Part shown: positions 1 through 62,857 of the stretch, one piece after another | How the letters are laid out: each line of letters begins with the position of its first letter | Numbering within the stretch: the stretch's first letter is position 1 | NCBI GenBank assembly: GCA_017444735.1 | Contig: JAFSWB010000075.1 | Location: 1 to 62,857, forward strand | Source of the DNA: Clostridia bacterium | Lineage (GTDB): Bacteria > Bacillota > Clostridia > Oscillospirales > CAG-272 | Direction of reading: 5' to 3' | DNA length: 62,857 bases | Translations under genes and position numbers: made by a program | The notes under the pieces: model-generated | Database searches by the model: none | Seen by the model: the letters and a program-made list of their open reading frames with translations, nothing else | What the model was told of the DNA's origin: nothing

Positions 1-141
1 AAAAACGGCGATAGAAAAAGCACATAAAATGGAAAAATCCGTAGGATTTTCACCTCAAAAAGATGAAAACTACGGATTTCTGTTTGCTTTATTCGATTTT
101 TAACCCGTGCTTTTTCGATCTGCGCTAAGTGCGACAGCCCC
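1..141 (+). repeat. 141-bp palindromic intergenic repeat, copy A (inverted partner at 37359..37499)
   Basis: The reverse complement of 1..141 equals 37359..37499 with one mismatch (pos 21). Nested internal stems at 10-23/107-120, 35-44/70-79 and 47-52/64-69. The window edge truncates it, so the true length is unknown. Confidence 0.9.
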
Positions 142-356
142 GTATATTCCGGTTTTGCGGCTTCGTGCGCCTTCTTTTCGGGGATCAAAAAAGCGGAGGG
201 AGAGAGGACGGCGGGATTTTCATCTCTTTTTCTCATCGCTCTCACTCCTTCCGGTTTTATTTCCCGGTGAAAGATTTTATCATAAACGAACGGACGCTGT
301 CAAGAGGTTTTTTCGGGCTCGCCTATATTAATAATAATTATTAATATATAATATTC

Positions 357-386
357 TTGACAAATGCCCGCCCCGTGTGTTATAAT
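357..386 (+). promoter_or_regulatory. sigma-A type promoter upstream of dnaA
   Basis: TTGACA at 357-362, 18-nt spacer, TGtTATAAT with the -10 at 381-386. Preceded by a 35-nt almost pure A/T tract at 322-356. Confidence 0.6.
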
Positions 387-507
387 TTTCTCAAATAATG
401 GGGTAATTTATTTATATTGTAAATAAATCACGGCGCGCGGCTCCCGTCTTTTGATTCCGGCTGTCTCCTTCGTCTCGGCCGCGCGTTCTCGGGAAGGAAC
501 GTAAATA

Positions 508-1899
508 ATGGAAAAAAGAGAAGATATCGCCTCCATATGGCAGATGATGTTCGAGTCGATGAAAGAGGAAAAGGAGCTTCCCTCGACCGCGCTCGACCTT
601 TGGTTCGGAAAGTGCTCTCTTGAATCGCTCTCCGCCGACAGCGTCGTTTTTTCGTGCGACTCCGATATGAAAAAATCGGTTATCGAAACGAGATATCTCG
701 ACTATCTGCTCCGCTATCTTGAAAACACGATCGGATTTCTGCCCAAAAGCGTCGACGTTATCGTTGCGGACGACGGCTCCCGCAGGACGCCGGGCCATAA
801 GGCGGCGGTCCCGGAGGCGACGTACGACGAGGGAGAAGAGGAAGACGTCAAGCCGTCCTATTCCGAAAGAAGACTTTCCTTCAATTCGGATTTCACCTTT
901 GAGAATTTCGTCGTCGGCAGATCGAACGCGATGGCGCACGCAAACGCCGTTTCCGTCGCCGAAAATCCCGGAACTCTGATAAATCCCCTTTTCATCTACG
1001 GTCACAGCGGCCTCGGCAAAACTCACCTGATGTACGCGATCGCGAACAGAGTGCTCGAACGCGACAGCACGATGAACGTCATCTACGTCAAGGGCGAGGA
1101 CTTCATGAATCAGTTCATTTTCTCGATAAAGTCGAACAGGACCGCCGAATTCAGAGAAAAATTCCGCGGCGCCGATATGCTTCTTATCGACGATATCCAG
1201 TATATAGCGAGCGGAGCCGGAGAATCGACGCAGAACGAATTTTTCCACACCTTCGAGGCCCTTTACGAGGATCACAAGCAGATCATCATCACGTCCGACC
1301 GTCCTCCTCAGGAGCTCACTATCCTTGAAGAGAGAATAAGGAACAGATTCGAGTCGGGTCTTCTCGCCGACATTCAGCCCCCGGACCTCGAGCTTCGCCT
1401 CGCGATCCTTCAGAACAAGGCGGAGCATCACAACCTCTCCCTCTCTCCCGAAGTCCTCAGCTTTCTTGCTGAGAAGCTCCAGTCGAACGTCCGTCAGATC
1501 GAGGGAGTTATAAAGAAGCTCGCCGCCAAGAACCTGCTGACCGGTCTTCCCGTCACTCTCGATCTTGTCAAATCGACCGTTCCCGAATATATAAGGGACA
1601 CCTTCTCGATAAACGATTACGTCGATACGATCATCTCCTGCGTCGCCCGCAGAACTCACGTCGACCCCGAGGATATTCTCGGAAGAAAGAGAAACAAGGA
1701 GATCAAAAACGCGCGCAACGTCTGTATGTATATCATAAGATCCCTGACTCAGCTCTCACTTCCGAAGATAGGATCGTATTTCGAGAGAGATTACAGCACG
1801 GTCCATTCGAATCTCACCGCCGTCGAAAAACAGATGGCTCTCGACCCCCTGTTGGAAAGTGAGATAAACGATATCATCAACGATATCAAGAGAAGCTGA
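508..1899 (+). CDS. dnaA: chromosomal replication initiator protein DnaA
   Basis: 463-aa ORF. AAA+ Walker A GHSGLGKTHL, C-terminal DNA-binding helix region (RDYSTVHSN). Position upstream of dnaN. Confidence 0.97.
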   Translation: MEKREDIASIWQMMFESMKEEKELPSTALDLWFGKCSLESLSADSVVFSCDSDMKKSVIETRYLDYLLRYLENTIGFLPKSVDVIVADDGSRRTPGHKAAVPEATYDEGEEEDVKPSYSERRLSFNSDFTFENFVVGRSNAMAHANAVSVAENPGTLINPLFIYGHSGLGKTHLMYAIANRVLERDSTMNVIYVKGEDFMNQFIFSIKSNRTAEFREKFRGADMLLIDDIQYIASGAGESTQNEFFHTFEALYEDHKQIIITSDRPPQELTILEERIRNRFESGLLADIQPPDLELRLAILQNKAEHHNLSLSPEVLSFLAEKLQSNVRQIEGVIKKLAAKNLLTGLPVTLDLVKSTVPEYIRDTFSINDYVDTIISCVARRTHVDPEDILGRKRNKEIKNARNVCMYIIRSLTQLSLPKIGSYFERDYSTVHSNLTAVEKQMALDPLLESEINDIINDIKRS

Positions 1900-2268
1900 A
1901 GTTTCAAAATCCCAATAAACAGGGATTTCCCCGGCCTTTTCAAATAAGAAAAGAATTTTCAACAAAAAACCGTTGAAAAGCGCGACGGAAACGGGCTTGA
2001 AATCAGATGAAAACCTGCTCGAAAAAAGCGGTTTGAAATTTTTCCCTCACAAACTCCCGTTTTTTTCCCGAAAAGGACGATTTTCCATAATCCTTCAAAT
2101 GAAAACAGGATGATTTTTTCCTTAAAAAGGATCGCGAGGGTTGAAAAATATTTCCCGCCGCAGCGGTTATTTCCCGGGTTTTCAAATATTTCCAACGCCC
2201 CTATTACTTCTGCTTCTGAATATATATATTATACTTTTCTTTTATAAAAATCCGAAAGGAGAAAAATC
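1900..2268. promoter_or_regulatory. candidate oriC segment (dnaA-dnaN intergenic): dense TTGAAA/TTTCAA motif array plus AT-rich unwinding-like tract
   Basis: Eight exact TTGAAA or TTTCAA hexamers starting at 1902, 1938, 1957, 1973, 1997, 2033, 2141 and 2180. Two TGAAAAC (2008, 2100). One DnaA-box-like TTTTCCATA (2081-2089). AT-rich tract at 2219-2250 just before the dnaN RBS. Confidence 0.5.
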
Positions 2269-3482
2269 ATGAAAGTTTCCTTCGAAAAAGAAAAACTTCT
2301 TGCCGCGATAGGTCCCGCGGCTTCGATCTCACAGGTAAAAAATACTCTGACTTCCGTCGAGGGTCTTCTTTTCGAGTGTCCGGCCGACGAGAAATTCGGA
2401 AAGATAACGGACGACGAAAAGGGTCTTACGAGAATTTCCGCCTACGACCTTGAAAAAGGACTCAGAACGACCGTCGACTGCAAGGTTTACGAGGCCGGCA
2501 ACTGCGTTATCAACTCCTCCCGTATCCTCCAGATAGTGAGAGCTCTTCCGGACGGCGAGATAATGATCGAGACGGACGAGAAAAGCAGGGCGGTCATCAC
2601 CGGCGGAATGTCGAGCTTTGAGATCGCCGTGTCCCCTTCGGACGATTTTCCGGCGATGCCCATGTTCATAGGGGACAAGAGATTCCTCATCCCTCAATAT
2701 GCGGCGAGGACTCTCATAGGAAGAGTGATCTTCGCCGTCGCGCAGAACGATCAGAGAGCGTTTTTCAACGGCGCTCTTATGAAGGTCCGCGGGAATCTTA
2801 TAACAATGGTGGGATGCGACGGAAACAGACTGTCTCTCGCCTCGTATAAGCTCGACGAGGAGATCGGCGACACCGACGTCATCATCCCCGGGAAGTTTCT
2901 CGGAGAGCTCTCCCGTATCCTTCACGACAGCGAGGAGGAGACGGAGATCATTATAGGAAGAAAGCATATCATCTTCAAGATCGGCTCGATATACTTTTTC
3001 ACCCGTCTTATCGAGAGCAATTATCTCGACTACGAGAGGATATTCCCGAAGTCGTATTCGACCGAGGCGTACGTTTCTCCCGTCGATCTGAGAGAAGCGC
3101 TCGAGAGGGCTTCGATCATTTCGGAGGATAAGCTCGGCGGAAACAACAGAAGTATAGTAAAGCTCGATTTTTCGGACAAGGAGATCTCCATTTCCTGCGT
3201 CTCTTCAATGGGGTCGATTCACGAGAACGTGACGGCCGCCATAGGAGGAAACGATCTCATCATCGGATTTACCGGAAGATTTCTCCTTGACGCTCTCAAA
3301 GCGGTCCCCGACGACGCCGACAGGATAAGGCTGAGACTGAATTCGCCCGAGTCCGGAGTCTGCATAGAGGCGGGCGACGGAAGCCGGTTCGTCAGCTTCG
3401 AGGGAGACGAAAAGAAGGCGGACGGAGACGAAAAGTTTGATTTTCTCCACTTCGTCATGCCGAGAAGGATAAATCACAAGGA

Positions 3483-3486
<4 letters not shown>
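2269..3486 (+). CDS. dnaN: DNA polymerase III beta sliding clamp
   Basis: 405-aa ORF directly after dnaA, good RBS (AAAGGAG), three-domain clamp-like sequence. About 30 aa longer at the C-terminus than usual. Confidence 0.93.
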
Positions 3487-5922
<2,436 letters not shown>

Positions 5923-5960
5923 CGGGGATCGGACCAAAATAAGCGAAACGGCAGGTAGAT

Positions 5961-8510
5961 ATGGCACTTAAAAATCATGGAAGAGACGATTCGCCGATAG
6001 AATTTCCGGAACAGAAGATCGTACCGATAAATATGGAGAGGGAGGTAAAAAAATCCTTCCTTGAGTACTCCATGTCGGTAATCGTCTCGCGCGCGCTTCC
6101 GGACGCCCGCGACGGAATGAAGCCCGGACAGCGCCGTATTATGTACGCGATGTTCGAGGACGGTCTGACGCACGACAAACCGTTCCGCAAGTCGGCGACG
6201 ACGGTCGGAAACGTCCTCGGGCGGTATCATCCTCACGGCGACGCGGCGGTCTACGGAACGATGGTCAGGATGGCGCAGGATTTCTCGTACCGCTATCCTC
6301 TCGTTCAGGGCCACGGAAACTTCGGCTCGATCGACGGCGACGGCGCGGCGGCGTACAGGTACACCGAGGCGCGTATGTCGAAGATCTCCGAGGAGATGAT
6401 GGCGGACATCAACAAGGAAGTCGTCGACTGGGTCCCGAACTTCGACAACAGCAGGAAGGAGCCGTCCGTTCTGCCGACGAAGTTCCCGAATCTGCTCGTC
6501 AACGGGTCGGTCGGTATCGCCGTCGGTATGGCGACGAATATCCCGACGCACAACCTCACCGAGGTCATCGACGGGACCGTCTATCTGATGGACAATCCGG
6601 AGGCGGGCGCCCGCGAGCTGATGCAGTTCATAAAGGGTCCCGACTTCCCGACAAAGGCGACGATCTTCGGCACCGCGGGGATCTACGAGGCGTATTCGAC
6701 CGGCCGCGGCAAGGTCATCGTCCGCGCGAAGGCGGAGGTCGACGAGGAGAAGAGACAGATCGTCATCACCGAGATCCCGTATATGGTAAACAAGTCGGAG
6801 CTCGTCAAGGCGATGGCGCAGCAGGTCCGCGACAAGAAGATAGACGGCGTGACCGACATCCGCGACGAGTCCGGCAAAGCGGGGCTCCGTATCACCGTCG
6901 ATTACAGGCGCGACGCGAACGGTCAGGTCATCCTCAATCAGTTTTACAAATACACACAGCTTCAGGACACGTGCGCGATAAATATGCTCGCGCTCGTCGA
7001 CGGCGAGCCGAGGATCCTGTCGCTCCGTCAGATCCTTCAGAATTACATAAACTTCCGCGTCGACGTCACGAGGCGCAGAACGCAGTTCGAGCTTGACCGC
7101 GCGCTCCATGAGGCGCACATCAACGAGGGCTATAAGATAGCGACCGACAACATCGACGAGGTCATCACGATAATCAGGAACTCCCCCGACACGCCGACGG
7201 CGAAGATACGCCTTTCCGAGCGGTTCGCTCTCTCCGAGGAGCAGTCGCAGGCGATCGTCTCGATGACGCTCGGCAAGCTGTCCGGCCTTGAAAGGCAGAA
7301 GGTCGAGGAAAGACTTCGCGAGCTGTACGCGATCATCGACGAAAAGAGGGCGATCCTCGCCGATCCCGAGAAGATCAAGGCTCTGATAAAGGAAGAGCTG
7401 ATCGCCGTCCGCGACAAGTACGGCGACGGGAGACTGACCGAGATCGTCGAATACCACGACGAGATCATGCTCGAGGACCTCATCGAGCGTCACCGCTGCG
7501 TCATCACGCTGACGCACGGCGGATATATCAAGAGACAGAAAGCCGACGCTTACGCGGCGCAGTCGAGAGGCGGAAAGGGACGCCGCGGCATCGCGACGAA
7601 GGAGGAGGACTACGTCGAGCGCGTCGTCGCATGCGAGAGCCACGATTTCCTGCTTCTGTTCACGAATCTCGGCAGAGTCTACACGACGAAGCCGTACCGC
7701 ATCCCGGAGGCGAGCTACAACGCGAAGGGATCGCATATCGTGAACCTGCTCGACCTCAACGAGGGCGAATCGGTCACCGCGATGCTCGCGACGGACACGC
7801 TCACGCCCGAGGAAGAGAAGAACCTCATTATGATAACGCGCCGCGGAGTCATCAAGAAGACGCCGCTCAGAGAATACGCGATCAACCGCAAGGGCGGAAA
7901 GATCGCGATCAACCTCGACGAGGGAGACGAGCTCACGTTCGTCGCTCTGTCGGACGGCAGGCACGATATCATGGTCGCGGCGAACACGGGCCTTCTCGCA
8001 AGATTCTCCGAGAAGAGAGTCTCGACGGTCGGAAGGACGGCGAGAGGCGTCCGCGCGATGAAGCTCGAACCCGGCGACCGGATCATCGGAGCGGCGGTCG
8101 TGTCGTCCGATCCCGAATGGGTGGAGGGACACAAGCTCATCACGCTGACCGAAAAGGGATTCGGCAAGAGGATGTCGACCGCGCTGTTCGAGAACAAGGG
8201 CCGCGCGATCAAGGGTATGTGCGCTCACAAGATCTCGGCTAAGACCGGCGAGCTCGTCGGCATCGCCGTCGTCGAGGAGGGCGAGGATATCCTCATCATC
8301 ACGGACGACGGAACGGTCATCCGCACGTCGGCGGACGGTATCCCCGCGTACGGCAGAACGGCGTCCGGGGTCATCGTCATGAGGACGGGCGACTCGAAGA
8401 TCGTCAACTTCACCGTCACGGGGCAGAAGGAAGAAGAGGTCCCCGAACAGGGAGAAGAGACCGCCGGAGGCGAGGAGCCTCCCGCGGAGGAACCGGTTCC
8501 GGAGGAATAA
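5961..8510 (+). CDS. gyrA: DNA gyrase subunit A
   Basis: 849 aa. [16 protein letters not shown] active-site Tyr region, beta-pinwheel C-terminal repeats, acidic tail. Confidence 0.97.
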
Positions 8511-8517
8511 AAAACGA

Positions 8518-8544
8518 GGGGGCCGCGCAGACTGCGCGGACCCC
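8518..8544. terminator. GC-rich hairpin between the convergent gyrA and radical SAM genes
   Basis: GGGGCCGCGCAG / CTGCGCGGACCCC stem with one bulge. Confidence 0.5.
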
Positions 8545-8598
8545 GTTATTCATTTCATTCCCCGCTGCGGCGCGGGGCGGACCCTCCGAAGGAGCGCG

Positions 8599-9564
8599 TC
8601 ACGGCTCCCGCCGGGGATCCGTACCGCTGAAATCCTTTCCCTGCCATGAGCCCCGGCGGAAGAGTTCTCGGTCGACGTCGTTCATCACGGCGATCTTTCG
8701 CCGGCACCACGCGGGGGCGACAAGGACGTCCTCGGGCGCCTCGCCGGAGAGACGCGCGATCACGCACTCCGGCGGAAGCAGTTCGAGCTGATCGCAGACG
8801 ACGGCGACGTATTCGTCCTTTTCCATCGGGACGTATTCGCCCCTTTCAAAAAGAACGGCGAGCGGCGTGTCCCGCAGGACGTGCAGAAGGTGGATCTTCA
8901 TCATGTCGGGGGACAGCGCGGCGGCGTCGGCCGCCGTTTTTATCATCGTTTCGCGGGTTTCCCCGGGAAGACCGTTTATTATATGAAAACCGACCGAGAT
9001 CCGACCGCCCGCGGCTCGCAGACGGCGGTATCCGTCGACGAATTCGGCGAAGGTGTGACCGCGGTTTATCCGCTCCGCCGTGCCGTCGTCCGTCGACTGA
9101 AGGCCGAGCTCGACCGTCACGGGGAGTTTTTTTGAAATACGGACCAGCTCCGCGACCGCGTCCTCGCAGAGACAGTCCGCGCGCGTGGCGACGGCGAGCA
9201 TGACCGCGCCGGGCAGCGCCGCCGCTTCCTCATAAACGCGCCGGAGCGCGTCGGGCGGCGCGTACGTGTTCGTATTCGCCTGAAGATACGGGATAAAGCC
9301 GGAGATCCGCCACTTGCGCTGAGCGACGCGGCGCGCCTCCCCGTACTGCTCCGCGAGGGTCCCCGACGCCGAGGACGAGCCGTTGAGACAGAAGATACAG
9401 CCCCCCGTCCCGCGCGAGCCGTCCTTGTTCGGGCACGAAAAGCCCGCGTCGAGCGGGATGCGCGCGCATTTGCCGCCGAACGTTTTTCTCGTATAATAGT
9501 CAAAGGTCTGATATCTTTTGTTCGTATCCGAAAACGGGTACGGATTGACGTCCTTCTGCGACAC
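8599..9564 (-). CDS. TIGR01212-family radical SAM protein
   Basis: CPNKDGSRGTGGCIFC motif region. The ORF-track start at 9759 is trimmed to the GTG at 9564, which follows GGAGGAAAAG. The upstream 65 codons are low-complexity. Confidence 0.85.
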   Translation of the reverse strand: MSQKDVNPYPFSDTNKRYQTFDYYTRKTFGGKCARIPLDAGFSCPNKDGSRGTGGCIFCLNGSSSASGTLAEQYGEARRVAQRKWRISGFIPYLQANTNTYAPPDALRRVYEEAAALPGAVMLAVATRADCLCEDAVAELVRISKKLPVTVELGLQSTDDGTAERINRGHTFAEFVDGYRRLRAAGGRISVGFHIINGLPGETRETMIKTAADAAALSPDMMKIHLLHVLRDTPLAVLFERGEYVPMEKDEYVAVVCDQLELLPPECVIARLSGEAPEDVLVAPAWCRRKIAVMNDVDRELFRRGSWQGKDFSGTDPRREP

Positions 9565-9764
9565 GGCTTTTCCTCCCCCGCGGCGTTTTACGCTGTAATC
9601 ATAACAAAAAAGGAGGAAAAGGTCAAGAGGGGCGGGACGGCGCGAAATTTTGCGGCGATTTTCAATTTTCTCTTGAATTTTCCGGTGCGATAATATAAAA
9701 TAACAGTATATTTTTTGAATATTCCCGTCCGGGGCCGCCCGGGCGATGAAAGGTCGCACTCAAA

Positions 9765-11060
9765 ATGATCGTAAAACCGTTTGGCGAAATGAAGAAGGAA
9801 GAGCTCGAGGAAGTGCTCGCCGATCAGCGGGCGAAGCTCGACGCGTGGGGCGAACAGAACCTGACGCTCAACCTGACGCGCGGCAAGCCGTCGCAGGCGC
9901 AGCTCGACCTCTCGTCCGATATGCTCGGCGTTATAAGCGACAGGGGAGACTGCTTCTCCGAGTCCGGTCTCGACTGCCGCAACTACGGCATCCTCGACGG
10001 TCTGCCGGAGGCGAAGCGCCTCTTCTCCGAACTGCTCGGCATCCCCGAGGATATGATTATGATCCTCGGAAACTCCTCGCTCAACGCGATGTATGACGCG
10101 ATCGTCCGCTGTATGCTTTTCGGAGTCGCCGGCGGGCGCGAGCCGTGGTTCAGACAGGGCCGCATCAAATTCCTCTGTCCGACGCCCGGATACGACAGAC
10201 ATTTCACGATCTGCAAGACGCTCGATATCGAGATGATCCCGATAAAGATGACGCCCGAGGGCCCCGATATGGACGCGGTCTACGACCACGCCTGCTCCGA
10301 CCCGTCCGTCAAGGGCATCTGGTGCGTGCCGAAGTTCTCGAATCCCGAGGGGATCACGTATTCCGACCGCGTCGTCGAGCAGTTCGCCGCGCTGAAGCCG
10401 GCGGCGCCCGACTTCCGCATCTTCTGGGACAACGCGTACTCCGTCCACGAGCTGTACGACGAGGAAGTCCGGCTCGCCGACATTTTTGAGCTTGCGAAGA
10501 AGTACGGCACGGAGGACAACATATTCTATTTCGCCTCGACGTCGAAGATCACGTTCCCCGGCTCGGGCCTCGCGATCATGGCGGCGAGCGAGCGGAACCT
10601 CGATCAGATCCGTCCGATCCTCGCGACGCAGACGATCGGCTACGACAAGATCAACCAGATGCGCCACGTCAAGTACTTCAAGACGGCGGACGGCATCAGG
10701 GAGCATATGAAGAGACTCGCGGAGATGCTCCGCCCGAAATTCGAGATGGTGGAGGACACGCTCGACCGTCATCTTACGGGATACGATATAGCGCGCTGGA
10801 CGAACCCGAAGGGCGGATATTTCATCTCGCTTTACGTTGAAAAAGGATGCGCGAGGAGAGTTTATCAGCTCGCCCGCGGCGTCGGCGTCACCCTGACGCC
10901 CGCCGGAGCGACGTACCCCTACGGCCGCGACCCCGACGACAGCAACATCCGCATCGCGCCGACGTTCCCCGAGGTCGCCGAGCTCAAGACGATCTCAAAG
11001 ATACTCTGCAACTGCATCAAGATCGCCGCCGCGGAGAAATACCTCAAAAAATTCAACTGA
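9765..11060 (+). CDS. PLP-dependent aminotransferase (class I/II fold)
   Basis: 431-aa ORF. Overall resemblance to aspartate/aromatic aminotransferase-like proteins (NLTRGKPS, FASTSKITFPGSG with the putative PLP Lys). Confidence 0.75.
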   Translation: MIVKPFGEMKKEELEEVLADQRAKLDAWGEQNLTLNLTRGKPSQAQLDLSSDMLGVISDRGDCFSESGLDCRNYGILDGLPEAKRLFSELLGIPEDMIMILGNSSLNAMYDAIVRCMLFGVAGGREPWFRQGRIKFLCPTPGYDRHFTICKTLDIEMIPIKMTPEGPDMDAVYDHACSDPSVKGIWCVPKFSNPEGITYSDRVVEQFAALKPAAPDFRIFWDNAYSVHELYDEEVRLADIFELAKKYGTEDNIFYFASTSKITFPGSGLAIMAASERNLDQIRPILATQTIGYDKINQMRHVKYFKTADGIREHMKRLAEMLRPKFEMVEDTLDRHLTGYDIARWTNPKGGYFISLYVEKGCARRVYQLARGVGVTLTPAGATYPYGRDPDDSNIRIAPTFPEVAELKTISKILCNCIKIAAAEKYLKKFN

Positions 11061-11077
11061 AACGTATAAAAAATCGC

Positions 11078-11125
11078 CCCGCCGACTGTCCTTCGGAACA
11101 GACGGCGGAGAGATTTTTTTGTTTT
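11078..11125 (+). terminator. rho-independent terminator after the aminotransferase
   Basis: Imperfect 13-bp stem with a TTCG loop, followed by ATTTTTTTGTTTTG. Confidence 0.7.
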
Positions 11126-11154
11126 GTGAGATCCGACACGGGAAGACCTTCTCG

Positions 11155-11730
11155 TCAGACAGCGTCGTTCGGCTTCGCGCATCCGGGGAGATCGACCTCG
11201 CCGAGGTGCTTCAGCTTGAAGCCGTTCGCCTTGAATTCCTCGTAGTTGAACGCCTCGAGCTCGTCGTAGGCGAGCTTGTGGAATTCGTAGAAGTTCGGCC
11301 ACCACTCGTAGCCCTGACCCATCGACAGACCGAGATACGTCTCCGCGATCTCGATGCCCATGTTGTGGCCTATCCAGTGGCCGCCCATCGCGAGCACGTT
11401 CACGTTGTTGCCCGTGATCGCGCGCTTCGCCGACATGACGGACTCGACGACCGCCGCGTGGACGTGGGGGCACTTGCTCGCCGCGATGTGGATGCCCATT
11501 CCGGTCCCGCAGAAGATGAGCGCGCGCTCAAATTCGCGCTCGGCGATCTTCGCGCCGACCATGAGGCCGATGCGGTGGAACATTTCGGGGTGCGGATCGT
11601 CGGCGGAACGGACGCCGATGTCGGTGATCTTCCATCCCTTGCCCTCGAGATGCTTCACGATCGCCTCCTTGAGTTCAAAACCGGCGATATCGGCGGCTAC
11701 GAGCAATTCCTTGTCTTTGATCGTTTTCAT
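11155..11730 (-). CDS. RpiB/LacA/LacB-family sugar-phosphate isomerase with C-terminal extension
   Basis: 191 aa. CGTGMGIHIAASK motif. About 45 extra C-terminal residues relative to a typical 145-150 aa RpiB. Confidence 0.85.
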   Translation of the reverse strand: MKTIKDKELLVAADIAGFELKEAIVKHLEGKGWKITDIGVRSADDPHPEMFHRIGLMVGAKIAEREFERALIFCGTGMGIHIAASKCPHVHAAVVESVMSAKRAITGNNVNVLAMGGHWIGHNMGIEIAETYLGLSMGQGYEWWPNFYEFHKLAYDELEAFNYEEFKANGFKLKHLGEVDLPGCAKPNDAV

Positions 11731-11950
11731 AACGGTCTCCTTTTTTGATAAGTATTAAAAATTGCCTTTTCCCGCCGCCGTATCGTCCCGCGGCACTTGA
11801 CAGGAAAAGAGCGGATATGATAAAATGGGGTCGGTCCGGGCCCGACCCGGATCGGATAGTCCCCATTTATATTTTACAACAAAAAATCGCGGTGTAAAGC
11901 GTTTTCGGGAAAATTTTTATCTTTTCCGAAAAAACCCGGAAGGAGTTCTC

Positions 11951-13348
11951 ATGAGAGAGAGAAAATCAGATTCATACGTGATCGAGCCGGAGCGAAAGAT
12001 CCCCGTTATCCACGAGGCGGACGTCTGCGTCGTCGGCGGATCGGCGACGGGCGTTTTCGCCGCGGTGCGCGCGGCGCGTCTCGGCGCGAAGGTCGTCATC
12101 GTCGAGTGTCAGAACAGCTTCGGCGGCGTGGCGACGAACGGCCTCGTCAGCCTGTGGCACAGCTTTTACGACGTCGAGGGCAAAAAGCAGATCATCGCCG
12201 GTCTTTCCGAGGAAGTCCTGTCGCGGCTTTCGGAGATCGACTACCGCACCGGTCCCGGCAGCTCGCATTTCTTCAATCCCAACGAGCTCAAGATCGAGCT
12301 TGACGCCGTTCTGAAGGAGGCGGGCGTCAAGATCTATCTTCACACCTTCTATACCGGCCTCACCCTCGACGGCGACCGGATCACGTCGATCTTCGTCGAA
12401 AACAAGGACGGCAGAGGGGCGATCAAGGCGAAATTCTTCATCGACGCCACGGGCGACGGCGACCTCTGCCGCGACCTCGGCATCGAGTCGTACGTCAACG
12501 ACAACATCCAGCCCCCGTCCGCCGTCTATATGATGCAGGGGACGAAGGACGACGAGCGCAAGAGAGAATTCGGGATCAAGTTCAACGAGGATATCGTTCC
12601 GCCGATGATCCAGCGTCACGGCAAGGAATTCGGGCTCGAGCCCGACTGGGGCTGGGACACCTACATCCCCGGCATCCACAATATCCACTTCCGCGCCGAC
12701 ACTCACGTTTTCGGCTTCAATCTCGCTCACGCGGACGACTTGACCGAGGCGGAGATCATCGGACGCGAGAAGATGAGAAAAGTCATCCGTATGATGAGAA
12801 AATACGGCAACCCCGACGAGACGTACGCGCTCGTCAACATCTGCTCGTATATCGGCATCCGCGACACGTATCACTATAAAACGAAATACCGCGCCGACCA
12901 TATGGAGCTTCTTCTCGGCAAGCGTTACGACGACGTCATCCTCAACGGAACGTACGACGTCGACGTCCATCAGGCGGATTCCGGGATCCAGTTCATGAGA
13001 CTGAACGGCGAATGCACCACCGAGTACACCGACGGGACCCGCGTCGTCACCAACTGGCGCAAGGACATGGGCCTGCCCACCGAGGGACCGATGCCGACCT
13101 ACTATTCGCTGCCGTTCCGCGTTCTCGTTCAGGAGAAGATCGAAAACGTCATCGCCGCCGGCAGAATGATCAACGCCGACCAGGAGGCGTTCGGCGCGCT
13201 CCGCGTCATGATAAACCTCAACCAGATCGGAGAGGCGTCCGGCGTCGCCGCGTACCTCGCGATCGATCAGAACAAATCCGTACGGGAGCTCGACGGCGTC
13301 GAGGTCGCGAAGCTTTTGGCGCGCGGCGGCTCGGCGAACATCTGCTGA
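11951..13348 (+). CDS. FAD-dependent oxidoreductase
   Basis: VVGGSATGVFAAVRAARLGAKVVIVE dinucleotide-binding motif. Start trimmed to the ATG at 11951, behind GGAAGGAG. Confidence 0.8.
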   Translation: MRERKSDSYVIEPERKIPVIHEADVCVVGGSATGVFAAVRAARLGAKVVIVECQNSFGGVATNGLVSLWHSFYDVEGKKQIIAGLSEEVLSRLSEIDYRTGPGSSHFFNPNELKIELDAVLKEAGVKIYLHTFYTGLTLDGDRITSIFVENKDGRGAIKAKFFIDATGDGDLCRDLGIESYVNDNIQPPSAVYMMQGTKDDERKREFGIKFNEDIVPPMIQRHGKEFGLEPDWGWDTYIPGIHNIHFRADTHVFGFNLAHADDLTEAEIIGREKMRKVIRMMRKYGNPDETYALVNICSYIGIRDTYHYKTKYRADHMELLLGKRYDDVILNGTYDVDVHQADSGIQFMRLNGECTTEYTDGTRVVTNWRKDMGLPTEGPMPTYYSLPFRVLVQEKIENVIAAGRMINADQEAFGALRVMINLNQIGEASGVAAYLAIDQNKSVRELDGVEVAKLLARGGSANIC

Positions 13349-13367
13349 CGAATTATCAACATAATGA

Positions 13368-13399
13368 AAGCAAGACCCCAAAAAGGTCTTGCTTTCTTT
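13368..13399 (+). terminator. rho-independent terminator
   Basis: AAAGCAAGACC / GGTCTTGCTTT stem followed by a T-rich tail. Confidence 0.75.
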
Positions 13400-13413
13400 A
13401 ACAGGAGAAGAAA

Positions 13414-16400
13414 ATGAAGAGAATAATTTCCGTTTTTATCGCGGCCGTTACCGCGCTCTCGCTCCTCACGTGCGCGCTGCCCGCGGCGGCGGACCCGTTT
13501 CCGTTCCGCGACGTGCCGGAGGACTCGTGGTTTTACGGGCCGGTGAGGTCCGTGTTTGAAAAGGGGATCATGAAGGGGACGTCGGCCGACCGGTTCTCTC
13601 CGGACGACTCGATGACGCGCGGGCAGATCGTCACGATCCTCGCCCGTATGTCGGGCGAGGACTACGCCGGCGCGGCGAAGAACGCGTCCTTCCGCGACGT
13701 TCCCGCCTCCGAGTACTACGCCGACCCCGTCGGCTGGGCGGTCAAAAACGGGATCGCCAAGGGGATGAGCGCGGCGGCGTTCGAGCCGGAGAGTCCCGTG
13801 CTCCGTCAGGAGTTCGCGGCGTTCTTCGTCCGGTATATGGATCACAAAGGAATAAAGCTCCCCGAGGAGGACGCGGCGCCGTTCCCGGACAAGATACCCG
13901 ACTGGGCGAAGGAGAACGTCGAGACGCTCCACAGAGCGGGGCTCGTGAAGGGCGACGCGGCGGGCCGGTTCAACCCGGGAGATAAAATGACGAGAGCGGA
14001 GATCGCGACCGTGACGGACCGCTTTCTCTCGATGACGCCCGAGGACCCGATGTACGCGGCGCTCGAATCGCTCGATTCGATGAAATGCGCGGCGCACAAC
14101 AGGATCCACTATATCGCGGGGCTCTCCGCGGTCGAGGCGGAGAGGGGAGACGTATCGCTTTCCCGCATCGGCGCGGGGTTCCGCGACGCGATGGGGCTCG
14201 ATCCCGAGAGCTACGACGTCAGAGTGCGTCTTCTCAATCTTCCCGCGTTTGAAGAGTTCCACTACGATTTCCCGGCGGCCTTCTCCATAACGGTCCTTAT
14301 GACCCGCGTCTCGGTGCGGAACACCGTGACGGGCGAGACGACCGGCGAAAAGGCGGTCACGGTCTATCTCTCGATCGACAACACGAGAAGAGAGGACCTC
14401 GTCTGTGTCTGCCCGGAGGAGGTAAACGACGAAAAGCTCGAACGGGTGTGGAACGGTCTCGGATCGCTCTACGTGTTCGACGACGACGGGAAGGTCCGCG
14501 TTCCCTATAACAACTGCCGCACGGAGGCCGATCTCTCCGACTATTTCACGCGCATCCTTCTCGGCCTCGACGACGATCACGATCTCGGGCAGGACAACGG
14601 CGCGTATAAGCTCTCGCTCGCCGAGGGCGACTTCGACCGCGTCTCGTCGCTCCGCGGCACGGGAGGCGAGACGACCGTCACGGCGACGCTCGTCAACCGG
14701 ATGCTGAAAAAGAGAAGCGAACCGAAGGAGCTGACGCTCGTCGTAATGAACCGTCAGCAGTGCGTCGACAAGCTGAACGCCCTTTCGGACAGATTGAGAG
14801 ACGAGATGGCGATCCTCGAGGGGATGATCGGCGACTGCCGCCGCGCGGGGATCCCGACCGATTACGAGGACGCGGCGCTCGCGGTCCTCGCGATCTTCGC
14901 GGAGGAGCACATCCCCGACTATTTCGGGATCGAGGAGTTCAGCCGCGAGCTTTACGTGAGACGGTCGACCGACAGGGTCTTCGAGGAGGCGAGGGCTTCC
15001 CTCGAGGCGCTTCTGGCGGGGGAGAAGGACCCGGTGAACGTGCCGAAATACGTCCCCGGCGGAATGGAGGTCGACGGCTTCACGATCCGCGCGAACACCG
15101 TCGACAGCTACGGCAATTTTGAGAACAGACCGGTCTACTTCTACGGTTACGGCGACGGAGGGGAGTACCCCCGCACGTATCTGCCGTATTATAAAGAGCT
15201 CGGAAGCAACGCGTTCCACTACTATCTTATCACGTTCGCCGACGTGGTACGCGCCGCGACGCCCTCCGACACGGTCGGCGTGAGCGCCGACGGCAAATAC
15301 GTCGTCGACACGTCGGGAATGGAGGCGGATCTCGCGTATCTCAGCGACGCCAACGAGGGAGAGCAGTCGGTCTCCCTGATGCTCATTATCAACGCGGGCT
15401 TCCTCCCCGATATCTATCCGGAGCTCGGCAAGGTCGGCGCCGAGGAGGGAGGCGAGGTCGGCTTCAACCTGACGCACCCGAAGGGCAGAGAGGTCGTCGA
15501 GGCGTTCCTTCGCGCCGTCGTGCCGATCGTTTCAAAATTCCCTTGCGTCGACAGCTTCGTCCTCACGAACGAGCCGGGGTACAAGCCGAGCGAGTACGGC
15601 GACTATTACGTCCCGATGTGGGCGGAGTTCCTCTCGGAGAAATACGGAACGGTCGAAAATCTGAACGGGATCTGCGGCGCGTCGTACGCCTCGTTTGAGG
15701 ACGTTCCGCTCGCCGGCCGCGAGATCCTCAAAGGGAGGACCGTCCTCTCTCTCGACAATCAGGAGTTCGCGACGAAAGTCCATTCCGACTGGCACAGGTG
15801 GGTCGCGGGAATCGTTCACGAGCTCGCGCCCGATATCGAGATCAGCACGAAGCTCAAATCTATCGAATTCGACCGCGCCATGCAGCAGTACGGTCTCCGT
15901 CCCGAGGACTGGTCCGACTTTCAGGACCTCGGCGGATGCGACGACGTGCGCGACGACGTGATGTACTACGATCATATCGCGTACTCCGAGGAAGCTCCCG
16001 TCGTCGACTCCGAGATCCATATCTACCACGACAGCAGGGACACGGCGTTCACGTACGATATGGATGTCTGGACCGAGCGCATCGTCTGGCGCGGGATCAT
16101 GCACCATCTCGGCGTCGGAAATTTCTGGTCGGACGACTACTGGTCCGGTCACGCCGACCATTACTCGTTCGGCAATTCGGCGTACCGTCCGCTGACCCGC
16201 TACAACGTCGGCAAGGTCACGATGGACCTGAACCGGCTGTCGTATGAGATCGACGCCTTAGTGTCGGAGGAGCCCGACGTCGCTATCCTCTACTCGTACC
16301 CGTCGCGCGCCCTCACGGTCGGCGACGCCACGGAGACGATGAACGGCGCGTATCTCGGACTGCTCGAATGCGGAAAGAAAGTCCGCGTCCTGTCCGAGGA

Positions 16401-18042
16401 ACAGATAGAAAAGCTCGAAAAAGAGGAGATAAAGCTCCTCGTCGTCCCCGGCTCGGTCAACGTGTCGGAAAAGACGCTCGAGGCGATCGACGCGTTTCAG
16501 GCGCGCGGCGGCGAGGTCGTCGTATTCGGCGTCGATTCGCTGACGCGGGACGGCGTGAACGTTCCCCACTCCTCTTCTCTCCCCGATAAGATCAAGAGCG
16601 CGGCGACCGTGCGGGGACCGATGACGTCCGACGACGGATACCGCCGCTTCTTCGCCGATTATCTCAAAAAGAACGGTATGCAGAGGGTGTGGGTCGAGGA
16701 CGCCGCTGCGGGCGAGCCGGTCGGATACCGCACGGAGTGGCTGAGCGCCGAATACGGCGGGAAGACGCTCGTTACCGTTTATTCCCTCGGGACCGAGGAA
16801 CCGGTCGACGTCAGGATCTCCGTCGACGGGACGCCCGTTTCCTCGTCGCGCGACCTCAGGACGGGAACGTATTACGGAGAGACCGTCACCCTCGTGAAAA
16901 ACGTCGCGCTCCTTCTCGAGCTCGATCCGCCGGAACAGACGAAATACCCCGTCCCGGTCGACACGGCTCACGGGAACGAGGAGGGCTTCGAATACGCCGT
17001 TTCCGACGGCGAGGCGACGCTGATCCGCTACACGGGCGGCGGGACGGAAGTCGTCGTTCCCGAAACGCTCGGCGGCGTTCCCGTCACGGCGGTCGGAGGA
17101 TTCGCGTTCACGGCGGCGGAGCCCGCCGTCACGTCCGTCGTTCTCCCGACGTCCGTCTCGACGCTTGCGGCGCGCGCGTTTTACAGATGTCCCGAGCTCC
17201 GCTCGGTTTCGATCGACGGCGTCGGTAGTATCGGCGACGCGGCGTTCTTCGGGTGTCCGAAGCTCGGGAGCGTCGTCATTCCCGAGGGCGTGACGGAGAT
17301 AGGAACGCGCGCTTTCTTCCGGTGTCAGTCGCTCGTCTCCGTCTCCCTTCCCGAAGGGCTTAAAAAAATCGGCAATTACGCGTTCAGGGGATGCTCGTCC
17401 CTTTCGTCGCTCGACCTTCCGTCGACGCTTGAAAAGATCGGATTCGCGGCGTTTTCGGGGTGCTCGTCGATCTCCGGCACGGTCACGATCCCGTACGGAG
17501 TGACGGAGATCCTCGGCGACGCGTTCCGCTTCTGTTCCCGCATCGAGCGCGTCGTCGTGGCGAACTCGGTCATCAATATCGGCGAGAGGGCGTTCGAGGA
17601 CGACTTTTCCCTCAAAGAGATAGTCCTCCCGAACAGTCTGAAAAAGCTCGGCGGGAACGCTCTGACGAACGACCCGCTCGTCCGTCTCGATCTGCCGTAC
17701 GGGCTGTCGGATCTCGGAAGCATCCATATGTTCTCTCCGATCTACGTTCCGCCGACGATCAACTTTTTCCCGGATTACTGGGAATTTCACGGAGGCGTCG
17801 AGTGCGAGGCGGGATCGGCTTACGAGCGGCTCTGCGCGGAGAACGGCATAAGCTATACGATAGTCGCGCCGGAGCACCATATACACACGCCGGGCGCGGC
17901 GCCGACCTGCACCGCCCATCAGACGTGTACCGAATGCGGCGCGGTGCTCCGCCCGAGCTACGGTCACACGCTGACCGCGAAGCGCGGCGAGGACGGCAAG
18001 GCCGTTTACTTCTGCGCCGAGTGCGGGGAAATTCAGGAGTGA
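13414..18042 (+). CDS. large secreted surface protein: signal peptide, 3 SLH repeats, GH42-like glycosidase region, BspA-type leucine-rich repeats, Cys-rich tail
   Basis: 1542 aa. N-terminal signal (AAADPF). Three SLH units (FRDVP...). VLTNEPGY...WAEFLSEKYGTVENLN resembles GH42 beta-galactosidases. Repeated xAFxxCxxLxSVxIP LRR units. C-terminal CTxCG...CAECG. Confidence 0.8.
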   Translation: MKRIISVFIAAVTALSLLTCALPAAADPFPFRDVPEDSWFYGPVRSVFEKGIMKGTSADRFSPDDSMTRGQIVTILARMSGEDYAGAAKNASFRDVPASEYYADPVGWAVKNGIAKGMSAAAFEPESPVLRQEFAAFFVRYMDHKGIKLPEEDAAPFPDKIPDWAKENVETLHRAGLVKGDAAGRFNPGDKMTRAEIATVTDRFLSMTPEDPMYAALESLDSMKCAAHNRIHYIAGLSAVEAERGDVSLSRIGAGFRDAMGLDPESYDVRVRLLNLPAFEEFHYDFPAAFSITVLMTRVSVRNTVTGETTGEKAVTVYLSIDNTRREDLVCVCPEEVNDEKLERVWNGLGSLYVFDDDGKVRVPYNNCRTEADLSDYFTRILLGLDDDHDLGQDNGAYKLSLAEGDFDRVSSLRGTGGETTVTATLVNRMLKKRSEPKELTLVVMNRQQCVDKLNALSDRLRDEMAILEGMIGDCRRAGIPTDYEDAALAVLAIFAEEHIPDYFGIEEFSRELYVRRSTDRVFEEARASLEALLAGEKDPVNVPKYVPGGMEVDGFTIRANTVDSYGNFENRPVYFYGYGDGGEYPRTYLPYYKELGSNAFHYYLITFADVVRAATPSDTVGVSADGKYVVDTSGMEADLAYLSDANEGEQSVSLMLIINAGFLPDIYPELGKVGAEEGGEVGFNLTHPKGREVVEAFLRAVVPIVSKFPCVDSFVLTNEPGYKPSEYGDYYVPMWAEFLSEKYGTVENLNGICGASYASFEDVPLAGREILKGRTVLSLDNQEFATKVHSDWHRWVAGIVHELAPDIEISTKLKSIEFDRAMQQYGLRPEDWSDFQDLGGCDDVRDDVMYYDHIAYSEEAPVVDSEIHIYHDSRDTAFTYDMDVWTERIVWRGIMHHLGVGNFWSDDYWSGHADHYSFGNSAYRPLTRYNVGKVTMDLNRLSYEIDALVSEEPDVAILYSYPSRALTVGDATETMNGAYLGLLECGKKVRVLSEEQIEKLEKEEIKLLVVPGSVNVSEKTLEAIDAFQARGGEVVVFGVDSLTRDGVNVPHSSSLPDKIKSAATVRGPMTSDDGYRRFFADYLKKNGMQRVWVEDAAAGEPVGYRTEWLSAEYGGKTLVTVYSLGTEEPVDVRISVDGTPVSSSRDLRTGTYYGETVTLVKNVALLLELDPPEQTKYPVPVDTAHGNEEGFEYAVSDGEATLIRYTGGGTEVVVPETLGGVPVTAVGGFAFTAAEPAVTSVVLPTSVSTLAARAFYRCPELRSVSIDGVGSIGDAAFFGCPKLGSVVIPEGVTEIGTRAFFRCQSLVSVSLPEGLKKIGNYAFRGCSSLSSLDLPSTLEKIGFAAFSGCSSISGTVTIPYGVTEILGDAFRFCSRIERVVVANSVINIGERAFEDDFSLKEIVLPNSLKKLGGNALTNDPLVRLDLPYGLSDLGSIHMFSPIYVPPTINFFPDYWEFHGGVECEAGSAYERLCAENGISYTIVAPEHHIHTPGAAPTCTAHQTCTECGAVLRPSYGHTLTAKRGEDGKAVYFCAECGEIQE

Positions 18043-18050
18043 CGGGTCGG

Positions 18051-18099
18051 TTGACAATTCGGGAAAAAGCGGATATAATATAGGTATAATAATACCTAT
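18051..18099 (+). promoter_or_regulatory. promoter plus palindromic operator of the phd-doc operon
   Basis: TTGACA 18051-18056, 17-nt spacer, TATAAT 18074-18079. Immediately followed by the perfect palindrome ATAGGTAT-AATA-ATACCTAT (18080-18099). Confidence 0.75.
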
Positions 18100-18115
18100 T
18101 TCGGAGGTGATCGCG

Positions 18116-18358
18116 ATGACGGTCAACACCGAACGTATCATTACCGTTACGGAAGCAAATCAGAACTTCAGCCGCGCGACGCGGATCGCGGATCGGCACG
18201 GCGACGCGATCGTGTTCAAGAACAACAGACCGAAGTATAAGCTTGTCAACCTCGATCTTGAGCCGGATCTCGATCTGACGGACGACGAAAAGATCGACGT
18301 CGTTGCCGCCCGCGTACTGAAAAGATACCGCCGCGCGTTTCTGGAGCTTGCAAAATGA
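18116..18358 (+). CDS. Phd/YefM-family antitoxin
   Basis: 80 aa from the ATG at 18116 (GGAGGTG RBS at 18103-18109). ATGA overlap with the Doc toxin gene. Confidence 0.85.
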   Translation: MTVNTERIITVTEANQNFSRATRIADRHGDAIVFKNNRPKYKLVNLDLEPDLDLTDDEKIDVVAARVLKRYRRAFLELAK

Positions 18359-18729
18359 TTAAGTTTTCAAAAGACAAGGTTTTGCTGCTCCACAAGTTGA
18401 TTTCAGAAGAGACGGGAGGCGGCGTCGGCGTCCGTGACGAAGCTCTGCTCGAATCGGCGCTTGAAAGCGCGTTTTCCGGCTTCGGCGACCGTGAGTTTTA
18501 TCCGACAAAGGAAGAAAAAGGAGCGCGGCTCGGTTACACGCTCATTTCCAATCACGCTTTCGTCGACGGAAACAAACGGATCGGTATGTACGTTATGCTG
18601 ACCTTTCTCGAGGTCAACGGAATACGGCTCAACTGTACGAACGAGGAGGTCGCCGCCGTCGGACTCGCGGTGGCGGGCGGCGAAATGGATTACGCCGATC
18701 TTCTCAAATGGGTCAGAGATCACGAATAA
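18355..18729 (+). CDS. doc: Doc (death-on-curing) Fic-fold toxin
   Basis: 124 aa with the HAFVDGNKRIG Fic/Doc motif. Confidence 0.9.
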   Translation: MIKFSKDKVLLLHKLISEETGGGVGVRDEALLESALESAFSGFGDREFYPTKEEKGARLGYTLISNHAFVDGNKRIGMYVMLTFLEVNGIRLNCTNEEVAAVGLAVAGGEMDYADLLKWVRDHE

Positions 18730-18730
18730 A

Positions 18731-18762
18731 AAAGCCCGGGATTTCCGCTCCCGGGCTTTTTA
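18731..18762. terminator. bidirectional terminator between doc and the blaR1-like gene
   Basis: AAAGCCCGGGA / TCCCGGGCTTT stem flanked by A-run and T-run. Confidence 0.8.
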
Positions 18763-18772
18763 TCGGGTGTGT

Positions 18773-21058
18773 TCAGTTCGGGTCTTCGTCCGTGACTTTG
18801 GATCCGAACACGAGCGTATGATCCATCGTCTTGAAGTCGTCCTCGTACTCGCCGAAGCTGTCGTATCTCACGATCACACAGCCTTCCCGGAAGAGGACCG
18901 TTCCGGCGACACCCGAGGGACCGGAATAGTAGGATACCCCGTCGCCGAACCGATATACGCCGTCGATCGGAACGGCGTTGCAGGTGAAGCTGAAGATTTT
19001 GTCGATCCCGGTGCTTATTTTTACCTCTGCGCCGTCTTTCCCGAAAACGACGATCTCGTTCGTTTTGCGTATCGGATCGTCCGCCCAGGCGCCGACGTGG
19101 CTGTCACCGAACGTGTCCTCCGCCGCCGCGCGGCTGTCGGAAAAGTCCGCGACCGTTCCTTCCGGCGGGATCTCACCGCGTCCGACGATACTGATCCCTC
19201 CGAAGACCCACGGATAGTCGCCGTCCGATTTCAGCAGGGAGACGACGAACGTGTCGGATGCGATTATGCAGAAGCGGTCAGCGTACGAGAGGTACGTAAA
19301 GTCGTATCCGTTTTCGGTCTCTTTCACGTTTATGAGGTCGCAGGCGAGCCCCACGCTATCGGTGGGATACAGTCTGTAATTTCCGTCCCCGTCGAGAAGG
19401 CGGTCGAGCCTGCTGAGGTCCGCGTCTTTTATTCCCGCGAATTCCTCAAGCCCTTTTATAAAGTCCTCCTCTGACAGAAGCGCGCCGTTCGTCGTCTCGG
19501 GATAAACAGATCTCGCCGAGAAGACGAGAGGGTAAAGGGTACGGACCTTTACCGACGTCGCGGTGGCAGGGTCGGAAAGCGGCAAGTAAGCGGCGGCAAG
19601 CTGACCTGCAAGCCATCCGCCGGGAATCTCTTCCGCCGCTCCGCCCCGGAAAGGCCTGGCCTCGGGACGGCAGATGCTGAAGCCGACCCGGTACGCGTTG
19701 AAGTCGATGTCGTACGTTCCGGCGAGAAGACCGACCCCGAGGTCTCCTTCGACCGAAAGCGTTACCGTGTTGTTTCCGGAGGTCCGGTCGAATTTGTCGG
19801 GGAGGACGATCTTTGACCTGCCGTAAAGCTCGAGGAACTTTTCACGCCAGAGAGCGCGGTAACCCTCGGGGACGTTTCCTTCTTCGCAGAGCGTTTCCGC
19901 GTCGCCGTCGACGAACGCCTTCAGGCGGCGCGCGTATTCTGCGAGCTGTTTTTCCGCTTCGGTCAGTTCATACTCCGGGTCCTGTTCGACGACGCCGTCC
20001 GTTTCCGTTCCCGGGGGGACGGCTTCCGCTTTTTTCGGAGAAGTGAGGAAGCAGACGCCGATAACGGCGCAGATCAGAAGAGCGCCGACGATGATCCAAA
20101 AAGTCGGCTTTTTGTAGTTGAGCACGTTTTTGACCCGTCTTGTCACGCCGATCTTTCCGAATCCGAGAGGGCCGGCGATCGGCTGGCGGCGCGTTCCGAA
20201 TTCGACGAGCGTTTTCGAGTAAGCCGCGCGGAAGACCGCGTTCGTTCCGCGCATGGCGCGCTCGTCGCAGGCGTATTCGACGTCGCGGCAGAAGAGAACG
20301 TAACCGATCCAGACCGTCGGACAGAACCAGTACGCGGAGAGGATCAGAAAGCCGATCATTTTGGAAAGATCGTCCCGCCGCACCACGTGCGCCCGCTCGT
20401 GTCGAAGGACGCAGCCGAGCTCGTCGCCGCAAAGCGACGAGGGGACGTATATCCTCGGGCGGAACACGCCGAGGACGAACGGCGAGGAGACGTAATCGGA
20501 CGCGAACACGCCCGGGGCCGTCTCGACGGACGCCCGAAGAAGCCGTTTCAGGCGGATCCGGCTGATAAAGGCGTATGATAACATAACTGTCACGCCCGCC
20601 GCCCAGACCGAGAACAGAACGGCCGTCAGGTCAAATCTGAAAACGGAGGACTCCGTTTTTGCCGGTTGAGGATCGGCGGTCGGCGCGGGATCCGCCGCCG
20701 GGTCGGACGGAGGAAGGATCGCGACGGACGGCGACGACGCCCCGGACGCCGACGGAACGGCCGGAGAAGCGGGAGCCGCCGTTTTCGCGTTCCGGGATTG
20801 CGAAGGCGACTCCGTTTCCGCCGCTGTTCCCGTCAGCGCGGCGGGAACCGCGTAATCGACGGTGATCTCCCGGGGGACGACCCCGACGGGGCTCTCCGGG
20901 AAGAACGGGACGAGGAGGCGGACAGCCACCATCGTCCACAGGATCCCGCGGATCCACTTCGGGGAGCGCGAGAAGACGAGGCGAAAGAGCGCGACGACGC
21001 CGATCAGGATGCTTGCGGCGATGCTGAGTTTTAACAGAGTAGTGAGAAAATCGCTCAT
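18773..21058 (-). CDS. BlaR1/MecR1-family M56 peptidase signal transducer with a non-PBP C-terminal domain
   Basis: 761 aa. N-terminal TM helices, HERAH zinc-peptidase motif, Pro/Ala-rich loop, then a TM helix and about 430 aa of extracytoplasmic domain with no SxxK penicillin-binding motif visible. Confidence 0.8.
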   Translation of the reverse strand: MSDFLTTLLKLSIAASILIGVVALFRLVFSRSPKWIRGILWTMVAVRLLVPFFPESPVGVVPREITVDYAVPAALTGTAAETESPSQSRNAKTAAPASPAVPSASGASSPSVAILPPSDPAADPAPTADPQPAKTESSVFRFDLTAVLFSVWAAGVTVMLSYAFISRIRLKRLLRASVETAPGVFASDYVSSPFVLGVFRPRIYVPSSLCGDELGCVLRHERAHVVRRDDLSKMIGFLILSAYWFCPTVWIGYVLFCRDVEYACDERAMRGTNAVFRAAYSKTLVEFGTRRQPIAGPLGFGKIGVTRRVKNVLNYKKPTFWIIVGALLICAVIGVCFLTSPKKAEAVPPGTETDGVVEQDPEYELTEAEKQLAEYARRLKAFVDGDAETLCEEGNVPEGYRALWREKFLELYGRSKIVLPDKFDRTSGNNTVTLSVEGDLGVGLLAGTYDIDFNAYRVGFSICRPEARPFRGGAAEEIPGGWLAGQLAAAYLPLSDPATATSVKVRTLYPLVFSARSVYPETTNGALLSEEDFIKGLEEFAGIKDADLSRLDRLLDGDGNYRLYPTDSVGLACDLINVKETENGYDFTYLSYADRFCIIASDTFVVSLLKSDGDYPWVFGGISIVGRGEIPPEGTVADFSDSRAAAEDTFGDSHVGAWADDPIRKTNEIVVFGKDGAEVKISTGIDKIFSFTCNAVPIDGVYRFGDGVSYYSGPSGVAGTVLFREGCVIVRYDSFGEYEDDFKTMDHTLVFGSKVTDEDPN

Positions 21059-21438
21059 TTGCTCTCCTCCTTCGTATATTTATCTATCATTTTCTTGATA
21101 CTGTCCGCCTCCGCGGGGGTGAGATTCCGGGCGGACGTGAAGGCGGCGAGGAACGCGGGGAGCGAACCGCCGAAGGTCTCCTCGACGAAATCCGTGCTCC
21201 TTCTGTTCATATACTCGCCGCGGCTGAGAACGGAGACGACGGTCCCGTTTTGATTTTTGAAGATCCCTTTTTCCGTGAGGCGGCGGAGAACCGTGTACGT
21301 CGTCGACTTATTCCAGCCGAATTCCTCGCGGCATATCCCGATGAGATCGCCGGAACGGACCGGCTCTCTGTCCCAGATGATCTCCGCGAACCGCGTCTCT
21401 ATCGCTCCCATTGTGATCCCGTTTGCTTTTTTCGTCAT
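21055..21438 (-). CDS. BlaI/MecI/CopY-family transcriptional repressor
   Basis: 127 aa winged-helix (STTYTVLRRLTEKG). 4-nt overlap with the downstream M56 gene. Confidence 0.9.
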   Translation of the reverse strand: MTKKANGITMGAIETRFAEIIWDREPVRSGDLIGICREEFGWNKSTTYTVLRRLTEKGIFKNQNGTVVSVLSRGEYMNRRSTDFVEETFGGSLPAFLAAFTSARNLTPAEADSIKKMIDKYTKEESK

Positions 21439-21458
21439 TTTGGTTTCTCCGATCTTGG

Positions 21459-21505
21459 TTTACTCATTGTAAACCCATTATACGCCGGAGTTTACAACTT
21501 GTCAA
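21459..21505 (-). promoter_or_regulatory. blaI-blaR1 promoter with two TACA/TGTA-type operator dyads
   Basis: On the minus strand: TTGACA (21500-21505), 17-nt spacer, TATAAT (21477-21482). Dyads TTTACtcattGTAAA (21459-21473) and TTTACAACTTGTCAA (21491-21505). Confidence 0.65.
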
Positions 21506-21513
21506 CCCCAAAA

Positions 21514-21548
21514 TCAAAAAAAATAAAAAAGGGCTCGGAAACGAACCC
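21514..21548 (-). terminator. terminator after the SGNH hydrolase genes
   Basis: Minus-strand GGGTTCG-TTTC-CGAGCCC hairpin followed by TTTTTTATTTTTTTT. Confidence 0.7.
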
Positions 21549-21594
21549 TTTTCTTATAACATCTTTCGCCCCGGAACGGCGCAAAACGTTCCCG

Positions 21595-22389
21595 TTACGG
21601 CTTTTCGTGATATCCGAGCGACGTTCCGATGAACGGGACCTCCGCGAACGCGCGGGGGTCGCGGCGAATGTGCCAGTCGATATAGCTCTCGACGCACCGG
21701 GCGGTGAAGAGATAGCCCATCGGGTCGAGGTGCGTCCCGGTATAGAAGAAATTCTTGAATTCCGCCGTCTGCTCCGGGAAATACTCGTAAAAGTCGAGCA
21801 GATACGTGTGAGGAAAGATCCTCGTCATCCCGTCGAGGAGGTCGCGGTGGGCGCGGCGAAGCTCGTTCGCGTCGTCCGGCTCCTTCGGCATCGACATGAG
21901 GAAGAACCGCGCTCTCGGCTGGATCGCGCGCAGACGCGAGATGATCTTCCCGTAATATCCGGCGAAGGTTTCGGGGTTTTTCTCCGGTTCGTCGGGATGA
22001 ACGTCGTCCGTCGAGCCGACTTCCCAGCGGCAGTAGTAAAGATCGTTGACGCCGAGCGCGATGATATACGCCTGACAGGCGAGGGACGGGTCCCAGTAGC
22101 CCATGTCGTCGGCGAACGTGTTCCAGTACTCCTTCGCGGTCATCCCGCCGCGGGAGAAGTTGCGCACGACCGCGCCCGTTTCGCGGGCGATATACTGCCC
22201 CCACGAGTATTCGAACATATCGTGATAGCCGTTTTCTCCGTTCTCCTTTTTCGACTCGAACTCGCCGGAGGACAGGGAGTCGCCGACGCATCCGATCGAG
22301 CGGAAAACGCCGCAGAAGCCGCCGCCCGGCGCGAGCCGGTCAAGGGGCTTTTCCGCGGGGTCGAACAGGTACATTTCCTCGGGTCTCAT
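21595..22389 (-). CDS. SGNH/GDSL-family hydrolase (paralog 1)
   Basis: 264 aa. GDSLSSGEFES block I. ATGA overlap with the upstream paralog. Confidence 0.85.
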   Translation of the reverse strand: MRPEEMYLFDPAEKPLDRLAPGGGFCGVFRSIGCVGDSLSSGEFESKKENGENGYHDMFEYSWGQYIARETGAVVRNFSRGGMTAKEYWNTFADDMGYWDPSLACQAYIIALGVNDLYYCRWEVGSTDDVHPDEPEKNPETFAGYYGKIISRLRAIQPRARFFLMSMPKEPDDANELRRAHRDLLDGMTRIFPHTYLLDFYEYFPEQTAEFKNFFYTGTHLDPMGYLFTARCVESYIDWHIRRDPRAFAEVPFIGTSLGYHEKP

Positions 22390-23189
22390 TTTATCACCTC
22401 GTAATACGAAAGATCCGTCCCGATGAACGGGACCTCCGCGAAATCGCGCGGAGAGCGTCTGATATACCAGTCTATGTAGCTCTCAAAACAGCGCGCCACG
22501 TACATATATCCCATGGGGTTGAAGTGGCTGCCCGTGTAGATCAGCTTCCTTATTTCGTCGTTCTGGACGGGGAAATATTCGGTAAGGTCGAGAACGTAGG
22601 AGTGGGAGAAGAGGCCCGTCATCTCAACGAGCAGGTCCCGGTGCGCCTCGACGGTCGGGTTCCACGCCCCCTCGCACTCCTGCCGGGGCATCGAGACGAG
22701 AAAGAGGCGGCACCTCGGCGATATCGCCTTCAGCCGGGAGAGGAGCCGACCGTAGTATCCGGCAAAATTTTTCGCGCTCCTTTCGGGATCGTCCGGGCGG
22801 AAGTCGGCTATCGAGCCGAGCTCGCCGCCTTTCGTGAAAAGATCGTTCACGCCGAGCGCGACGATATACGCCTGACACGCCGCGGCGGGATCGAAAAACT
22901 TCATCGAGTCGCCGTAAGAAGTGACGAACTCCTCCGCCGTCATAAGATCTCTGCCCATATTCACGATATCCGCGCCGGTATCGCGCCCGATATACGAGCC
23001 CCACGAATATGTGAGCATATCGTGAAAGCCCGTCGAGCCGTCGGCGCGCTTCGACTCGAATTCGCCGGCGGCGAGCGAGTCGCCGATACATCCGATCCGG
23101 CGGAAGATCCCCGAAAAACCGCCGCACTCCGTCATCCGGTCAAGCGGCTTTTCCGAGGGGTCGAACAGGTACATTTCTTCCGGTCTCAC
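22386..23189 (-). CDS. SGNH/GDSL-family hydrolase (paralog 2)
   Basis: GDSLAAGEFES block I. Start trimmed to the GTG at 23189, behind GGAGGA, because paralog 1 begins with the same RPEEMYLFDP sequence. The ORF-track extension overlaps the upstream gene. Confidence 0.85.
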   Translation of the reverse strand: MRPEEMYLFDPSEKPLDRMTECGGFSGIFRRIGCIGDSLAAGEFESKRADGSTGFHDMLTYSWGSYIGRDTGADIVNMGRDLMTAEEFVTSYGDSMKFFDPAAACQAYIVALGVNDLFTKGGELGSIADFRPDDPERSAKNFAGYYGRLLSRLKAISPRCRLFLVSMPRQECEGAWNPTVEAHRDLLVEMTGLFSHSYVLDLTEYFPVQNDEIRKLIYTGSHFNPMGYMYVARCFESYIDWYIRRSPRDFAEVPFIGTDLSYYEVIK

Positions 23190-23200
23190 GTCGTCCTCCG

Positions 23201-25207
23201 TCAATACGCGTCGACGTCGCCGAGATATTCGGAGCCGTGCGCCGCGATAAATTCCTTGCGCGCGGGGAGATCGTCGCCGAGGAGCGTCTCGAAGATATAC
23301 GCGGTCGCCTCCGCGTCCGTGCGCGACACGCGGACGAGCCGTCTCGTCTCCGGGTTCATCGTCGTCTCCCACATCATATCCGGCTCGTTCTCGCCGAGCC
23401 CCTTTGAGCGCTGAAGAACGTATTTTTTGCCCTCGCTTTCGAGCTTTTTGACGATCTCCGCCTTTTCGGGCTCGTTGTACGCGAAAAGGGACTTGTCCTT
23501 GACCTTTATTTCGTAAAGAGGCGATTCCGCGATATAGACCCTGCCCTCGGCGATCAGCGTCGGGAGCAGCCGGTAGAACATCGTCAGGATCAGCGTCCTG
23601 ATCTGGAAGCCGTCCTCGTCGGCGTCGGTGCAGATTATGATTTTAGCCCAGCGGAGGGAGGAGAGATCGAATTCGACCATATCGCCCTTCACCTTGCCCG
23701 AGAGCTCGACGCCGCATCCGAGGATCTTCAGAAGATCGACGATGATATCGCTCTTGAAGATCGTGTCGTACGACGCCTTCAGGCAGTTCAGCGTCTTGCC
23801 GCGGACGGGGATTATCGCCTGAAACTCGGCGTCTCGCCCGAGCTTGCACGACGTGAGAGCGGAGTCGCCCTCGACGATGTAAAGCTCGCGCTTCTCGGGG
23901 TCCTTCGAGTTGCAGGAGACGAATTTTTCTACCTTGTTGATCCCTTCCGTCGGACCGGACAGCTTCTTTTTCAGGTTGATCCTCGCCGATTCCGCCTGCT
24001 CGCGCGAACGCTTGTTGACGAGGACCTGATTGAGGAAGCGCTCCGTGTCGGCGGGGTTTTCGAGGAAGTATATCTCGAGTTTTTCCTTGATGAACGCCGT
24101 CATCGCGTCGGCGATAAAGGAGTTCGTGATCGCCTTTTTCGTCTGGTTGGCGTACGACGTCTGCGTCGAAACGCTGCTCGAGACGAGGATGAGGCAGTCC
24201 TCTATGTCGGAGAACGCGATCTTGTTCTCGTTTTTATTGTATTTCCCCATAGCGCGGAGCTTTTTGTCGACGGCGTAGGTAAACGCCGTCCTGACCGCCC
24301 GGTCGGGCGATCCTCCGTGTTCGAGGTAACTCGCGCAGTGGTAATATTCGAGCGCCTTGACCGTCTTCGACATACAGAACGCGATGTCGCAGCGCAGCTT
24401 GTAGTCCGCCATATCCTCGCGGTCGCGGCCCTTCGTCTCGAGGTGCCATTCGGTTATCTTCGTCTCGGCGGTCCCCGCGGCGATCTCCTCGATATAGTCG
24501 GTTATGCCGTGCTCGTAATAGTATTCCGACTCGGAGAACGAGCCGTTCTCCTCCTGCCAGCGGAAAATGAAGTGAACGCCCGCGTTCACGACCGCCTGGC
24601 GGCGGAGCATATCCTCGTAATATTCCTTCGGGATGTCGATCTCGGTGAAGACCTCGAGGTCGGGCTTCCAGCGCTGGACCGTGCCGACCCGGCGCTCTTT
24701 CCTCTCCAGCGGGCGGACGGAGAGCTCGCCGACCGGCTCGCCGCGGCGGAATTCCATCGAGCTGACGTTCTCTCCGTCGTATGAATCGACGAAGAAATAC
24801 TCGCTCGAATACTGCGTCGCGCACGCGCCGAGCCCGTTGAGCCCGAGGGAGAATTCGTAGGCGGAATCCTCGCTGTTGTTGTCGTATTTGCCGCCCGCGT
24901 AGAGCTCGCAGTAGATGAGCTCCCAGTTGTACCTGCCCTCCGCCTTGTTCCACCCGAGCGGAACGCCGCGGCCGAAGTCCTCTATCTTGACGGAGCGGTC
25001 CGAAAAGGCGGTGATGACGATACGCGAACCGTATCCCTCTCTCGCCTCGTCGACTGAATTCGAGAGGATCTCGAACACGGAATGCTCGCATCCCTCGAGG
25101 CCGTCCGATCCGAAGATGACGGCGGGTCTCTTCCTGACTCTGTCCGCCCCCTTGAGAGCGGTGATCGACTGATTGTTATATTGAGCGGCGGAGGTTTTCT
25201 TTGCCAT
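23201..25207 (-). CDS. type IIA DNA topoisomerase subunit B (ParE/GyrB-like), no adjacent A subunit
   Basis: 668 aa. GHKL ATPase motifs (EILSNSVDEA, GRGVP, GLNGLGA). Toprim EGDSA and DADEDGFQI. PLYE. Confidence 0.88.
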   Translation of the reverse strand: MAKKTSAAQYNNQSITALKGADRVRKRPAVIFGSDGLEGCEHSVFEILSNSVDEAREGYGSRIVITAFSDRSVKIEDFGRGVPLGWNKAEGRYNWELIYCELYAGGKYDNNSEDSAYEFSLGLNGLGACATQYSSEYFFVDSYDGENVSSMEFRRGEPVGELSVRPLERKERRVGTVQRWKPDLEVFTEIDIPKEYYEDMLRRQAVVNAGVHFIFRWQEENGSFSESEYYYEHGITDYIEEIAAGTAETKITEWHLETKGRDREDMADYKLRCDIAFCMSKTVKALEYYHCASYLEHGGSPDRAVRTAFTYAVDKKLRAMGKYNKNENKIAFSDIEDCLILVSSSVSTQTSYANQTKKAITNSFIADAMTAFIKEKLEIYFLENPADTERFLNQVLVNKRSREQAESARINLKKKLSGPTEGINKVEKFVSCNSKDPEKRELYIVEGDSALTSCKLGRDAEFQAIIPVRGKTLNCLKASYDTIFKSDIIVDLLKILGCGVELSGKVKGDMVEFDLSSLRWAKIIICTDADEDGFQIRTLILTMFYRLLPTLIAEGRVYIAESPLYEIKVKDKSLFAYNEPEKAEIVKKLESEGKKYVLQRSKGLGENEPDMMWETTMNPETRRLVRVSRTDAEATAYIFETLLGDDLPARKEFIAAHGSEYLGDVDAY

Positions 25208-25231
25208 ATTCCTTATCCTTTCAAGTGACCG

Positions 25232-26587
25232 TTATCTGTACCGTCTTCCTCTTGAAGAGGGGACTCTCTGACGGAGCCGTTTCTGACTGAACCGCGCCTT
25301 TATCAGCACGTAGAGGACGGTGAAGACGACGAGCGAGACGACCGTCGCGATGAAGAACGGGCTCCTGATGAATGATTTCGTCCTCTCCATAAAGAAGAGA
25401 AGCTCGCTCCGGCTCACGTCGGACGTCGCGATCAGGTCGACCGTTCCGAGCATCCTGTCCTGATACGTCACCATTGCGACGCCCGCCTTCTGACCGAGCT
25501 TTACCGGCGCGTCGAGAAAATCGCTCTCGGTGCGGCAGCTTATCGTGACGTCGTTTTCGATGTCGACGTCCGACGGAAGAAAGACGGTCAGCGAGTCGGC
25601 GGGGACGAGCGTCACGTAGTCGTGCGTCGACGACAGTCTGACGGGGATCTCGCAGACGACCTGCTTTTTGCTTATGACCTCCCGGTAACCGAACGACGCG
25701 AACGCCCAGTCGAGGAGCGCCGCGGTCCCGCGGTAGTTGTACATATTGTCGTCGTCCGTCTCCGCGTTCATCACGACGGAGATATACGTCACCGTGTTTT
25801 CCGGGTCTCTCGCCGCGGCGACGGCGCAGTAGCCGCCCTGCGGGGTCGATCCGGCGTTGAGGCCGATGACTCCGTCGTAGTAGTATTCGTCCTTATAGTA
25901 TTTCGACACGAGACAGTTCCTGTTGTAGACGTCGCGCGCCTCGCTGAAGTTCGTGGCGTCCATAACGTAATGACCCGTCCCCGTCATCCCGACGAGGCGG
26001 TCGATCGAATAAGCGCAGCGGGCGATCTTCAGGGTGTCCGCCGCCGTCGTGAAGGAATCCTCGCTGTGCATTCCCGTACAGTTCGTATATTTCGTGTTCC
26101 ACGCGGAGAGCGTCTCCGCCTTTTCGTTCATCATCCTGACGAACGCTTCCTCGCTTCCCGCGACGGCGTATGCGAGGATCATCGCCGCGTCGTTCGCGTT
26201 GTTGACGAGGAGGCAGTAGAGGGCCTGTTCGACCGTGACCGTTTCGCCGACCGCGAAGCCGATCGCGTTCCCTCTCACCGATTCGAGCATTTTTTCGGTG
26301 ACGGTCACCTGCTTGCCGAGATCGGGGGAGTTCTCGAAGGCGACGATCGCCGTCATCAGCTTTACGGTCGAGGTCGGACGGACGGGCTCCTCGGCGTTGA
26401 ACTCAAAAAGGACGGCGTCGCTCTCGACGTTGTAAAGGCACGCCGACCCGACTTTTTCAAGGACGGGGGGCTCGTCCGCGAACGCCTTCGGCGGAAGGAC
26501 CGCGAGGGCGGAGACGGACAGAACGAGCGCGAAGAAAAAGGAAACCGCGCGAAAGACGCCGACCGCGGCGTGGCGTTTCTTCGTCAT
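25232..26587 (-). CDS. D-alanyl-D-alanine carboxypeptidase (S11, PBP5-like) with C-terminal membrane anchor
   Basis: 451 aa. Signal sequence, STVK active-site motif, C-terminal TM helix. Confidence 0.85.
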   Translation of the reverse strand: MTKKRHAAVGVFRAVSFFFALVLSVSALAVLPPKAFADEPPVLEKVGSACLYNVESDAVLFEFNAEEPVRPTSTVKLMTAIVAFENSPDLGKQVTVTEKMLESVRGNAIGFAVGETVTVEQALYCLLVNNANDAAMILAYAVAGSEEAFVRMMNEKAETLSAWNTKYTNCTGMHSEDSFTTAADTLKIARCAYSIDRLVGMTGTGHYVMDATNFSEARDVYNRNCLVSKYYKDEYYYDGVIGLNAGSTPQGGYCAVAAARDPENTVTYISVVMNAETDDDNMYNYRGTAALLDWAFASFGYREVISKKQVVCEIPVRLSSTHDYVTLVPADSLTVFLPSDVDIENDVTISCRTESDFLDAPVKLGQKAGVAMVTYQDRMLGTVDLIATSDVSRSELLFFMERTKSFIRSPFFIATVVSLVVFTVLYVLIKARFSQKRLRQRVPSSRGRRYR

Positions 26588-26602
26588 GATACCGGTCTCC
26601 TT

Positions 26603-27586
26603 TCATTTGATATCGGGGCGCGTCTCAAAATACGCCAGCGCGTCCTTCTCGTCGTTCAGGATCGACGACCGAAGATCGTCCGTCGACGGGAACTTCTTTT
26701 CGGGGCGCAGATACCGGAGGAGGTCGACGCGCAGGGTCCTTCCGTAAATATCGCCCGAATACCCGATCATGTGGGTCTCCATCACCTCCGAGCCGAGGAT
26801 TGACTCGTCGGGAAGGTCGTAATCAGGATTGTCGCGCTTGAACCGCGCGAGCTCCTCTCCCGTCAGAGTGGGGCAGACGCCGACGTTGAGCACGCCGGGG
26901 AACCGGAGCTCTTTGCCGTCCTCCTCAAAGGAGGCGAGGCAGACGTAGACGCCGCGGGCCGGGGTCAGAAGCTCGCGGGGGATGATCTGGTTTGCGGTGG
27001 GGAAGCCGAGAAGACGGCCGAGCATCTTTCCCCTTACCACGGGGAGGCGGTAGAAGTGCGCTCTCCCCAAAAGACGGGCGGCCTCTTCGGCGTCGCCCGC
27101 GGATATCATTTTTCTCAGGGTTGAGGACGAGACGGGGACGCCGCGCGACAAGACCGTCGGAACGACCGTACATCCGATCCCCGCCTCCCGGCAGAGAGCG
27201 ACGAGATCGTCCGCCCCCCACGCGGCTCCTTTTCCGAAGCGGAACGAGTCGCCGAAGACGGCGCGACTGATCCCGAGCTCGCGCAAAAGACGGGTCTTCA
27301 CGAAGGAGGGACCGTCCGTGTCGCGGAGCTTTTCGAAATCGGCGGCGGCGACAAAGTCGACGCCCGCCTCTCCGAGCAGACGGAACCGCGTCTCGTCGTC
27401 GGTCAGAAGACCGGTCCGCGATCCCGAGAAAAACGTCCACGCGACGACCGGACGCCCGAACGACCGGGCGACCCTGACGAGCTCGCGGTGACCGGGGTGC
27501 ACTCCGTCGAAAAAGCCGAGGACGGCGACGCACCCGCGCGGGACGGCCCGGACGGCGCCGCCGCCCGGAAAACGATAGAAGACCAT
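26603..27586 (-). CDS. ribF: bifunctional riboflavin kinase / FMN adenylyltransferase
   Basis: 327 aa. GFFDGVHPGH nucleotidyltransferase motif. C-terminal riboflavin kinase domain (GFPTANQ). Confidence 0.92.
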   Translation of the reverse strand: MVFYRFPGGGAVRAVPRGCVAVLGFFDGVHPGHRELVRVARSFGRPVVAWTFFSGSRTGLLTDDETRFRLLGEAGVDFVAAADFEKLRDTDGPSFVKTRLLRELGISRAVFGDSFRFGKGAAWGADDLVALCREAGIGCTVVPTVLSRGVPVSSSTLRKMISAGDAEEAARLLGRAHFYRLPVVRGKMLGRLLGFPTANQIIPRELLTPARGVYVCLASFEEDGKELRFPGVLNVGVCPTLTGEELARFKRDNPDYDLPDESILGSEVMETHMIGYSGDIYGRTLRVDLLRYLRPEKKFPSTDDLRSSILNDEKDALAYFETRPDIK

Positions 27587-27593
27587 TTTCCGC

Positions 27594-27857
27594 TCAGATG
27601 CCGAGATATTCCTTGAGCAGAGCGAACATGAGATCGTCTCTGTCGATCTTGCTCATTATGGCGCGCGCGTTCTTGTGATTGGTGATATAGGTGGGATCTT
27701 CCGTCAGGATATAGCCCACGATCTGAACGAGCGGGTTGTAGCCTCTCTCGCTCAGGGCGTCGTAAACCGCGCGGAGCATCGCGTGACGCTCGCGGTCGCG
27801 GTCTTCTTCGCGGAGCGAAAAAGTGATCGTCTTGTCTTTTTCTGCCTTCGGATTCAT
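27594..27857 (-). CDS. ireB: IreB-family regulatory phosphoprotein (UPF0297)
   Basis: 87 aa. GYNPLVQIVGYILTEDPTYITNH is characteristic of the family. Confidence 0.88.
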   Translation of the reverse strand: MNPKAEKDKTITFSLREEDRDRERHAMLRAVYDALSERGYNPLVQIVGYILTEDPTYITNHKNARAIMSKIDRDDLMFALLKEYLGI

Positions 27858-27906
27858 GATATCACCGTTCCTTTCCGAAATATATTATATGTCGTTTTAC
27901 TCATAA

Positions 27907-30507
27907 TCATTTGAATTCCGTCACGCCGTCGCCGAGAAGGAGTTTTTTTCGCGTGACGGTGTGGTAACCGTCCCCTTCCGGGAACAGGTCCCGTTCGATC
28001 GCGCGGCAGATCAGCTCGGGGTTGAGATATTCCGAGTCGGACGCGCCCGTCACCGCGCTGATACGGAAGACGCCGTCCTCGATCCTCGCCGACAGCGACC
28101 GGATAAGCGGGGCGATATCGACGTCCCGCTCGCCGCTCTTCGATCTCTTCGCGACGACGACCGGTCCGCGGAAGAGCGCTTCCGTCCTCGCGGGTAGGTC
28201 GGCGGGGAAATCGGAGCCGAAATACGAGATCTCGTTTTCCGCCCACTTTATTTCGGTCAGCTTGCGCTCTTTCGTGTAGACCTCGACGATCCCGATCCCC
28301 GGAGGGACCGTTTCTTCGAGTCTCTTCTTTATCTCCCCGTCCGTCATCTCCTCCGTTATCCTGAAATCGAGGATCTCCCTCTCGCCGGAGCATCCGACGG
28401 AGAGCGACGACGCGAAGACGAGGCGCGGGATCGGGTTGAACCCCTCGCTGTACCAGACCGGTATGCCGGAGCGTCTGATAACGCGGACCATCGTCTTTGC
28501 GAGGTCGAGGTGGGAGATATAAAGCATCGCGCCGCTCTTTGAAAAACGGACGCGGACGGCTCTGACGGGTTCGGTGTGCGGGACGGCGGCCGGGTCGCGG
28601 CGCGGGATCGGTTTTCCCGTGACGATCTCTTCCGCGTCGCCCGCCTCCGTGTGACCGGGGCACCATCTGCAGTATTCGGGCGGAACGAGCGAGTTCACGC
28701 CGCAGCCGGAGCACGTCTCGCGGCAGGACGGAGTGACGGCGGCGTTCTGCGCCTTGTGCCGCTCCTTCAGGAGGAACGATTTTCTGACGCCGCTGTCGAT
28801 CATATCCCACGGGAGGATCTCGTCGTCCGGGATCGTTCTGTTCGCGTAGAACGACGGGTCGATCCCGCTGTCGCGGAACACCTCGACCCACCGGTCGAAG
28901 TCGAAGAACTCGTCCCACGCGTCGAATCTCATCCCCCGGCGCACCGCGAGCTCCACGGCGTCGGCGACGCGGCGGTCGCCGCGGGCGAAGACCGCCTCGA
29001 TATGGGAGACCTTCGCGTCGTGGTAGTTGTATTTTACCTTTCTGTCCGTTATCTTCGACAGAAGGAACCGCTGTTTTTCTTCAAGCTCCGGGAACGTGTT
29101 CTGCCCCTCCCACTGGAACGGGGTGTGCGGCTTCGGTATGAAGCACGCGACGGACAGAGTGACCTGCGGCTGCTGCCGGCGGTTCCTGTTCTCGCACTTG
29201 TAGTATTTGTCGACGACCTTGTGCGCGAGCTCGGCGATGCCGGCGATATCGTCGTACGTCTCGCCGGGCAGACCGTTCATGAAGTAGAGCTTGATCCTGC
29301 TCTTCCCGGCGTTGTACGCCACGCCGGCGGCGTTTAAGATCTCGTCCTCGGTCACGTTTTTGTTTATTATGTCGCGCAGTCTCTGAGACCCCGCCTCGGG
29401 CGCGAACGTGACCGCGCTCGTGCGCACCGTCGATATCTTCTCCATCAGCTCCGGGGTGAAGCTGTCCGCCCGCAGCGACGGGAGGGAGAGATTGATCTTC
29501 GCGTCGTCGGTCCATGAGAGGAGCCGGTCGGTAAGCGTGCCGATCTTCGAGTAGTCGCTTATCGAGAGCGAGGACAGGGAGATCTCGTCGTAACCGCTCC
29601 ACGCGCACATCGTCTCCGCCTGCGAGACGAGCGTCTCGGGCGATCTTTCACGGACGGGGCGGCAGACGAATCCCGCCTGACAGAAGCGGCATCCGCGGAC
29701 GCACCCGCGGAAGACCTCGAGCGTGACTCTGTCGTGTACCGTCTCCACGAACGGCATCACCGGGTCGAGCGGGACGCGCGCGCCGTCGAGATCGGCGACG
29801 ACGCGTTTCGTCACCGTCCTCGGGACGTCGGGGAACCTCGGCTCTATCGACCGGATCGTGCCGTCGCCGTTGTACGAAATATCGTAGAGAGACGGAACGT
29901 AGAACCCCTTCAGCTCGCACGCGGCGGCGCGAAGGAATTTTTCTTTTGTGTAGGTCCCGTCGTCCTTCATCCGGAGATAAAGGGCGGCGAGCTCGGGAAG
30001 AGCGTCCTCGCCTTCTCCTATCGAGAAAATATCGACGAAGGGCGCCATCGGCTCGGGATTGTACGAGCACGGGCCGCCCGCTATGATAACGGGGCCGTCC
30101 TCGCCCCGGTCGCGCGACCGGAACGGTATCCCGGAGAGAGACATCATATTGAGCACGTTCGTGTAACAGAGCTCATACTGCATCGTGAACGCGACAATAT
30201 CGAATTCCGAGACGGGGTCGCCGCTGTCGAGAGTGAAGAGCGGGACGCCCTCCTCTCTCATCTTTTCCTCCATGTCGGGCCACGGCGCGTAGACTCTCTC
30301 GCACCAGACCCGGTCCATATCGTTCAGGACGGCGCACAGGATGCGCATCCCGAGGTTCGACATCCCGATCTCGTAGCTGTCGGGAAAGCAGAAGGCGACG
30401 CGGAGGTCGACGGAGGAGACGTCCTTGACGACGGAGCCGCGTTCGCCGCCGGTATATCTGCCCGGCCGCGAGACGGTCGATATGAACTTTTTCAGGTCAT
30501 CCCTCAT
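27907..30507 (-). CDS. TIGR03960 B12-binding-like radical SAM protein fused to a TIGR03936 (DUF2344) domain
   Basis: 866 aa. N-terminal RYTGGE, CVRGCRFCQAG cluster motif, C-terminal DUF2344-like region. Confidence 0.85.
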   Translation of the reverse strand: MRDDLKKFISTVSRPGRYTGGERGSVVKDVSSVDLRVAFCFPDSYEIGMSNLGMRILCAVLNDMDRVWCERVYAPWPDMEEKMREEGVPLFTLDSGDPVSEFDIVAFTMQYELCYTNVLNMMSLSGIPFRSRDRGEDGPVIIAGGPCSYNPEPMAPFVDIFSIGEGEDALPELAALYLRMKDDGTYTKEKFLRAAACELKGFYVPSLYDISYNGDGTIRSIEPRFPDVPRTVTKRVVADLDGARVPLDPVMPFVETVHDRVTLEVFRGCVRGCRFCQAGFVCRPVRERSPETLVSQAETMCAWSGYDEISLSSLSISDYSKIGTLTDRLLSWTDDAKINLSLPSLRADSFTPELMEKISTVRTSAVTFAPEAGSQRLRDIINKNVTEDEILNAAGVAYNAGKSRIKLYFMNGLPGETYDDIAGIAELAHKVVDKYYKCENRNRRQQPQVTLSVACFIPKPHTPFQWEGQNTFPELEEKQRFLLSKITDRKVKYNYHDAKVSHIEAVFARGDRRVADAVELAVRRGMRFDAWDEFFDFDRWVEVFRDSGIDPSFYANRTIPDDEILPWDMIDSGVRKSFLLKERHKAQNAAVTPSCRETCSGCGVNSLVPPEYCRWCPGHTEAGDAEEIVTGKPIPRRDPAAVPHTEPVRAVRVRFSKSGAMLYISHLDLAKTMVRVIRRSGIPVWYSEGFNPIPRLVFASSLSVGCSGEREILDFRITEEMTDGEIKKRLEETVPPGIGIVEVYTKERKLTEIKWAENEISYFGSDFPADLPARTEALFRGPVVVAKRSKSGERDVDIAPLIRSLSARIEDGVFRISAVTGASDSEYLNPELICRAIERDLFPEGDGYHTVTRKKLLLGDGVTEFK

Positions 30508-30561
30508 GGCGGTCTCCGATCTCTCTCCCGCTCGCGTACGCCGCGCGCGGGGAGAAGGTCT

Positions 30562-32970
30562 TTATCGAATGAAAATCTTTGAAATCAGGAACGCCGGGAG
30601 CAGCCACGCGAGCTGATAGACCGCGGCGAGAAGCGAATTCGCTTTTGAGATACCGCCCGACACGAAGATCAGGAGGACGATGATCGCGCTGATGACGGCG
30701 GAGACGATACCGAGCGCCATACAGTCTCTCTTCGTTCTCGACGTGTTGTCGCAGTACGGGATCAGCTGAAGGAGCGCCTTCGGCGAGCCGGTCGTTACGA
30801 TGCCGCTGTCGGCTCTCTCCTCGACCGCTCCGACCTCGCCTTCCTCGCGGAAGCGGACCACCTTGACGGGCGGGTCGCGCATCTCGACCTTCGAGGCGAT
30901 CATTTCCTCGTTGATATTCGGGTCGTAGGTCCGGATGCACATATAGATCCCGCTGTCGTTGAACTGCTTCAGGATCGGCTCGATGTCAGTGTCGAGATCG
31001 TATTTTATGTAGAGCTTCGACACGAGCTTACCCTCGCGGAGCATATACATGATGCTCATCTCGTCGGAGAGGTCGACGTCGTCGACGGCGTATTCCTCGT
31101 CGATATCCGCTCCCCTTTTCCTGAGCTCCTCATAGCTTCCGAAAACGATGCTGACGCCGTCGATCTTCGTGGAGAGGAACCCGCGCGCCGCGTCGAGGAT
31201 CTCGACGGAATCGGACTTGCTCATATCCATCGTCGCGATCTCGAAGATGTCGTCGAGCGGCCCTCCCGCCCGCGAGAACGCGCTGGCGGCGTAGTAGAGG
31301 ACGCGGTCGATACGGGCGTTGTTGTAAATCCTTATGTTCTGTACCTTGACGCCGACCGACGGGAAGAGGTTCGTGTCGTCGAACGCGACGACCGACGCCC
31401 CCGCGTACTCGTCGAGCGAAACGTCGCCGATAATGGCGGAATCGACCGATTTCGCGGCTTTGGCGGCGCGATAGAACGGGTAACTGTACGTAATATAAGC
31501 GGACATCGGGATGAGCGTCACCGCGATGAGGATGCCGAGGGTGAGCGCCTCGTTCGCTCTGCCCGACTTCGCGAAGTGGTACGAGGCCGAGAGGAGCGCG
31601 AGAACAAACGCGATGCCGATAACGGAGATTATGAAGACGCGTCTCGTGCCGTCGGGGGCCTGCGTTCTGCCGAAGAAGGAGTCGACGAAGCGGATCTTTT
31701 CGATCTTCATGAAATCGCCCGTCTCGTCTTCATCGCCGTAGAAGGAGACGCCCTGTTCGAGAAGCTCCTCCTCGGAGAGGCGGCACATCGCGTACTTTTC
31801 TCTCTTCGACCCGGCGACGAAGAACGTCATCATTTCGCGCTTGTTGTTGAGACGCGCGGAGAAGATCGCGAGAGTCACGGCGAGCGCGGCGGCCGAGTTG
31901 AACAGCACGGGCTCGAACCGCGACGCCGCGGCGAACGACGTGACGATCGAGTGAACGGTACAGGCGAGCACCGGGAAGACGGTCAGCGAGAGCGCGTCCG
32001 GCGCGCCGACGAAGATCGCTCTGACGCCCGCTTTCAGCTCTCTGAAGCCGACGGCGCAGACGATAAACAGGATCTGGAGCGACACCATCGTGTAGACGAC
32101 GGGGAAAACGGCGGGGTCGAACGCGCCGGAGAGCTGTTTCGCTCTTCCGGTGAAGAGGGTCGATATCGCCGGGATGTTCTCGTATATCAGCAGGACGAAA
32201 GACAGGACCGCCGCCGCCGCAAGGCGGAGGTTGTAAAAGCGCGCCGATCTCTTGTACGCCGCCGCGATCCCCTTCGCCTGAACGGGGTCGGTGAATTCGG
32301 GGCAGCTCAGCTTGACCGGTCTGCTCTTTCTGACGTCGGATTCGATCTGATCGCCGAACTTCCTGACTCTGTCGCGGTCGTCGTCCTCGTCCTCCTCAAG
32401 ACCGAACGCGATCCGGAGGTTCATGTCGGTCGAGCCCATCGGACCGGTCGACGACTCGCCGGGGATCTCGTTCGCCTCGAATTCGGCCGCCTCAGGGGTC
32501 TCGGCGTTCTCGCCGTGGAAGGCGTCTTCCTCGGACGTGTCCTCGACGTCGTCGGGCATCAGGAATTCGGACGCGGAGACGTCCTCGAAGACCAATTCCT
32601 CCTCGGGCTCCTCCTCTTCGGGACCGACCTCTTTTTCCTCCGCAACGGGTTCTTTTTCCTCCGCAACAGGTTCTTTTTCCTCCGTCACGGGCTCTCCGAC
32701 CGCCTCAACGGGCGACGGGCCGTCCGTCTCGGGAACGTCCGTTGCCGTGGCTTCGGGGCCGGCGTCCCCGGGGATATCATCGGAGAGCGAGAGCGACGGA
32801 TCGTAGTCGCTGAACGCGGACGCGAAGGAGGAGACCTTTTCGCCCTCGTCTTCGAAATCAAATCCCGAGGAGATATCGTCCCCTATATCGTTTTCGGGGA
32901 CGAAACGTCTTCTGAAAAATCCGCCCTTGCGCGGGGCGTTTTCGTCATTTCTCTTTGACATGTGATACAC
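30562..32970 (-). CDS. membrane protein with degenerate heavy-metal P-type ATPase architecture and acidic disordered N-terminus
   Basis: 802 aa. Colinear with P1B ATPases, but DKTGT reads DDTNL, TGES reads TGDF, CPC reads IPM, and GDGxND is not recognisable. About 220 aa of acidic N-terminus containing EEKEPVA repeats. Confidence 0.6.
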   Translation of the reverse strand: MYHMSKRNDENAPRKGGFFRRRFVPENDIGDDISSGFDFEDEGEKVSSFASAFSDYDPSLSLSDDIPGDAGPEATATDVPETDGPSPVEAVGEPVTEEKEPVAEEKEPVAEEKEVGPEEEEPEEELVFEDVSASEFLMPDDVEDTSEEDAFHGENAETPEAAEFEANEIPGESSTGPMGSTDMNLRIAFGLEEDEDDDRDRVRKFGDQIESDVRKSRPVKLSCPEFTDPVQAKGIAAAYKRSARFYNLRLAAAAVLSFVLLIYENIPAISTLFTGRAKQLSGAFDPAVFPVVYTMVSLQILFIVCAVGFRELKAGVRAIFVGAPDALSLTVFPVLACTVHSIVTSFAAASRFEPVLFNSAAALAVTLAIFSARLNNKREMMTFFVAGSKREKYAMCRLSEEELLEQGVSFYGDEDETGDFMKIEKIRFVDSFFGRTQAPDGTRRVFIISVIGIAFVLALLSASYHFAKSGRANEALTLGILIAVTLIPMSAYITYSYPFYRAAKAAKSVDSAIIGDVSLDEYAGASVVAFDDTNLFPSVGVKVQNIRIYNNARIDRVLYYAASAFSRAGGPLDDIFEIATMDMSKSDSVEILDAARGFLSTKIDGVSIVFGSYEELRKRGADIDEEYAVDDVDLSDEMSIMYMLREGKLVSKLYIKYDLDTDIEPILKQFNDSGIYMCIRTYDPNINEEMIASKVEMRDPPVKVVRFREEGEVGAVEERADSGIVTTGSPKALLQLIPYCDNTSRTKRDCMALGIVSAVISAIIVLLIFVSGGISKANSLLAAVYQLAWLLPAFLISKIFIR
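32630..32692 (-). repeat. in-frame 21-nt tandem repeat (about 3 units) encoding EEKEPVA
   Basis: TCTTTTTCCTCCGCAACGGGT-like unit repeated back to back on the plus strand. Confidence 0.85.
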
Positions 32971-33739
32971 CGCCTTCTCTTTGGGATATCGCCGCGTGGT
33001 TCAGAAGGATCGCCGCGGCGGCAGAAACGTTGAGTGAATTTATACGGCCGTACATCGGGATCGAAACGACCGCGTCGCATCTCTTCTTCGCGAGGGGGGA
33101 GATCCCGCCGCCCTCGCTTCCGAGAACGATCGCCACGCCGCGGTCGAAGTCCGCCTCCCGATACGGCGAGCCGCCCATATCGGCGGCGTAGACCCACAGC
33201 CCCGAGCTTTTCAGCTTCTCGATGAGCTCCGGGATGTTGCTGACTCTGACGACGGGCACGTATTCGACCGCTCCCGCCGACGCTTTTGCGACCGTCGCGT
33301 TCAGTCCGACGGACCGTCTTTTCGGAATGACGACTCCGTGGGCTCCCGCGCACTCGGCGCTCCTTATTATCGCGCCGAGGTTGTGGGGATCCTCGATCCC
33401 GTCGCAGACGACGACGAGCGGCCGTTCTCCGCGCACCTCGGCGAGACGGAACACGTCGTCGAGCGAGGCGAATTCGTGAGCCGCCGTGACGGCGGCGACG
33501 CCCTGGTGGGCGATCCCCCCGCACATCGCGTCGAGCTTCGGTCTTTCCGCGTCGACTACCGGAACGCCGGCCTCCTTTGCAAGGGCGACGAGCTCTCCGA
33601 GTCTGCCGTCGCCTTTCGCGACGAAGACGCGGTCGACGCTCCTGCCCGTGAGGAGGAGTTCCCTCACGGCGTTCCTCCCCGCGACGATCTCGCCGGAGGG
33701 GCGGTCGGCGCGGTCGGGTCTTTTCTTTTTCTGATCCAT
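32945..33739 (-). CDS. rlmB: 23S rRNA (guanosine-2'-O-)-methyltransferase RlmB (SpoU/TrmH family)
   Basis: 264 aa. N-terminal GRNAVRELL substrate-binding domain. SpoU motifs (DGIEDPHNLGAIIRS, LGSEGGG, IPMxGxxxSLNVS). Confidence 0.9.
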   Translation of the reverse strand: MDQKKKRPDRADRPSGEIVAGRNAVRELLLTGRSVDRVFVAKGDGRLGELVALAKEAGVPVVDAERPKLDAMCGGIAHQGVAAVTAAHEFASLDDVFRLAEVRGERPLVVVCDGIEDPHNLGAIIRSAECAGAHGVVIPKRRSVGLNATVAKASAGAVEYVPVVRVSNIPELIEKLKSSGLWVYAADMGGSPYREADFDRGVAIVLGSEGGGISPLAKKRCDAVVSIPMYGRINSLNVSAAAAILLNHAAISQREGGVSHVKEK

Positions 33740-33869
33740 AACGGGCTCTTTTTCGTCTTAAAATTTCGTATAAACATAACTATACAAAGTACATTATATC
33801 ATATTTTATCTTAATTGTACATAGTTTTTTGTACGGCGCGGAGCCGCCGCGCGGGCCTTCTGATTTTTC

Positions 33870-33898
33870 TTGAAATCGCGCGCGCGATGTGTTAGAAT
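33870..33898 (+). promoter_or_regulatory. sigma-A type promoter of the tmk-mrnC cluster
   Basis: TTGAAA 33870-33875, 17-nt spacer, TGtTAGAAT with the -10 at 33893-33898. It overlaps the ORF-track ATG at 33889, so that start is rejected. Confidence 0.6.
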
Positions 33899-33921
33899 TT
33901 ATAAAGAATACGGAAAGCGGG

Positions 33922-34620
33922 GTGACAGAGGTGGGAAAAGGCAAACTCATTGTGATCGAGGGGTCCGGCGACGGGATAGGCAAATCGACGCAGGTGAGAC
34001 GGCTGACGGAGCGGCTTGCCGCGGACGGCGCGCCGTTTTACTGTCACCATTTTCCCTCTTACGGCACGGTCCAGGGCGCCCCGGTGTCGGAATACCTGAG
34101 CGGCGCGTTCGGCCCGCCGGAGACCCTTTCCCCGTATTTTATCAACAATCTTTACGCGCTTGACAGGGCGGTGACGTGGCACGGAGAGCTGAAGGCCCGC
34201 GTCGAGGCGGGCGAGACGGTCGTCCTCGACCGATACGTGACCTCGTCGCTGATCTATCAGTCGGCTCTCATCGAGGACGCGGACGAAAAGCTCGCGTTCG
34301 TCCGCTACGTCTCCGATTACGAATACGAAAAGCTCGGCGTCGGGCGGCCCGACGTCGTGATCTTCCTCCACGTTCCGCCGGACGTGTCGCGCGCTCTTCG
34401 CGCCGCCCGCGGCGGCGAGGGCGTGATCGAGGGAGACATCCACGAATCGGACGGCGGATTTATGACGAAGGTCTACGAGAGCGCGGTCACGGTCGCCCGG
34501 TATCTCGGGTGGAGCTGGATCGAGTGCTCGAAGGACGGCGTGATGAGAGACCCCGGCGATATCGCCCGGGAGATCTACGGCGTTTGCGCGGACGCCGGGC
34601 GAGGCGGGGGAAAAGAGTGA
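33922..34620 (+). CDS. tmk: thymidylate kinase family protein (start uncertain, GTG 33922 or 33931)
   Basis: P-loop EGSGDGIGKST and DRYVTSSLIYQ motif. Confidence 0.8.
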   Translation: MTEVGKGKLIVIEGSGDGIGKSTQVRRLTERLAADGAPFYCHHFPSYGTVQGAPVSEYLSGAFGPPETLSPYFINNLYALDRAVTWHGELKARVEAGETVVLDRYVTSSLIYQSALIEDADEKLAFVRYVSDYEYEKLGVGRPDVVIFLHVPPDVSRALRAARGGEGVIEGDIHESDGGFMTKVYESAVTVARYLGWSWIECSKDGVMRDPGDIAREIYGVCADAGRGGGKE

Positions 34621-35024
34621 GAGAAAAGATCGGAAGAAGAGAGGCGGTCGAGCGGTTCAGCTCGTCCCAGCTCGCCTATCTCGGCGACGCCGTGTTCGAA
34701 GTTCTCGTGCGGGACAAACTCGTGAGAGACGGCGTGAAGACGCCGAGCGTCTCATCGCTCGGGTACGTCACCGCGGCGGCGCAGAGCGCGGCGGCGGAGA
34801 GGATAGCGGACCGGATGACGGAGGACGAGCGCGACGTTTTCAGAAGAGGGCGCAACGACGTCCACACCGGCGTCCCGAAGGGGGCGACGCCCGCGCAGTA
34901 CAGACGGGCGACCGGATTCGAGGCGCTTTTCGGGTATCTCTATATTCTCGGAGAGACCGGAAGAGCGGCGGAGTTGTTCGATATCGCGTTCCCCGGCGGG
35001 GACCGCGAGGAAACGGAGGGGTAA
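34617..35024 (+). CDS. mrnC: mini-ribonuclease III
   Basis: LAYLGDAVFE and GFEALFGYLY motifs. Start set to the GTG at 34617, which overlaps the tmk stop. The upstream part of the 282-aa ORF is an out-of-frame overlap of tmk. Confidence 0.88.
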   Translation: MREKIGRREAVERFSSSQLAYLGDAVFEVLVRDKLVRDGVKTPSVSSLGYVTAAAQSAAAERIADRMTEDERDVFRRGRNDVHTGVPKGATPAQYRRATGFEALFGYLYILGETGRAAELFDIAFPGGDREETEG

Positions 35025-35025
35025 T

Positions 35026-35361
35026 ATGCCGTATATCAACGTGACGACGAACGCGGAGAACGTATCCGCGCAGAGGATCGAAAAGAAGCTCGGAGAGGCG
35101 ATAACGCTCCTCCCGGGGAAGACCGAAAGATGGCTGATGACGCGCGTCACCGAGGGCGCGAGGATGGCGTTCGCCGGCTCGGAGGAGCCGTGCGTTATGG
35201 CGGAGGTCGCCCTTTTCGGCTCGGCGACGGAGAGCGCGTACGCGAAGCTGACGGCGGAGCTCTGCCGCGTCCTGTCCGAGGAGACGGGAGTCCCCGAGAG
35301 CAGGATATACGTAAAATACGAGGAAACGTCCACGTGGGGCTGGTCCGGCTCCAACTTCTGA
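35026..35361 (+). CDS. MIF / tautomerase-superfamily protein
   Basis: 111 aa starting MPYINV (catalytic Pro1 after Met removal). MIF-like length and pattern. Confidence 0.7.
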   Translation: MPYINVTTNAENVSAQRIEKKLGEAITLLPGKTERWLMTRVTEGARMAFAGSEEPCVMAEVALFGSATESAYAKLTAELCRVLSEETGVPESRIYVKYEETSTWGWSGSNF

Positions 35362-35373
35362 AAGGAGCGCGCG

Positions 35374-35913
35374 ATGGGATTTCATGAGATAAGCCCCGAG
35401 GGGATGACCGGGAACGCGATCGACATGATCGGCAGAGAGTGGATGCTCGTCACCGCCGCGAAGGACGGCGCGAGAGAGGGCGATCCCTGCGGCGGGACGT
35501 ACAACACGATGACCGCGAGCTGGGGCGGGATCGGCGTCCTTTGGGGGCGTCCGGTCGCCTTCGTCTTCATCCGTCCGGAGAGGTTCACCTATTCGTTCGC
35601 CGAGGCGTCCGACTATATGACGCTCTCGTTTTTCGGCGGCGAAAAGAAAGAGGCGCTCGCCTTCTGCGGAACGAAGAGCGGACGGGACGTCGACAAGGCG
35701 GCGGCGTGCTCGCTGACGCCCGTTTTCACGGAGGAGGACGGCGGCGAGTCCGTTTATTTCGACGAGGCGACCCTCGTCCTGACGCTGAAAAAGCTCTACG
35801 CCGCGCCGATCGATCCCGACCGTTTCTTCGACGAAGAGTGTCTGAAAAATTACGAGAACAGCGGATTTCACAAGATGTACGTCGGCGAGATCGTCCGCGT
35901 TCTCGAAAAATAA
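35374..35913 (+). CDS. flavin reductase-like FMN-binding domain protein
   Basis: 179 aa. NTMTASWGGIG pattern typical of Flavin_Reduct domain proteins. Confidence 0.75.
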   Translation: MGFHEISPEGMTGNAIDMIGREWMLVTAAKDGAREGDPCGGTYNTMTASWGGIGVLWGRPVAFVFIRPERFTYSFAEASDYMTLSFFGGEKKEALAFCGTKSGRDVDKAAACSLTPVFTEEDGGESVYFDEATLVLTLKKLYAAPIDPDRFFDEECLKNYENSGFHKMYVGEIVRVLEK

Positions 35914-35924
35914 GGAAAACGGAA

Positions 35925-37358
35925 ATGAAGAAAATCGTCTTCACTTTTCTTCTCGCGGTCGTGGCGTCGGCGGCTCTTGCCGTCGGCGTTTTCGCGGAGG
36001 CCGACGACGTCGCCGCGCCGTCGGTCCTGACGGCGGCGGGAGCGGACGAGGATATCGCGCTCGTTTGCGACGGCGATCTCAACTCGTTCGTCGGGTTCGC
36101 TCCGGGCGGGACGGTAAGCGTGTCGTCCGGGACGCCGATAGCGGGCGTTTACGTCAGATTTTACGTGAAGGGCGCGGTCTGGACGCTCTCCGCGAACGGC
36201 GCGGCGGAGAACGAGACGCGCGGGTACGTTCACGACTACGTTCCCGTCGGCGCGCCGACCGGCGAGCTGACGATCTCGTTCCCCGACGGCGCGCAGGTCG
36301 CCGAGCTATCGCTCTTCACGGAGGGCGGACTGCCGGACGACGTTCAGGTCTGGGAGCCGCCGCTCGACGGCGGGGCGGACCTCGTCATGTTCTCGTCCCA
36401 CGCGGACGACGAACAGCTCTTCTTCTCAGGGACCCTTCCCGACTCCGTCGCGAAGGGGGCGAAGTGTCAGGTCGTCTATTTCTGCGACCACTCCCCGACG
36501 CCTCAGCGCGTCCACGAGCAGCTTAACGGTCTCTGGACGGTCGGCGTCCGGTACTATCCCGTTTTCGGCGTCTTTCCCGACCTCTACTCCGAGTCGCGCG
36601 AGGGCGGCGAGGCGGTCTTCGCCGACAGCGGGTACGGTTACGGGCAGTTCATCGCGTGGCAGGTGGAAAACATCAGGCGTTTCCGCCCGCAGGTCCTCCT
36701 GATCCACGACGAGGCGGGAGAATACGGACACGGGACGCATATAATCAACTCGTACACGGCGCGGGACGCCGTGACGCTCGCCGCCGACCCGTCGGCGGAG
36801 CCCGATTCGGCGGACAAATACGGCGTCTGGGACACCCCGAAGGTCTATATGCACCTCTACCCCGAGCACGCGATCGTCCTCGATTTCGACACGCCGCTCG
36901 ATTATTTCGGCGGAAAGACCGCCTACGAGATGTCGTGCCTCGGGTTCGGAAAGCACTACAGCCAGCACTGGACGTGGTTCTACGAATGGATGTACGGTCC
37001 GTCCTACGCGCCCTACACGACGGCGGCGCAGATCGACTCCTACAGCCCGTGCAGATGGGGGCTGTGGCGGACGACCGTCGGGTACGACACGCGCGCGGAC
37101 TTTTTCGAGAATATCGTTCTTCTGAAGGATCAGACGCCGCCTCCTCCCGAAACGGAGGCGACGGACCCGCCCGAAACGGAGCCGGAGACGGAAACCGCGG
37201 AGGAGACGGGGAAAGCGGACGAGGGGACGAAAAAAGAGAGCGGACGGCGGATCAGCCTCGCCGTTCCCGCCGTCCTCGTCGTCGCCGCGGCGATCATCCT
37301 GTCCTTCTCGCTCACGGCGCTTCGGCGACGGGGCGCGGGAAAAAGACGGAGAAATTAA
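35925..37358 (+). CDS. secreted/anchored PIG-L (LmbE-like) family deacetylase
   Basis: Start trimmed to MKKIVFTFLL (signal peptide). SSHADDEQLFF matches the PIG-L AHPDDE motif. Pro/Glu/Thr linker and C-terminal TM anchor. Confidence 0.8.
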   Translation: MKKIVFTFLLAVVASAALAVGVFAEADDVAAPSVLTAAGADEDIALVCDGDLNSFVGFAPGGTVSVSSGTPIAGVYVRFYVKGAVWTLSANGAAENETRGYVHDYVPVGAPTGELTISFPDGAQVAELSLFTEGGLPDDVQVWEPPLDGGADLVMFSSHADDEQLFFSGTLPDSVAKGAKCQVVYFCDHSPTPQRVHEQLNGLWTVGVRYYPVFGVFPDLYSESREGGEAVFADSGYGYGQFIAWQVENIRRFRPQVLLIHDEAGEYGHGTHIINSYTARDAVTLAADPSAEPDSADKYGVWDTPKVYMHLYPEHAIVLDFDTPLDYFGGKTAYEMSCLGFGKHYSQHWTWFYEWMYGPSYAPYTTAAQIDSYSPCRWGLWRTTVGYDTRADFFENIVLLKDQTPPPPETEATDPPETEPETETAEETGKADEGTKKESGRRISLAVPAVLVVAAAIILSFSLTALRRRGAGKRRRN

Positions 37359-37499
37359 GGGGCTGTCGCACTTAGCGCAGATCGAAAAAGCACGGGTTAA
37401 AAATCGAATAAAGCAAACAGAAATCCGTAGTTTTCATCTTTTTGAGGTGAAAATCCTACGGATTTTTCCATTTTATGTCCTTTTTCTATCGCCGTTTTT
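37359..37499 (-). repeat. 141-bp palindromic intergenic repeat, copy B (inverted relative to 1..141)
   Basis: 140/141 identity to the reverse complement of 1..141. Begins immediately after the TAA stop of the PIG-L gene. Confidence 0.9.
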
Positions 37500-37585
37500 G
37501 CCCCTCGACGTACGCCAGTACGCCTCACGGGGCAAAGAACGACGATTCTGCATCTAATTGCAACAACCCCGGCGCCCGGGCTCTG

Positions 37586-38026
37586 TTACAGCGTCCGGTA
37601 AAACCCGACCGCTTTCGCGATATCCTTTTCGTCGGGGCGTCCCTTGGCGATCCCTCCGATCTTTCCGAACGGCCCGAAGGTGTCAAAGCCGCGGCAATGG
37701 AAGCTGCCGATCTCCCGGCAGTTCTTTTTGTTTGCGACGGCGCGTATTTTCTTCAGAAAGCCGCCGAACGGCGCGCCGTGCGTGTAAATATAGAACACGT
37801 CCTTGTTTTCGGGCAGGCGCGCTTCGGCAAAGGCGACGAGCTGCTTTGCGAACGAGCTGAAATAGATGCCGGAGGCAAGCCCGATGCGGTCGTACGACGA
37901 AAGATCTGCTTCCGCCTGTTTCGTCACGTCGATCAGCGTCACGGAACCGTCTTCGGCGGCGATCGCGTCAAGCAGTTTTTTCGTGTTGCCGTGGTGTTTG
38001 GAATAATATACGACAGCGGTTCTCAT
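37586..38026 (-). CDS. flavodoxin-family protein
   Basis: 146 aa from MRTAVVYYSKHHGNTKKL. The ORF-track N-terminal extension has no RBS and is low-complexity. Confidence 0.8.
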   Translation of the reverse strand: MRTAVVYYSKHHGNTKKLLDAIAAEDGSVTLIDVTKQAEADLSSYDRIGLASGIYFSSFAKQLVAFAEARLPENKDVFYIYTHGAPFGGFLKKIRAVANKKNCREIGSFHCRGFDTFGPFGKIGGIAKGRPDEKDIAKAVGFYRTL

Positions 38027-38051
38027 TTTTACCTCGCCAAACCGGGTTTTA

Positions 38052-38993
38052 TCACGCTTTGCTGAACTTCTCCTTCGGCTGTTTGCAGCGCGGGCATCTC
38101 CAGTCGTCGGGCAGATCTTCGAAGGCGACGCCGTCGTGTTCGGCGGGGTCGTAAACGTATCCGCAGACCGAGCAGACGTATTTGCCGCTGGCTTTCGCTT
38201 CGGAGAAATCGACTTCGGCAAGAACCGTGGGAACGGGGTGGTCCAGATCCGTCACGCGCTTTGCTTCGAGGTTTTCATATCCCTGCGGCGTATGCGTTCC
38301 GCAGTAGACGGTCGGATTGTTGCGAACGAATTCGCGGACACGGTCGAGCGTTTCACGAGCAGCGGCGAGGTCTTCATAAACGACCGACAGCTTGTTCTCA
38401 TACAGCGCCTCGTCAACGTAGGTGATATCGCCGTGGAGCATATAGAACAGTCCGTCGTTTTCGACGATCACAACGCTGTTGCCGCCCGTGTGTCCCTTTG
38501 CTTTGATATAGTAAACACCGTCCGCGATCTTCTGGCTTGCCGGAAAGTTGTGGTAGGCGCCGTCGGTAAAACTGACGGGGACGATATTGGAAAATCCCTG
38601 CAACTCTGCCGCAGTTGTTTCGTCGGCGTTCACGTAGATCTTTGCGTTCGGGAAGGAACGCAGTTCGCCGGAATGATCAGCATGCTTGTGCGTAAGGAGG
38701 ATCTTCGTAACCTGCTCCGGCTTGTATCCCAAAGCGGCAAACGCCTCCATATAACTGCAGATGTCTTTTCCTGTGTAAAGCGCGCTGTTCTTGTTCGGTA
38801 CCTCTTCGGGTGTTCCGGCAGGAAGGCCGGTATCTACGAGGATAACTTCGTTGCCGGCGTCGATCAGGTAATTCTGCAGACTCCCGCGATAGCGCACAGA
38901 CGGGTCGAATTTGTCCGCGCCTTCCTCACCGCCGAAAACAAATGGCTGAGTATAAAAGCCGTCTTTTCTGAATTTGACTGCTTTGACGATCAT
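38052..38993 (-). CDS. MBL-fold metallo-hydrolase fused to a C-terminal rubredoxin domain
   Basis: THKHADHSG (HxHxDH). C-terminal CSVCGY...CPRC rubredoxin knuckles. Confidence 0.88.
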
Positions 38994-39021
38994 AATCTTT
39001 TCCTCCGTTTTTCTGTGCGTC

Positions 39022-39204
39022 TTATTTCACTGCAGGTTCCCACTTGCAGCGGACGGGAGAGACGATGGAGCCGTCTTTCTTCATGTCAGCCATCGTCTTG
39101 TCCACGGCTTTTCTGTCAAGCCCGGTCAGCTCGGCGATCTTGCCCGCGTTCATCGGCTCTCCGGCTTTCTTCATTGCCTCTAAAATGATTTCCTTTTCGT
39201 TCAT
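39022..39204 (-). CDS. small winged-helix DNA-binding protein
   Basis: 60 aa. [26 protein letters not shown] looks like an HTH. Good RBS. Confidence 0.6.
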
Positions 39205-39233
39205 GGCGTTTTCCTCCTGTATAATATTATTTT

Positions 39234-40373
39234 TTAATCTGCAATATCCACGTCCGGCACGATCAGAACGTCGTATCCCGGATAAAGAGTATTTATCTCG
39301 CCGTACAGCGTTTCTATCGCTTCCTTACGGTCAACGTCAAAGCTGACCACCACGTCGAAACGAATCGTTTTCTTCTCGGTATCGGCGTAGAAACCGTGCA
39401 TCTGAAGCGCCCAGTCGTGAGCCATTACCGTCTTCTGCACCTCGTTGCGCATCCCGGCCGCCTCGTCGTCGGAGGTGTTGTAGGAATAGACGCCGATGCC
39501 CGTCAGGATGATCCCGGTTTTATGAAATACGTCGGTTTGTATTTTTCTTGTGATCCTGTCCACGTCGCCAACGCTGAGATTGTCAGGCAGTTCGATGTGT
39601 ACCGACCCGTAGTTTTTGTTCGGACCGTAGTTGAAAAGCGTTACGTCGTAAGCGCCGAGCACCGCGTCTTCAGCGCAGATGATCTCTTTCAGTTCCTTCG
39701 TCGATTCCGCGTCCTCCCGCTTGCCGATGATATCGTTCAGCGTTTCGATCATCATTTCTATACCGGCTTTGATGATGAAGCCCGCGATGATCACGCCGAC
39801 GTACGCTTCAAGCGAAACGCCCCAGATCAGGTAAACGATCGCCGAAGCGAGGACGGAAGAGGAAAGGATCGCGTCGAACAGCGCGTCCGAACCGGATGCG
39901 ACCAGCGCGCCGGAACTGACCTTTTTTCCCTGTTTTTTTACGAACGTTCCGAGGATCAGTTTCACAGCGATCGCAACGGAAATGATAATAATCGAGACAG
40001 TGCTGTAGTCCGCTGATTCGGGGGCTATGATTTTCTTTACCGACTCCACCAACGACGTGATACCGGCATAAAGGACAAGCGCGGCGACGATCATTGAGCT
40101 GAGATATTCGATCCTGCCGTAACCGAGCGGGTGCTTTTTATCCGGCTGTTTCGCGCCGAGTTTCGCGCCGATGATCGTCACGACGGACGAAAGAGCGTCG
40201 GACAGGTTGTTGACCGCGTCGAGAATGACGGCGATCGAATTGGATACAAGTCCCACGAACGCCTTGAAGCCGACGAGCAGGACGTTTGTGACGATCCCGA
40301 TGATACTTGTTTTTACGATCGCCTTTTCTCTTTGCGCCGTAAGTACCGCGATGTCATCTTTTTGATTATCCAC
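39234..40373 (-). CDS. cation diffusion facilitator (CDF) family transporter
   Basis: 379 aa, GTG start behind AAAGGAGG. SNSIAVILDAVNNLSDA and HPLGYGRIEY motifs, six TM segments, cytoplasmic C-terminal domain. Confidence 0.88.
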   Translation of the reverse strand: MDNQKDDIAVLTAQREKAIVKTSIIGIVTNVLLVGFKAFVGLVSNSIAVILDAVNNLSDALSSVVTIIGAKLGAKQPDKKHPLGYGRIEYLSSMIVAALVLYAGITSLVESVKKIIAPESADYSTVSIIIISVAIAVKLILGTFVKKQGKKVSSGALVASGSDALFDAILSSSVLASAIVYLIWGVSLEAYVGVIIAGFIIKAGIEMMIETLNDIIGKREDAESTKELKEIICAEDAVLGAYDVTLFNYGPNKNYGSVHIELPDNLSVGDVDRITRKIQTDVFHKTGIILTGIGVYSYNTSDDEAAGMRNEVQKTVMAHDWALQMHGFYADTEKKTIRFDVVVSFDVDRKEAIETLYGEINTLYPGYDVLIVPDVDIAD

Positions 40374-40412
40374 AGTTTATCCTCCTTTACAAAACCCGGT
40401 TTGTCCGGTCGT

Positions 40413-40964
40413 TCACAGCGATTCTTCGACCGCGCGACGGACGACCTTCATATCGACGGTCGGCTCGAATCGGGCGACGACCCTGCCTTCGCGATCGATG
40501 AGGAATTTCGTGAAGTTCCAGCCGATATTCGTTTTGTCTCCGAACTTTTTGTTATTCATTTTCGCGAACTTGTTCAGCGCGGCGTTTTTCAGTCCCTTGC
40601 CGAATCCCGCGAACGGCTTTTCGGACGCAAGGAACGCGAACAGCGGATCGGCATTTTCTCCGTTGACGTCGATTTTTGCAAATTGAGGGAACTCCGTTCC
40701 GAATTTCAGCGTGCAGAAATCGTGGATCTCGTCGTCGCTTCCCGGCGCCTGTCCCGCGAACTGATTGGACGGGAAATCGAGGATCTCGAAGCCCCTGTCC
40801 CGCAAATCTTTATACATCGCTTCGAGCGGGTCGTAATGCGGCGTGAAGCCGCAGCCCGTCGCCGTGTTGACGATAAGGAGCACCTTTCCCTTATATTCGG
40901 AAAGATCGACGCCGTTGCCTTTTCTGTCCTTCACGGTGAAATCGTAAACAGTTCTCATTTTCAT
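40413..40964 (-). CDS. glutathione peroxidase family protein
   Basis: NTATGCGFT active-site Cys and FPSNQF motif. The first ATG overlaps the marR stop (ATGA). The second ATG at 40958 is an alternative start. Confidence 0.9.
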   Translation of the reverse strand: MKMRTVYDFTVKDRKGNGVDLSEYKGKVLLIVNTATGCGFTPHYDPLEAMYKDLRDRGFEILDFPSNQFAGQAPGSDDEIHDFCTLKFGTEFPQFAKIDVNGENADPLFAFLASEKPFAGFGKGLKNAALNKFAKMNNKKFGDKTNIGWNFTKFLIDREGRVVARFEPTVDMKVVRRAVEESL

Positions 40965-41413
40965 TTATCCTCCGTTTTTTTCTTTTCTTCATCGAGCAGC
41001 TTATATAGAGTTCTGTACAGTTCGGCCGCTTCGTCCGGCGTCAGATGAAGTTCGTTCGCCATACATCCGGGCACGCCGAGCGCCCTGTCCTGTAGTTCCC
41101 TGCCCGCCTTCGTCAGCGTAATAACAAGATTCCGCCCGTCGCCTTTGTCCTTCGTTTTCTCGATATAACCTTTGTCCCGCAGTTTTTTCAGAAGCGGCGT
41201 CACCGTGTTGGATTTCAGGCAAAGCGTCTCGCAAAGGAGTTTTTCGTTCGCCTGTCCCCGCTCCCACAGAACCATCATCACGACGTACTGCGTGTAGGTC
41301 AGATCGAGTTCGTCGAGAAACGGTTTGTATTTCCGCGTTATCATATTCGATACGGCGTAGATCGGGAAACAAAGCTGATTTTTCAGGCGAAGAGCCTCGT
41401 ATCTGTCGTTCAT
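40961..41413 (-). CDS. MarR-family transcriptional regulator
   Basis: 150 aa winged-helix with a typical MarR layout. First gene of the marR-gpx cluster. Confidence 0.88.
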   Translation of the reverse strand: MNDRYEALRLKNQLCFPIYAVSNMITRKYKPFLDELDLTYTQYVVMMVLWERGQANEKLLCETLCLKSNTVTPLLKKLRDKGYIEKTKDKGDGRNLVITLTKAGRELQDRALGVPGCMANELHLTPDEAAELYRTLYKLLDEEKKKTEDK

Positions 41414-41433
41414 TCCGTTATCACCTCATAATA

Positions 41434-41462
41434 ATTATATCGCACGCGATGTGATTTGTCAA
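41434..41462 (-). promoter_or_regulatory. marR operon promoter with an operator-like palindrome in the spacer
   Basis: Minus strand: TTGACA (41457-41462), 17-nt spacer containing ATCGCgtGCGAT, TATAAT (41434-41439), then the GAGGTGA RBS. Confidence 0.7.
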
Positions 41463-41475
41463 AAAAGGGGGGATG

Positions 41476-41569
41476 ATATGAGAACTCGACCGAAGGTCGA
41501 ATATAACCGCGAAGCGATATCACCCGAACGAAGTTCGGATATAACTCGTTCCGAAGGAACGAATATAAC
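41476..41569 (+). repeat. array of four short hairpins with variable covarying stems, invariant GAA loop and ATAT(A/C)AC spacers
   Basis: TCGACC-GAA-GGTCGA ATATAAC / CGC-GAA-GCG ATATCAC / CCGAAC-GAA-GTTCGG ATATAAC / TCGTTCC-GAA-GGAACGA ATATAAC. Confidence 0.85.
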
Positions 41570-41570
41570 T

Positions 41571-41599
41571 GAAAAAAGCACCCAACGGGTGCTTTTTTC
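41571..41599. terminator. bidirectional terminator-like hairpin
   Basis: GAAAAAAGCACCC-AAC-GGGTGCTTTTTTC. Confidence 0.7.
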
Positions 41600-41602
41600 G
41601 TG

Positions 41603-41624
41603 TGGGCCATCAGGGATCTCGAAC
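41603..41624 (-). pseudogene. orphan fragment identical to the 3' end (T-arm half plus acceptor) of the neighbouring tRNA
   Basis: TGGGCCATCAGGGA(T)CTCGAAC matches 41771..41791 except for one inserted T. No 5' half or cloverleaf can be drawn. Confidence 0.8.
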
Positions 41625-41730
41625 GCATTGCGATTCAATTCAGCGTATATTGAAGATACCGTACGCAACGCATAAAGAATTGCCTGCGGCAATTCTTTAC
41701 CCGAGGGTTCTCGTCACGTTAGTGACGTAC

Positions 41731-41769
41731 ATATGACAAAAGACACCCTATGGGTGTCTTTTGTCATAT
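41731..41769 (-). terminator. tRNA terminator (18-bp perfect stem)
   Basis: ATATGACAAAAGACACCC-TAT-GGGTGTCTTTTGTCATAT, abutting the tRNA 3' end. Confidence 0.8.
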
Positions 41770-41770
41770 G

Positions 41771-41844
41771 TGGGCCATCAGGGACTCGAACCCCGGACCG
41801 TCCGGTTATGAGCCGGATGCTCTAACCAACTGAGCTAATGGCCC
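41771..41844 (-). tRNA. tRNA with anticodon CAT (elongator Met or lysidine-modified Ile2; not an initiator)
   Basis: Cloverleaf drawn by hand: acceptor GGGCCAT/ATGGCCC, D-arm GCTC..GAGC, anticodon stem TCCGG/CCGGA with loop CTCATAA, T-arm CGGGG-TTCGAGT-CCCTG, discriminator A. No encoded CCA. The anticodon stem lacks the three G-C pairs of initiators. Confidence 0.9.
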
Positions 41845-41969
41845 TTGTTCTGCCGACCGATATATTTTATCACGGGGCGGTTTCGTTGTCAATACCTATT
41901 TTCCGGGGGGCGTCGTGAGCCGCTCCTGATCGGAGGGGTCCCCTTCCGGGGACCCCTCCGATCAGACGT

Positions 41970-42869
41970 TCATTCAAGCGGGAAATCGTAACAGTCGTTT
42001 TTTTTCTCCACGATACCGAAGAGCCGCCATCGCGCCGCAGTTTCGGGAGAGAGATCCGCCGGCTCCTTCAGAAAATGACTGACTCCGATCCTGAGGACGG
42101 GCCCGTTGTCCCGGAGATACTGTACGTCCGTTATCTCATACCCCGTTATCCCGTCGCCGTATCGGGCTTCCGACTGCTCGGCGATAAAGGCGCTGATATC
42201 CGCCGCGGAGATATCCGCGATCAGATCCGCGGCGTCAGAGTCCTCGCCGCCTCCTCCGAACACGCAAAGGTTGATCTCTCCGTCGATCATCACGGTCACG
42301 GCGCACGTCGGACCGTATACCGTAAAGTCTTTCGCTTTGTATTCGCGCGCGAGGATGACGTCCCAGTGATATTCGTCCTCCGAGATCGCCTTGATTTCAA
42401 AATCGCGTATGAAATCGCCGTATTCCTCCGCCGCCCGGTCGTACGCAAGATTTATCGCATCCGCGCGGGTCAGCCGTTTTTCGGGGTTTTTCACCGCCTC
42501 CTCAAAGTTTTCGGTCATCGTTATTTTATCCGGGGACGTGAAAATGCGCGAGGCGAACGCGAAGGTCGTGAGGACGACCGCGACGGCGGCGGCGATCAGT
42601 GCGGCGAGCGCGATTTTTCTCCGCCCGGCGGGGGCGCGTCGGAATTCGCCTTTTTTCGCGGCCTCTTCGATCAGCGACCGCTTTAACCCGTCGGGACCGC
42701 GGTACCTCGCGTCGATCGACCGCAAAAGGCTCCCGCATTTTTCGGCAAAACCGGCGCGGCGGTCTTCGGCGCTTTTCGAAAGCTCGCGGCTGACGGCTCC
42801 GACCAGAAGGGCGCGCTCCGCCCGTTTGACCTTTTCTTCAAATTCAACGGCAACAGATGATCGGTTCAT
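41970..42869 (-). CDS. anti-sigma factor-like single-pass membrane protein
   Basis: ATGA overlap with the ECF sigma stop. One TM helix (IALAALIAAAVAVVLTTFAF) and an extracytoplasmic domain. Confidence 0.65.
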   Translation of the reverse strand: MNRSSVAVEFEEKVKRAERALLVGAVSRELSKSAEDRRAGFAEKCGSLLRSIDARYRGPDGLKRSLIEEAAKKGEFRRAPAGRRKIALAALIAAAVAVVLTTFAFASRIFTSPDKITMTENFEEAVKNPEKRLTRADAINLAYDRAAEEYGDFIRDFEIKAISEDEYHWDVILAREYKAKDFTVYGPTCAVTVMIDGEINLCVFGGGGEDSDAADLIADISAADISAFIAEQSEARYGDGITGYEITDVQYLRDNGPVLRIGVSHFLKEPADLSPETAARWRLFGIVEKKNDCYDFPLE

Positions 42870-43408
42870 CGATATTCCTCCTTGCATTTCTCTTTGATCT
42901 TTCGGCGCATACGGAACAGCCTCATTCTGACGCCGTTATACGAAAGGCCGGACGCCTTCATTATTTCGGCGTAGGTCATTTTTTTGCCGTAATAACGGTC
43001 GAAGAGGATCTTTTCTTCGTCGGTAAGCGATTCGACGACGCGGCGTTTCGCTTCTTCGACGGCGGCTTCGTCGGGGATCGCGTCGTCAACGCATATTTCC
43101 CCCGCGCTGAAAACCGGGTCCTCCGGATCGTCGGGATATATGAGGTGATCCTTATCCCGTTTTTGCGCCCGGACGTATTCGTAAAACTTCCGGCGCGCGA
43201 CTCCGAAGAGCCACCTGCCGACGTTTTCCTTTTCGATCCCGTTCCATTTTTTTATCAGGCAGAGAAAGGTCTCCTGCGTTATCTCCTCGGCGGCGTCGTA
43301 AACGTGACCTGTCAGAAACAGCGAAAAGGACCAAACGGCGTCGTAGTACTCTTCGACGGCGGCTTCAAGCTCACGCTCGTTCGCCGCGCCTTTTTCTCTC
43401 GGTTTCAT
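42866..43408 (-). CDS. ECF-type RNA polymerase sigma-70 family factor
   Basis: 180 aa with region 2 and region 4 (MTYAEIMKASGLSYNGVRMRLFRMRRKI). Confidence 0.88.
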   Translation of the reverse strand: MKPREKGAANERELEAAVEEYYDAVWSFSLFLTGHVYDAAEEITQETFLCLIKKWNGIEKENVGRWLFGVARRKFYEYVRAQKRDKDHLIYPDDPEDPVFSAGEICVDDAIPDEAAVEEAKRRVVESLTDEEKILFDRYYGKKMTYAEIMKASGLSYNGVRMRLFRMRRKIKEKCKEEYR

Positions 43409-43579
43409 TTTTCCTCCGAACTTTATTTTGCGGTCTGCGCAGGGTAACTTCTGTTACCGTAAATAAATGACTGAAAAAACGCTCCGTTTCCCGCGTTTTT
43501 CGATATGTTACAAATTATTAACAATCAAGGCCCACCTTTTCGGGGTGAGCCTTGACGGGTTGAGGAATTATTGCGTTTT

Positions 43580-44272
43580 TTACTGATTCGCGATCGTGTC
43601 CATCGTTTCGCCCTCGCCGTGGATCGCTTCAAAGTCCTCCTTGAACGCGTCGACGGCGGAGTCGATACTCGGCAGGGACAGCGCCTTTTTGATGAGCGCG
43701 TAGCTCACCGTCGCGCTGTGCGCGCCGCTTGCGAACGCGGAGACGATCTCGGCGACGTTCTTGAACGAAGCGGCGAGGATCCTCGCGTCCGAACCGGACT
43801 CGTCGATGAAGGAGCGGATCTGCTCGATGACGCGGTCGGCGTCCGTACAGTTGTCCTCCATGCGGTTGTAGTAGATCGCGACGTATTTCGCCCCGGCGAG
43901 GACCGCGAGGATGCCCTGCATCGTCGTGTAGATGCCGGTCGCCGTCACGTTGACGCCCTCTTTCGCGAGCGCCTTGATCGCGGGAAGACCGTTTTCGCTG
44001 ACGGGGATCTTGATGTACGTGTCGTGACCGATGATCGAAGCGATCGTCTTCGCCTCTTTGATTATGTCCTCCGTCGACGACGAAACGACCTGAATGTGAA
44101 GACTTCTTCCGTTCGTGCAGAGACAGCGGATCATCTTGAGCCGCTCGTAAACGTCGATATTTCCCTCTTTTTTGAGTATGCTGGGGTTGGAGGTGACCCC
44201 GCTGACCGGCCACATCGAAAGACCGTATTCGAGTTCCTCGAGATTGGCTGTGTCGAGCATAAGCTCGTTCAT
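43580..44272 (-). CDS. transaldolase / fructose-6-phosphate aldolase family protein
   Basis: MLDTANLEE...GVTSNPSIL, and IKIP with the Schiff-base Lys. Start set to the ATG at 44272 (the ORF-track start is a TTG). Confidence 0.88.
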   Translation of the reverse strand: MNELMLDTANLEELEYGLSMWPVSGVTSNPSILKKEGNIDVYERLKMIRCLCTNGRSLHIQVVSSSTEDIIKEAKTIASIIGHDTYIKIPVSENGLPAIKALAKEGVNVTATGIYTTMQGILAVLAGAKYVAIYYNRMEDNCTDADRVIEQIRSFIDESGSDARILAASFKNVAEIVSAFASGAHSATVSYALIKKALSLPSIDSAVDAFKEDFEAIHGEGETMDTIANQ

Positions 44273-44394
44273 GATATCAACTCCCAAACGTTTTTTCGGG
44301 ACGCTCCGCCTCGCTTCGCGTCCCGATAATATTCTAACACACGCCGGAAACGGGGGTCAATGGAAAACATTCCGAAAAACGGGCGTTCTCCGGC

Positions 44395-45444
44395 TTATCC
44401 GTTGTTCACATTTGCGCCGCGCGGGCAAAGGCGGTTTTCGTACAGCTTCCCCGTCGTGAACCGGTTGTAGGACCGGCATCCGCCCGCGCAGACGGAGCCG
44501 AACTCGCATCCGGCGCAGCCGCCGGAGAGCATTTTTTCGTCGAAACCCCTGTTATAGGAAAAGGCGGCGGGATCGCACCAGATATCGATGAGAGAACGCT
44601 CCCTGACGTTTCCCTCGTTGAACTCCGCGTCGTACATCGACTCGCACCCGCGCACGTTCCCGACGCTGTCGATCCCGAGCGTCGTGAGTCCCGCCGAGCA
44701 CCCTCTGAAGACGGCGCCGGGGACCCCGCGGATCGAGCCCTCCTCGGGACCGTAGTAGCCGATATTGTCGGCGACGCCGACGAAAAAGCGGTCTTTTCCC
44801 GCGATCCCGGCGACGAACCGCATGACGGCGCCGGCGTCGAAGGTGACGTCGATCCGCTCGCCCGCGGCGTTTCCCATCGGGGAGCACGCCTGGAGCTGCC
44901 ACGCAAAGATCGGCAAATCGCGCAGGACGCGGTAGAATTCGGGAAGGCGGGGCGCGTTGTCGGCGCGGAGCGCGGTGATGACCGACGTCGGGACGTTCGC
45001 GTCCGTCAGCGCTTTTATCGTCCCGAGCGCCGCGTCGAAGCTGCCGGGCGCGCGGTATCTGTCGTGGACCGCGGCGACGCCGTCGACGGAGACGGCGACC
45101 GACTCGACGTTTACGCGCTTCAGCGCGTCGATCAGCGCGGGCGTCATTTTATATCCGTTCGTTATTATACAGGCCCGGACCCCGCGCGAGGTGAGAGCGG
45201 AAACGACCGCCTCCCAGTCCTCTCTCATGAAGACCTCGCCGCCGATCACGGAGACGCGGCGGCAGCTCATTTCCGCGAGCTGACGCGCGACGGAGACGCA
45301 TTCCTCCGTCGTGAGCTCGTTTTCCCTCGCCGCGCCGCCGCGCGACCCGCAGTAGGCGCACCGGAAACAGCAAGCGAGGGTGATCTCCCAGACGCAGGAG
45401 TTGAGCCGGAAGGGGAACGAGCGGTATCTTTCGGCGTCAGTCAT
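44395..45444 (-). CDS. radical SAM / SPASM-domain enzyme without an N-terminal RRE domain
   Basis: 349 aa. CCFRCAYC (CX3CX2C) at residues 24-31. C-terminal Cys-rich SPASM-like GCAGCEFGSVCAGGC. 8-nt overlap with the upstream gene. Confidence 0.88.
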   Translation of the reverse strand: MTDAERYRSFPFRLNSCVWEITLACCFRCAYCGSRGGAARENELTTEECVSVARQLAEMSCRRVSVIGGEVFMREDWEAVVSALTSRGVRACIITNGYKMTPALIDALKRVNVESVAVSVDGVAAVHDRYRAPGSFDAALGTIKALTDANVPTSVITALRADNAPRLPEFYRVLRDLPIFAWQLQACSPMGNAAGERIDVTFDAGAVMRFVAGIAGKDRFFVGVADNIGYYGPEEGSIRGVPGAVFRGCSAGLTTLGIDSVGNVRGCESMYDAEFNEGNVRERSLIDIWCDPAAFSYNRGFDEKMLSGGCAGCEFGSVCAGGCRSYNRFTTGKLYENRLCPRGANVNNG

Positions 45445-45850
45445 CGCGAGGGACGGGCGCGCCGCACTCGTGACAGAATTTCGCGTTTTCCGAAAGCGGC
45501 GTCCCGCACGACAGGCACAGGCAGTATTTTCCCGAATCCGGTCTCGGGCGCTCGGGTGCGGGCCTGCCGGTCTCTTCCGGCGCCGGCGCTCCGGCGGGCT
45601 CGCGCGTTACGCCCGAGAAATAGTCGGGACCGGCGTAAACGCACATCATCATTTCAGGCGGCGGCCCCATCATATCGGGCCCCGCGTAAACGCACTCCAT
45701 CGGTCCGGGCGCGTCGGGAAGATCGTTATCCTCCTCCGCGGGGTCGGTCGGCGGGACGTCGGGGTCGGGACCGGCGTATACGTCCTCGACGACGCTGTCG
45801 TCCTTCTCAAACATCCTTGACCACGGGTATTTTTTCTTATTCTTACTCAT
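45437..45850 (-). CDS. 137-aa Pro/Asp-rich protein with three VYAGPD repeats and a C-terminal zinc ribbon
   Basis: DVYAGPD, CVYAGPD, CVYAGPD at aa 23-29, 53-59 and 70-76. CLSCG...FCHECG zinc ribbon. 8-nt overlaps on both sides. Confidence 0.7.
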   Translation of the reverse strand: MSKNKKKYPWSRMFEKDDSVVEDVYAGPDPDVPPTDPAEEDNDLPDAPGPMECVYAGPDMMGPPPEMMMCVYAGPDYFSGVTREPAGAPAPEETGRPAPERPRPDSGKYCLCLSCGTPLSENAKFCHECGAPVPRDD

Positions 45851-46610
45851 CCTGTCCGTCCTTTCCGGCGAGATATTCGCCCGCCGCGTATCTTTCGAGA
45901 AACCGTCCGACGGAATCGAGCGCGCCCTCGCCGCCGTACGGCATATCGTTTGTGCTCGCTGTTTTATAATCGTCCCCGAAACGGTATTTGACCGTCGTGA
46001 CGGAGCCGTCGAGGCACGTCCTGTCCTCTTCCTCGTCCCAGCGGTCGAGCTCGAGCTCGAAGATCACGCGGAAGCATTTTTCGGACGTCTCCGGCGGGAC
46101 GTGGTATTCGGTCACGGTCTCCTCGCCGTCCGCGCCCCCGTTTATGATGAGGAGCTTCTGATATTCGCCCGTCGCGGTGTAAAGGGCGGCCTCGTGATAG
46201 CTGTCGCAGCCGTCCGTTCCGACCGTCGCCGTATAGTAGTCGATCAAAAGGACGTCGGGGACGATCTCCGGGCGGTAAACCGACGTGTTTTCCGCCGTGT
46301 AGTCGACTTTTACGTCGTGCGCGGGCATCGGAAACGTGAAGATAAAGCCGTCCCCGTCGGAGTAGTCGGGATCGAACGGCTCGCCGTCGACGAAAAAGGA
46401 ATAATCCGTGTCGGTAGCCGTCAGCGGGAAATAAAACGTGACGGTCTCGCCCTCGCGGTACGAGGCCTTCGCGCCCGAAAAGCCGCTTTCCTTGCCCGAG
46501 AAGTCGAGCTTGTATTCGGGGGGCGTCTCTTTTCCGCAGGAAAACAGCAAAAGCGCCGAGCAGAGAAGCAAAAAAAGCGCCGCCGCTCCCGTCAGCTTGC
46601 GAATCGTCAT
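45843..46610 (-). CDS. lipoprotein of unknown function
   Basis: Start at MTIRKL behind AGAGGTGA. Lipobox LLFSC. No recognisable catalytic motif. Confidence 0.7.
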   Translation of the reverse strand: MTIRKLTGAAALFLLLCSALLLFSCGKETPPEYKLDFSGKESGFSGAKASYREGETVTFYFPLTATDTDYSFFVDGEPFDPDYSDGDGFIFTFPMPAHDVKVDYTAENTSVYRPEIVPDVLLIDYYTATVGTDGCDSYHEAALYTATGEYQKLLIINGGADGEETVTEYHVPPETSEKCFRVIFELELDRWDEEEDRTCLDGSVTTVKYRFGDDYKTASTNDMPYGGEGALDSVGRFLERYAAGEYLAGKDGQDE

Positions 46611-46633
46611 CCGATCACCTCTTTTCAACTTCA

Positions 46634-46662
46634 AATATACCATCCCCCGCCCGTGTTGTCAA
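46634..46662 (-). promoter_or_regulatory. promoter of the lipoprotein / VYAGPD / radical SAM operon
   Basis: Minus strand: TTGACA (46657-46662), 17-nt spacer, TATATT (46634-46639). Confidence 0.6.
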
Positions 46663-46750
46663 CCCTTTGGTTCGGCGCGCCGGAGTCCGAAAAAGCGCCC
46701 TTTCACCGGCCGTCACTCGGAACAGTCGTCGAAAGAGCGTTTTTCTTTTG

Positions 46751-49700
46751 TCAATATTCGGTCACTCCGTCGAAGACGAGCTTCGTGTCGCCGGAGAGGG
46801 TGATCCCGTCGTCCCGGTAGTTGACGATGAGGTCGCCGCCCGTCACCTTGACGGTGACGTCCTCGCCCTTCGGGCAGAGGCCGTTTTCGACCGCCGCCGC
46901 GACGGCGGCGCACGCGCCGGTGCCGCAGGCGAACGTCTCGCCGTTGCCGCGCTCCCACACTCTCATCCGGAGGGTGGTGGGATCGACGACGCGGACGAAC
47001 TCCGTGTTGACGCGCTCCGGGAAGATCGGCGCGTTTTCGAACTTCGGTCCGATCGCGTCGAGGTCAAGATCGTCGACTCTTCCGCAGAAGACGACGCAGT
47101 GCGGATTGCCGACGGAGACGCAGGTGATCCTGTACTCGCCTCCCGCGAGCTTCACGGGCCGGTCGACGACCCTGTCGCCGCCGAGCGTACACGGGACCTT
47201 TTCGGGCTCGAATTCCGCCCTTCCCATTTCGACGCCCGCCATGGTGACCTTCCCGTCGGACGTGTAGACGGAGACGGAGCGGACGCCCGCGGCGGTCTCG
47301 ACGTTGACGACGTCGCGGCGGGCGATCCCGCGGTCGTAGACGTATTTCGCCACGGACCGGATGCCGGTCCCGGCGATGAAGCCCTCGCTCCCGTCGCGGT
47401 TGAATAGGCGCATGAAGATATCCGCGCCCTCGCTCCTCGGCTCCTCGATGAGCGCGATCCCGTACCCGCCGACGCCGTAGTGACGGTCGCAGAGCTTTAT
47501 GCAGAGCGATTCGGGACACGTTATCGTCCCGTCGCGGTTGTCGATCACGATATAGTCGGCTCCGGTCGCCTCCATCTTCGCGAACGAGAGCTTCATCCTT
47601 TCGCTTCTCATCGTGTTGATGTCGACGAGCTCGGTGTTGTACTCGGCGTACCTGCTCGCGATGATGTCGGCGAGCGCCTCCGCCGTGTCGAGCGACGTGA
47701 AGCACGGGACGGACGATCTGATCGCGGCGCGGTGGACGATGTCGAACGCCTTCACGTCGTCCGCGTCCTCGAGCGAGGAGAAGACGACGTAGTTTACCGT
47801 TCCCTCCTTCAGGAGAGACGGGAGAACGCCGTCCGCGCACGTGACGTCGACCGTCCTGACGTCGATCCCGAGCCGTCCGATCATCGCCGCCGTCGCCTCG
47901 GACGCCCAGACGGTGAATCTGAGATCGTGGAGCTTTTTGGCAAGGTCGATCAGCTCGTGAACGTCCTTTTCATCCGCGTGGAGGAAGATCCCGACGCCCT
48001 CGCGGCGAAGCGAGGACGGAACGAGCATCCCGGCGGAGCGCATTCCCTTGAAGAGCGCCTCGTTGAGATCCTTGCCGATGCCGAGGACCTCGCCCGTCGA
48101 CTTCATCTCGGGGCCGAGCCCGGAGAACGCCTCGGGGAGCTTTTCAAACGAGAACACGGGGACCTTGACGGCGAAGTACGGGGGCGTTTTGTAAAGACCC
48201 GTCCCGTATCCCATCGAGGCGAGCTTCTCCCCGACCATCACGCGGGTCGCGAGCTCGATCATCGGGACGCCGGTCACCTTGCTGATATACGGCACGGTGC
48301 GCGACGCGCGGGGATTGACCTCGATGACGTACGGCTCGCCGCGCCAGATAAGGAGCTGGACGTTGACGAGTCCGCGCGTGCCGAGCGCGAGGGAGCGCGC
48401 GGTCGCCTGCTCCGTCACGACGGCGGTCATTTTGTCGTTCAGCTTGAACGCCGGGATCACGGCGATCGAGTCGCCGCTGTGGACGCCCGCGCGTTCGACG
48501 TGCTCCATGATCCCGGGTATCAGGACGTCCTCGCCGTCGGAGATGACGTCGAGCTCGAGCTCGATCCCGTTCATGTATTTGTCGACGAGGACGGGGCTTT
48601 CGATCCCCGCCTCGAGGATAGGAGCCATATATTCCCTGACCTCGCGGTCGGAATAGACGATCCGCATATTCTGTCCGCCGATGACGTACGACGGACGGAG
48701 CAGGACCGGGTAACCGAGCTCCCGCGCCGCGGCGAGCGCCTCTTCCGTTCCCGTGACGCCCATCCCGCGCGGGCGCTTGATCCCGAGCGAGCCGAGAAGG
48801 GCGTCGAAACGCTCCCTGTCTTCCGCCGTGTCGATCCCCTCGGCGGACGTGCCGAGGATCTTCACGCCGCGGGAGTCGAGATATTTAGTCAGCTTTATCG
48901 CCGTCTGTCCGCCGAACGCCACGACGACGCCGATCGGCTCCTCGACCGCGACGACGTTCATCACGTCCTCCGGGGTCAGGGGCTCAAAGTAGAGGCGGTC
49001 GGCGGTGTCGTAATCGGTCGAGACCGTCTCGGGGTTGTTGTTGATTATCACGACGTCGTAACCGAGGCGGCGGAGCGTCCCGGCGCAGTGGACGGAGGAA
49101 TAATCGAATTCGATCCCCTGTCCGATCCGGATCGGCCCGGAGCCGAGGACGACGACGCACTTTCCGGGGCGGCGCGGAGCGAGCCGCGCCTCGCACTCGT
49201 CGTCGTACGACGAGTAGAAGTAGGGCGTCTCGGCGTCGAACTCGCCGCCGCAGGTGTCGACGATCTTGTAGACCGCCTCGCGGTGGTACGGTATCGGGTT
49301 CCCGGAGATCCGGTCGAGCGCGGCGTCCGGGAAGCCGAGCTTCTTGCCTTCAAGATACGTTTCGCCGTCGAGCTTTTTGCCCGCGATCCTGTTCTCAAAT
49401 TCGGAAAGGCGCGCGATCTCGGATATGAAGAAGCGGTCGATTTTCGTGACGTCGGCGATCTTCTCCTCCGGAACGCCGGCGCGGAGCGCGGCGAACACGG
49501 CGAAAAGACGTCTGTCGTCGCATTGCGAGACGGCGGCGAGAAGCTCCCCGGCGCTCTTTCCTTCAAAGGCGCGCATATCGAGCGTGTCGACGCCGATCTC
49601 CGCGCCGCGGACCGCCTTCATCAGCGCCGCGGGGAACGACGGAGCGATCGCCATGACCTCTCCGGTCGCCTTCATCTGCGTCCCGAGCGTGCGGGACGAG

Positions 49701-50800
49701 CCGTGGAGCTTGTCGAACGGCCATTTCGGGAGCTTGACGACGACGTAGTCGAGCGCGGGCTCGAAGCAGGCGCACGTCTTGCCCGTGACGTCGTTCTTTA
49801 TCTCGTCGAGCGTGTACCCGAGGGCGATCTTCGTCGTGATCTTCGCTATCGGGTATCCGGTCGCCTTGCTGGCGAGCGCGGAGGAACGCGAGACGCGCGG
49901 GTTGACCTCGATGACCGCGTAGTCGAACGACTCCGGGTCGAGGGCGAACTGACAGTTGCACCCGCCGACGATGCCGAGCGCCGTGATTATGTTGAGAGAC
50001 GCGCTGCGGAGCATCTGATATTCTCTGTCGGAGAGAGTGAGCGCGGGCGCGACGACGACCGAGTCGCCGGTATGGACGCCGACGGGGTCGACGTTCTCCA
50101 TCGAACAGACCGCGATCACGTTGCCGCGGCTGTCCCGCATCGTCTCAAACTCGATCTCCTTCCACCCGTAGATATACTTTTCGACGAGGATCTGTCCGAT
50201 CGGCGACGCCGAGATCCCGGACGCCGCGACGGAGGAAAGCTCCTCCGGCGTGCGGGCGACGCCGCCCCCGCCTCCGCCGAGCGTGTACGCGGGGCGGACG
50301 ATCACGGGGTAGCCGATCTTTTCGGCGACCTCAAGCGCGCGCGGGACGTCGTTCGCGATGTCGGACGGGATGACCGGCTCGCCGATCCGCTCCATCGTCT
50401 CCTTGAAGAGCTCCCTGTCCTCCGACTTCTTTATCGCGTCGACGTTCGACCCGATGAGGCGGACGCCGTTCTCTTCGAGAAACCCGTCCTCGGCGAGCTT
50501 GACGGCGAGGGTGAGTCCCGTCTGGCCGCCGAGTCCGGCGAGGAGGCAGTCGGGACGCTCTTTCTTTATTATTCTTTTTACCGTGTCGGCGGTCAGCGGT
50601 TCGAGGTAGACCTCGTCCGCGAGGTCGGTGTCCGTCATGACGGTCGCGGGGTTCGAGTTGACGAGGACCGTCTCGATCCCCTCCGCCTCGAGGACGCGGC
50701 ACGCCTGCGTGCCGGCGTAGTCGAATTCCGCCGCCTGACCGATCACGATGGGACCGGAGCCGATCACCATTACTTTCTTTATACCGTTATCTTTTGGCAT
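46751..50800 (-). CDS. carB: carbamoyl-phosphate synthase large subunit fused in frame to a C-terminal DapF-like (diaminopimelate epimerase fold) domain
   Basis: 1349 aa. The first 1068 aa are a full-length CarB (two ATP-grasp units plus an MGS-like domain). The last 281 aa (46751..47596) carry SVGNPH and ERGNGETFACGTGA DapF motifs. Confidence 0.9.
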   Translation of the reverse strand: MPKDNGIKKVMVIGSGPIVIGQAAEFDYAGTQACRVLEAEGIETVLVNSNPATVMTDTDLADEVYLEPLTADTVKRIIKKERPDCLLAGLGGQTGLTLAVKLAEDGFLEENGVRLIGSNVDAIKKSEDRELFKETMERIGEPVIPSDIANDVPRALEVAEKIGYPVIVRPAYTLGGGGGGVARTPEELSSVAASGISASPIGQILVEKYIYGWKEIEFETMRDSRGNVIAVCSMENVDPVGVHTGDSVVVAPALTLSDREYQMLRSASLNIITALGIVGGCNCQFALDPESFDYAVIEVNPRVSRSSALASKATGYPIAKITTKIALGYTLDEIKNDVTGKTCACFEPALDYVVVKLPKWPFDKLHGSSRTLGTQMKATGEVMAIAPSFPAALMKAVRGAEIGVDTLDMRAFEGKSAGELLAAVSQCDDRRLFAVFAALRAGVPEEKIADVTKIDRFFISEIARLSEFENRIAGKKLDGETYLEGKKLGFPDAALDRISGNPIPYHREAVYKIVDTCGGEFDAETPYFYSSYDDECEARLAPRRPGKCVVVLGSGPIRIGQGIEFDYSSVHCAGTLRRLGYDVVIINNNPETVSTDYDTADRLYFEPLTPEDVMNVVAVEEPIGVVVAFGGQTAIKLTKYLDSRGVKILGTSAEGIDTAEDRERFDALLGSLGIKRPRGMGVTGTEEALAAARELGYPVLLRPSYVIGGQNMRIVYSDREVREYMAPILEAGIESPVLVDKYMNGIELELDVISDGEDVLIPGIMEHVERAGVHSGDSIAVIPAFKLNDKMTAVVTEQATARSLALGTRGLVNVQLLIWRGEPYVIEVNPRASRTVPYISKVTGVPMIELATRVMVGEKLASMGYGTGLYKTPPYFAVKVPVFSFEKLPEAFSGLGPEMKSTGEVLGIGKDLNEALFKGMRSAGMLVPSSLRREGVGIFLHADEKDVHELIDLAKKLHDLRFTVWASEATAAMIGRLGIDVRTVDVTCADGVLPSLLKEGTVNYVVFSSLEDADDVKAFDIVHRAAIRSSVPCFTSLDTAEALADIIASRYAEYNTELVDINTMRSERMKLSFAKMEATGADYIVIDNRDGTITCPESLCIKLCDRHYGVGGYGIALIEEPRSEGADIFMRLFNRDGSEGFIAGTGIRSVAKYVYDRGIARRDVVNVETAAGVRSVSVYTSDGKVTMAGVEMGRAEFEPEKVPCTLGGDRVVDRPVKLAGGEYRITCVSVGNPHCVVFCGRVDDLDLDAIGPKFENAPIFPERVNTEFVRVVDPTTLRMRVWERGNGETFACGTGACAAVAAAVENGLCPKGEDVTVKVTGGDLIVNYRDDGITLSGDTKLVFDGVTEY

Positions 50801-51881
50801 TCCGTCTCTCCTCCATCATCCGGACGAACCGGTCGAACAGGAACGAGGTGTCGCGGGGACCGCTTCTCGCCTCGGGGTGGAACTGCACGGAAAAGGCGTT
50901 CGCGTCCGGGTAGTCGACCCCCTCGCAGGTGCCGTCGTTCGCGTTGACGAACGAGACGACGCCCGACCGGAGCGACTCGGGGACGACGGCGTAGCCGTGG
51001 TTCTGCGAGGTGATGTACGTCACCCCGGTTTTTTTGTCGGTCACGGGCTGATTGGCGCCGCGGTGGCCGAACTTCATCTTTTTCGTCGCCGCTCCCGACG
51101 CGAGGGCGAGGAGTTGATGGCCGAGACAGATACCGAAGATCGGGACCCGTCCGACGAGCTTCTTTATCTCCGCCGCGCAGTCGGCGCGCTCGGCGGGGTC
51201 GCCGGGGCCGTTCGACAGCATGACGCCGTCGGGACGCGTCTCGAGGATCGCCTCGGCGTCGATATTCGCGGGGACGGAGAGGACGGTGCAGCCGCGGGCG
51301 ACGAGAGAGGCGGCGATCCCCGCCTTCGCGCCGTAGTCGATCAGCGTCACGGTGTATTTCGGCTCTCCCTCTGCCCGCGTGACGACGGGCCGCGAGGAAG
51401 TGACCGACGGGACGGCGTCCCTCACCCTGTATTCCCGGACTGCGGGCAGGGAGAGAAGGGCGGAGGCGGGCTCTTCGTCCGTCAGGATCGCGTTCATGAC
51501 TCCGCGGTCGCGGATTATCCTCGTGATCTCGCGCGTGTCGACGCCGGAGATCCCGGGGATGCCGTTCTCACGGAGAAAATCGTCGACCGTTCCCTCGCAT
51601 CTGAAGTTGGACGGCTTGCGGCACCACTCGCGCACCACGTAGCCGAAAAGGGCGGGACGCCCCTCGAAATCGGCGGGGATCACGCCGTAGTTGCCGATCG
51701 ACGGGAAGGTCTGCGTCACGATCTGCCCGTAATAGCTCGGGTCGGTCAGACATTCGAGATATCCGCACATGCCCGTCGTGAAGACGAGCTCTCCCACCGT
51801 GCCGCCGGGCGCGGTCTGCGCGCCGAACCCTTCTCCTTCGAAGACGCGGCCGTCCTCGAGTATGAGATATCTTTTCTTCAT
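50787..51881 (-). CDS. carA: carbamoyl-phosphate synthase small (glutaminase) subunit
   Basis: 364 aa. FGICLGHQ catalytic Cys motif. Overlaps the carB start. Confidence 0.95.
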   Translation of the reverse strand: MKKRYLILEDGRVFEGEGFGAQTAPGGTVGELVFTTGMCGYLECLTDPSYYGQIVTQTFPSIGNYGVIPADFEGRPALFGYVVREWCRKPSNFRCEGTVDDFLRENGIPGISGVDTREITRIIRDRGVMNAILTDEEPASALLSLPAVREYRVRDAVPSVTSSRPVVTRAEGEPKYTVTLIDYGAKAGIAASLVARGCTVLSVPANIDAEAILETRPDGVMLSNGPGDPAERADCAAEIKKLVGRVPIFGICLGHQLLALASGAATKKMKFGHRGANQPVTDKKTGVTYITSQNHGYAVVPESLRSGVVSFVNANDGTCEGVDYPDANAFSVQFHPEARSGPRDTSFLFDRFVRMMEERRNAKR

Positions 51882-51957
51882 TGCGTTACCTTTCCGGCTC
51901 CGACCGATTCACGGCCGAAGGCGTTTGTCCGTTATTCCGGTTCCGATAATTCCTCAT

Positions 51958-52944
51958 TCATTCAAGCGTCGCCGCCATGACCGCTTTTATCGTATGCATC
52001 CTGTTCTCCGCCTCGTCGAAAACGACGGAGCGCTCCGACTCGAAGACCTCGTCGGTCACTTCGAGCGCGGTCGTGCCGAACTTCTCGCCGACCTTCCGCC
52101 CGACCTCCGTTCCGAGGTCGTGGTACGCGGGCAGACAGTGCATGAAGATCGCGTCGGGACCCGCCTTTTCCATGAGCGCGGAGTCGACGCGGTACGGCGT
52201 CAGCGCGGCTATGCGGTCCGCCCACACCTCTTCCGGCTCGCCCATCGAGACCCAGACGTCGGTATATATGACGTCCGCGCCGCGGACCGCCTCGGAGGGG
52301 TCCTCCTCGAAGCGCAGCGTCGATCCGGTCGTCTCCGCGATCTTCTTGCAGGTCGAGACGAGCTTTTCGCCGGGGAAATACTCCCTCGGGGCGCAGGCGG
52401 TGAAATCCATACCGACCTTCGCGCAGCCGACCATGAGCGAGTTGCCCATATTGAACCTCGCGTCGCCCGAATAGACGAGCTTTTTGCCGCGAAGAGAGCC
52501 GAAACGCTCCCTGATCGTCAGGAAATCGGCGAGGATCTGCGTCGGATGGAACTCGTCCGTGAGGCCGTTCCAGACCGGGACGTCGGAATAGCGGGCGAGC
52601 GTCTCGACGCGCTCCTGACCGAAGCCGCGGTATTCGATGCCGTCGAACATACGGGAGAGGACGCGCGCCGTGTCGGCGATCGACTCCTTTTTGCCGATCT
52701 GCGAGCCGGACGGGTCGAGGTACGTCACTCCCATCCCGAGGTCGTGACCGGCGACCTCGAACGAACAGCGCGTCCGCGTGCTCGTCTTTTCAAAAATGAG
52801 GACGATGTTCTTGCCGCGGAGGAAGTCGTGGGGGACTCCCGCCTTCTTTTTCGCCTTCAGGTCAGCGGCGAGGTCGATGAGGCCTTCTATCTCCTCCGGT
52901 GTGAAATCGAGCAGTTTCAGAAAATCTCTTCCTTTGAGGTTCAT
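51958..52944 (-). CDS. argF: ornithine carbamoyltransferase
   Basis: 328 aa from [18 protein letters not shown] and HCLP motifs. ATGA overlap with the argD stop. The ORF-track 539-aa extension is an out-of-frame overlap of argD. Confidence 0.95.
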
Positions 52945-54122
52945 TCCGTCGTCTCTCCTTTCTCCGCTACCGCGAGGATCACGTCGAGCGCGCGGTCGAG
53001 CAGACCGTCCGGGATGTTGAGCGGCGGCGCGAGGCGCACGCGCCCCTTCGCGCCGAGGACGAGAACGCCCGCCGAGATGCATTTTCCGATGAACGAGGCG
53101 GCGTCCTCCTCCGTCTCGATCCCGATGAGGAGGCCGCGCCCGTATACGCCTTTTATTCCCGGCTTGCCCGAGAGCTTTTCGAAAATGTGAGCGGATTTCC
53201 GGCGGACGGAGGCGAAAAGCTCCTCGTCGAGCCGCGAGACGACGCTGATCGCGCCCGCGCAGCAGACGGGGTTCCCGCCGAACGTCGAGCCGTGCGTCCC
53301 CGCGGTGAGGACGCCCGCCGTCTTTTCCGAGAAGAGGACCGCGCCGACGGGAAGGCCGCCGCCGAGCCCCTTCGCCGTAGTGACGACGTCGGGATGAACG
53401 CCGTGCTCCATATAGGAGTACATATATCCGCATCTGCCGTTCCCGGTCTGCACCTCGTCGATCATCAGAAGGACGTCGTACTTTTCGCACAGGCCGGCGA
53501 CGGCTTTGATGTATTCCGTCGAAAGAGGGCGGACGCCGCCCTCGCCCTGAACGGTTTCGAGAAGGACGGCGGCGCATTTTTCGTTTTTGAGGATCTCCTC
53601 AAGCTCCGCGGCGTCCTCCGGCTCCGCGTAGGCGAATCCGGGCGTCAGGGGAAGGAAATCCTTGTGAAAGACGGCCTGGCCGGTCGCCGCCAGCGTCGCG
53701 AGGGTGCGGCCGTGGAAGCTGTTTTTCATCGTGACGACGGTGAAATACTCCGGTCCCTTGTTCTCCGCCGCCCATTTGCGGGCGGTCTTTATCGCGCACT
53801 CGTTCGCCTCGGCGCCGGAATTCGGGAAAAAGACCTTTTTCATCCCCGTCTTTTCGCACAGAAGCGCCGCGAGGCGGGCGCACGGGTCGGTGTAGTAGAG
53901 ATTCGAGGCGTGCTGGATGCGCGAGAGCTGTTCCGTCACGGCGGCGACCCACTCCGGGTCGCACGCGCCGAAGGAATTCGTCGCGATCCCCGCGCCCATG
54001 TCGATATATTCCTTTCCGCCGGCGTCGGTGAGGAGAGAGCCCGCCCCGCCCGTTATATTCACGTCGAACCGGCGGTACGTCGGGACGATATACTCCCGGT
54101 CGAGTTCTTTCGTGTCTTTCAT
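52941..54122 (-). CDS. argD: acetylornithine aminotransferase
   Basis: 393 aa class-III aminotransferase in arg operon context. Confidence 0.92.
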
Positions 54123-54123
54123 T

Positions 54124-54993
54124 TCATTCGCCTTTCGTGAACATCGTGCCGATGCCTTCGTCGGTCAGCATTTCGATGAGTATCGCGTGCGGTATCCGTC
54201 CGTCGATGACGAAAACGCGCTTTACTCCGGCGTTTATCGCGTCCGTACAGCTTCTTATCTTCGGGATCATCCCTCCGCTTATGACGCCCGACTCGATGAG
54301 CGATTCGGTCTCGTCGGCGCGAACGGTGCGGATCAGCGATCCGGGGTCGTCGCGGTCGCGGAGGATCCCGCGGATATCGGTGAGCGTGAAGAACGCCTCC
54401 GCCTTTATCGCTCCGGCGATCATCGCCGCCGCCGTGTCGGCGTTGATGTTGTAGCTGTTGCCCTCCTCGTCGCATCCGACGGTGGAGATGACGGGGATAT
54501 AGCCGCGGTCGAGCATATCCCAGACGGGAGCGGGGTTGACGCGCGTGATCTCGCCGACGTAGCCGAGGCGGGGGTCCTTCATCCGCGCGGAGATCATCCT
54601 TCCGTCGATGCCGGAGAGTCCTATCGCCCGCCCTCCCTTCGTTTCGAGAAGATTGACGAGGTCCTTGTTCACCTTTCCGGCGAGGACCATCTGAACGATG
54701 TCGACCGTCTCGCGGTCGGTGACGCGGAGCCCGTCGACGAACTCGCTCTTTTTGCCCGTCCTGCCGAGCATTTCGGTGATCTCCGGCCCTCCGCCGTGGA
54801 CGAGGACGACCTTGACACCGACGAGAGTGAGAAGGACGACGTCGCCCATGACGTCCGCCTTCAGCCCGCCGCTCGTCATCGCGTTCCCGCCGTATTTGAC
54901 GACGACGACTTTATTCGTGTATTTTCTTATGTAGGGGAGCGCCTCGACGAGGATCTTCGCCCGGTCGGCGTTCGTGAGATCGTACGGTGTCAT
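54124..54993 (-). CDS. argB: acetylglutamate kinase
   Basis: 289 aa. VVVKYGGNAM and LVHGGGP motifs. Confidence 0.95.
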   Translation of the reverse strand: MTPYDLTNADRAKILVEALPYIRKYTNKVVVVKYGGNAMTSGGLKADVMGDVVLLTLVGVKVVLVHGGGPEITEMLGRTGKKSEFVDGLRVTDRETVDIVQMVLAGKVNKDLVNLLETKGGRAIGLSGIDGRMISARMKDPRLGYVGEITRVNPAPVWDMLDRGYIPVISTVGCDEEGNSYNINADTAAAMIAGAIKAEAFFTLTDIRGILRDRDDPGSLIRTVRADETESLIESGVISGGMIPKIRSCTDAINAGVKRVFVIDGRIPHAILIEMLTDEGIGTMFTKGE

Positions 54994-55036
54994 TTCAACC
55001 TCCGGAATAATTATAAATGAGCGGGGACGGGACCGG

Positions 55037-56248
55037 TCAGGTCCTGTAGTCCCCGTTTATTTTAACGTAATCGTATGTGAGATCGCATCCCCACGCCGTG
55101 GCGGACGCGTCTCCCTCGCCGAGGGAGACCCTTATCGTGATCTCGTCCTCGGAGAGGATCTTTTTCGCGAGCTCTTCGGAGAACGGCACGCCCGCTCCGT
55201 CGCGGCACACCTCGATATCTCCGGCGCGGGAGGAGAAGACGACGCCGACCCGGTCCGGGTCGATCGGCGCGCCGCTGTACCCGGCGGCGCAGAGGACCCT
55301 GCCCCAGTTCGCGTCCGCTCCGAACATCGCCGCCTTCGTCAGCGACGAGCAGACGACGGCTTTCGCGACCGTCTTTGCGCACTCCTCGTCTTTCGCGCCG
55401 GTGACGGCGCACTCGAGGAGCTTCGTCGCCCCCTCGCCGTCGGCGGCTATCGCGCGGCAGAGCGCGACGGTGACGGTGTTGAGCGCCTTCATGAAGACGG
55501 GGAAATACTCGCTGTCCTCGGTCACCTCGGGAGAGCCCGACGCGCCGTTCGCGAGGACGACGACCATGTCGTTCGTCGACGTGTCCCCGTCGATGCTTAT
55601 CATATTGAACGTGTTCTTTATATCGTGCGAGAGGGCGGCGCGGAGCGCGGACGACGGAACGCTGCAGTCGGTCGTGATGAACACGAGCATCGTCGCCATG
55701 TTCGGGTGGATCATCCCGGAGCCCTTCGCGATACCGCCGAGGCGGCACTCGACGCCTCCGATATCGAACGACACCGCGAACGACTTCATCCTGACGTCGG
55801 TCGTCATTATCGCCTCCGCGGCGAGATCGTTGTGATCGCCGAGTCCCGCGGCGAGCTCGCCGATCCCCGCGGCGATCGGATCGATCGACAGCGGTTCTCC
55901 GATGACGCCGGTCGACGCGACGACGACGTCCGAAGGGTCGATCCCGAGCGCGTCCGCGGCGAGAGAGCACATCTTCTCCGCGATCCCGACGCCGTCGGCG
56001 TTGCAGGTGTTGGCGTTTCCGCTGTTGCAGATGACGGCGCGCGCCGTGCCGTTCTCAAGATTCTTTTTCGTCACCTTGAGAGGGGCGCCCTTGACGAGAT
56101 TCGTCGTATAAACGGCGGCGGCGGACGCGGGGCGGTCGCTCACGATGAGGCAGAGGTCCCTTTTCGTCCTGCTTTTGCGGATACCGCAGTGTATCCCGTT
56201 CGCCGAAAATCCGCGGGGCGAGGTGACCCCGCCTTCTATAAGTTTCAT
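55037..56248 (-). CDS. argJ: bifunctional glutamate N-acetyltransferase / amino-acid acetyltransferase
   Basis: 403 aa from MKLIEGGVTSPRGF. Autocleavage region HPNMATMLVFITTD. Confidence 0.95.
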   Translation of the reverse strand: MKLIEGGVTSPRGFSANGIHCGIRKSRTKRDLCLIVSDRPASAAAVYTTNLVKGAPLKVTKKNLENGTARAVICNSGNANTCNADGVGIAEKMCSLAADALGIDPSDVVVASTGVIGEPLSIDPIAAGIGELAAGLGDHNDLAAEAIMTTDVRMKSFAVSFDIGGVECRLGGIAKGSGMIHPNMATMLVFITTDCSVPSSALRAALSHDIKNTFNMISIDGDTSTNDMVVVLANGASGSPEVTEDSEYFPVFMKALNTVTVALCRAIAADGEGATKLLECAVTGAKDEECAKTVAKAVVCSSLTKAAMFGADANWGRVLCAAGYSGAPIDPDRVGVVFSSRAGDIEVCRDGAGVPFSEELAKKILSEDEITIRVSLGEGDASATAWGCDLTYDYVKINGDYRT

Positions 56249-56265
56249 AGATGGTGTTTCCTTTC

Positions 56266-57210
56266 TCACAGAAGATTGAGAGAGTCCGTTTCCCGGCGGC
56301 CGAGCGCGATGTTCATGCACTGGATCGCCGAGCCGGACGCGCCCTTTCCGAGGTTGTCGAACAGGGCGGCGAGGACGATCCTGTCCTCTTTTCCGAAGAC
56401 GGTGACCGCCATGGAGTCGAAGCCCGAGAGCGCCGCGGCGCTGACGTACCCGCCCCCGAAGAGCGGATCGTCGGGCGGGAGGTATTTCACGACCGGCCCC
56501 GCGTACTTTTCGCGGTAACAGTCGATCACGTCGGAGACGGTAAAGCCGGGGGAGAGATCGTCCGCCGGGAGCGGAACGGTCACGAGCATCCCGGAGTAGA
56601 AATCGGCGACGATCGGCTCGAAAACGGGCGGGACGTCAAGGCGCGAATATTTCTTCATCTCAGGGAGATGCTTGTGCGCCTGACCCGTTCCGTAAAGGCG
56701 CGGAGCGCCGTAAAGAAGCGGGCGGTCCGCCGATTCGTATTCCGCGATCATCTTTTTGCCCCCGCCGCTGTACCCGGTGACGGAGGTCGCCGAAAGGCGC
56801 GCGCTCCCCGGTATTATCCCCGCCCCGACGAGCGGCGCGGCGAGCGCGATGAAGCCGCTCGCGTGACAGCCGGGGTTCGCCGTCCTCTTCGAGGATGCGA
56901 CAGCCGATCTCTGCTCCGGGGAGAGCTCCGCCATTCCGTAGACCCAGCCGTCCGCGGTCCTGTGCGCGGTCGAGGTGTCGATGATCACGGCGTCCGATCC
57001 CTCGGCGAGCGCCGCCGCCTCGCGCGCGGCGTCGTCGGGAAGGCAGAGGAAAACGACGTCGGAGCGGAAAATCGCGCGGCGGCGTTCCTCCGGATCGCGC
57101 CTTTTTTCGTCGGGGATCGAGACGAGCTCGATCCCGTCGATCCCCGAGAGCCGTTCCTTTATGCGGAGGCCCGTCGTGCCGGAGCCCCCGTCGACGAACA
57201 CCCTCTTCAT
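56266..57210 (-). CDS. argC: N-acetyl-gamma-glutamyl-phosphate reductase (short type)
   Basis: 314 aa. NPGCHASG active-site Cys region. Confidence 0.93.
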   Translation of the reverse strand: MKRVFVDGGSGTTGLRIKERLSGIDGIELVSIPDEKRRDPEERRRAIFRSDVVFLCLPDDAAREAAALAEGSDAVIIDTSTAHRTADGWVYGMAELSPEQRSAVASSKRTANPGCHASGFIALAAPLVGAGIIPGSARLSATSVTGYSGGGKKMIAEYESADRPLLYGAPRLYGTGQAHKHLPEMKKYSRLDVPPVFEPIVADFYSGMLVTVPLPADDLSPGFTVSDVIDCYREKYAGPVVKYLPPDDPLFGGGYVSAAALSGFDSMAVTVFGKEDRIVLAALFDNLGKGASGSAIQCMNIALGRRETDSLNLL

Positions 57211-58604
57211 GCCTCCGCCGCCTTTCCGAAGGCGGCGAGGAAGCCGTCGATATATCCGATCTGTTTTTCGACCGACTCCGGCGCCGTCCCGCCGTAGGAG
57301 ACGCGTTTTTTCATCGCCGCGCCGGGGTCGATCGCCTCGTAGAGCGTCTCGTCGAAGACGGGAGAGAATTCGCGGTATTTTTCGAGCGTCACTTCGTCGA
57401 GCGTCAGCCCCTCCGCCGCGCAGTACGAGATCATCCGTCCCGTCGTCTTATACGCGGCGCGGAAGGGAACGCCGCGCTTCGCGAGCCAGTCGGCGAGGTC
57501 GGTCGCCGTTATGAAGCCGTCCCTCGCGGCGGCGAGCATACGGTCGGCGCGGACGCCCATCGTCTTTATCATCGGAGTGAAGACGGAGAGGCAGACCCTG
57601 ACCGTGTCGAGCGCGTCGAACGTCGCCTCCTTGTCCTCCTGCATATCCTTGTTGTACGCGAGCGGGAGGGATTTCATCGTGACGAGAAGGGAGAGAAGGT
57701 CGCCGTAGACGCGCCCCGTCTTCCCGCGCACGAGCTCCGCCATATCGGGGTTCTTTTTCTGCGGCATTATACTGCTCCCGGTGGAGAACGCGCTGTCAAG
57801 CTCGATATATCCGAACTCCGAGGACGACCAGAGGACGATCTCCTCGGAGAAACGGGACAGGTGCATCATCAGGATCGAAAACGCGCTCATCAGCTCGATG
57901 CAGAAGTCGCGGTCGGAGACGGAGTCGATGCTGTTTTCCGTTACCGCGGGGAAGCCGAGCGCCGCCGCCTCCGCCGCGCGGTCGACGGCGAACGTCGTGC
58001 CCGCGAGGGCGCACGCGCCGATCGGAGAGACGTCCATCCTGAGGACGGCGTCCCTTATCCTGCCGCAGTCTCTCGTCAGCATCATCGCGTAAGCCAGAAG
58101 GTGATGGCCGAAGCTCACCGGCTGCGCGCGCTGCAAATGGGTGTAGCCCGGCATAACGGTCTCTTTGTTCTCCTCCGCGCGGTCGCGCAGGACCCGGATG
58201 AGATCGCAGACGAGCGACAGGACGCCCTCCGCCTCTTTTTTGAGGTAAAGGCGCGTGTCGAGCGCGACCTGATCGTTCCGGCTCCTCGCCGTGTGGAGCT
58301 TTTTGCCGGCGTCGCCGATCCTCTCGGTGAGCTCCGTTTCGACGAAGGTGTGGATGTCCTCGGCGGTGGGGTCGATCGCGAGCTTCCCGCTCTTTATATC
58401 GGAGAGGATCGAGGAGAGCCCCCCGACTATCGCGTCGCGGTCGGCGTCCGTGATGATCCCCGTCGAGGCGAGCATCTCGGCGTGAGCGACCGAGCCCTTT
58501 ATGTCCTCCTCGTACATCCGGGAGTCGACCCGTATCGAGGAATTGAAGTCGTCCGCGGTCGGATCGACCGAGCCGTCGGTCCTTCCCGCCCATAGCTTTT
58601 CCAT
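57207..58604 (-). CDS. argH: argininosuccinate lyase
   Basis: 465 aa fumarase/lyase fold (GSSIMPQKKNPD signature). Confidence 0.95.
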   Translation of the reverse strand: MEKLWAGRTDGSVDPTADDFNSSIRVDSRMYEEDIKGSVAHAEMLASTGIITDADRDAIVGGLSSILSDIKSGKLAIDPTAEDIHTFVETELTERIGDAGKKLHTARSRNDQVALDTRLYLKKEAEGVLSLVCDLIRVLRDRAEENKETVMPGYTHLQRAQPVSFGHHLLAYAMMLTRDCGRIRDAVLRMDVSPIGACALAGTTFAVDRAAEAAALGFPAVTENSIDSVSDRDFCIELMSAFSILMMHLSRFSEEIVLWSSSEFGYIELDSAFSTGSSIMPQKKNPDMAELVRGKTGRVYGDLLSLLVTMKSLPLAYNKDMQEDKEATFDALDTVRVCLSVFTPMIKTMGVRADRMLAAARDGFITATDLADWLAKRGVPFRAAYKTTGRMISYCAAEGLTLDEVTLEKYREFSPVFDETLYEAIDPGAAMKKRVSYGGTAPESVEKQIGYIDGFLAAFGKAAEA

Positions 58605-58646
58605 TCTGTCCTGCCTTTCCCCGCCGCGGCGGGACCGGTTACCGGT

Positions 58647-59873
<1,227 letters not shown>

Positions 59874-59919
59874 TTTTGCGTTTCCTTTCGTTCCCGAAGA
59901 GGGAAAAAATACACCGTGG

Positions 59920-59965
59920 TGAATTATTATGCACATATTATATCACACTCGGACCGTCTGCGCAA
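59920..59965 (-). promoter_or_regulatory. candidate arg operon promoter with overlapping ARG-box-like site
   Basis: Minus strand: TTGCGC (59960-59965), 17-nt spacer, TGaTATAAT with the -10 at 59937-59942. TGAATTATTATGCA (59920-59933) lies just downstream. Confidence 0.5.
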
Positions 59966-60102
59966 GGAAATCGGTCAAAAAAATCAAATTCGTCCAAATC
60001 GCGGTAATAATTATAAATAACGGGGTCATATTGGACATTTTCCATAAAAGGGCGAGCGCCCGTCCGGGCTGGGGGAAAAGAACGGGGCGGGGCGTCCTGT
60101 AG

Positions 60103-60137
60103 CGAATAAATATTCATTTTCGATGAATACTAATTCA
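60103..60137. promoter_or_regulatory. two tandem ARG-box-like palindromes (candidate ArgR/AhrC sites)
   Basis: CGAATAAATATTCAT (60103-60117) and TGAATACTAATTCA (60124-60137), centres about 21 bp apart. Both resemble the TGAAT-N4-ATTCA core. Confidence 0.5.
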
Positions 60138-60146
60138 TTTCTCCGG

Positions 60147-60175
60147 TTGACAACCGCTCCGCGCGGCGTTATAAT
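60147..60175 (+). promoter_or_regulatory. consensus sigma-A promoter of copA
   Basis: TTGACA 60147-60152, 17-nt spacer, TATAAT 60170-60175. Confidence 0.7.
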
Positions 60176-60202
60176 ATAGAATCGGAAAGGAAAGGCAGAA
60201 AA

Positions 60203-62497
60203 ATGACCAAACAAAAATTTTCGGTGTCGGGAATGAGCTGTTCCGCCTGCTCCGCCGCCGTGACGCGCGCCGTCGAGGCGGTCGCGGGGACGAAGGAGAC
60301 GACGGTATCGCTTCTGACCGGTTCCATGGTCGTCGTTTACGACGAGAAAACCGTTTCGGCGGAAGAGATTTGTCGGGCGGTCGACCGCGCGGGTTACTCG
60401 GCGTCGGTCGGCGCGCCGAGGACGAAGGACGGCGGCGGGGACGCCGAATGGAAAAAGAAGAAAACGGGGCTCGCGGTGTCGGCGGCGCTCTGCGTCGTCC
60501 TGATGTACTTCACGATGGGCCATATGATCGGGCTTCCCGTGCCGCCGTTCGCGGACCCTCACGGGACGGGGTGGGAACCGGCGGTCTTCGCGGCGATCCA
60601 GTTCGTCCTTGCGACGCCGATCCTCATAATCAACCGCCGCTATTTCATCGACGGGATGAGATCCGCGTTCCGCGGCTCGGCGAATATGAACACGCTGATC
60701 GCCACGGGCGCAGGCGCGTCGTATATCTACGCCGTCTATATAACCGTCCGCATCTTCGCCGCGGCGGCGGCGGGCGGGGCGGCGCACGAGCTGACGGGCC
60801 AGCTTTACTATGAATCCGCCGCCATGATCCCCGTTCTGATCTCCCTCGGGAAGACGCTCGAGGGACGGGAGAACAGAAAGACGGCGGGCGCGATCTCCGC
60901 GCTTTTGTCCATGACGCCTGAGACCGCCGAGACGGAAAAGGACGGCGAGACCGTCACCGTGTCCGCCGATCTGCTCGAACGGGGCGACATCGTCGTCCTG
61001 CGGGCGGGCGGACGCGTTCCGTGCGACGGAGTGATGATATCCGGGTCCGGAACGGTCGACGAGAGCATCGTTACGGGCGAGAGCGCGCCGATCGACAAGG
61101 AGGCGGGAGACCGGCTCGTCGCCGGATCGCTTTTCGTGTCGGGATTCTGCCGCATGGAGGCGACGGAAACCGGCGAGGAGACGACGGTCGCGAAGATCGC
61201 GTCGCTCGTCGAGGAGGCCGCCGCCTCGCGCGCCCCGGTCGGGAAGCTCGCCGACCGGATAAGCGGCGTGTTCGTTCCCGTCGTCGTCGCGATCGCCGCC
61301 TTGACGTTCGCCGTGTGGATGCTGACGGGTCATTCGTTCCACGCCGCGCTCGGGTACGGGATATGCGTTCTCGTGATATCGTGCCCGTGCGCTCTCGGCC
61401 TCGCCACGCCGACCGCCGTAATGTGCGGCGTCGGAAAGGGGGCGAAGCTCGGGATACTGATAAAGTCCGCCGACGCGCTCGAAACGCTCGGCAAGGCGGA
61501 CGTCGTTCTGACGGACAAGACGGGGACGCTCACGGAGGGCGAGATGGAGGTCACCGACGTCGTCCCCGCGGAGGGGAAGACGGAGGCGGAGGTCCTCGGG
61601 ATCGCCGCCGCTCTCGAATCGTCGAGCGAGCACCCGATCGGAAAAGCGATCTGCCGCCGCGCCGCGGCGGACGGGATCGCGATCCCGTCGGCGGAGGACT
61701 TCTCCGCCGAGGTCGGCGGCGGGATACGCGCCTCGGTCGGCGGAGTCGTCTATAAGCTCGGAAGCGTCGGATTTTCCGGCGGCGCGGGCGGACTCTCCGC
61801 GAAGGCCGACGAGCTCGCCGCGGCGGGCAAGACGCCCGTCGTCCTGACGGACGGCGAAGCCGTCGCGGGGATGATCGCGGTGCGCGACAGGATAAAGGAG
61901 ACGAGCCGCGACGCCGTCGGCGCCTTCCGCGCTCTCGGGTGCGACGTCGTCATGCTGACCGGAGACAATAAAATCACCGCCGAGGCGATCGGCGGCGAGC
62001 TCGGGATAGATAAGGACCACGTGATCTCCTCCGTCAGGCCGGAGGAGAAGGACCGCGTCGTCTCGTCGGTAATGAGCGGCGAGCGCGCGGGCGACGGCGT
62101 GCGCCGCGTCGCGGTGATGATCGGCGACGGCGTGAACGACTCGCCGTCCCTTTCGAGAGCTGACGTCGGAGTCGCCGTCGGAGCGGGAACGGACGTCGCG
62201 ATCGAATCGGCCGACGTCGTCCTGACGAAGAACAGCCTCCGTGACGGCGCGCGGGCGATCCTGCTCAGCCGCGCCGTGATGAGGTGCGTCAGGCAGAACC
62301 TGACGTGGGCGTTCTTCTATAACGTGCTTCTCATTCCGGTCGCGGCGGGCGCGCTCTCGCCGTTCGGAGTGACCCTGACGCCGATGATCTCGGCGGCGGC
62401 GATGTCCGTGTCGAGCCTCACGGTCGTGACGAACGCTCTGCGGCTGACGCGGTGGGACCCCGAAAAAGCCGAAAAGAAATATTCCGTAAAGAAATAA
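60203..62497 (+). CDS. copA: copper-translocating P1B-type ATPase
   Basis: 764 aa. N-terminal HMA GMSCSAC, TGES, CPC, DKTGTLT, GDGVNDSP. Confidence 0.95.
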   Translation: MTKQKFSVSGMSCSACSAAVTRAVEAVAGTKETTVSLLTGSMVVVYDEKTVSAEEICRAVDRAGYSASVGAPRTKDGGGDAEWKKKKTGLAVSAALCVVLMYFTMGHMIGLPVPPFADPHGTGWEPAVFAAIQFVLATPILIINRRYFIDGMRSAFRGSANMNTLIATGAGASYIYAVYITVRIFAAAAAGGAAHELTGQLYYESAAMIPVLISLGKTLEGRENRKTAGAISALLSMTPETAETEKDGETVTVSADLLERGDIVVLRAGGRVPCDGVMISGSGTVDESIVTGESAPIDKEAGDRLVAGSLFVSGFCRMEATETGEETTVAKIASLVEEAAASRAPVGKLADRISGVFVPVVVAIAALTFAVWMLTGHSFHAALGYGICVLVISCPCALGLATPTAVMCGVGKGAKLGILIKSADALETLGKADVVLTDKTGTLTEGEMEVTDVVPAEGKTEAEVLGIAAALESSSEHPIGKAICRRAAADGIAIPSAEDFSAEVGGGIRASVGGVVYKLGSVGFSGGAGGLSAKADELAAAGKTPVVLTDGEAVAGMIAVRDRIKETSRDAVGAFRALGCDVVMLTGDNKITAEAIGGELGIDKDHVISSVRPEEKDRVVSSVMSGERAGDGVRRVAVMIGDGVNDSPSLSRADVGVAVGAGTDVAIESADVVLTKNSLRDGARAILLSRAVMRCVRQNLTWAFFYNVLLIPVAAGALSPFGVTLTPMISAAAMSVSSLTVVTNALRLTRWDPEKAEKKYSVKK

Positions 62498-62509
62498 AGG
62501 AGGATAAAA

Positions 62510-62725
62510 ATGTTCGGAAAGAAAAAGGAGATCACGCTCTCGATAGAGGGGATGCGCTGCGAGAGATGCGCGGCGCGGGTAAAAGACGCTTTTGAGAAGA
62601 TCGGATGCCGCGCGGCGGTGTCGCTCGGGGACGGGACCGCGAAGGTCAGGTGTCCCGCGGACCTCCCGGAGGAGACTCTGACCGGGGCGGTCGAGGCGCT
62701 GGGATTCACGGCGCGGGTAGGGTAA
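62510..62725 (+). CDS. copZ: heavy-metal-associated domain copper chaperone
   Basis: 71 aa with GMRCERC. Confidence 0.88.
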   Translation: MFGKKKEITLSIEGMRCERCAARVKDAFEKIGCRAAVSLGDGTAKVRCPADLPEETLTGAVEALGFTARVG

Positions 62726-62857
62726 CAGAAGTTACCCGAACCCGCCCGAAGCGGCGCCTTTACGGCATCTTTTCGTTTCTCGTTCTTGCCTTGCGATAGC
62801 AAGGCGGCGTCCTCGGCGCGAAAATCTGCTCGTAAAATCATCCGTTTCGGGTCGAAG

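What the first reader, a model, noticed from the sequence alone, without database searches (positions are those of the whole stretch)
41476..41569. Four tandem hairpins with covarying stems, invariant GAA triloop and invariant ATATAAC spacer
The four consecutive units are:
- TCGACC-GAA-GGTCGA then ATATAAC
- CGC-GAA-GCG then ATATCAC
- CCGAAC-GAA-GTTCGG then ATATAAC
- TCGTTCC-GAA-GGAACGA then ATATAAC
The stems share no sequence, yet each is perfectly self-complementary. The 3-nt loop and the 7-nt spacer are fixed. That is the signature of selection on structure rather than of a duplicated sequence repeat. The array lies in non-coding DNA between the divergent marR promoter and a terminator hairpin, next to a tRNA gene. 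It could be a multi-hairpin RNA that presents repeated loops or spacers to a binding protein (sponge-like), or a set of DNA cruciform/iteron sites. I do not recognise it as a known RNA family.
Basis: seen in the sequence. Interest (0 to 1): 0.62.

Follow-up and report, generated by a model that had tools for sequence, protein, structure and literature searches.

The report
Truncated copy of Gut-1 hairpin repeat
The four hairpins are real, but they are a cut-off copy of a repeated, terminator-associated hairpin element of gut Clostridia that Rfam already lists as the "Gut-1 RNA" of unknown function, inserted behind a tRNA terminator and not a dedicated part of the marR gene.

Summary
Window 41486-41562 holds four perfect hairpins with C-GAA-G loops, separated by ATATAAC/ATATCAC, and this is far beyond chance.

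It is not an unknown family. The minus strand matches Rfam Gut-1 (RF01706) at 44.7 bits. That is below the gathering score of 50, with E=1.5e-5 for the whole window. Relatives in gut Clostridia MAGs pass the threshold.

Full elements have this layout: a hairpin or terminator (P0), an "A" array, a centre, and an inverted "B" array. The window holds only a truncated A array, placed directly behind the T-run of the tRNA-Met terminator. A sister contig carries the full element. Four marR orthologue loci lack the array altogether.

Across 55 full elements:
- Stems are about 99% Watson-Crick, with no G·U excess on either strand.
- Loops are C(GNA)G or C(GNNA)G on the ATATCAC strand in both arms.
- The P0 side abuts the 3' end of a co-oriented gene in 41 of 47 cases; 13 of those are tRNA genes.
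- Neighbouring protein genes are otherwise unrelated.

Some copies sit inside terminator loops and carry an Avd-like four-helix-bundle gene.

Best reading: a dispersed, probably mobile, element read as single-stranded DNA. RNA roles are not excluded.

The parts
41486..41500 (+). Hairpin unit TCGACC-GAA-GGTCGA. It is hp4 of the A arm when read on the - strand.
   Evidence: It contains CCGAAGG, a d(C-GAA-G) mini-hairpin core.
41508..41516 (+). Hairpin unit CGC-GAA-GCG (hp3). It contains GCGAAGC.
41524..41538 (+). Hairpin unit CCGAAC-GAA-GTTCGG (hp2).
41546..41562 (+). Hairpin unit TCGTTCC-GAA-GGAACGA (hp1). In the full element L001 its - strand left arm, together with the adjacent heptamer, is the left terminal inverted repeat.
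41501..41569 (+). The four heptamer linkers: ATATAAC (41501-07), ATATCAC (41517-23), ATATAAC (41539-45) and ATATAAC (41563-69). On the - strand they read GTTATAT / GTGATAT.
   Evidence: This is the family-wide heptamer.
41496..41571 (-). Match to Rfam RF01706 (Gut-1 RNA) at 44.7 bits, against a gathering score of 50.
   Evidence: E=1.6e-7 for the local region; E=1.5e-5 for the whole window; the only hit besides the tRNA.
41476..41485 (+). Breakpoint of the truncated copy. After ...GGTCGAGTT (- strand) the window continues CTCATAT..., whereas the full element continues AAGGAACGAATATAATATAAC (centre plus B arm).
   Evidence: window compared with L001.
41571..41599 (.). Bidirectional intrinsic terminator T2 (A6-GCACCC-loop-GGGTGC-T6). 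It is the native tRNA-Met terminator. The array starts directly after its T-run on the - strand (TTTTTT-CA-GTTATAT).
   Evidence: The same terminator follows tRNA-Met in L325, which has no array.
41434..41462 (-). marR promoter, TTGACA-17-TATAAT, with an ATCGC-GT-GCGAT palindrome between the two boxes (probable MarR operator).
   Evidence: The promoter and palindrome are conserved in orthologues that lack the array.
41770..41844 (-). tRNA-Met (CAT). It is the co-oriented gene on the P0 side of the array.

Best explanation
The array is a truncated copy (A arm only, about 41481-41571) of the Gut-1 element. This is a dispersed, terminator-associated palindromic repeat found mainly in gut Clostridia MAGs (Oscillospiraceae, Acutalibacteraceae, Ruminococcus, Christensenellaceae and others).

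**Shown.**
- A full element runs: [hairpin or terminator P0] - A arm - centre - B arm.
- The A arm is about 100 nt. It has 3-4 hairpins separated by GTGATAT or GTTATAT and is bounded by 10-13-nt inverted repeats.
- The B arm has 3 hairpins separated by ATATCAC, in inverted module orientation relative to the A arm.
- The window copy was placed immediately behind the T-run of the tRNA-Met terminator.
- It is absent from orthologous marR loci.
- A sister contig has the complete element plus a second, 100% identical A arm.

**Inferred mechanism.**
- The working unit is the module 5'-ATATCAC + perfect stem + G..A loop. It acts as a folded single strand of DNA, not as a classical RNA.
- Stems are kept strictly Watson-Crick on both strands. 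Loops are the C(GNA)G and C(GNNA)G types that make exceptionally stable DNA mini-hairpins.
- Arrays of such modules, in opposite orientation on the two arms, most likely serve as recognition or landing sites for a DNA-processing machinery (recombination, transposition or priming).
- That machinery would spread or maintain the element at terminators, much as REP/BIME elements work with their transposases.

**For this window.** The truncated copy probably has no dedicated role for marR. At most it adds hairpins between the tRNA terminator and the marR promoter.
For: **Family membership.**
- Gut-1 hit at 44.7 bits; it is the only non-tRNA hit in the whole window.
- In 8 of 19 related loci scanned, an A arm scores 54-60 bits, above the gathering score (one B arm also passes, at 52 bits).
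- The published Gut-1 alignment shows the same layout: tRNA, terminator, CAGUUAUAU, hairpins, then an inverted array (PMC2864571 supplementary file 95).

**Distribution.**
- 55 of these parsed as full elements.

**Insertion and polymorphism.**
- L001 is the same locus with 237 extra bp. It holds a full element and two identical 94-nt A arms behind different terminators.
- marR orthologues at 82-90% identity have the same promoter but no array. L325 keeps tRNA-Met plus the T2 terminator without an array.

**DNA-like signature.**
- A-arm stems: 269 Watson-Crick, 2 G·U, 5 A·C pairs.
- B-arm stems: 663 Watson-Crick, 6 G·U, 5 A·C pairs.
- Loops are GAA, GCA, GTA, GTAA, GCAA, GAAA and also GATA, GACA, GTTA, GTCA. 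All are closed by C-G, and all lie on the ATATCAC strand in both arms.
- GCGNAGC and GCGNNAGC mini-hairpin DNA is extraordinarily stable, binds SSB poorly, and occurs at ssDNA priming sites, including the CCGAAGG of RSF1010 ssiA (PMC13037366; PMC3201870).

**Terminal inverted repeats.** The A arm has them in 53 of 55 elements, and they covary.

**Terminator association.**
- The gene on the P0 side is co-oriented in 41 of 47 cases; 13 of those are tRNA genes.
- The gene on the other side is co-oriented in 25 cases and convergent in 19.
- Almost no elements lie in divergent intergenic regions.
- No neighbouring protein family recurs in more than 4 of the 55 loci.

**Mobility.** Near-identical composite copies sit inside the loops of five unrelated host terminators.
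Against: - No enzyme that would act on the modules has been identified, and no target-site duplication was defined.
- Copy number per genome was not measured.
- The fixed polarity relative to the upstream gene would also fit a transcript-level role as a 3' UTR or terminator.
- In phage L126 the arrays sit between co-directional structural genes (portal, Prp peptidase, internal virion protein), so they are probably transcribed.
- The discoverers rated Gut-1 as certainly an RNA on the basis of covariation.
- Array-like sequence is abundant in metatranscriptome assemblies. Runs of unknown type show a similar profile, and contigs carry no strand.
- The absence of G·U pairs could instead reflect a need for maximal stability in very short stems.
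- My internal control using terminator hairpins was too noisy to calibrate the G·U expectation.
Confidence: 0.5

Rival explanations
1. The element is a structured RNA on the Gut-1 (window minus) strand. It is co-transcribed as the 3' trailer or 3' UTR of the upstream gene or tRNA. The tandem stable hairpins block 3' exonucleases or reinforce termination, and the GUGAUAU linkers bind a protein.
For: - Rfam and the discoverers model this strand.
- A-U and U·G pairs can close each A-arm stem only on this strand.
- The element follows a co-oriented gene in 41 of 47 cases.
- Many P0 hairpins lack a T-run, so read-through is likely there.
- In phage L126 the arrays lie between co-directional structural genes.
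- One metatranscriptome contig spans tRNA, terminator and the start of the array (X29 record 26).
Against: - In the window the array lies behind a strong terminator with a 6-T run and upstream of the marR transcription start.
- Stems show no G·U excess over A·C: 8 against 10 on this strand.
- On this strand the A-arm loops are UUC, UAC and UUU, which are not known stabilising RNA loops. The B arm would be the antisense version of the same module.
- F and R heptamers do not covary. In L216 and L312 all F are GTTATAT and all R are ATATCAC, so long-range linker pairing is not supported.
- A generic hairpin barrier does not explain the invariant heptamers or the strand-specific loops.
Confidence: 0.2
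2. A small RNA is made from the + (module) strand, consisting of four C-GAA-G hairpins and AUAUAAC linkers, and is ended by the terminator at 41571-41599. It acts as a multi-site binder (sponge). In full elements two such RNAs would be transcribed divergently from the centre.
For: - On the module strand every array runs into a bidirectional terminator: P0 for the A arm, and a terminator 20-90 nt beyond the B arm.
- Loops on this strand are G..A, many of them GNRA.
- Read from the sequence: the centre carries TANAAT on one strand and TG-N-TATTNT, which resembles an extended -10, on the other.
- The window has TGATATGAG just upstream of the first hairpin.
Against: - The scan found no -35/-10 promoter on the + strand.
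- The window's extended -10-like hexamer, TATGAG, lacks the conserved final T.
- P0 has no T-run on this strand in many family members.
- There is no G·U excess on this strand either: 11 G·U against 7 A·C.
- Triloops and non-GNRA GNNA loops are unusual for a selected RNA.
- No strand-resolved RNA data could be obtained.
Confidence: 0.12
3. The heptamers are double-stranded DNA binding sites for a repressor, a centromere-binding protein or an integrase arm-binding domain, and the palindromes are only spacers. Examples would be omega-type ribbon-helix-helix proteins that bind WATCACW heptads, or MarR.
For: - Heptamers occur in direct and inverted arrays, like arm-type sites or heptad operators.
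- Read in register, TATCACA fits the omega heptad WATCACW (my own knowledge, untested here).
- Arrays often abut a -35 box.
- The locus is next to a tRNA gene with a duplicated 3' end.
Against: - Spacing between heptamers varies from 9 to 21 bp, so there is no helical phasing.
- A dsDNA model gives no reason for the spacers to be perfect, covarying palindromes with strand-biased loops.
- marR orthologues keep their operator without the array.
- No integrase or partition gene recurs nearby.
Confidence: 0.08

Closest known systems
Gut-1 RNA motif (Rfam RF01706; Weinberg et al. 2010, PMC2864571)
   Same: - Tandem short hairpins separated by a conserved heptamer (GUGAAAU or GUGAUAU).
- Found in gut bacteria.
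- Frequently placed behind a tRNA gene and its terminator.
- An inverted second array is visible in the flanks of the published alignment.
- Relatives of the window copy score above the family threshold.
   Different: - The window copy scores 44.7 bits, below the threshold of 50.
- It mostly uses GUUAUAU and has unusual stems.
- It is truncated: it lacks the centre and the B arm.
- The published description says only that the motif is found in human gut sequences and is probably a non-coding RNA. The two-arm architecture, terminator association, DNA-like statistics and composite cassettes are not described in the only paper the library search found to mention the motif.
REP / BIME / REPIN elements and their RAYT transposases (PMC3116915, PMC3337134, PMC3733652)
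   Same: - Short extragenic palindromes at the 3' ends of genes.
- Clustered in alternating orientation.
- Mosaic and polymorphic.
- A short conserved tag sits next to each hairpin.
- Thought to be handled as single-stranded DNA hairpins.
   Different: - The tag is ATATCAC, not GTAG or CGTC.
- Each hairpin in an array has a different stem, whereas REPs repeat one consensus palindrome.
- No RAYT-like gene was found or looked for genome-wide.
- Copy number per genome is unknown.
Mini-hairpin DNA d(GCGNAGC) / d(GCGNNAGC) at ssDNA priming sites: phage G4 origin and RSF1010 ssiA CCGAAGG (PMC13037366, PMC3201870)
   Same: - Loops are C-GNA-G or C-GNNA-G.
- Two window units contain CCGAAGG and one contains GCGAAGC.
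- Such hairpins resist SSB and mark sites read by primases.
   Different: - Those sites are single hairpins in replicon origins.
- Here, arrays of 3-4 hairpins with heptamer linkers are scattered behind chromosomal genes.
- No primase link was tested.
Diversity-generating retroelement accessory protein Avd, and 23S rRNA intervening sequences that encode PF05635 proteins (PMC10053308)
   Same: - A PF05635 (Avd-like) gene starts within about 70 nt of the B arm in 6 of the 120 scanned loci, one of them a truncated pseudogene, and in 4 further contexts fetched through the protein.
- Those cassettes sit inside hairpin loops, as rRNA intervening sequences do.
- DGR homing needs a DNA hairpin with a 4-nt loop (my own knowledge).
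   Different: - The four cassettes whose called genes carry Pfam assignments (L338, L341-L343) hold no reverse transcriptase; template/variable repeats were not searched for.
- Most Gut-1 elements, and the window, have no PF05635 gene.
CsrB/RsmZ-type sponge sRNAs
   Same: Repeated hairpins with varying stems and a fixed short motif.
   Different: - The defining GGA loop motif is absent.
- No promoter was found.
- No RNA evidence was obtained.

Membership tests
Rfam Gut-1 (RF01706) | Covariance-model score at or above the curated gathering score (50 bits). | tested here: not met
   The window scores 44.7 bits, with E=1.5e-5 over the whole window. Homologous A arms in L209, L215, L219, L220, L237, L265, L284 and L321 score 54-60 bits. 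The window copy is therefore a divergent relative.
Rfam Gut-1 (RF01706) | Three or more tandem hairpins whose stems close with A-U and U·G pairs, separated by 3-nt linkers (the heptamer GUGAWAU). | tested here: met
   The - strand fold shows four hairpins with these closing pairs. The cmscan alignment covers model positions 1-77. The linker variant is UAU or GAU.
Rfam Gut-1 (RF01706) | Occurrence in gut-associated bacteria. | tested here: met
   Homologous arrays come from gut or rumen Clostridia MAGs. The window's MarR relatives are named Clostridia MAG proteins.
Rfam Gut-1 (RF01706) | Expressed as a non-coding RNA. | tested here: inconclusive
   Only unstranded contigs of metatranscriptomes were available. 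Array depth is high, but runs of unknown type show a similar profile. No run holds the window locus itself.
REP/BIME (REPIN) elements | Many copies per genome, in extragenic positions at gene 3' ends. | tested here: inconclusive
   Extragenic position at 3' ends is met in 41 of 47 cases. Several MAGs and several 8-kb loci carry 2 or more copies. Hundreds of distinct contigs per gut run carry array-like sequence. No complete genome was counted, and the 62.8-kb window has one copy.
REP/BIME (REPIN) elements | One consensus palindrome with a GTAG or CGTC tag, repeated in inverted pairs. | tested here: not met
   The tag is ATATCAC or ATATAAC. Stems differ between units. The inverted arrangement of the two arms is present in full elements.
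REP/BIME (REPIN) elements | A cognate RAYT (Y1 HUH transposase) in the genome. | not tested
   Whole genomes of carriers could not be searched. No recurrent neighbouring protein family was seen.
MITE (miniature inverted-repeat transposable element) | Terminal inverted repeats. | tested here: inconclusive
   The A arm of full elements has perfect 8-15-nt inverted repeats (TTATATTCGCC...GGCGAATATAA) in 53 of 55 cases, and they covary. The window copy lacks the right-hand repeat.
MITE (miniature inverted-repeat transposable element) | Filled and empty sites, and a target-site duplication. | tested here: inconclusive
   Empty sites exist at marR orthologue loci, and the same cassette is found in five unrelated terminators. 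No consistent duplication was identified.
Plasmid or phage iterons | Direct repeats of constant length and sequence, next to an initiator gene. | tested here: not met
   Units are 22, 16, 22 and 24 nt and share only 7 nt. The neighbours are marR, a peroxidase gene, an efflux gene and sigma / anti-sigma genes.
CsrA/RsmA-sponge sRNA | GGA motifs presented in hairpin loops, with the sRNA's own promoter and terminator. | tested here: not met
   All loops are GAA. No + strand promoter was found. A terminator is present.
Integron attC sites | RYYYAAC...GTTRRRY cores flanking an imperfect palindrome with extrahelical bases, separating gene cassettes. | tested here: not met
   The heptamers fit only 6 of 7 positions, and the commonest form (GTGATAT) lacks the GTT. 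Stems are perfect, and there are no cassettes between units.

The most novel reading that the evidence does not exclude
Gut-1 "RNAs" are not RNAs. They would be the single-stranded-DNA recognition arrays of a previously undescribed class of mobile cassettes in gut Clostridia.

- These cassettes insert into or behind intrinsic-terminator hairpins, with a preference for tRNA genes.
- Their fullest forms carry, in order: a promoter, an Avd-like four-helix-bundle protein, a conserved ~58-nt module, a variable small cargo gene and a conserved terminator.
- The Avd-like oligomer, or a partner enzyme, would read the 3-4 ATATCAC + mini-hairpin modules.
- The window holds a dead-end fragment of such an element.
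Probability: 0.22. Interest if true: 0.8.

Novelty: new member of a known kind. Interest (0 to 1): 0.5.

Why it matters
For this window the result is a plain annotation. The array is a fragment of a repeat inserted between the tRNA-Met terminator and the marR promoter. It should not be read as a marR regulatory RNA.

For the family it matters more.
- Gut-1 has been listed since 2010 as an orphan sRNA with no cultivated host and no function.
- The comparisons here give it an anatomy: two inverted arms, terminal repeats and oriented modules.
- They also give it a genomic habit: it sits at terminators and tRNA 3' ends, and sometimes inside terminator loops.
- A statistical signature (no G·U pairs, G..A mini-hairpin loops) points to single-stranded DNA.
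- A candidate partner protein emerges, the PF05635 Avd-like four-helix bundle.

Together these turn an unexplained motif into concrete experiments.

Tried and rejected
- **Coding reading.** The 74-aa + strand ORF at 41451-41675 runs through all four hairpins and the terminator. Rejected.
- **MarR operator array.** Orthologues keep the promoter and palindrome without the array. Rejected.
- **Long-range pairing of GTGATAT linkers with ATATCAC linkers.** There is no covariation. In L216 and L312 all F are GTTATAT and all R are ATATCAC. Rejected. In contrast, pairing of the A arm's 5' start with the centre is supported.
- **Promoter on the + strand.** The consensus scan found none.
- **Viral collection scans with two heptamer patterns.** Results were dominated by AT-rich tandem repeats of giant viruses. 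Only L055 and L126 were genuine.
- **BLAST of a full element.** One unannotated gut phage record matched; no plasmid did.
- **Neighbouring genes.** No recurrent family was found.
- **G·U calibration on predicted terminators.** Too noisy to use.
- **RNA evidence.**
  - No run holds the window locus.
  - Metatranscriptome contigs show high depth over arrays, but they are unstranded and confounded by copy number.
  - No raw-read runs were offered.
- **MAFFT alignment of A arms.** It misaligned the window and L001 rows, so pair statistics were computed from a direct parse instead.
- **Rfam scan of the composite cassette.** Nothing matched beyond Gut-1.
- **Iterons, attC sites and CsrA sponge.** See the membership tests.
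Full report
**Observation.**

The + strand of window 41486-41562 holds four perfect hairpins. Their stems are 6, 3, 6 and 7 bp, and every loop is GAA closed by C-G. They are separated and followed by ATATAAC, ATATCAC, ATATAAC and ATATAAC.

Folding either strand, as RNA or as DNA, returns exactly these hairpins. The z-scores range from -4.1 to -6.9, and no shuffle folded as well.

Heptamer pairs at this spacing occur three times in the window, all of them here, and never in 100 shuffles.

**Context**. All neighbouring genes lie on the minus strand. In order along that strand they are:
- an ECF sigma factor and a 305-aa protein;
- tRNA-Met (41770-41844), with its own promoter;
- a terminator T1;
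- about 130 nt ending in a second copy of the tRNA 3' end (41601-41624);
- a bidirectional terminator T2 (41571-41599);
- the array;
- a perfect TTGACA-17-TATAAT promoter (41462-41434);
- marR, then a glutathione peroxidase gene and a cation-efflux gene.

On the minus strand, therefore, the array lies behind a terminator and ahead of the marR transcription start. On the plus strand it runs into T2, but the scan found no -35/-10 promoter in front of it.

**Identity.**

An Rfam scan gives one hit besides the tRNA. It is Gut-1 (RF01706), on the minus strand at 41496-41571, at 44.7 bits against a gathering score of 50. The E-value is 1.5e-5 for the whole window against all families.

Gut-1 was reported in 2010 as a probable non-coding RNA known only from human gut metagenomes. 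Nothing further was said about it there. The library search found no other paper that mentions it.

The deposited alignment already shows members with a tRNA 3' end, a terminator, "CAGUUAUAU", then hairpins separated by GUGAUAU. An array of AUAUCAC-separated hairpins follows a few nucleotides later.

**The locus is polymorphic.**

A 111.8-kb contig encodes the identical MarR (L001) and is identical to the window here except for 237 extra bases. In L001 the order is:
- T2;
- an A array;
- a centre, GTTAAGGAACGAATATA;
- three hairpins separated by ATATAAC/ATATCAC (the B array);
- 27 nt;
- a different terminator, T3;
- a second A array, 100% identical to the first over 94 nt.

The window has a single A array that breaks off after GGTCGAGTT. 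It is therefore a truncated element, produced either by deletion between the two A copies or by assembly collapse.

Four loci with marR orthologues of 82-90% identity keep the promoter and its internal palindrome but have no array. One of them (L325) keeps tRNA-Met followed directly by a T2-like terminator. The array is thus an insertion placed exactly after the T-run of the native tRNA terminator. It is not part of marR regulation.

**The family.**

Almost all were from gut or rumen Clostridia MAGs: Oscillospiraceae, Acutalibacteraceae, Ruminococcus, Christensenellaceae and a few Lachnospiraceae.

Parsing gave 55 full elements with one architecture:
- a hairpin P0, often a bidirectional terminator;
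- (C)AG;
- an A arm of about 100 nt. Its consensus is GTTATAT-TCGCC..GGCGA-GTGATAT-TGC..GCA-GTGATAT-TCGGC..GCCGA-GTGATAT-TCGC..GCGA-GTTnnnnGGCGAATATA;
- a B arm, ATATCAC-hairpin repeated three times, then ATATCAC.

In 8 of 19 related loci scanned, an A arm passes the Rfam threshold.

The first 10-13 nt of the A arm and the centre are perfect inverted repeats in most elements (at least 8 nt in 53 of 55). They covary: TTATAT pairs with ATATAA, TTTTAT with ATAAAA, and TTCTAT with ATAGAA.

The forward and reverse heptamers do not covary with each other.

**Where the elements sit.**

The gene on the P0 side is co-oriented with the element in 41 of 47 cases and usually ends 10-30 nt before P0. Thirteen of these genes are tRNA genes, of many anticodons.

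The gene on the other side is co-oriented in 25 cases and convergent in 19. Divergent intergenic regions are almost never used.

No protein family recurs next to the elements in more than 4 of the 55 loci. The B arm often abuts a -35 box, just as the window fragment lies about 20 nt from the marR -35.

Elements also occur in two viral contigs:
- In a phage with a P22-like portal, arrays lie between portal, Prp peptidase and internal virion protein genes (L126).
- In L055, an element lies between a host ORF and phage head genes; the gene functions there were read from the translations and not searched.

**RNA or DNA?**

Among 165 distinct hairpins, 932 pairs are Watson-Crick, 8 are G·U and 10 are A·C on the Gut-1 strand. 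Counted on the module strand, that is 11 G·U against 7 A·C. Each position carries 16-26 different arm sequences, each with its exact complement.

So pairing is maintained. The G·U intermediates expected of an RNA selected on one strand are missing, and neither strand is favoured.

The loops, in contrast, are strand-biased. On the strand where the heptamer reads ATATCAC, the loops are C(GAA)G, C(GCA)G, C(GTA)G, C(GTAA)G, C(GCAA)G and C(GAAA)G. They also include C(GATA)G, C(GACA)G, C(GTTA)G and C(GTCA)G. This holds in both arms: on the reverse strand for A and on the forward strand for B.

The basic unit is therefore an oriented module, ATATCAC + stem + G..A loop, and the two arms point away from the centre.

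C-GNA-G and C-GNNA-G are the loops of "mini-hairpin DNA". Such hairpins are exceptionally stable, bind SSB poorly, and are known at single-strand priming sites, including the CCGAAGG of RSF1010 ssiA (PMC13037366; PMC3201870). Two of the window's units contain CCGAAGG and one contains GCGAAGC.

I take this as the best available evidence that the modules work as folded single-stranded DNA. It is an inference. My attempt to calibrate G·U frequency on predicted terminators failed.

No strand-resolved RNA data were available. Metatranscriptome contigs show depths of hundreds to thousands over A arms, against about 5 on the flanks. Runs of unknown type give a similar profile, and hundreds of paralogous contigs contribute.

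**Mobility and larger forms.**

Sub-families of elements in unrelated flanks are alike from just before P0, through A, centre and B, and for a further 60-170 nt.

In several copies the host flanks form an A-run + stem ... stem + T-run that differs from copy to copy. The element therefore sits in the loop of a bidirectional terminator.

In 6 of the 120 scanned loci, a PF05635 gene starts within about 70 nt of the B arm; one of them is a truncated pseudogene. PF05635 is the "23S rRNA-intervening-sequence protein", a four-helix bundle that resembles DGR Avd (PMC10053308).

This protein has thousands of relatives in metagenomes; the 120 best listed are all at least 91% identical to it.

The same cassette occurs in five unrelated contexts: after a GH31 gene, between rpoC and rpsL, after a phoU-like gene, after a dehydrogenase gene, and in L305. 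Its order is:
- left terminator arm;
- P0, A arm, centre, B arm;
- a TTGACTT-17-TATAAT promoter;
- the four-helix-bundle gene;
- a conserved ~58-nt module;
- a variable small ORF;
- a conserved CCCCGACAGA..TCTGTCGGGG terminator;
- a conserved right end;
- right terminator arm.

The gene-less elements look like internally deleted derivatives. Contigs that join the modules directly exist (joints). The window has no such gene.

**Verdict.**

The finding is real, but it is a truncated, divergent copy of a known though functionally unexplained family. The claims that the family is unknown and that the array is linked to marR do not hold.

The most likely mechanism for the family is a dispersed, terminator-seeking element whose hairpin modules are read as single-stranded DNA (confidence about 0.5). 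The rivals are:
- a co-transcribed 3' RNA element on the Gut-1 strand (0.2);
- duplex protein-binding sites (0.08).

The window copy itself is probably inert.

Noticed in passing
window 41601-41770: The last ~24 nt of tRNA-Met are duplicated: 41601-41624 (TGTGGGCCATCAGGGATCTCGAAC) against 41769-41792. Between the two copies lie a separate terminator (T1, ~41730-41770) and two further hairpins. In L325 the tRNA is followed directly by the T2-like terminator. This looks like the scar of an insertion into the tRNA 3' end.
   Followed up: partly
window 41434-41462 (- strand): A perfect sigma-70-type marR promoter has a palindrome, ATCGC-GT-GCGAT, between the -35 and -10 boxes. It is conserved almost letter for letter in marR orthologues (L322, L323, L325, L327) and is probably the MarR autoregulatory operator.
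   Followed up: partly
L001 2597-2925 (same locus as window 41476-41600): A sister contig with the identical MarR has 237 extra bp. These comprise a complete two-arm element, a different terminator, and a second, 100% identical A arm. This is either a real polymorphism or a repeat collapse in one assembly.
   Followed up: yes
L305 2340-3620; L338, L341, L342, L343: A 1.1-1.5-kb cassette sits inside the loops of unrelated host terminators. Its order is: Gut-1 arms, promoter, PF05635 four-helix-bundle gene, conserved 58-nt module, variable small ORF, conserved terminator, conserved right end. The cargo ORFs differ between copies.
   Followed up: partly
L305 2964-3021: A ~58-nt module (GGGGTATGGGCTTTGCCC..GCATTTGTAATACAAAGGCGAAACTGGCGATAAA) has sharp boundaries. 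In gut metatranscriptome contigs its depth equals or exceeds that of the Gut-1 A arm. It matches no Rfam family.
   Followed up: partly
L126 3790-3890 and 4290-4375: Two one-armed arrays lie in a phage contig, in the intergenic regions between the P22-like portal, Prp peptidase and internal virion protein genes. Their polarity matches that of the genes.
   Followed up: partly
window 38000-44000: G+C content drops to 51-57% here, against 59-65% in the rest of the window beyond about 4 kb (49-51% in the first 4 kb). The region holds the marR, peroxidase, efflux, rubredoxin-MBL, tRNA and sigma/anti-sigma genes.
   Followed up: no
L298 4023-4092 and 5396-5465; L311 1962-2187: One-armed arrays are duplicated together with their preceding terminator, which in L298 follows a sequence resembling a tRNA 3' end (not checked with ARAGORN). 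In L311 they occur in tandem, with a tail GTTATGGAATATTCC. These suggest further sub-families.
   Followed up: no

What the first reader, a model, noticed from the sequence alone, without database searches (positions are those of the whole stretch)
44395..46662. Self-contained operon: lipoprotein, VYAGPD-repeat/zinc-ribbon protein, radical SAM/SPASM enzyme
Three minus-strand genes sit behind their own TTGACA-17-TATATT promoter. They are chained by two 8-nt start/stop overlaps (ATGAGTAA at 45843-45850 and ATGACTGA at 45437-45444), which implies stoichiometric co-translation. The last gene is a radical SAM enzyme with CX3CX2C plus a Cys-rich SPASM-type C-terminus. That class typically installs thioether or C-C crosslinks on peptides or proteins. 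The gene immediately upstream is a small, non-enzymatic, repeat-bearing protein, which is the layout of a substrate/maturase pair. It differs from textbook RiPP loci in four ways:
- The candidate substrate is 137 aa and ends in a zinc ribbon.
- The enzyme has no N-terminal RRE/PqqD-like domain (its cluster motif starts at residue 24).
- No protease or exporter gene is present.
- A lipoprotein is co-encoded.
I do not recognise this combination as a described system.
Basis: partly seen in the sequence, partly recalled or inferred. Interest (0 to 1): 0.78.

Follow-up and report, generated by a model that had tools for sequence, protein, structure and literature searches.

The report
Splicease-like radical SAM enzyme with repeat-protein substrate
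Rumen Clostridia carry a conserved, undescribed gene pair: a radical SAM enzyme whose closest characterised relative cuts tyramine out of peptide backbones, and a small disordered protein with repeated V-Y-A-G-P motifs that is almost certainly its substrate.

Summary
The three minus-strand genes, both 8-nt overlaps, the promoter-like site and a terminator-like hairpin are all present as described.

Only two of the genes form a conserved unit.
- **From the enzyme side:** in 78 of 78 related loci with upstream DNA, the radical SAM/SPASM gene follows a small acidic, disordered protein. That protein has a basic K-K-Y-P-W N-terminus, 1-11 V-Y-A-G-P repeats and usually a C-terminal zinc ribbon.
- **From the small-protein side:** 9 of 9 contexts carry the family enzyme directly downstream.
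- **The lipoprotein:** it appears in only 7 of 86 neighbourhoods, all with the same local gene order, so it is a lineage-specific neighbour.
- **Other partners:** no protease, exporter or other gene is conserved.

The enzyme passes no NCBIfam cutoff. Its nearest family is TIGR04103, which I showed contains PlpX, the tyramine splicease. The two enzymes are 36% identical over 334 residues, and 83 of 149 family-conserved positions are identical in PlpX.

The repeat Tyr is never Phe or Trp. A nearby Cys is present in only 16% of repeats, which argues against thioether chemistry.

Best reading: a binary, splicease-like protein-modification system acting at a new, non-XYG motif. The exact chemistry is unproven. 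The pair occurs in at least 285 species genomes, and the 80 listed are all uncultured MAGs, mostly ruminant. I found no description of it in the papers and libraries searched. I rate it a new variant of a known kind, moderately to highly interesting.

The parts
46634..46662 (-). Sigma-70-type promoter-like site, TTGACA-17-TATATT, with TG before the -10
   Evidence: 11 of 12 consensus positions; sequence verified. This is a consensus match only, with no expression data.
45843..46610 (-). Lipoprotein-like gene, 255 aa from ATG 46610 (the longest ORF starts at 46643). It has a signal peptide and an LFSC lipobox. It is a lineage-specific neighbour, not a conserved member of the module.
   Evidence: No Pfam, NCBIfam, PADLOC or PDB match. 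Homologs occur in only 7 of 86 neighbourhoods.
45437..45850 (-). Candidate substrate protein, 137 aa. It is acidic and disordered, with three V-Y-A-G-P repeats and a C-terminal zinc ribbon.
   Evidence: Family members lie upstream of the enzyme in 78 of 78 loci.
45821..45838 (-). Conserved basic N-terminal motif K-K-Y-P-W (residues 5-10). It may be a leader or recognition helix.
   Evidence: Y8, P9 and W10 are at least 90% conserved. AF2 predicts a short helix at residues 9-12. An N-terminal [YF]P motif is present in 66 of 77 relatives.
45767..45781 (-). Repeat 1, V24-Y25-A26-G27-P28
45677..45691 (-). Repeat 2, V54-Y55-A56-G57-P58
45626..45640 (-). Repeat 3, V71-Y72-A73-G74-P75. This is the best-conserved last repeat, MMCVYAGPDYF.
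45452..45523 (-). C-terminal zinc ribbon (C112-x2-C115 ... C126-x2-C129)
   Evidence: PF13240, 5.8e-8. pLDDT above 90. Present in 69 of 77 relatives.
44395..45444 (-). Radical SAM/SPASM enzyme, 349 aa, splicease-like, with no RRE
45349..45372 (-). Radical SAM cluster motif C25-x3-C29-x2-C32, with family-specific C26
44425..44700 (-). SPASM region with seven invariant Cys (C249, C267, C310, C313, C319, C323, C340)
44372..44393 (-). Terminator-like hairpin followed by a T run, directly after the enzyme's stop codon

Best explanation
The functional unit is a two-gene module.

**Shown.**
- The 349-aa radical SAM/SPASM enzyme is always encoded directly after a small protein. In 69 of 77 related loci that ORF ends within -40 to +25 nt of the enzyme match, and in 21 it overlaps it.
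- That protein is acidic and intrinsically disordered. It carries 1-11 V-Y-A-G-P repeats, a basic K-K-Y-P-W N-terminus and usually a zinc ribbon.
- The enzyme's closest characterised relative is the tyramine splicease PlpX.

**Inferred.**
- The enzyme reductively cleaves SAM at the C25/C29/C32 cluster. The resulting 5'-deoxyadenosyl radical attacks the Tyr-centred V-Y-A-G-P motifs of the neighbouring protein (Y25, Y55 and Y72 here).
- Recognition is by the motif itself, possibly helped by the N-terminal K-K-Y-P-W segment. That segment would play the role of the leader helix in binary (type II) splicease systems.
- The most likely chemistry, by homology, is splicease-type excision of a tyramine equivalent. 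[quoted passage not shown] The predicted mass change is about -135.07 Da per site, or about -405 Da for three sites.
- There is no signal peptide, protease or exporter. The modified protein is therefore probably the end product and stays inside the cell.
- In this genome the pair is co-transcribed with a lineage-specific lipoprotein gene from its own promoter.

**My probabilities.** Enzyme-substrate pair, about 0.8. Tyr-centred modification, about 0.65. Tyramine splicing specifically, about 0.35-0.4.
For: **Pairing.**
- The small protein is followed directly by the family enzyme in 9 of 9 contexts.
- From the enzyme side, 77 of 80 species-level loci have an upstream ORF within 300 nt. Of these, 73 carry two or more motifs in the adjacent ORF, against 0 of 2335 background ORFs.
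- The remaining loci carry divergent members or a single-repeat member. L022 has a minimal 53-aa protein.
- 69 of 77 upstream ORFs end within -40 to +25 nt of the enzyme match.
- Clustering all neighbourhood ORFs leaves only these two genes conserved.

**Substrate-like features.**
- The logo from 312 repeats gives V 91%, Y 100%, A 92%, G 87%, P 100%.
- At V-x-A-G-P, x is Tyr in 242 cases, His in 1, and never Phe or Trp.
- Repeat number varies from 1 to 11.
- The protein is disordered apart from the zinc ribbon.

**Enzyme relationship.**
- The best NCBIfam models are TIGR04103 (243 bits) and TIGR03913 (223 bits). The next best scores 128 bits or less.
- The radical SAM gene next to PlpA3 in Pleurocapsa PCC 7319 is PlpX. 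It scores 824 bits on TIGR04103, above the cutoff of 725.
- The window enzyme aligns to PlpX at 36% identity over 334 aa, E = 4e-66.
- 83 of 149 family-conserved positions are identical in PlpX. These include AWQxQ..PMGNA and NIGYYxPxExxxRG. SkfB does not keep the AWQxQ..PMGNA motif, and its alignment stops before the region holding NIGYY.

**Published splicease behaviour.**
- Spliceases excise tyramine at X-Y-G motifs.
- PlpX does not need the leader and can modify short tags placed in proteins.
- Binary type II systems lack the Y protein and are predicted to use a leader helix instead (PMC11414181; PMC11626197; PMC11002830).
Against: - The motif is V-Y-A-G, not X-Y-G. Gly follows Tyr in only about 3% of repeats.
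- The enzyme scores far below the TIGR04103 cutoff (243 against 725 bits) and is only 36% identical to PlpX, so the chemistry could differ.
- Four Cys are invariant in this family and absent from PlpX: C26, C49, C61 and C187. This hints at a mechanistic difference.
- Val, Ala, Gly and Pro are nearly invariant, which differs from the variable X of spliceotides.
- I have no biochemical data. I could not run an enzyme-substrate complex prediction.
- The biological role of the product is unknown.
Confidence: 0.45

Rival explanations
1. Same enzyme-substrate pair, but a different radical chemistry at the V-Y-A-G-P motif. Options:
- a Tyr-based C-C or C-O crosslink to a neighbouring residue (cyclophane-type, -2 Da);
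- Val to cyclopropylglycine, as in the poly-CPG systems (-2 Da);
- L-to-D epimerisation, with the family-specific Cys187 as hydrogen-atom donor (0 Da).
For: - 36% identity to PlpX leaves room for a change of function.
- The motif is not X-Y-G.
- Four invariant Cys (C26, C49, C61, C187) are absent from PlpX. From general knowledge, radical SAM epimerases use a Cys as hydrogen donor; the EpeE C223A structures appear among the fold matches.
- RS-SPASM enzymes that turn Val into cyclopropylglycine exist (PMC10878394 and PMC9062424 abstracts).
- Val at -1 is 91% conserved.
Against: - No other characterised family scores close to the splicease models: 128 bits or less, against 243 and 223.
- No crosslink partner with a reactive side chain is conserved next to Tyr. 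The neighbours are Ala, Gly and Pro.
- Val is replaced by Ala, Thr, Leu, Ile or Gly in some repeats, while Tyr is never replaced by another aromatic residue. This points to Tyr rather than Val.
Confidence: 0.35
2. The small protein is a partner of the enzyme rather than its substrate. It could be a rubredoxin-like 4-Cys electron donor, a scaffold or a regulator. The radical SAM enzyme would then act on a different protein or a small molecule.
For: - A 4-Cys ribbon could in principle bind Fe.
- The family's third-to-fifth-ranking NCBIfam matches include non-peptide enzymes such as AhbD, at about 120 bits.
- No product has been observed.
Against: - The zinc ribbon is missing in 8 of 77 relatives and in the minimal 53-aa member. 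The repeats are universal.
- A repeat number of 1-11 with an invariant Tyr is what a multi-site substrate looks like.
- The closest enzyme families are peptide maturases.
- No other conserved neighbour could serve as substrate or pathway partner.
Confidence: 0.1
3. The lipoprotein would be a functional member, for example as receptor, carrier or export partner of the modified protein. The enzyme would install thioether links from the Cys that precedes two of the repeats.
For: - In this window the three genes share a promoter-like site and 8-nt overlaps.
- Two of the three repeats here are preceded by Cys.
- An NCBIfam model named rSAM_w_lipo (TIGR04133) exists.
Against: - Lipoprotein homologs occur in only 7 of 86 neighbourhoods, all with the same local gene order. 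Elsewhere the upstream neighbour is unrelated.
- The enzyme scores 128 bits on TIGR04133, against a cutoff of 425.
- Cys at -2 is present in only 16% of repeats.
- The repeat protein has no signal peptide or hydrophobic segment.
Confidence: 0.05

Closest known systems
Spliceotide systems: the tyramine splicease PlpX (TIGR04103 / IPR026482) with PlpA precursors, and binary type II systems such as RhaX/RhaA
   Same: - Closest characterised homolog: 36% identity over 334 aa, with 83 of 149 family-conserved positions shared.
- Both are radical SAM plus SPASM enzymes with no fused RRE.
- Both have an essential Tyr in a short motif, and substrates can carry several sites.
- PlpX recognises the motif without the leader and can modify proteins.
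- Type II systems are binary, without a Y protein.
   Different: - The score is far below the family cutoff (243 against 725 bits).
- The motif is V-Y-A-G-P, not X-Y-G.
- The substrate is a disordered, repeat-bearing zinc-ribbon protein with no Nif11 or NHLP leader.
- The hosts are anaerobic rumen Clostridia rather than cyanobacteria or proteobacteria.
- No protease or exporter is present.
- Four invariant Cys are absent from PlpX.
- The chemistry is untested.
TIGR03913, GDL motif peptide-associated radical SAM/SPASM maturase
   Same: It is the second-best profile (223 bits over residues 16-340). It belongs to the same superclade as PlpX, which scores 395 bits on it.
   Different: The score is below the cutoff of 592 bits. 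The profile is 477 positions long against 349 aa here. No GDL-motif peptide is present. I do not know the chemistry of that family.
Anaerobic sulfatase-maturating enzyme (anSME)
   Same: It is a compact radical SAM/SPASM enzyme of about 370 aa without an RRE. It recognises a short motif inside a full-length protein rather than a leader (general knowledge). It is a fold neighbour, with TM about 0.65.
   Different: The score is 55.6 bits against a cutoff of 349. The substrate here has no conserved (C/S)-x-P-x-R motif and no sulfatase.
Repeat-motif RiPP precursors modified by RS-SPASM enzymes (poly-cyclopropylglycine systems, TvgB and TigE)
   Same: Both have a precursor with several short repeats containing Val, each repeat being a site for one RS-SPASM enzyme (PMC9062424 and PMC10878394 abstracts). 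The repeat detail is from memory.
   Different: No such family appears among the 25 NCBIfam matches listed for the enzyme (of 74 with E up to 0.01). Here Tyr, not Val, is the strictly invariant residue.

Membership tests
Spliceotide / tyramine splicease system | The enzyme belongs to the PlpX family (TIGR04103 equivalog, cutoff 725 bits) | tested here: not met
   The window enzyme scores 242.6 bits; PlpX itself scores 824 bits. It is the nearest family, but this enzyme lies outside it.
Spliceotide / tyramine splicease system | The substrate carries X-Y-G splice motifs | tested here: not met
   The motif is V-Y-A-G-P. The residue after Tyr is Ala in 92% of repeats and Gly in about 3%. The window protein has no YG dipeptide.
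Spliceotide / tyramine splicease system | An essential Tyr in the modified motif | tested here: met
   At V-x-A-G-P, x is Tyr in 242 cases, His in 1, and never Phe or Trp.
Spliceotide / tyramine splicease system | [quoted passage not shown] | not testable with these tools
   This needs co-expression and mass spectrometry. The mass value comes from PMC11626197.
Spliceotide / tyramine splicease system | A binary architecture (type II) without a Y protein, using a leader helix instead | tested here: inconclusive
   No ORF of 70 aa or more other than the pair is conserved next to the enzyme; shorter PlpY-sized ORFs (PlpY is 56 aa) were not screened. A conserved N-terminal K-K-Y-P-W segment has a predicted short helix at residues 9-12. 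Binding to the enzyme could not be modelled.
Canonical RiPP gene cluster | A leader/core precursor together with a leader peptidase, an exporter or both | tested here: not met
   No protease or transporter is conserved across 86 neighbourhoods, and none lies next to the genes in the window.
TIGR04133 rSAM_w_lipo (radical SAM/SPASM enzyme paired with a lipoprotein) | The enzyme scores above the cutoff of 425 bits and is consistently paired with a lipoprotein | tested here: not met
   The enzyme scores 128 bits. A lipoprotein homolog is present in only 7 of 86 neighbourhoods.
Sactipeptide / ranthipeptide maturases | A conserved donor Cys in the substrate motif | tested here: not met
   Cys at -2 is present in 16% of repeats, and in 30% of last repeats. 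StsB scores 117 bits against a cutoff of 625, and SkfB 67 against 300.
anSME, heme (AhbD/NirJ), PQQ (PqqE) and mycofactocin (MftC) enzymes | A score above the curated cutoff of the corresponding NCBIfam model | tested here: not met
   Scores against cutoffs: anSME 55.6/349, AhbD 121.7/500, NirJ 107/515, PqqE 83/381, MftC 115.8/265.

The most novel reading that the evidence does not exclude
Rumen and gut Clostridia widely encode an intracellular, intrinsically disordered zinc-ribbon protein. Its V-Y-A-G-P repeats would each be converted by a dedicated splicease-like radical SAM enzyme into a backbone ketoamide (beta-amino acid) or into another Tyr-centred modification not seen before. If so, this would be the first splicease-type chemistry at a non-X-Y-G motif. 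It would also be a non-secreted, multi-site modified protein with no tailoring or export genes, rather than a natural-product peptide.
Probability: 0.3. Interest if true: 0.78.

Novelty: new variant of a known kind. Interest (0 to 1): 0.62.

Why it matters
If the enzyme modifies the V-Y-A-G-P repeats, three things follow.
- **A large uncharacterised family.** At least 285 species-level genomes encode the enzyme, and the 80 listed are all uncultured MAGs, mostly ruminant. Many hundreds of protein clusters carry the repeat protein. All would bear an unknown post-translational modification on an abundant-looking, non-secreted protein.
- **A wider splicease clade.** The clade would extend to a new recognition motif, and this motif would be missed by genome mining that counts YG motifs (PMC10849128).
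- **A possible tool.** A short, repeatable, leader-independent tag of five to eight residues could be useful for placing ketoamide or beta-amino-acid sites, or another radical modification, in proteins.

It would also raise a biological question. What does a multi-ketoamide disordered protein do inside an anaerobe? It could inhibit proteases, act as a covalent trap or serve as a scaffold.

Tried and rejected
1. **Membership in a characterised radical SAM/SPASM family.** All 25 NCBIfam matches listed (the best of 74) are far below their cutoffs.
2. **TIGR04133 "rSAM_w_lipo" as an explanation for the lipoprotein.** The enzyme scores 128 bits against a cutoff of 425, and the lipoprotein is not conserved.
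3. **Thioether chemistry.** Cys is not conserved in the repeats.
4. **Anti-phage defence system.** PADLOC gives only generic viperin-level radical SAM similarity, about 50 bits. The other two proteins have no hits.
5. **Literature searches.** I searched VYAGP, YAGPE and YAGPD, the TIGR accessions, rumen radical SAM repeat precursors, and zinc-ribbon precursors. Nothing relevant turned up.
6. **Scott et al. 2022 (Chem 8:2659).** This paper classifies splicease types. It is not held in the library. I therefore could not check whether this clade appears in their networks.
7. **Fold search of the enzyme model.** It returns only generic radical SAM/SPASM neighbours: PqqE, SkfB, SuiB, BlsE, CteB and anSME. 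It does not distinguish chemistries.
8. **Profile search with the small-protein alignment.** Counts are inflated by unrelated proteins with many zinc ribbons. 67 of the 139 newly fetched hits among the best 150 are of that kind, so the totals cannot be used as a family size.
9. **A second Nif11 precursor context (P0202).** It had no adjacent radical SAM gene and added nothing.
10. **Lipoprotein function.** There is no Pfam, NCBIfam, PADLOC or PDB sequence match.
11. **Enzyme-substrate complex modelling.** This is not possible with the tools available, which predict monomers only and refuse fused sequences.
Full report

Yes. The window holds three consecutive minus-strand ORFs:
- 45843-46643, lipoprotein-like.
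- 45437-45850, 137 aa.
- 44395-45444, 349 aa.

The junctions read ATGAGTAA (45843-45850) and ATGACTGA (45437-45444), so each start codon overlaps the previous stop.

TTGACA-17-TATATT lies at 46662-46634. It matches 11 of 12 consensus positions and has TG before the -10. A terminator-like hairpin lies at 44393-44372, right after the last stop codon. A second promoter-like site then serves the downstream transaldolase-family gene. These are consensus matches, not expression data.

Two corrections apply.
- The ATG at 46643 sits inside the promoter spacer. The likely lipoprotein start is ATG 46610, behind AAGAGGTGA. This gives 255 aa beginning MTIRKLTGAAALFLLLCSALLLFSC, with a signal peptide and a lipobox.
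- The radical SAM motif is C25-x3-C29-x2-C32, not a motif starting at residue 24.

The N-terminus K-K-Y-P-W of the 137-aa protein is conserved in homologs. This supports the long start over the 125-aa version found in public gene calls.

**2. What are the three proteins?**

*The enzyme.*
- It has Radical_SAM (9e-23) and SPASM (3e-7) domains.
- Seven SPASM Cys are invariant.
- The AlphaFold model is confident (pLDDT 88, pTM 0.89). The barrel starts at residue 16, so there is no N-terminal RRE.
- Fold neighbours are the usual radical SAM/SPASM maturases: PqqE, SkfB, SuiB, BlsE, CteB and anSME.

*The 137-aa protein.*
- It is acidic, with pI 4.3, and has no hydrophobic segment.
- It is predicted disordered over residues 1-108, apart from a four-residue helix at 9-12. 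It ends in a confident zinc ribbon.
- It carries three V-Y-A-G-P-D repeats, with Tyr at 25, 55 and 72.

*The lipoprotein.* It matches nothing in Pfam, NCBIfam, PADLOC or PDB sequences.

**3. Which genes belong together?**

*From the small-protein side.* 28 homologs were found. In 9 of 9 genomic contexts the gene is followed directly by a family radical SAM/SPASM gene. Two of these contexts are cut by contig ends, but their partial ORFs translate to the family N-terminus. The wider neighbourhoods are unrelated to each other. They include DUF2500 and GH94, dockerin and GT2, a relaxase and recombinase, and CBAH.

*From the enzyme side.*
- A scan of one genome per species found 285 genomes that encode a relative. 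The best 80 are 59-74% identical. All 80 are uncultured MAGs, and most record titles name a ruminant source (goat, sheep, buffalo, yak, reindeer).
- 77 of these loci have an upstream ORF within 300 nt. In 73 of them that ORF has two or more motif copies. None of 2335 background ORFs of at least 100 aa does.
- The remaining loci carry divergent copies. L022 carries a minimal 53-aa member, MFFKKKYPFN...DVYNGP. That makes 78 of 78.
- 69 of 77 upstream ORFs end within -40 to +25 nt of the enzyme match.

*Other neighbours.* I clustered all ORFs of at least 70 aa in 86 neighbourhoods by all-against-all BLAST.
- Only the enzyme (84 loci) and the repeat protein (67 loci by BLAST; the rest are too divergent or low in complexity) are widely conserved.
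- Lipoprotein homologs occur in 7 neighbourhoods. CarB-DapF and transaldolase-family neighbours each occur in 6, which points to the same local gene order.
- Elsewhere the upstream gene looks like RNase H, KsgA or MsrA by sequence motif, is something else, or is absent.
- No protease or exporter is conserved.

The conserved unit therefore has two genes. The lipoprotein is a lineage-specific neighbour that happens to be co-transcribed here.

**4. Anatomy of the repeat protein family**

The family has these features.
- Length runs from 53 to 369 aa, with a median of 178.
- Repeat number runs from 1 to 11.
- Median pI is 4.7, and no member has a transmembrane-like segment.
- A zinc ribbon is present in 69 of 77 members and an N-terminal [YF]-P motif in 66 of 77.

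A logo built from 312 repeats gives the following:

| Position | Residues |
|---|---|
| -4 | hydrophobic (Met or Phe) |
| -1 | Val 91% |
| 0 | Tyr 100% |
| +1 | Ala 92% |
| +2 | Gly 87% |
| +3 | Pro 100% |
| +4 | Glu 47% |
| +5 | Tyr 27% or Phe 21% |
| +6 | Phe 41% |

With the Tyr position left free, V-x-A-G-P has Tyr in 242 cases, His in 1, and never Phe or Trp. This implies that the phenol itself matters.

Cys at -2 occurs in only 16% of repeats. A conserved Cys-based thioether is therefore unlikely.

Some members are permuted, with an N-terminal ribbon and C-terminal V-Y-A-A-P-P repeats (L070, L076). Others lack the ribbon (L058, L073, L078). The repeats are thus the universal element.

A profile search of 1.84 billion representative proteins returned many further members. 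72 of the 139 newly fetched hits among the best 150 are true members. The totals are inflated by unrelated proteins with several zinc ribbons.

**5. What is the enzyme related to?**

All 25 NCBIfam matches listed (the best of 74) are far below their curated cutoffs:

| Model | Score (bits) | Cutoff (bits) |
|---|---|---|
| TIGR04103 "nif11-class peptide radical SAM maturase 3" | 243 | 725 |
| TIGR03913 "GDL motif peptide-associated maturase" | 223 | 592 |
| TIGR04133 | 128 | 425 |
| AhbD | 122 | 500 |
| MftC | 116 | 265 |
| PqqE | 83 | 381 |
| anSME | 56 | 349 |

To identify TIGR04103, I followed these steps.
1. I took the published PlpA3 precursor sequence (PMC10533398 supplement).
2. I found its exact match in Pleurocapsa sp. 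PCC 7319.
3. I fetched the locus.
4. I scanned the adjacent 419-aa radical SAM gene. It is followed by a 56-aa ORF, as expected for PlpX and PlpY. It scores 824 bits on TIGR04103.

A review independently places PlpX in an uncharacterised SPASM subclass, IPR026482 (PMC11002830).

The window enzyme aligns to PlpX over 334 residues at 36% identity, E = 4e-66. Of 149 positions that are at least 95% conserved in the Clostridia family, 83 are identical in PlpX. These include motifs outside the Fe-S ligands: VWEITL, IGGExFMRxDW, HDxxR, AWQxQ..PMGNA and NIGYYxPxExxxRG. SkfB, the best PDB sequence match, does not keep AWQxQ..PMGNA, and its alignment stops before the region holding NIGYY.

The family also differs from PlpX. 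Four invariant Cys (C26, C49, C61, C187) are absent from PlpX, and the C-terminal extension of about 70 aa is missing.

**6. How it most likely works**

Published work gives four relevant facts about spliceases.
- PlpX acts independently of the leader and can modify short tags inside proteins.
- Type II systems are binary and use a leader helix where type I systems use the Y protein.
- Several spliceotides inhibit proteases.

These come from PMC11414181, PMC11626197 and PMC10849128.

This fits the present anatomy well. The system is binary. It has an invariant Tyr flanked by small residues, many sites per substrate, and a short conserved N-terminal segment with helical propensity.

My best explanation is as follows. 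The enzyme is translated in coupling with its substrate. It generates a 5'-deoxyadenosyl radical and modifies each V-Y-A-G-P repeat at or around Tyr. The most probable outcome is splicease-type tyramine excision. With no signal peptide, protease or exporter, the modified protein itself is probably the cytoplasmic end product.

- **Shown:** the pairing, the motif conservation and the homology.
- **Inferred:** substrate status (about 0.8), Tyr-centred chemistry (about 0.65) and splicing itself (about 0.35-0.4).

The main caveats are these:
- The motif is Y-A-G rather than Y-G. Gly follows Tyr in only about 3% of repeats.
- The homology is distant.
- The extra invariant Cys could point elsewhere. 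C187 lies just after strand 6 of the model, and it could be a hydrogen-atom donor for epimerisation.

**7. Rivals**

- **(a) Other radical chemistry on the same substrate (0.35).** Options are a Tyr crosslink, Val to cyclopropylglycine, or epimerisation.
- **(b) The small protein is a partner or electron donor rather than a substrate (0.1).** Against this, the ribbon is dispensable while the repeats are universal.
The comparative data contradict it.

**8. Novelty and verdict**

The motif does not appear in any relevant paper in the searchable literature. No Pfam or NCBIfam model covers the repeat region. The source names that were shown for these enzymes say only "radical SAM protein" or "radical SAM protein with 4Fe4S-binding SPASM domain".

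Published splicease mining counted YG motifs next to SPASM enzymes in reference proteomes. That approach would miss a Y-A-G family known only from uncultured MAGs. I could not read the primary paper to confirm this.

I classify the finding as a new variant of a known kind: a radical SAM/SPASM maturase with a ribosomal substrate, in the splicease superclade. It is not a member of the spliceotide family as currently defined, because two defining features were tested and not met.

- Interest: 0.62.
- Most novel reading not excluded: a widespread intracellular multi-ketoamide (or otherwise newly modified) disordered protein in rumen Clostridia. Probability about 0.3; interest if true about 0.78.

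Noticed in passing
window 46751-50800 (-); also L002:1062-5111 and L003:1061-5110: The gene directly upstream encodes a 1349-aa fusion. It joins the carbamoyl-phosphate synthase large subunit to a C-terminal diaminopimelate epimerase (DapF) domain (PF01678, 2.4e-52). The fusion is conserved in six related loci. It links an arginine and pyrimidine pathway enzyme to a lysine and peptidoglycan pathway enzyme, which is unusual.
   Followed up: partly
window 46608-46643 (-): The longest lipoprotein ORF starts at ATG 46643, which lies inside the -35/-10 spacer of the promoter-like site. ATG 46610 has a strong Shine-Dalgarno sequence (AAGAGGTGA) and is the more likely start, giving 255 aa.
   Followed up: yes
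window enzyme residues C26, C49, C61 and C187 (within 44395-45444, -): Four Cys are invariant across 60 family enzymes and absent from the splicease PlpX. C187 sits in the shared AWQxQACSPMGNA motif. They could bind an extra metal site or donate a hydrogen atom. Their role is unexplained.
   Followed up: partly
L070:2950-3240, L076:4699-4989, L078:1747-2376: These are permuted or divergent substrate architectures. In L070 and L076 the zinc ribbon is N-terminal and V-Y-A-A/P-P repeats are C-terminal. L078 has no ribbon and carries a near-perfect tandem array, APVYAAPPPDEPRT.
   Followed up: no
L022, about 2520-2690, directly upstream of the enzyme at 2696: A minimal 53-aa family member: MFFKKKYPFN...DVYNGP plus an acidic tail. 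It has one repeat and no zinc ribbon. This suggests that the N-terminal motif plus a single Tyr motif is the essential core.
   Followed up: partly
L055-L062 and L068 (upstream ORFs); L080, L082, L084: In about eight loci the gene directly upstream of the pair looks like RNase H, with gaps of about 1 nt in several. In three loci it looks like KsgA/RsmA. I assigned these names from sequence motifs and did not test them. The pair seems to insert next to varied housekeeping genes.
   Followed up: no
L088:309-3700: In one genome the pair lies next to a mobilisable element (MobC, relaxase, serine recombinase, transposase). The otherwise identical locus L089 lacks this element.
   Followed up: no
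window 41970-43408 (-): Downstream of the transaldolase-family gene is an ECF-type sigma factor (Sigma70_r2, 180 aa). It overlaps a 305-aa protein with one hydrophobic segment, which is likely an anti-sigma factor. This pair is not linked to the module in other loci.
   Followed up: partly
one search hits such as P0204 (1317 aa, 19 matched stretches) and P0205 (1297 aa): The profile search pulled in very long proteins built from 10-19 zinc-ribbon units. They are unrelated to the repeat family but are striking in their own right.
   Followed up: no
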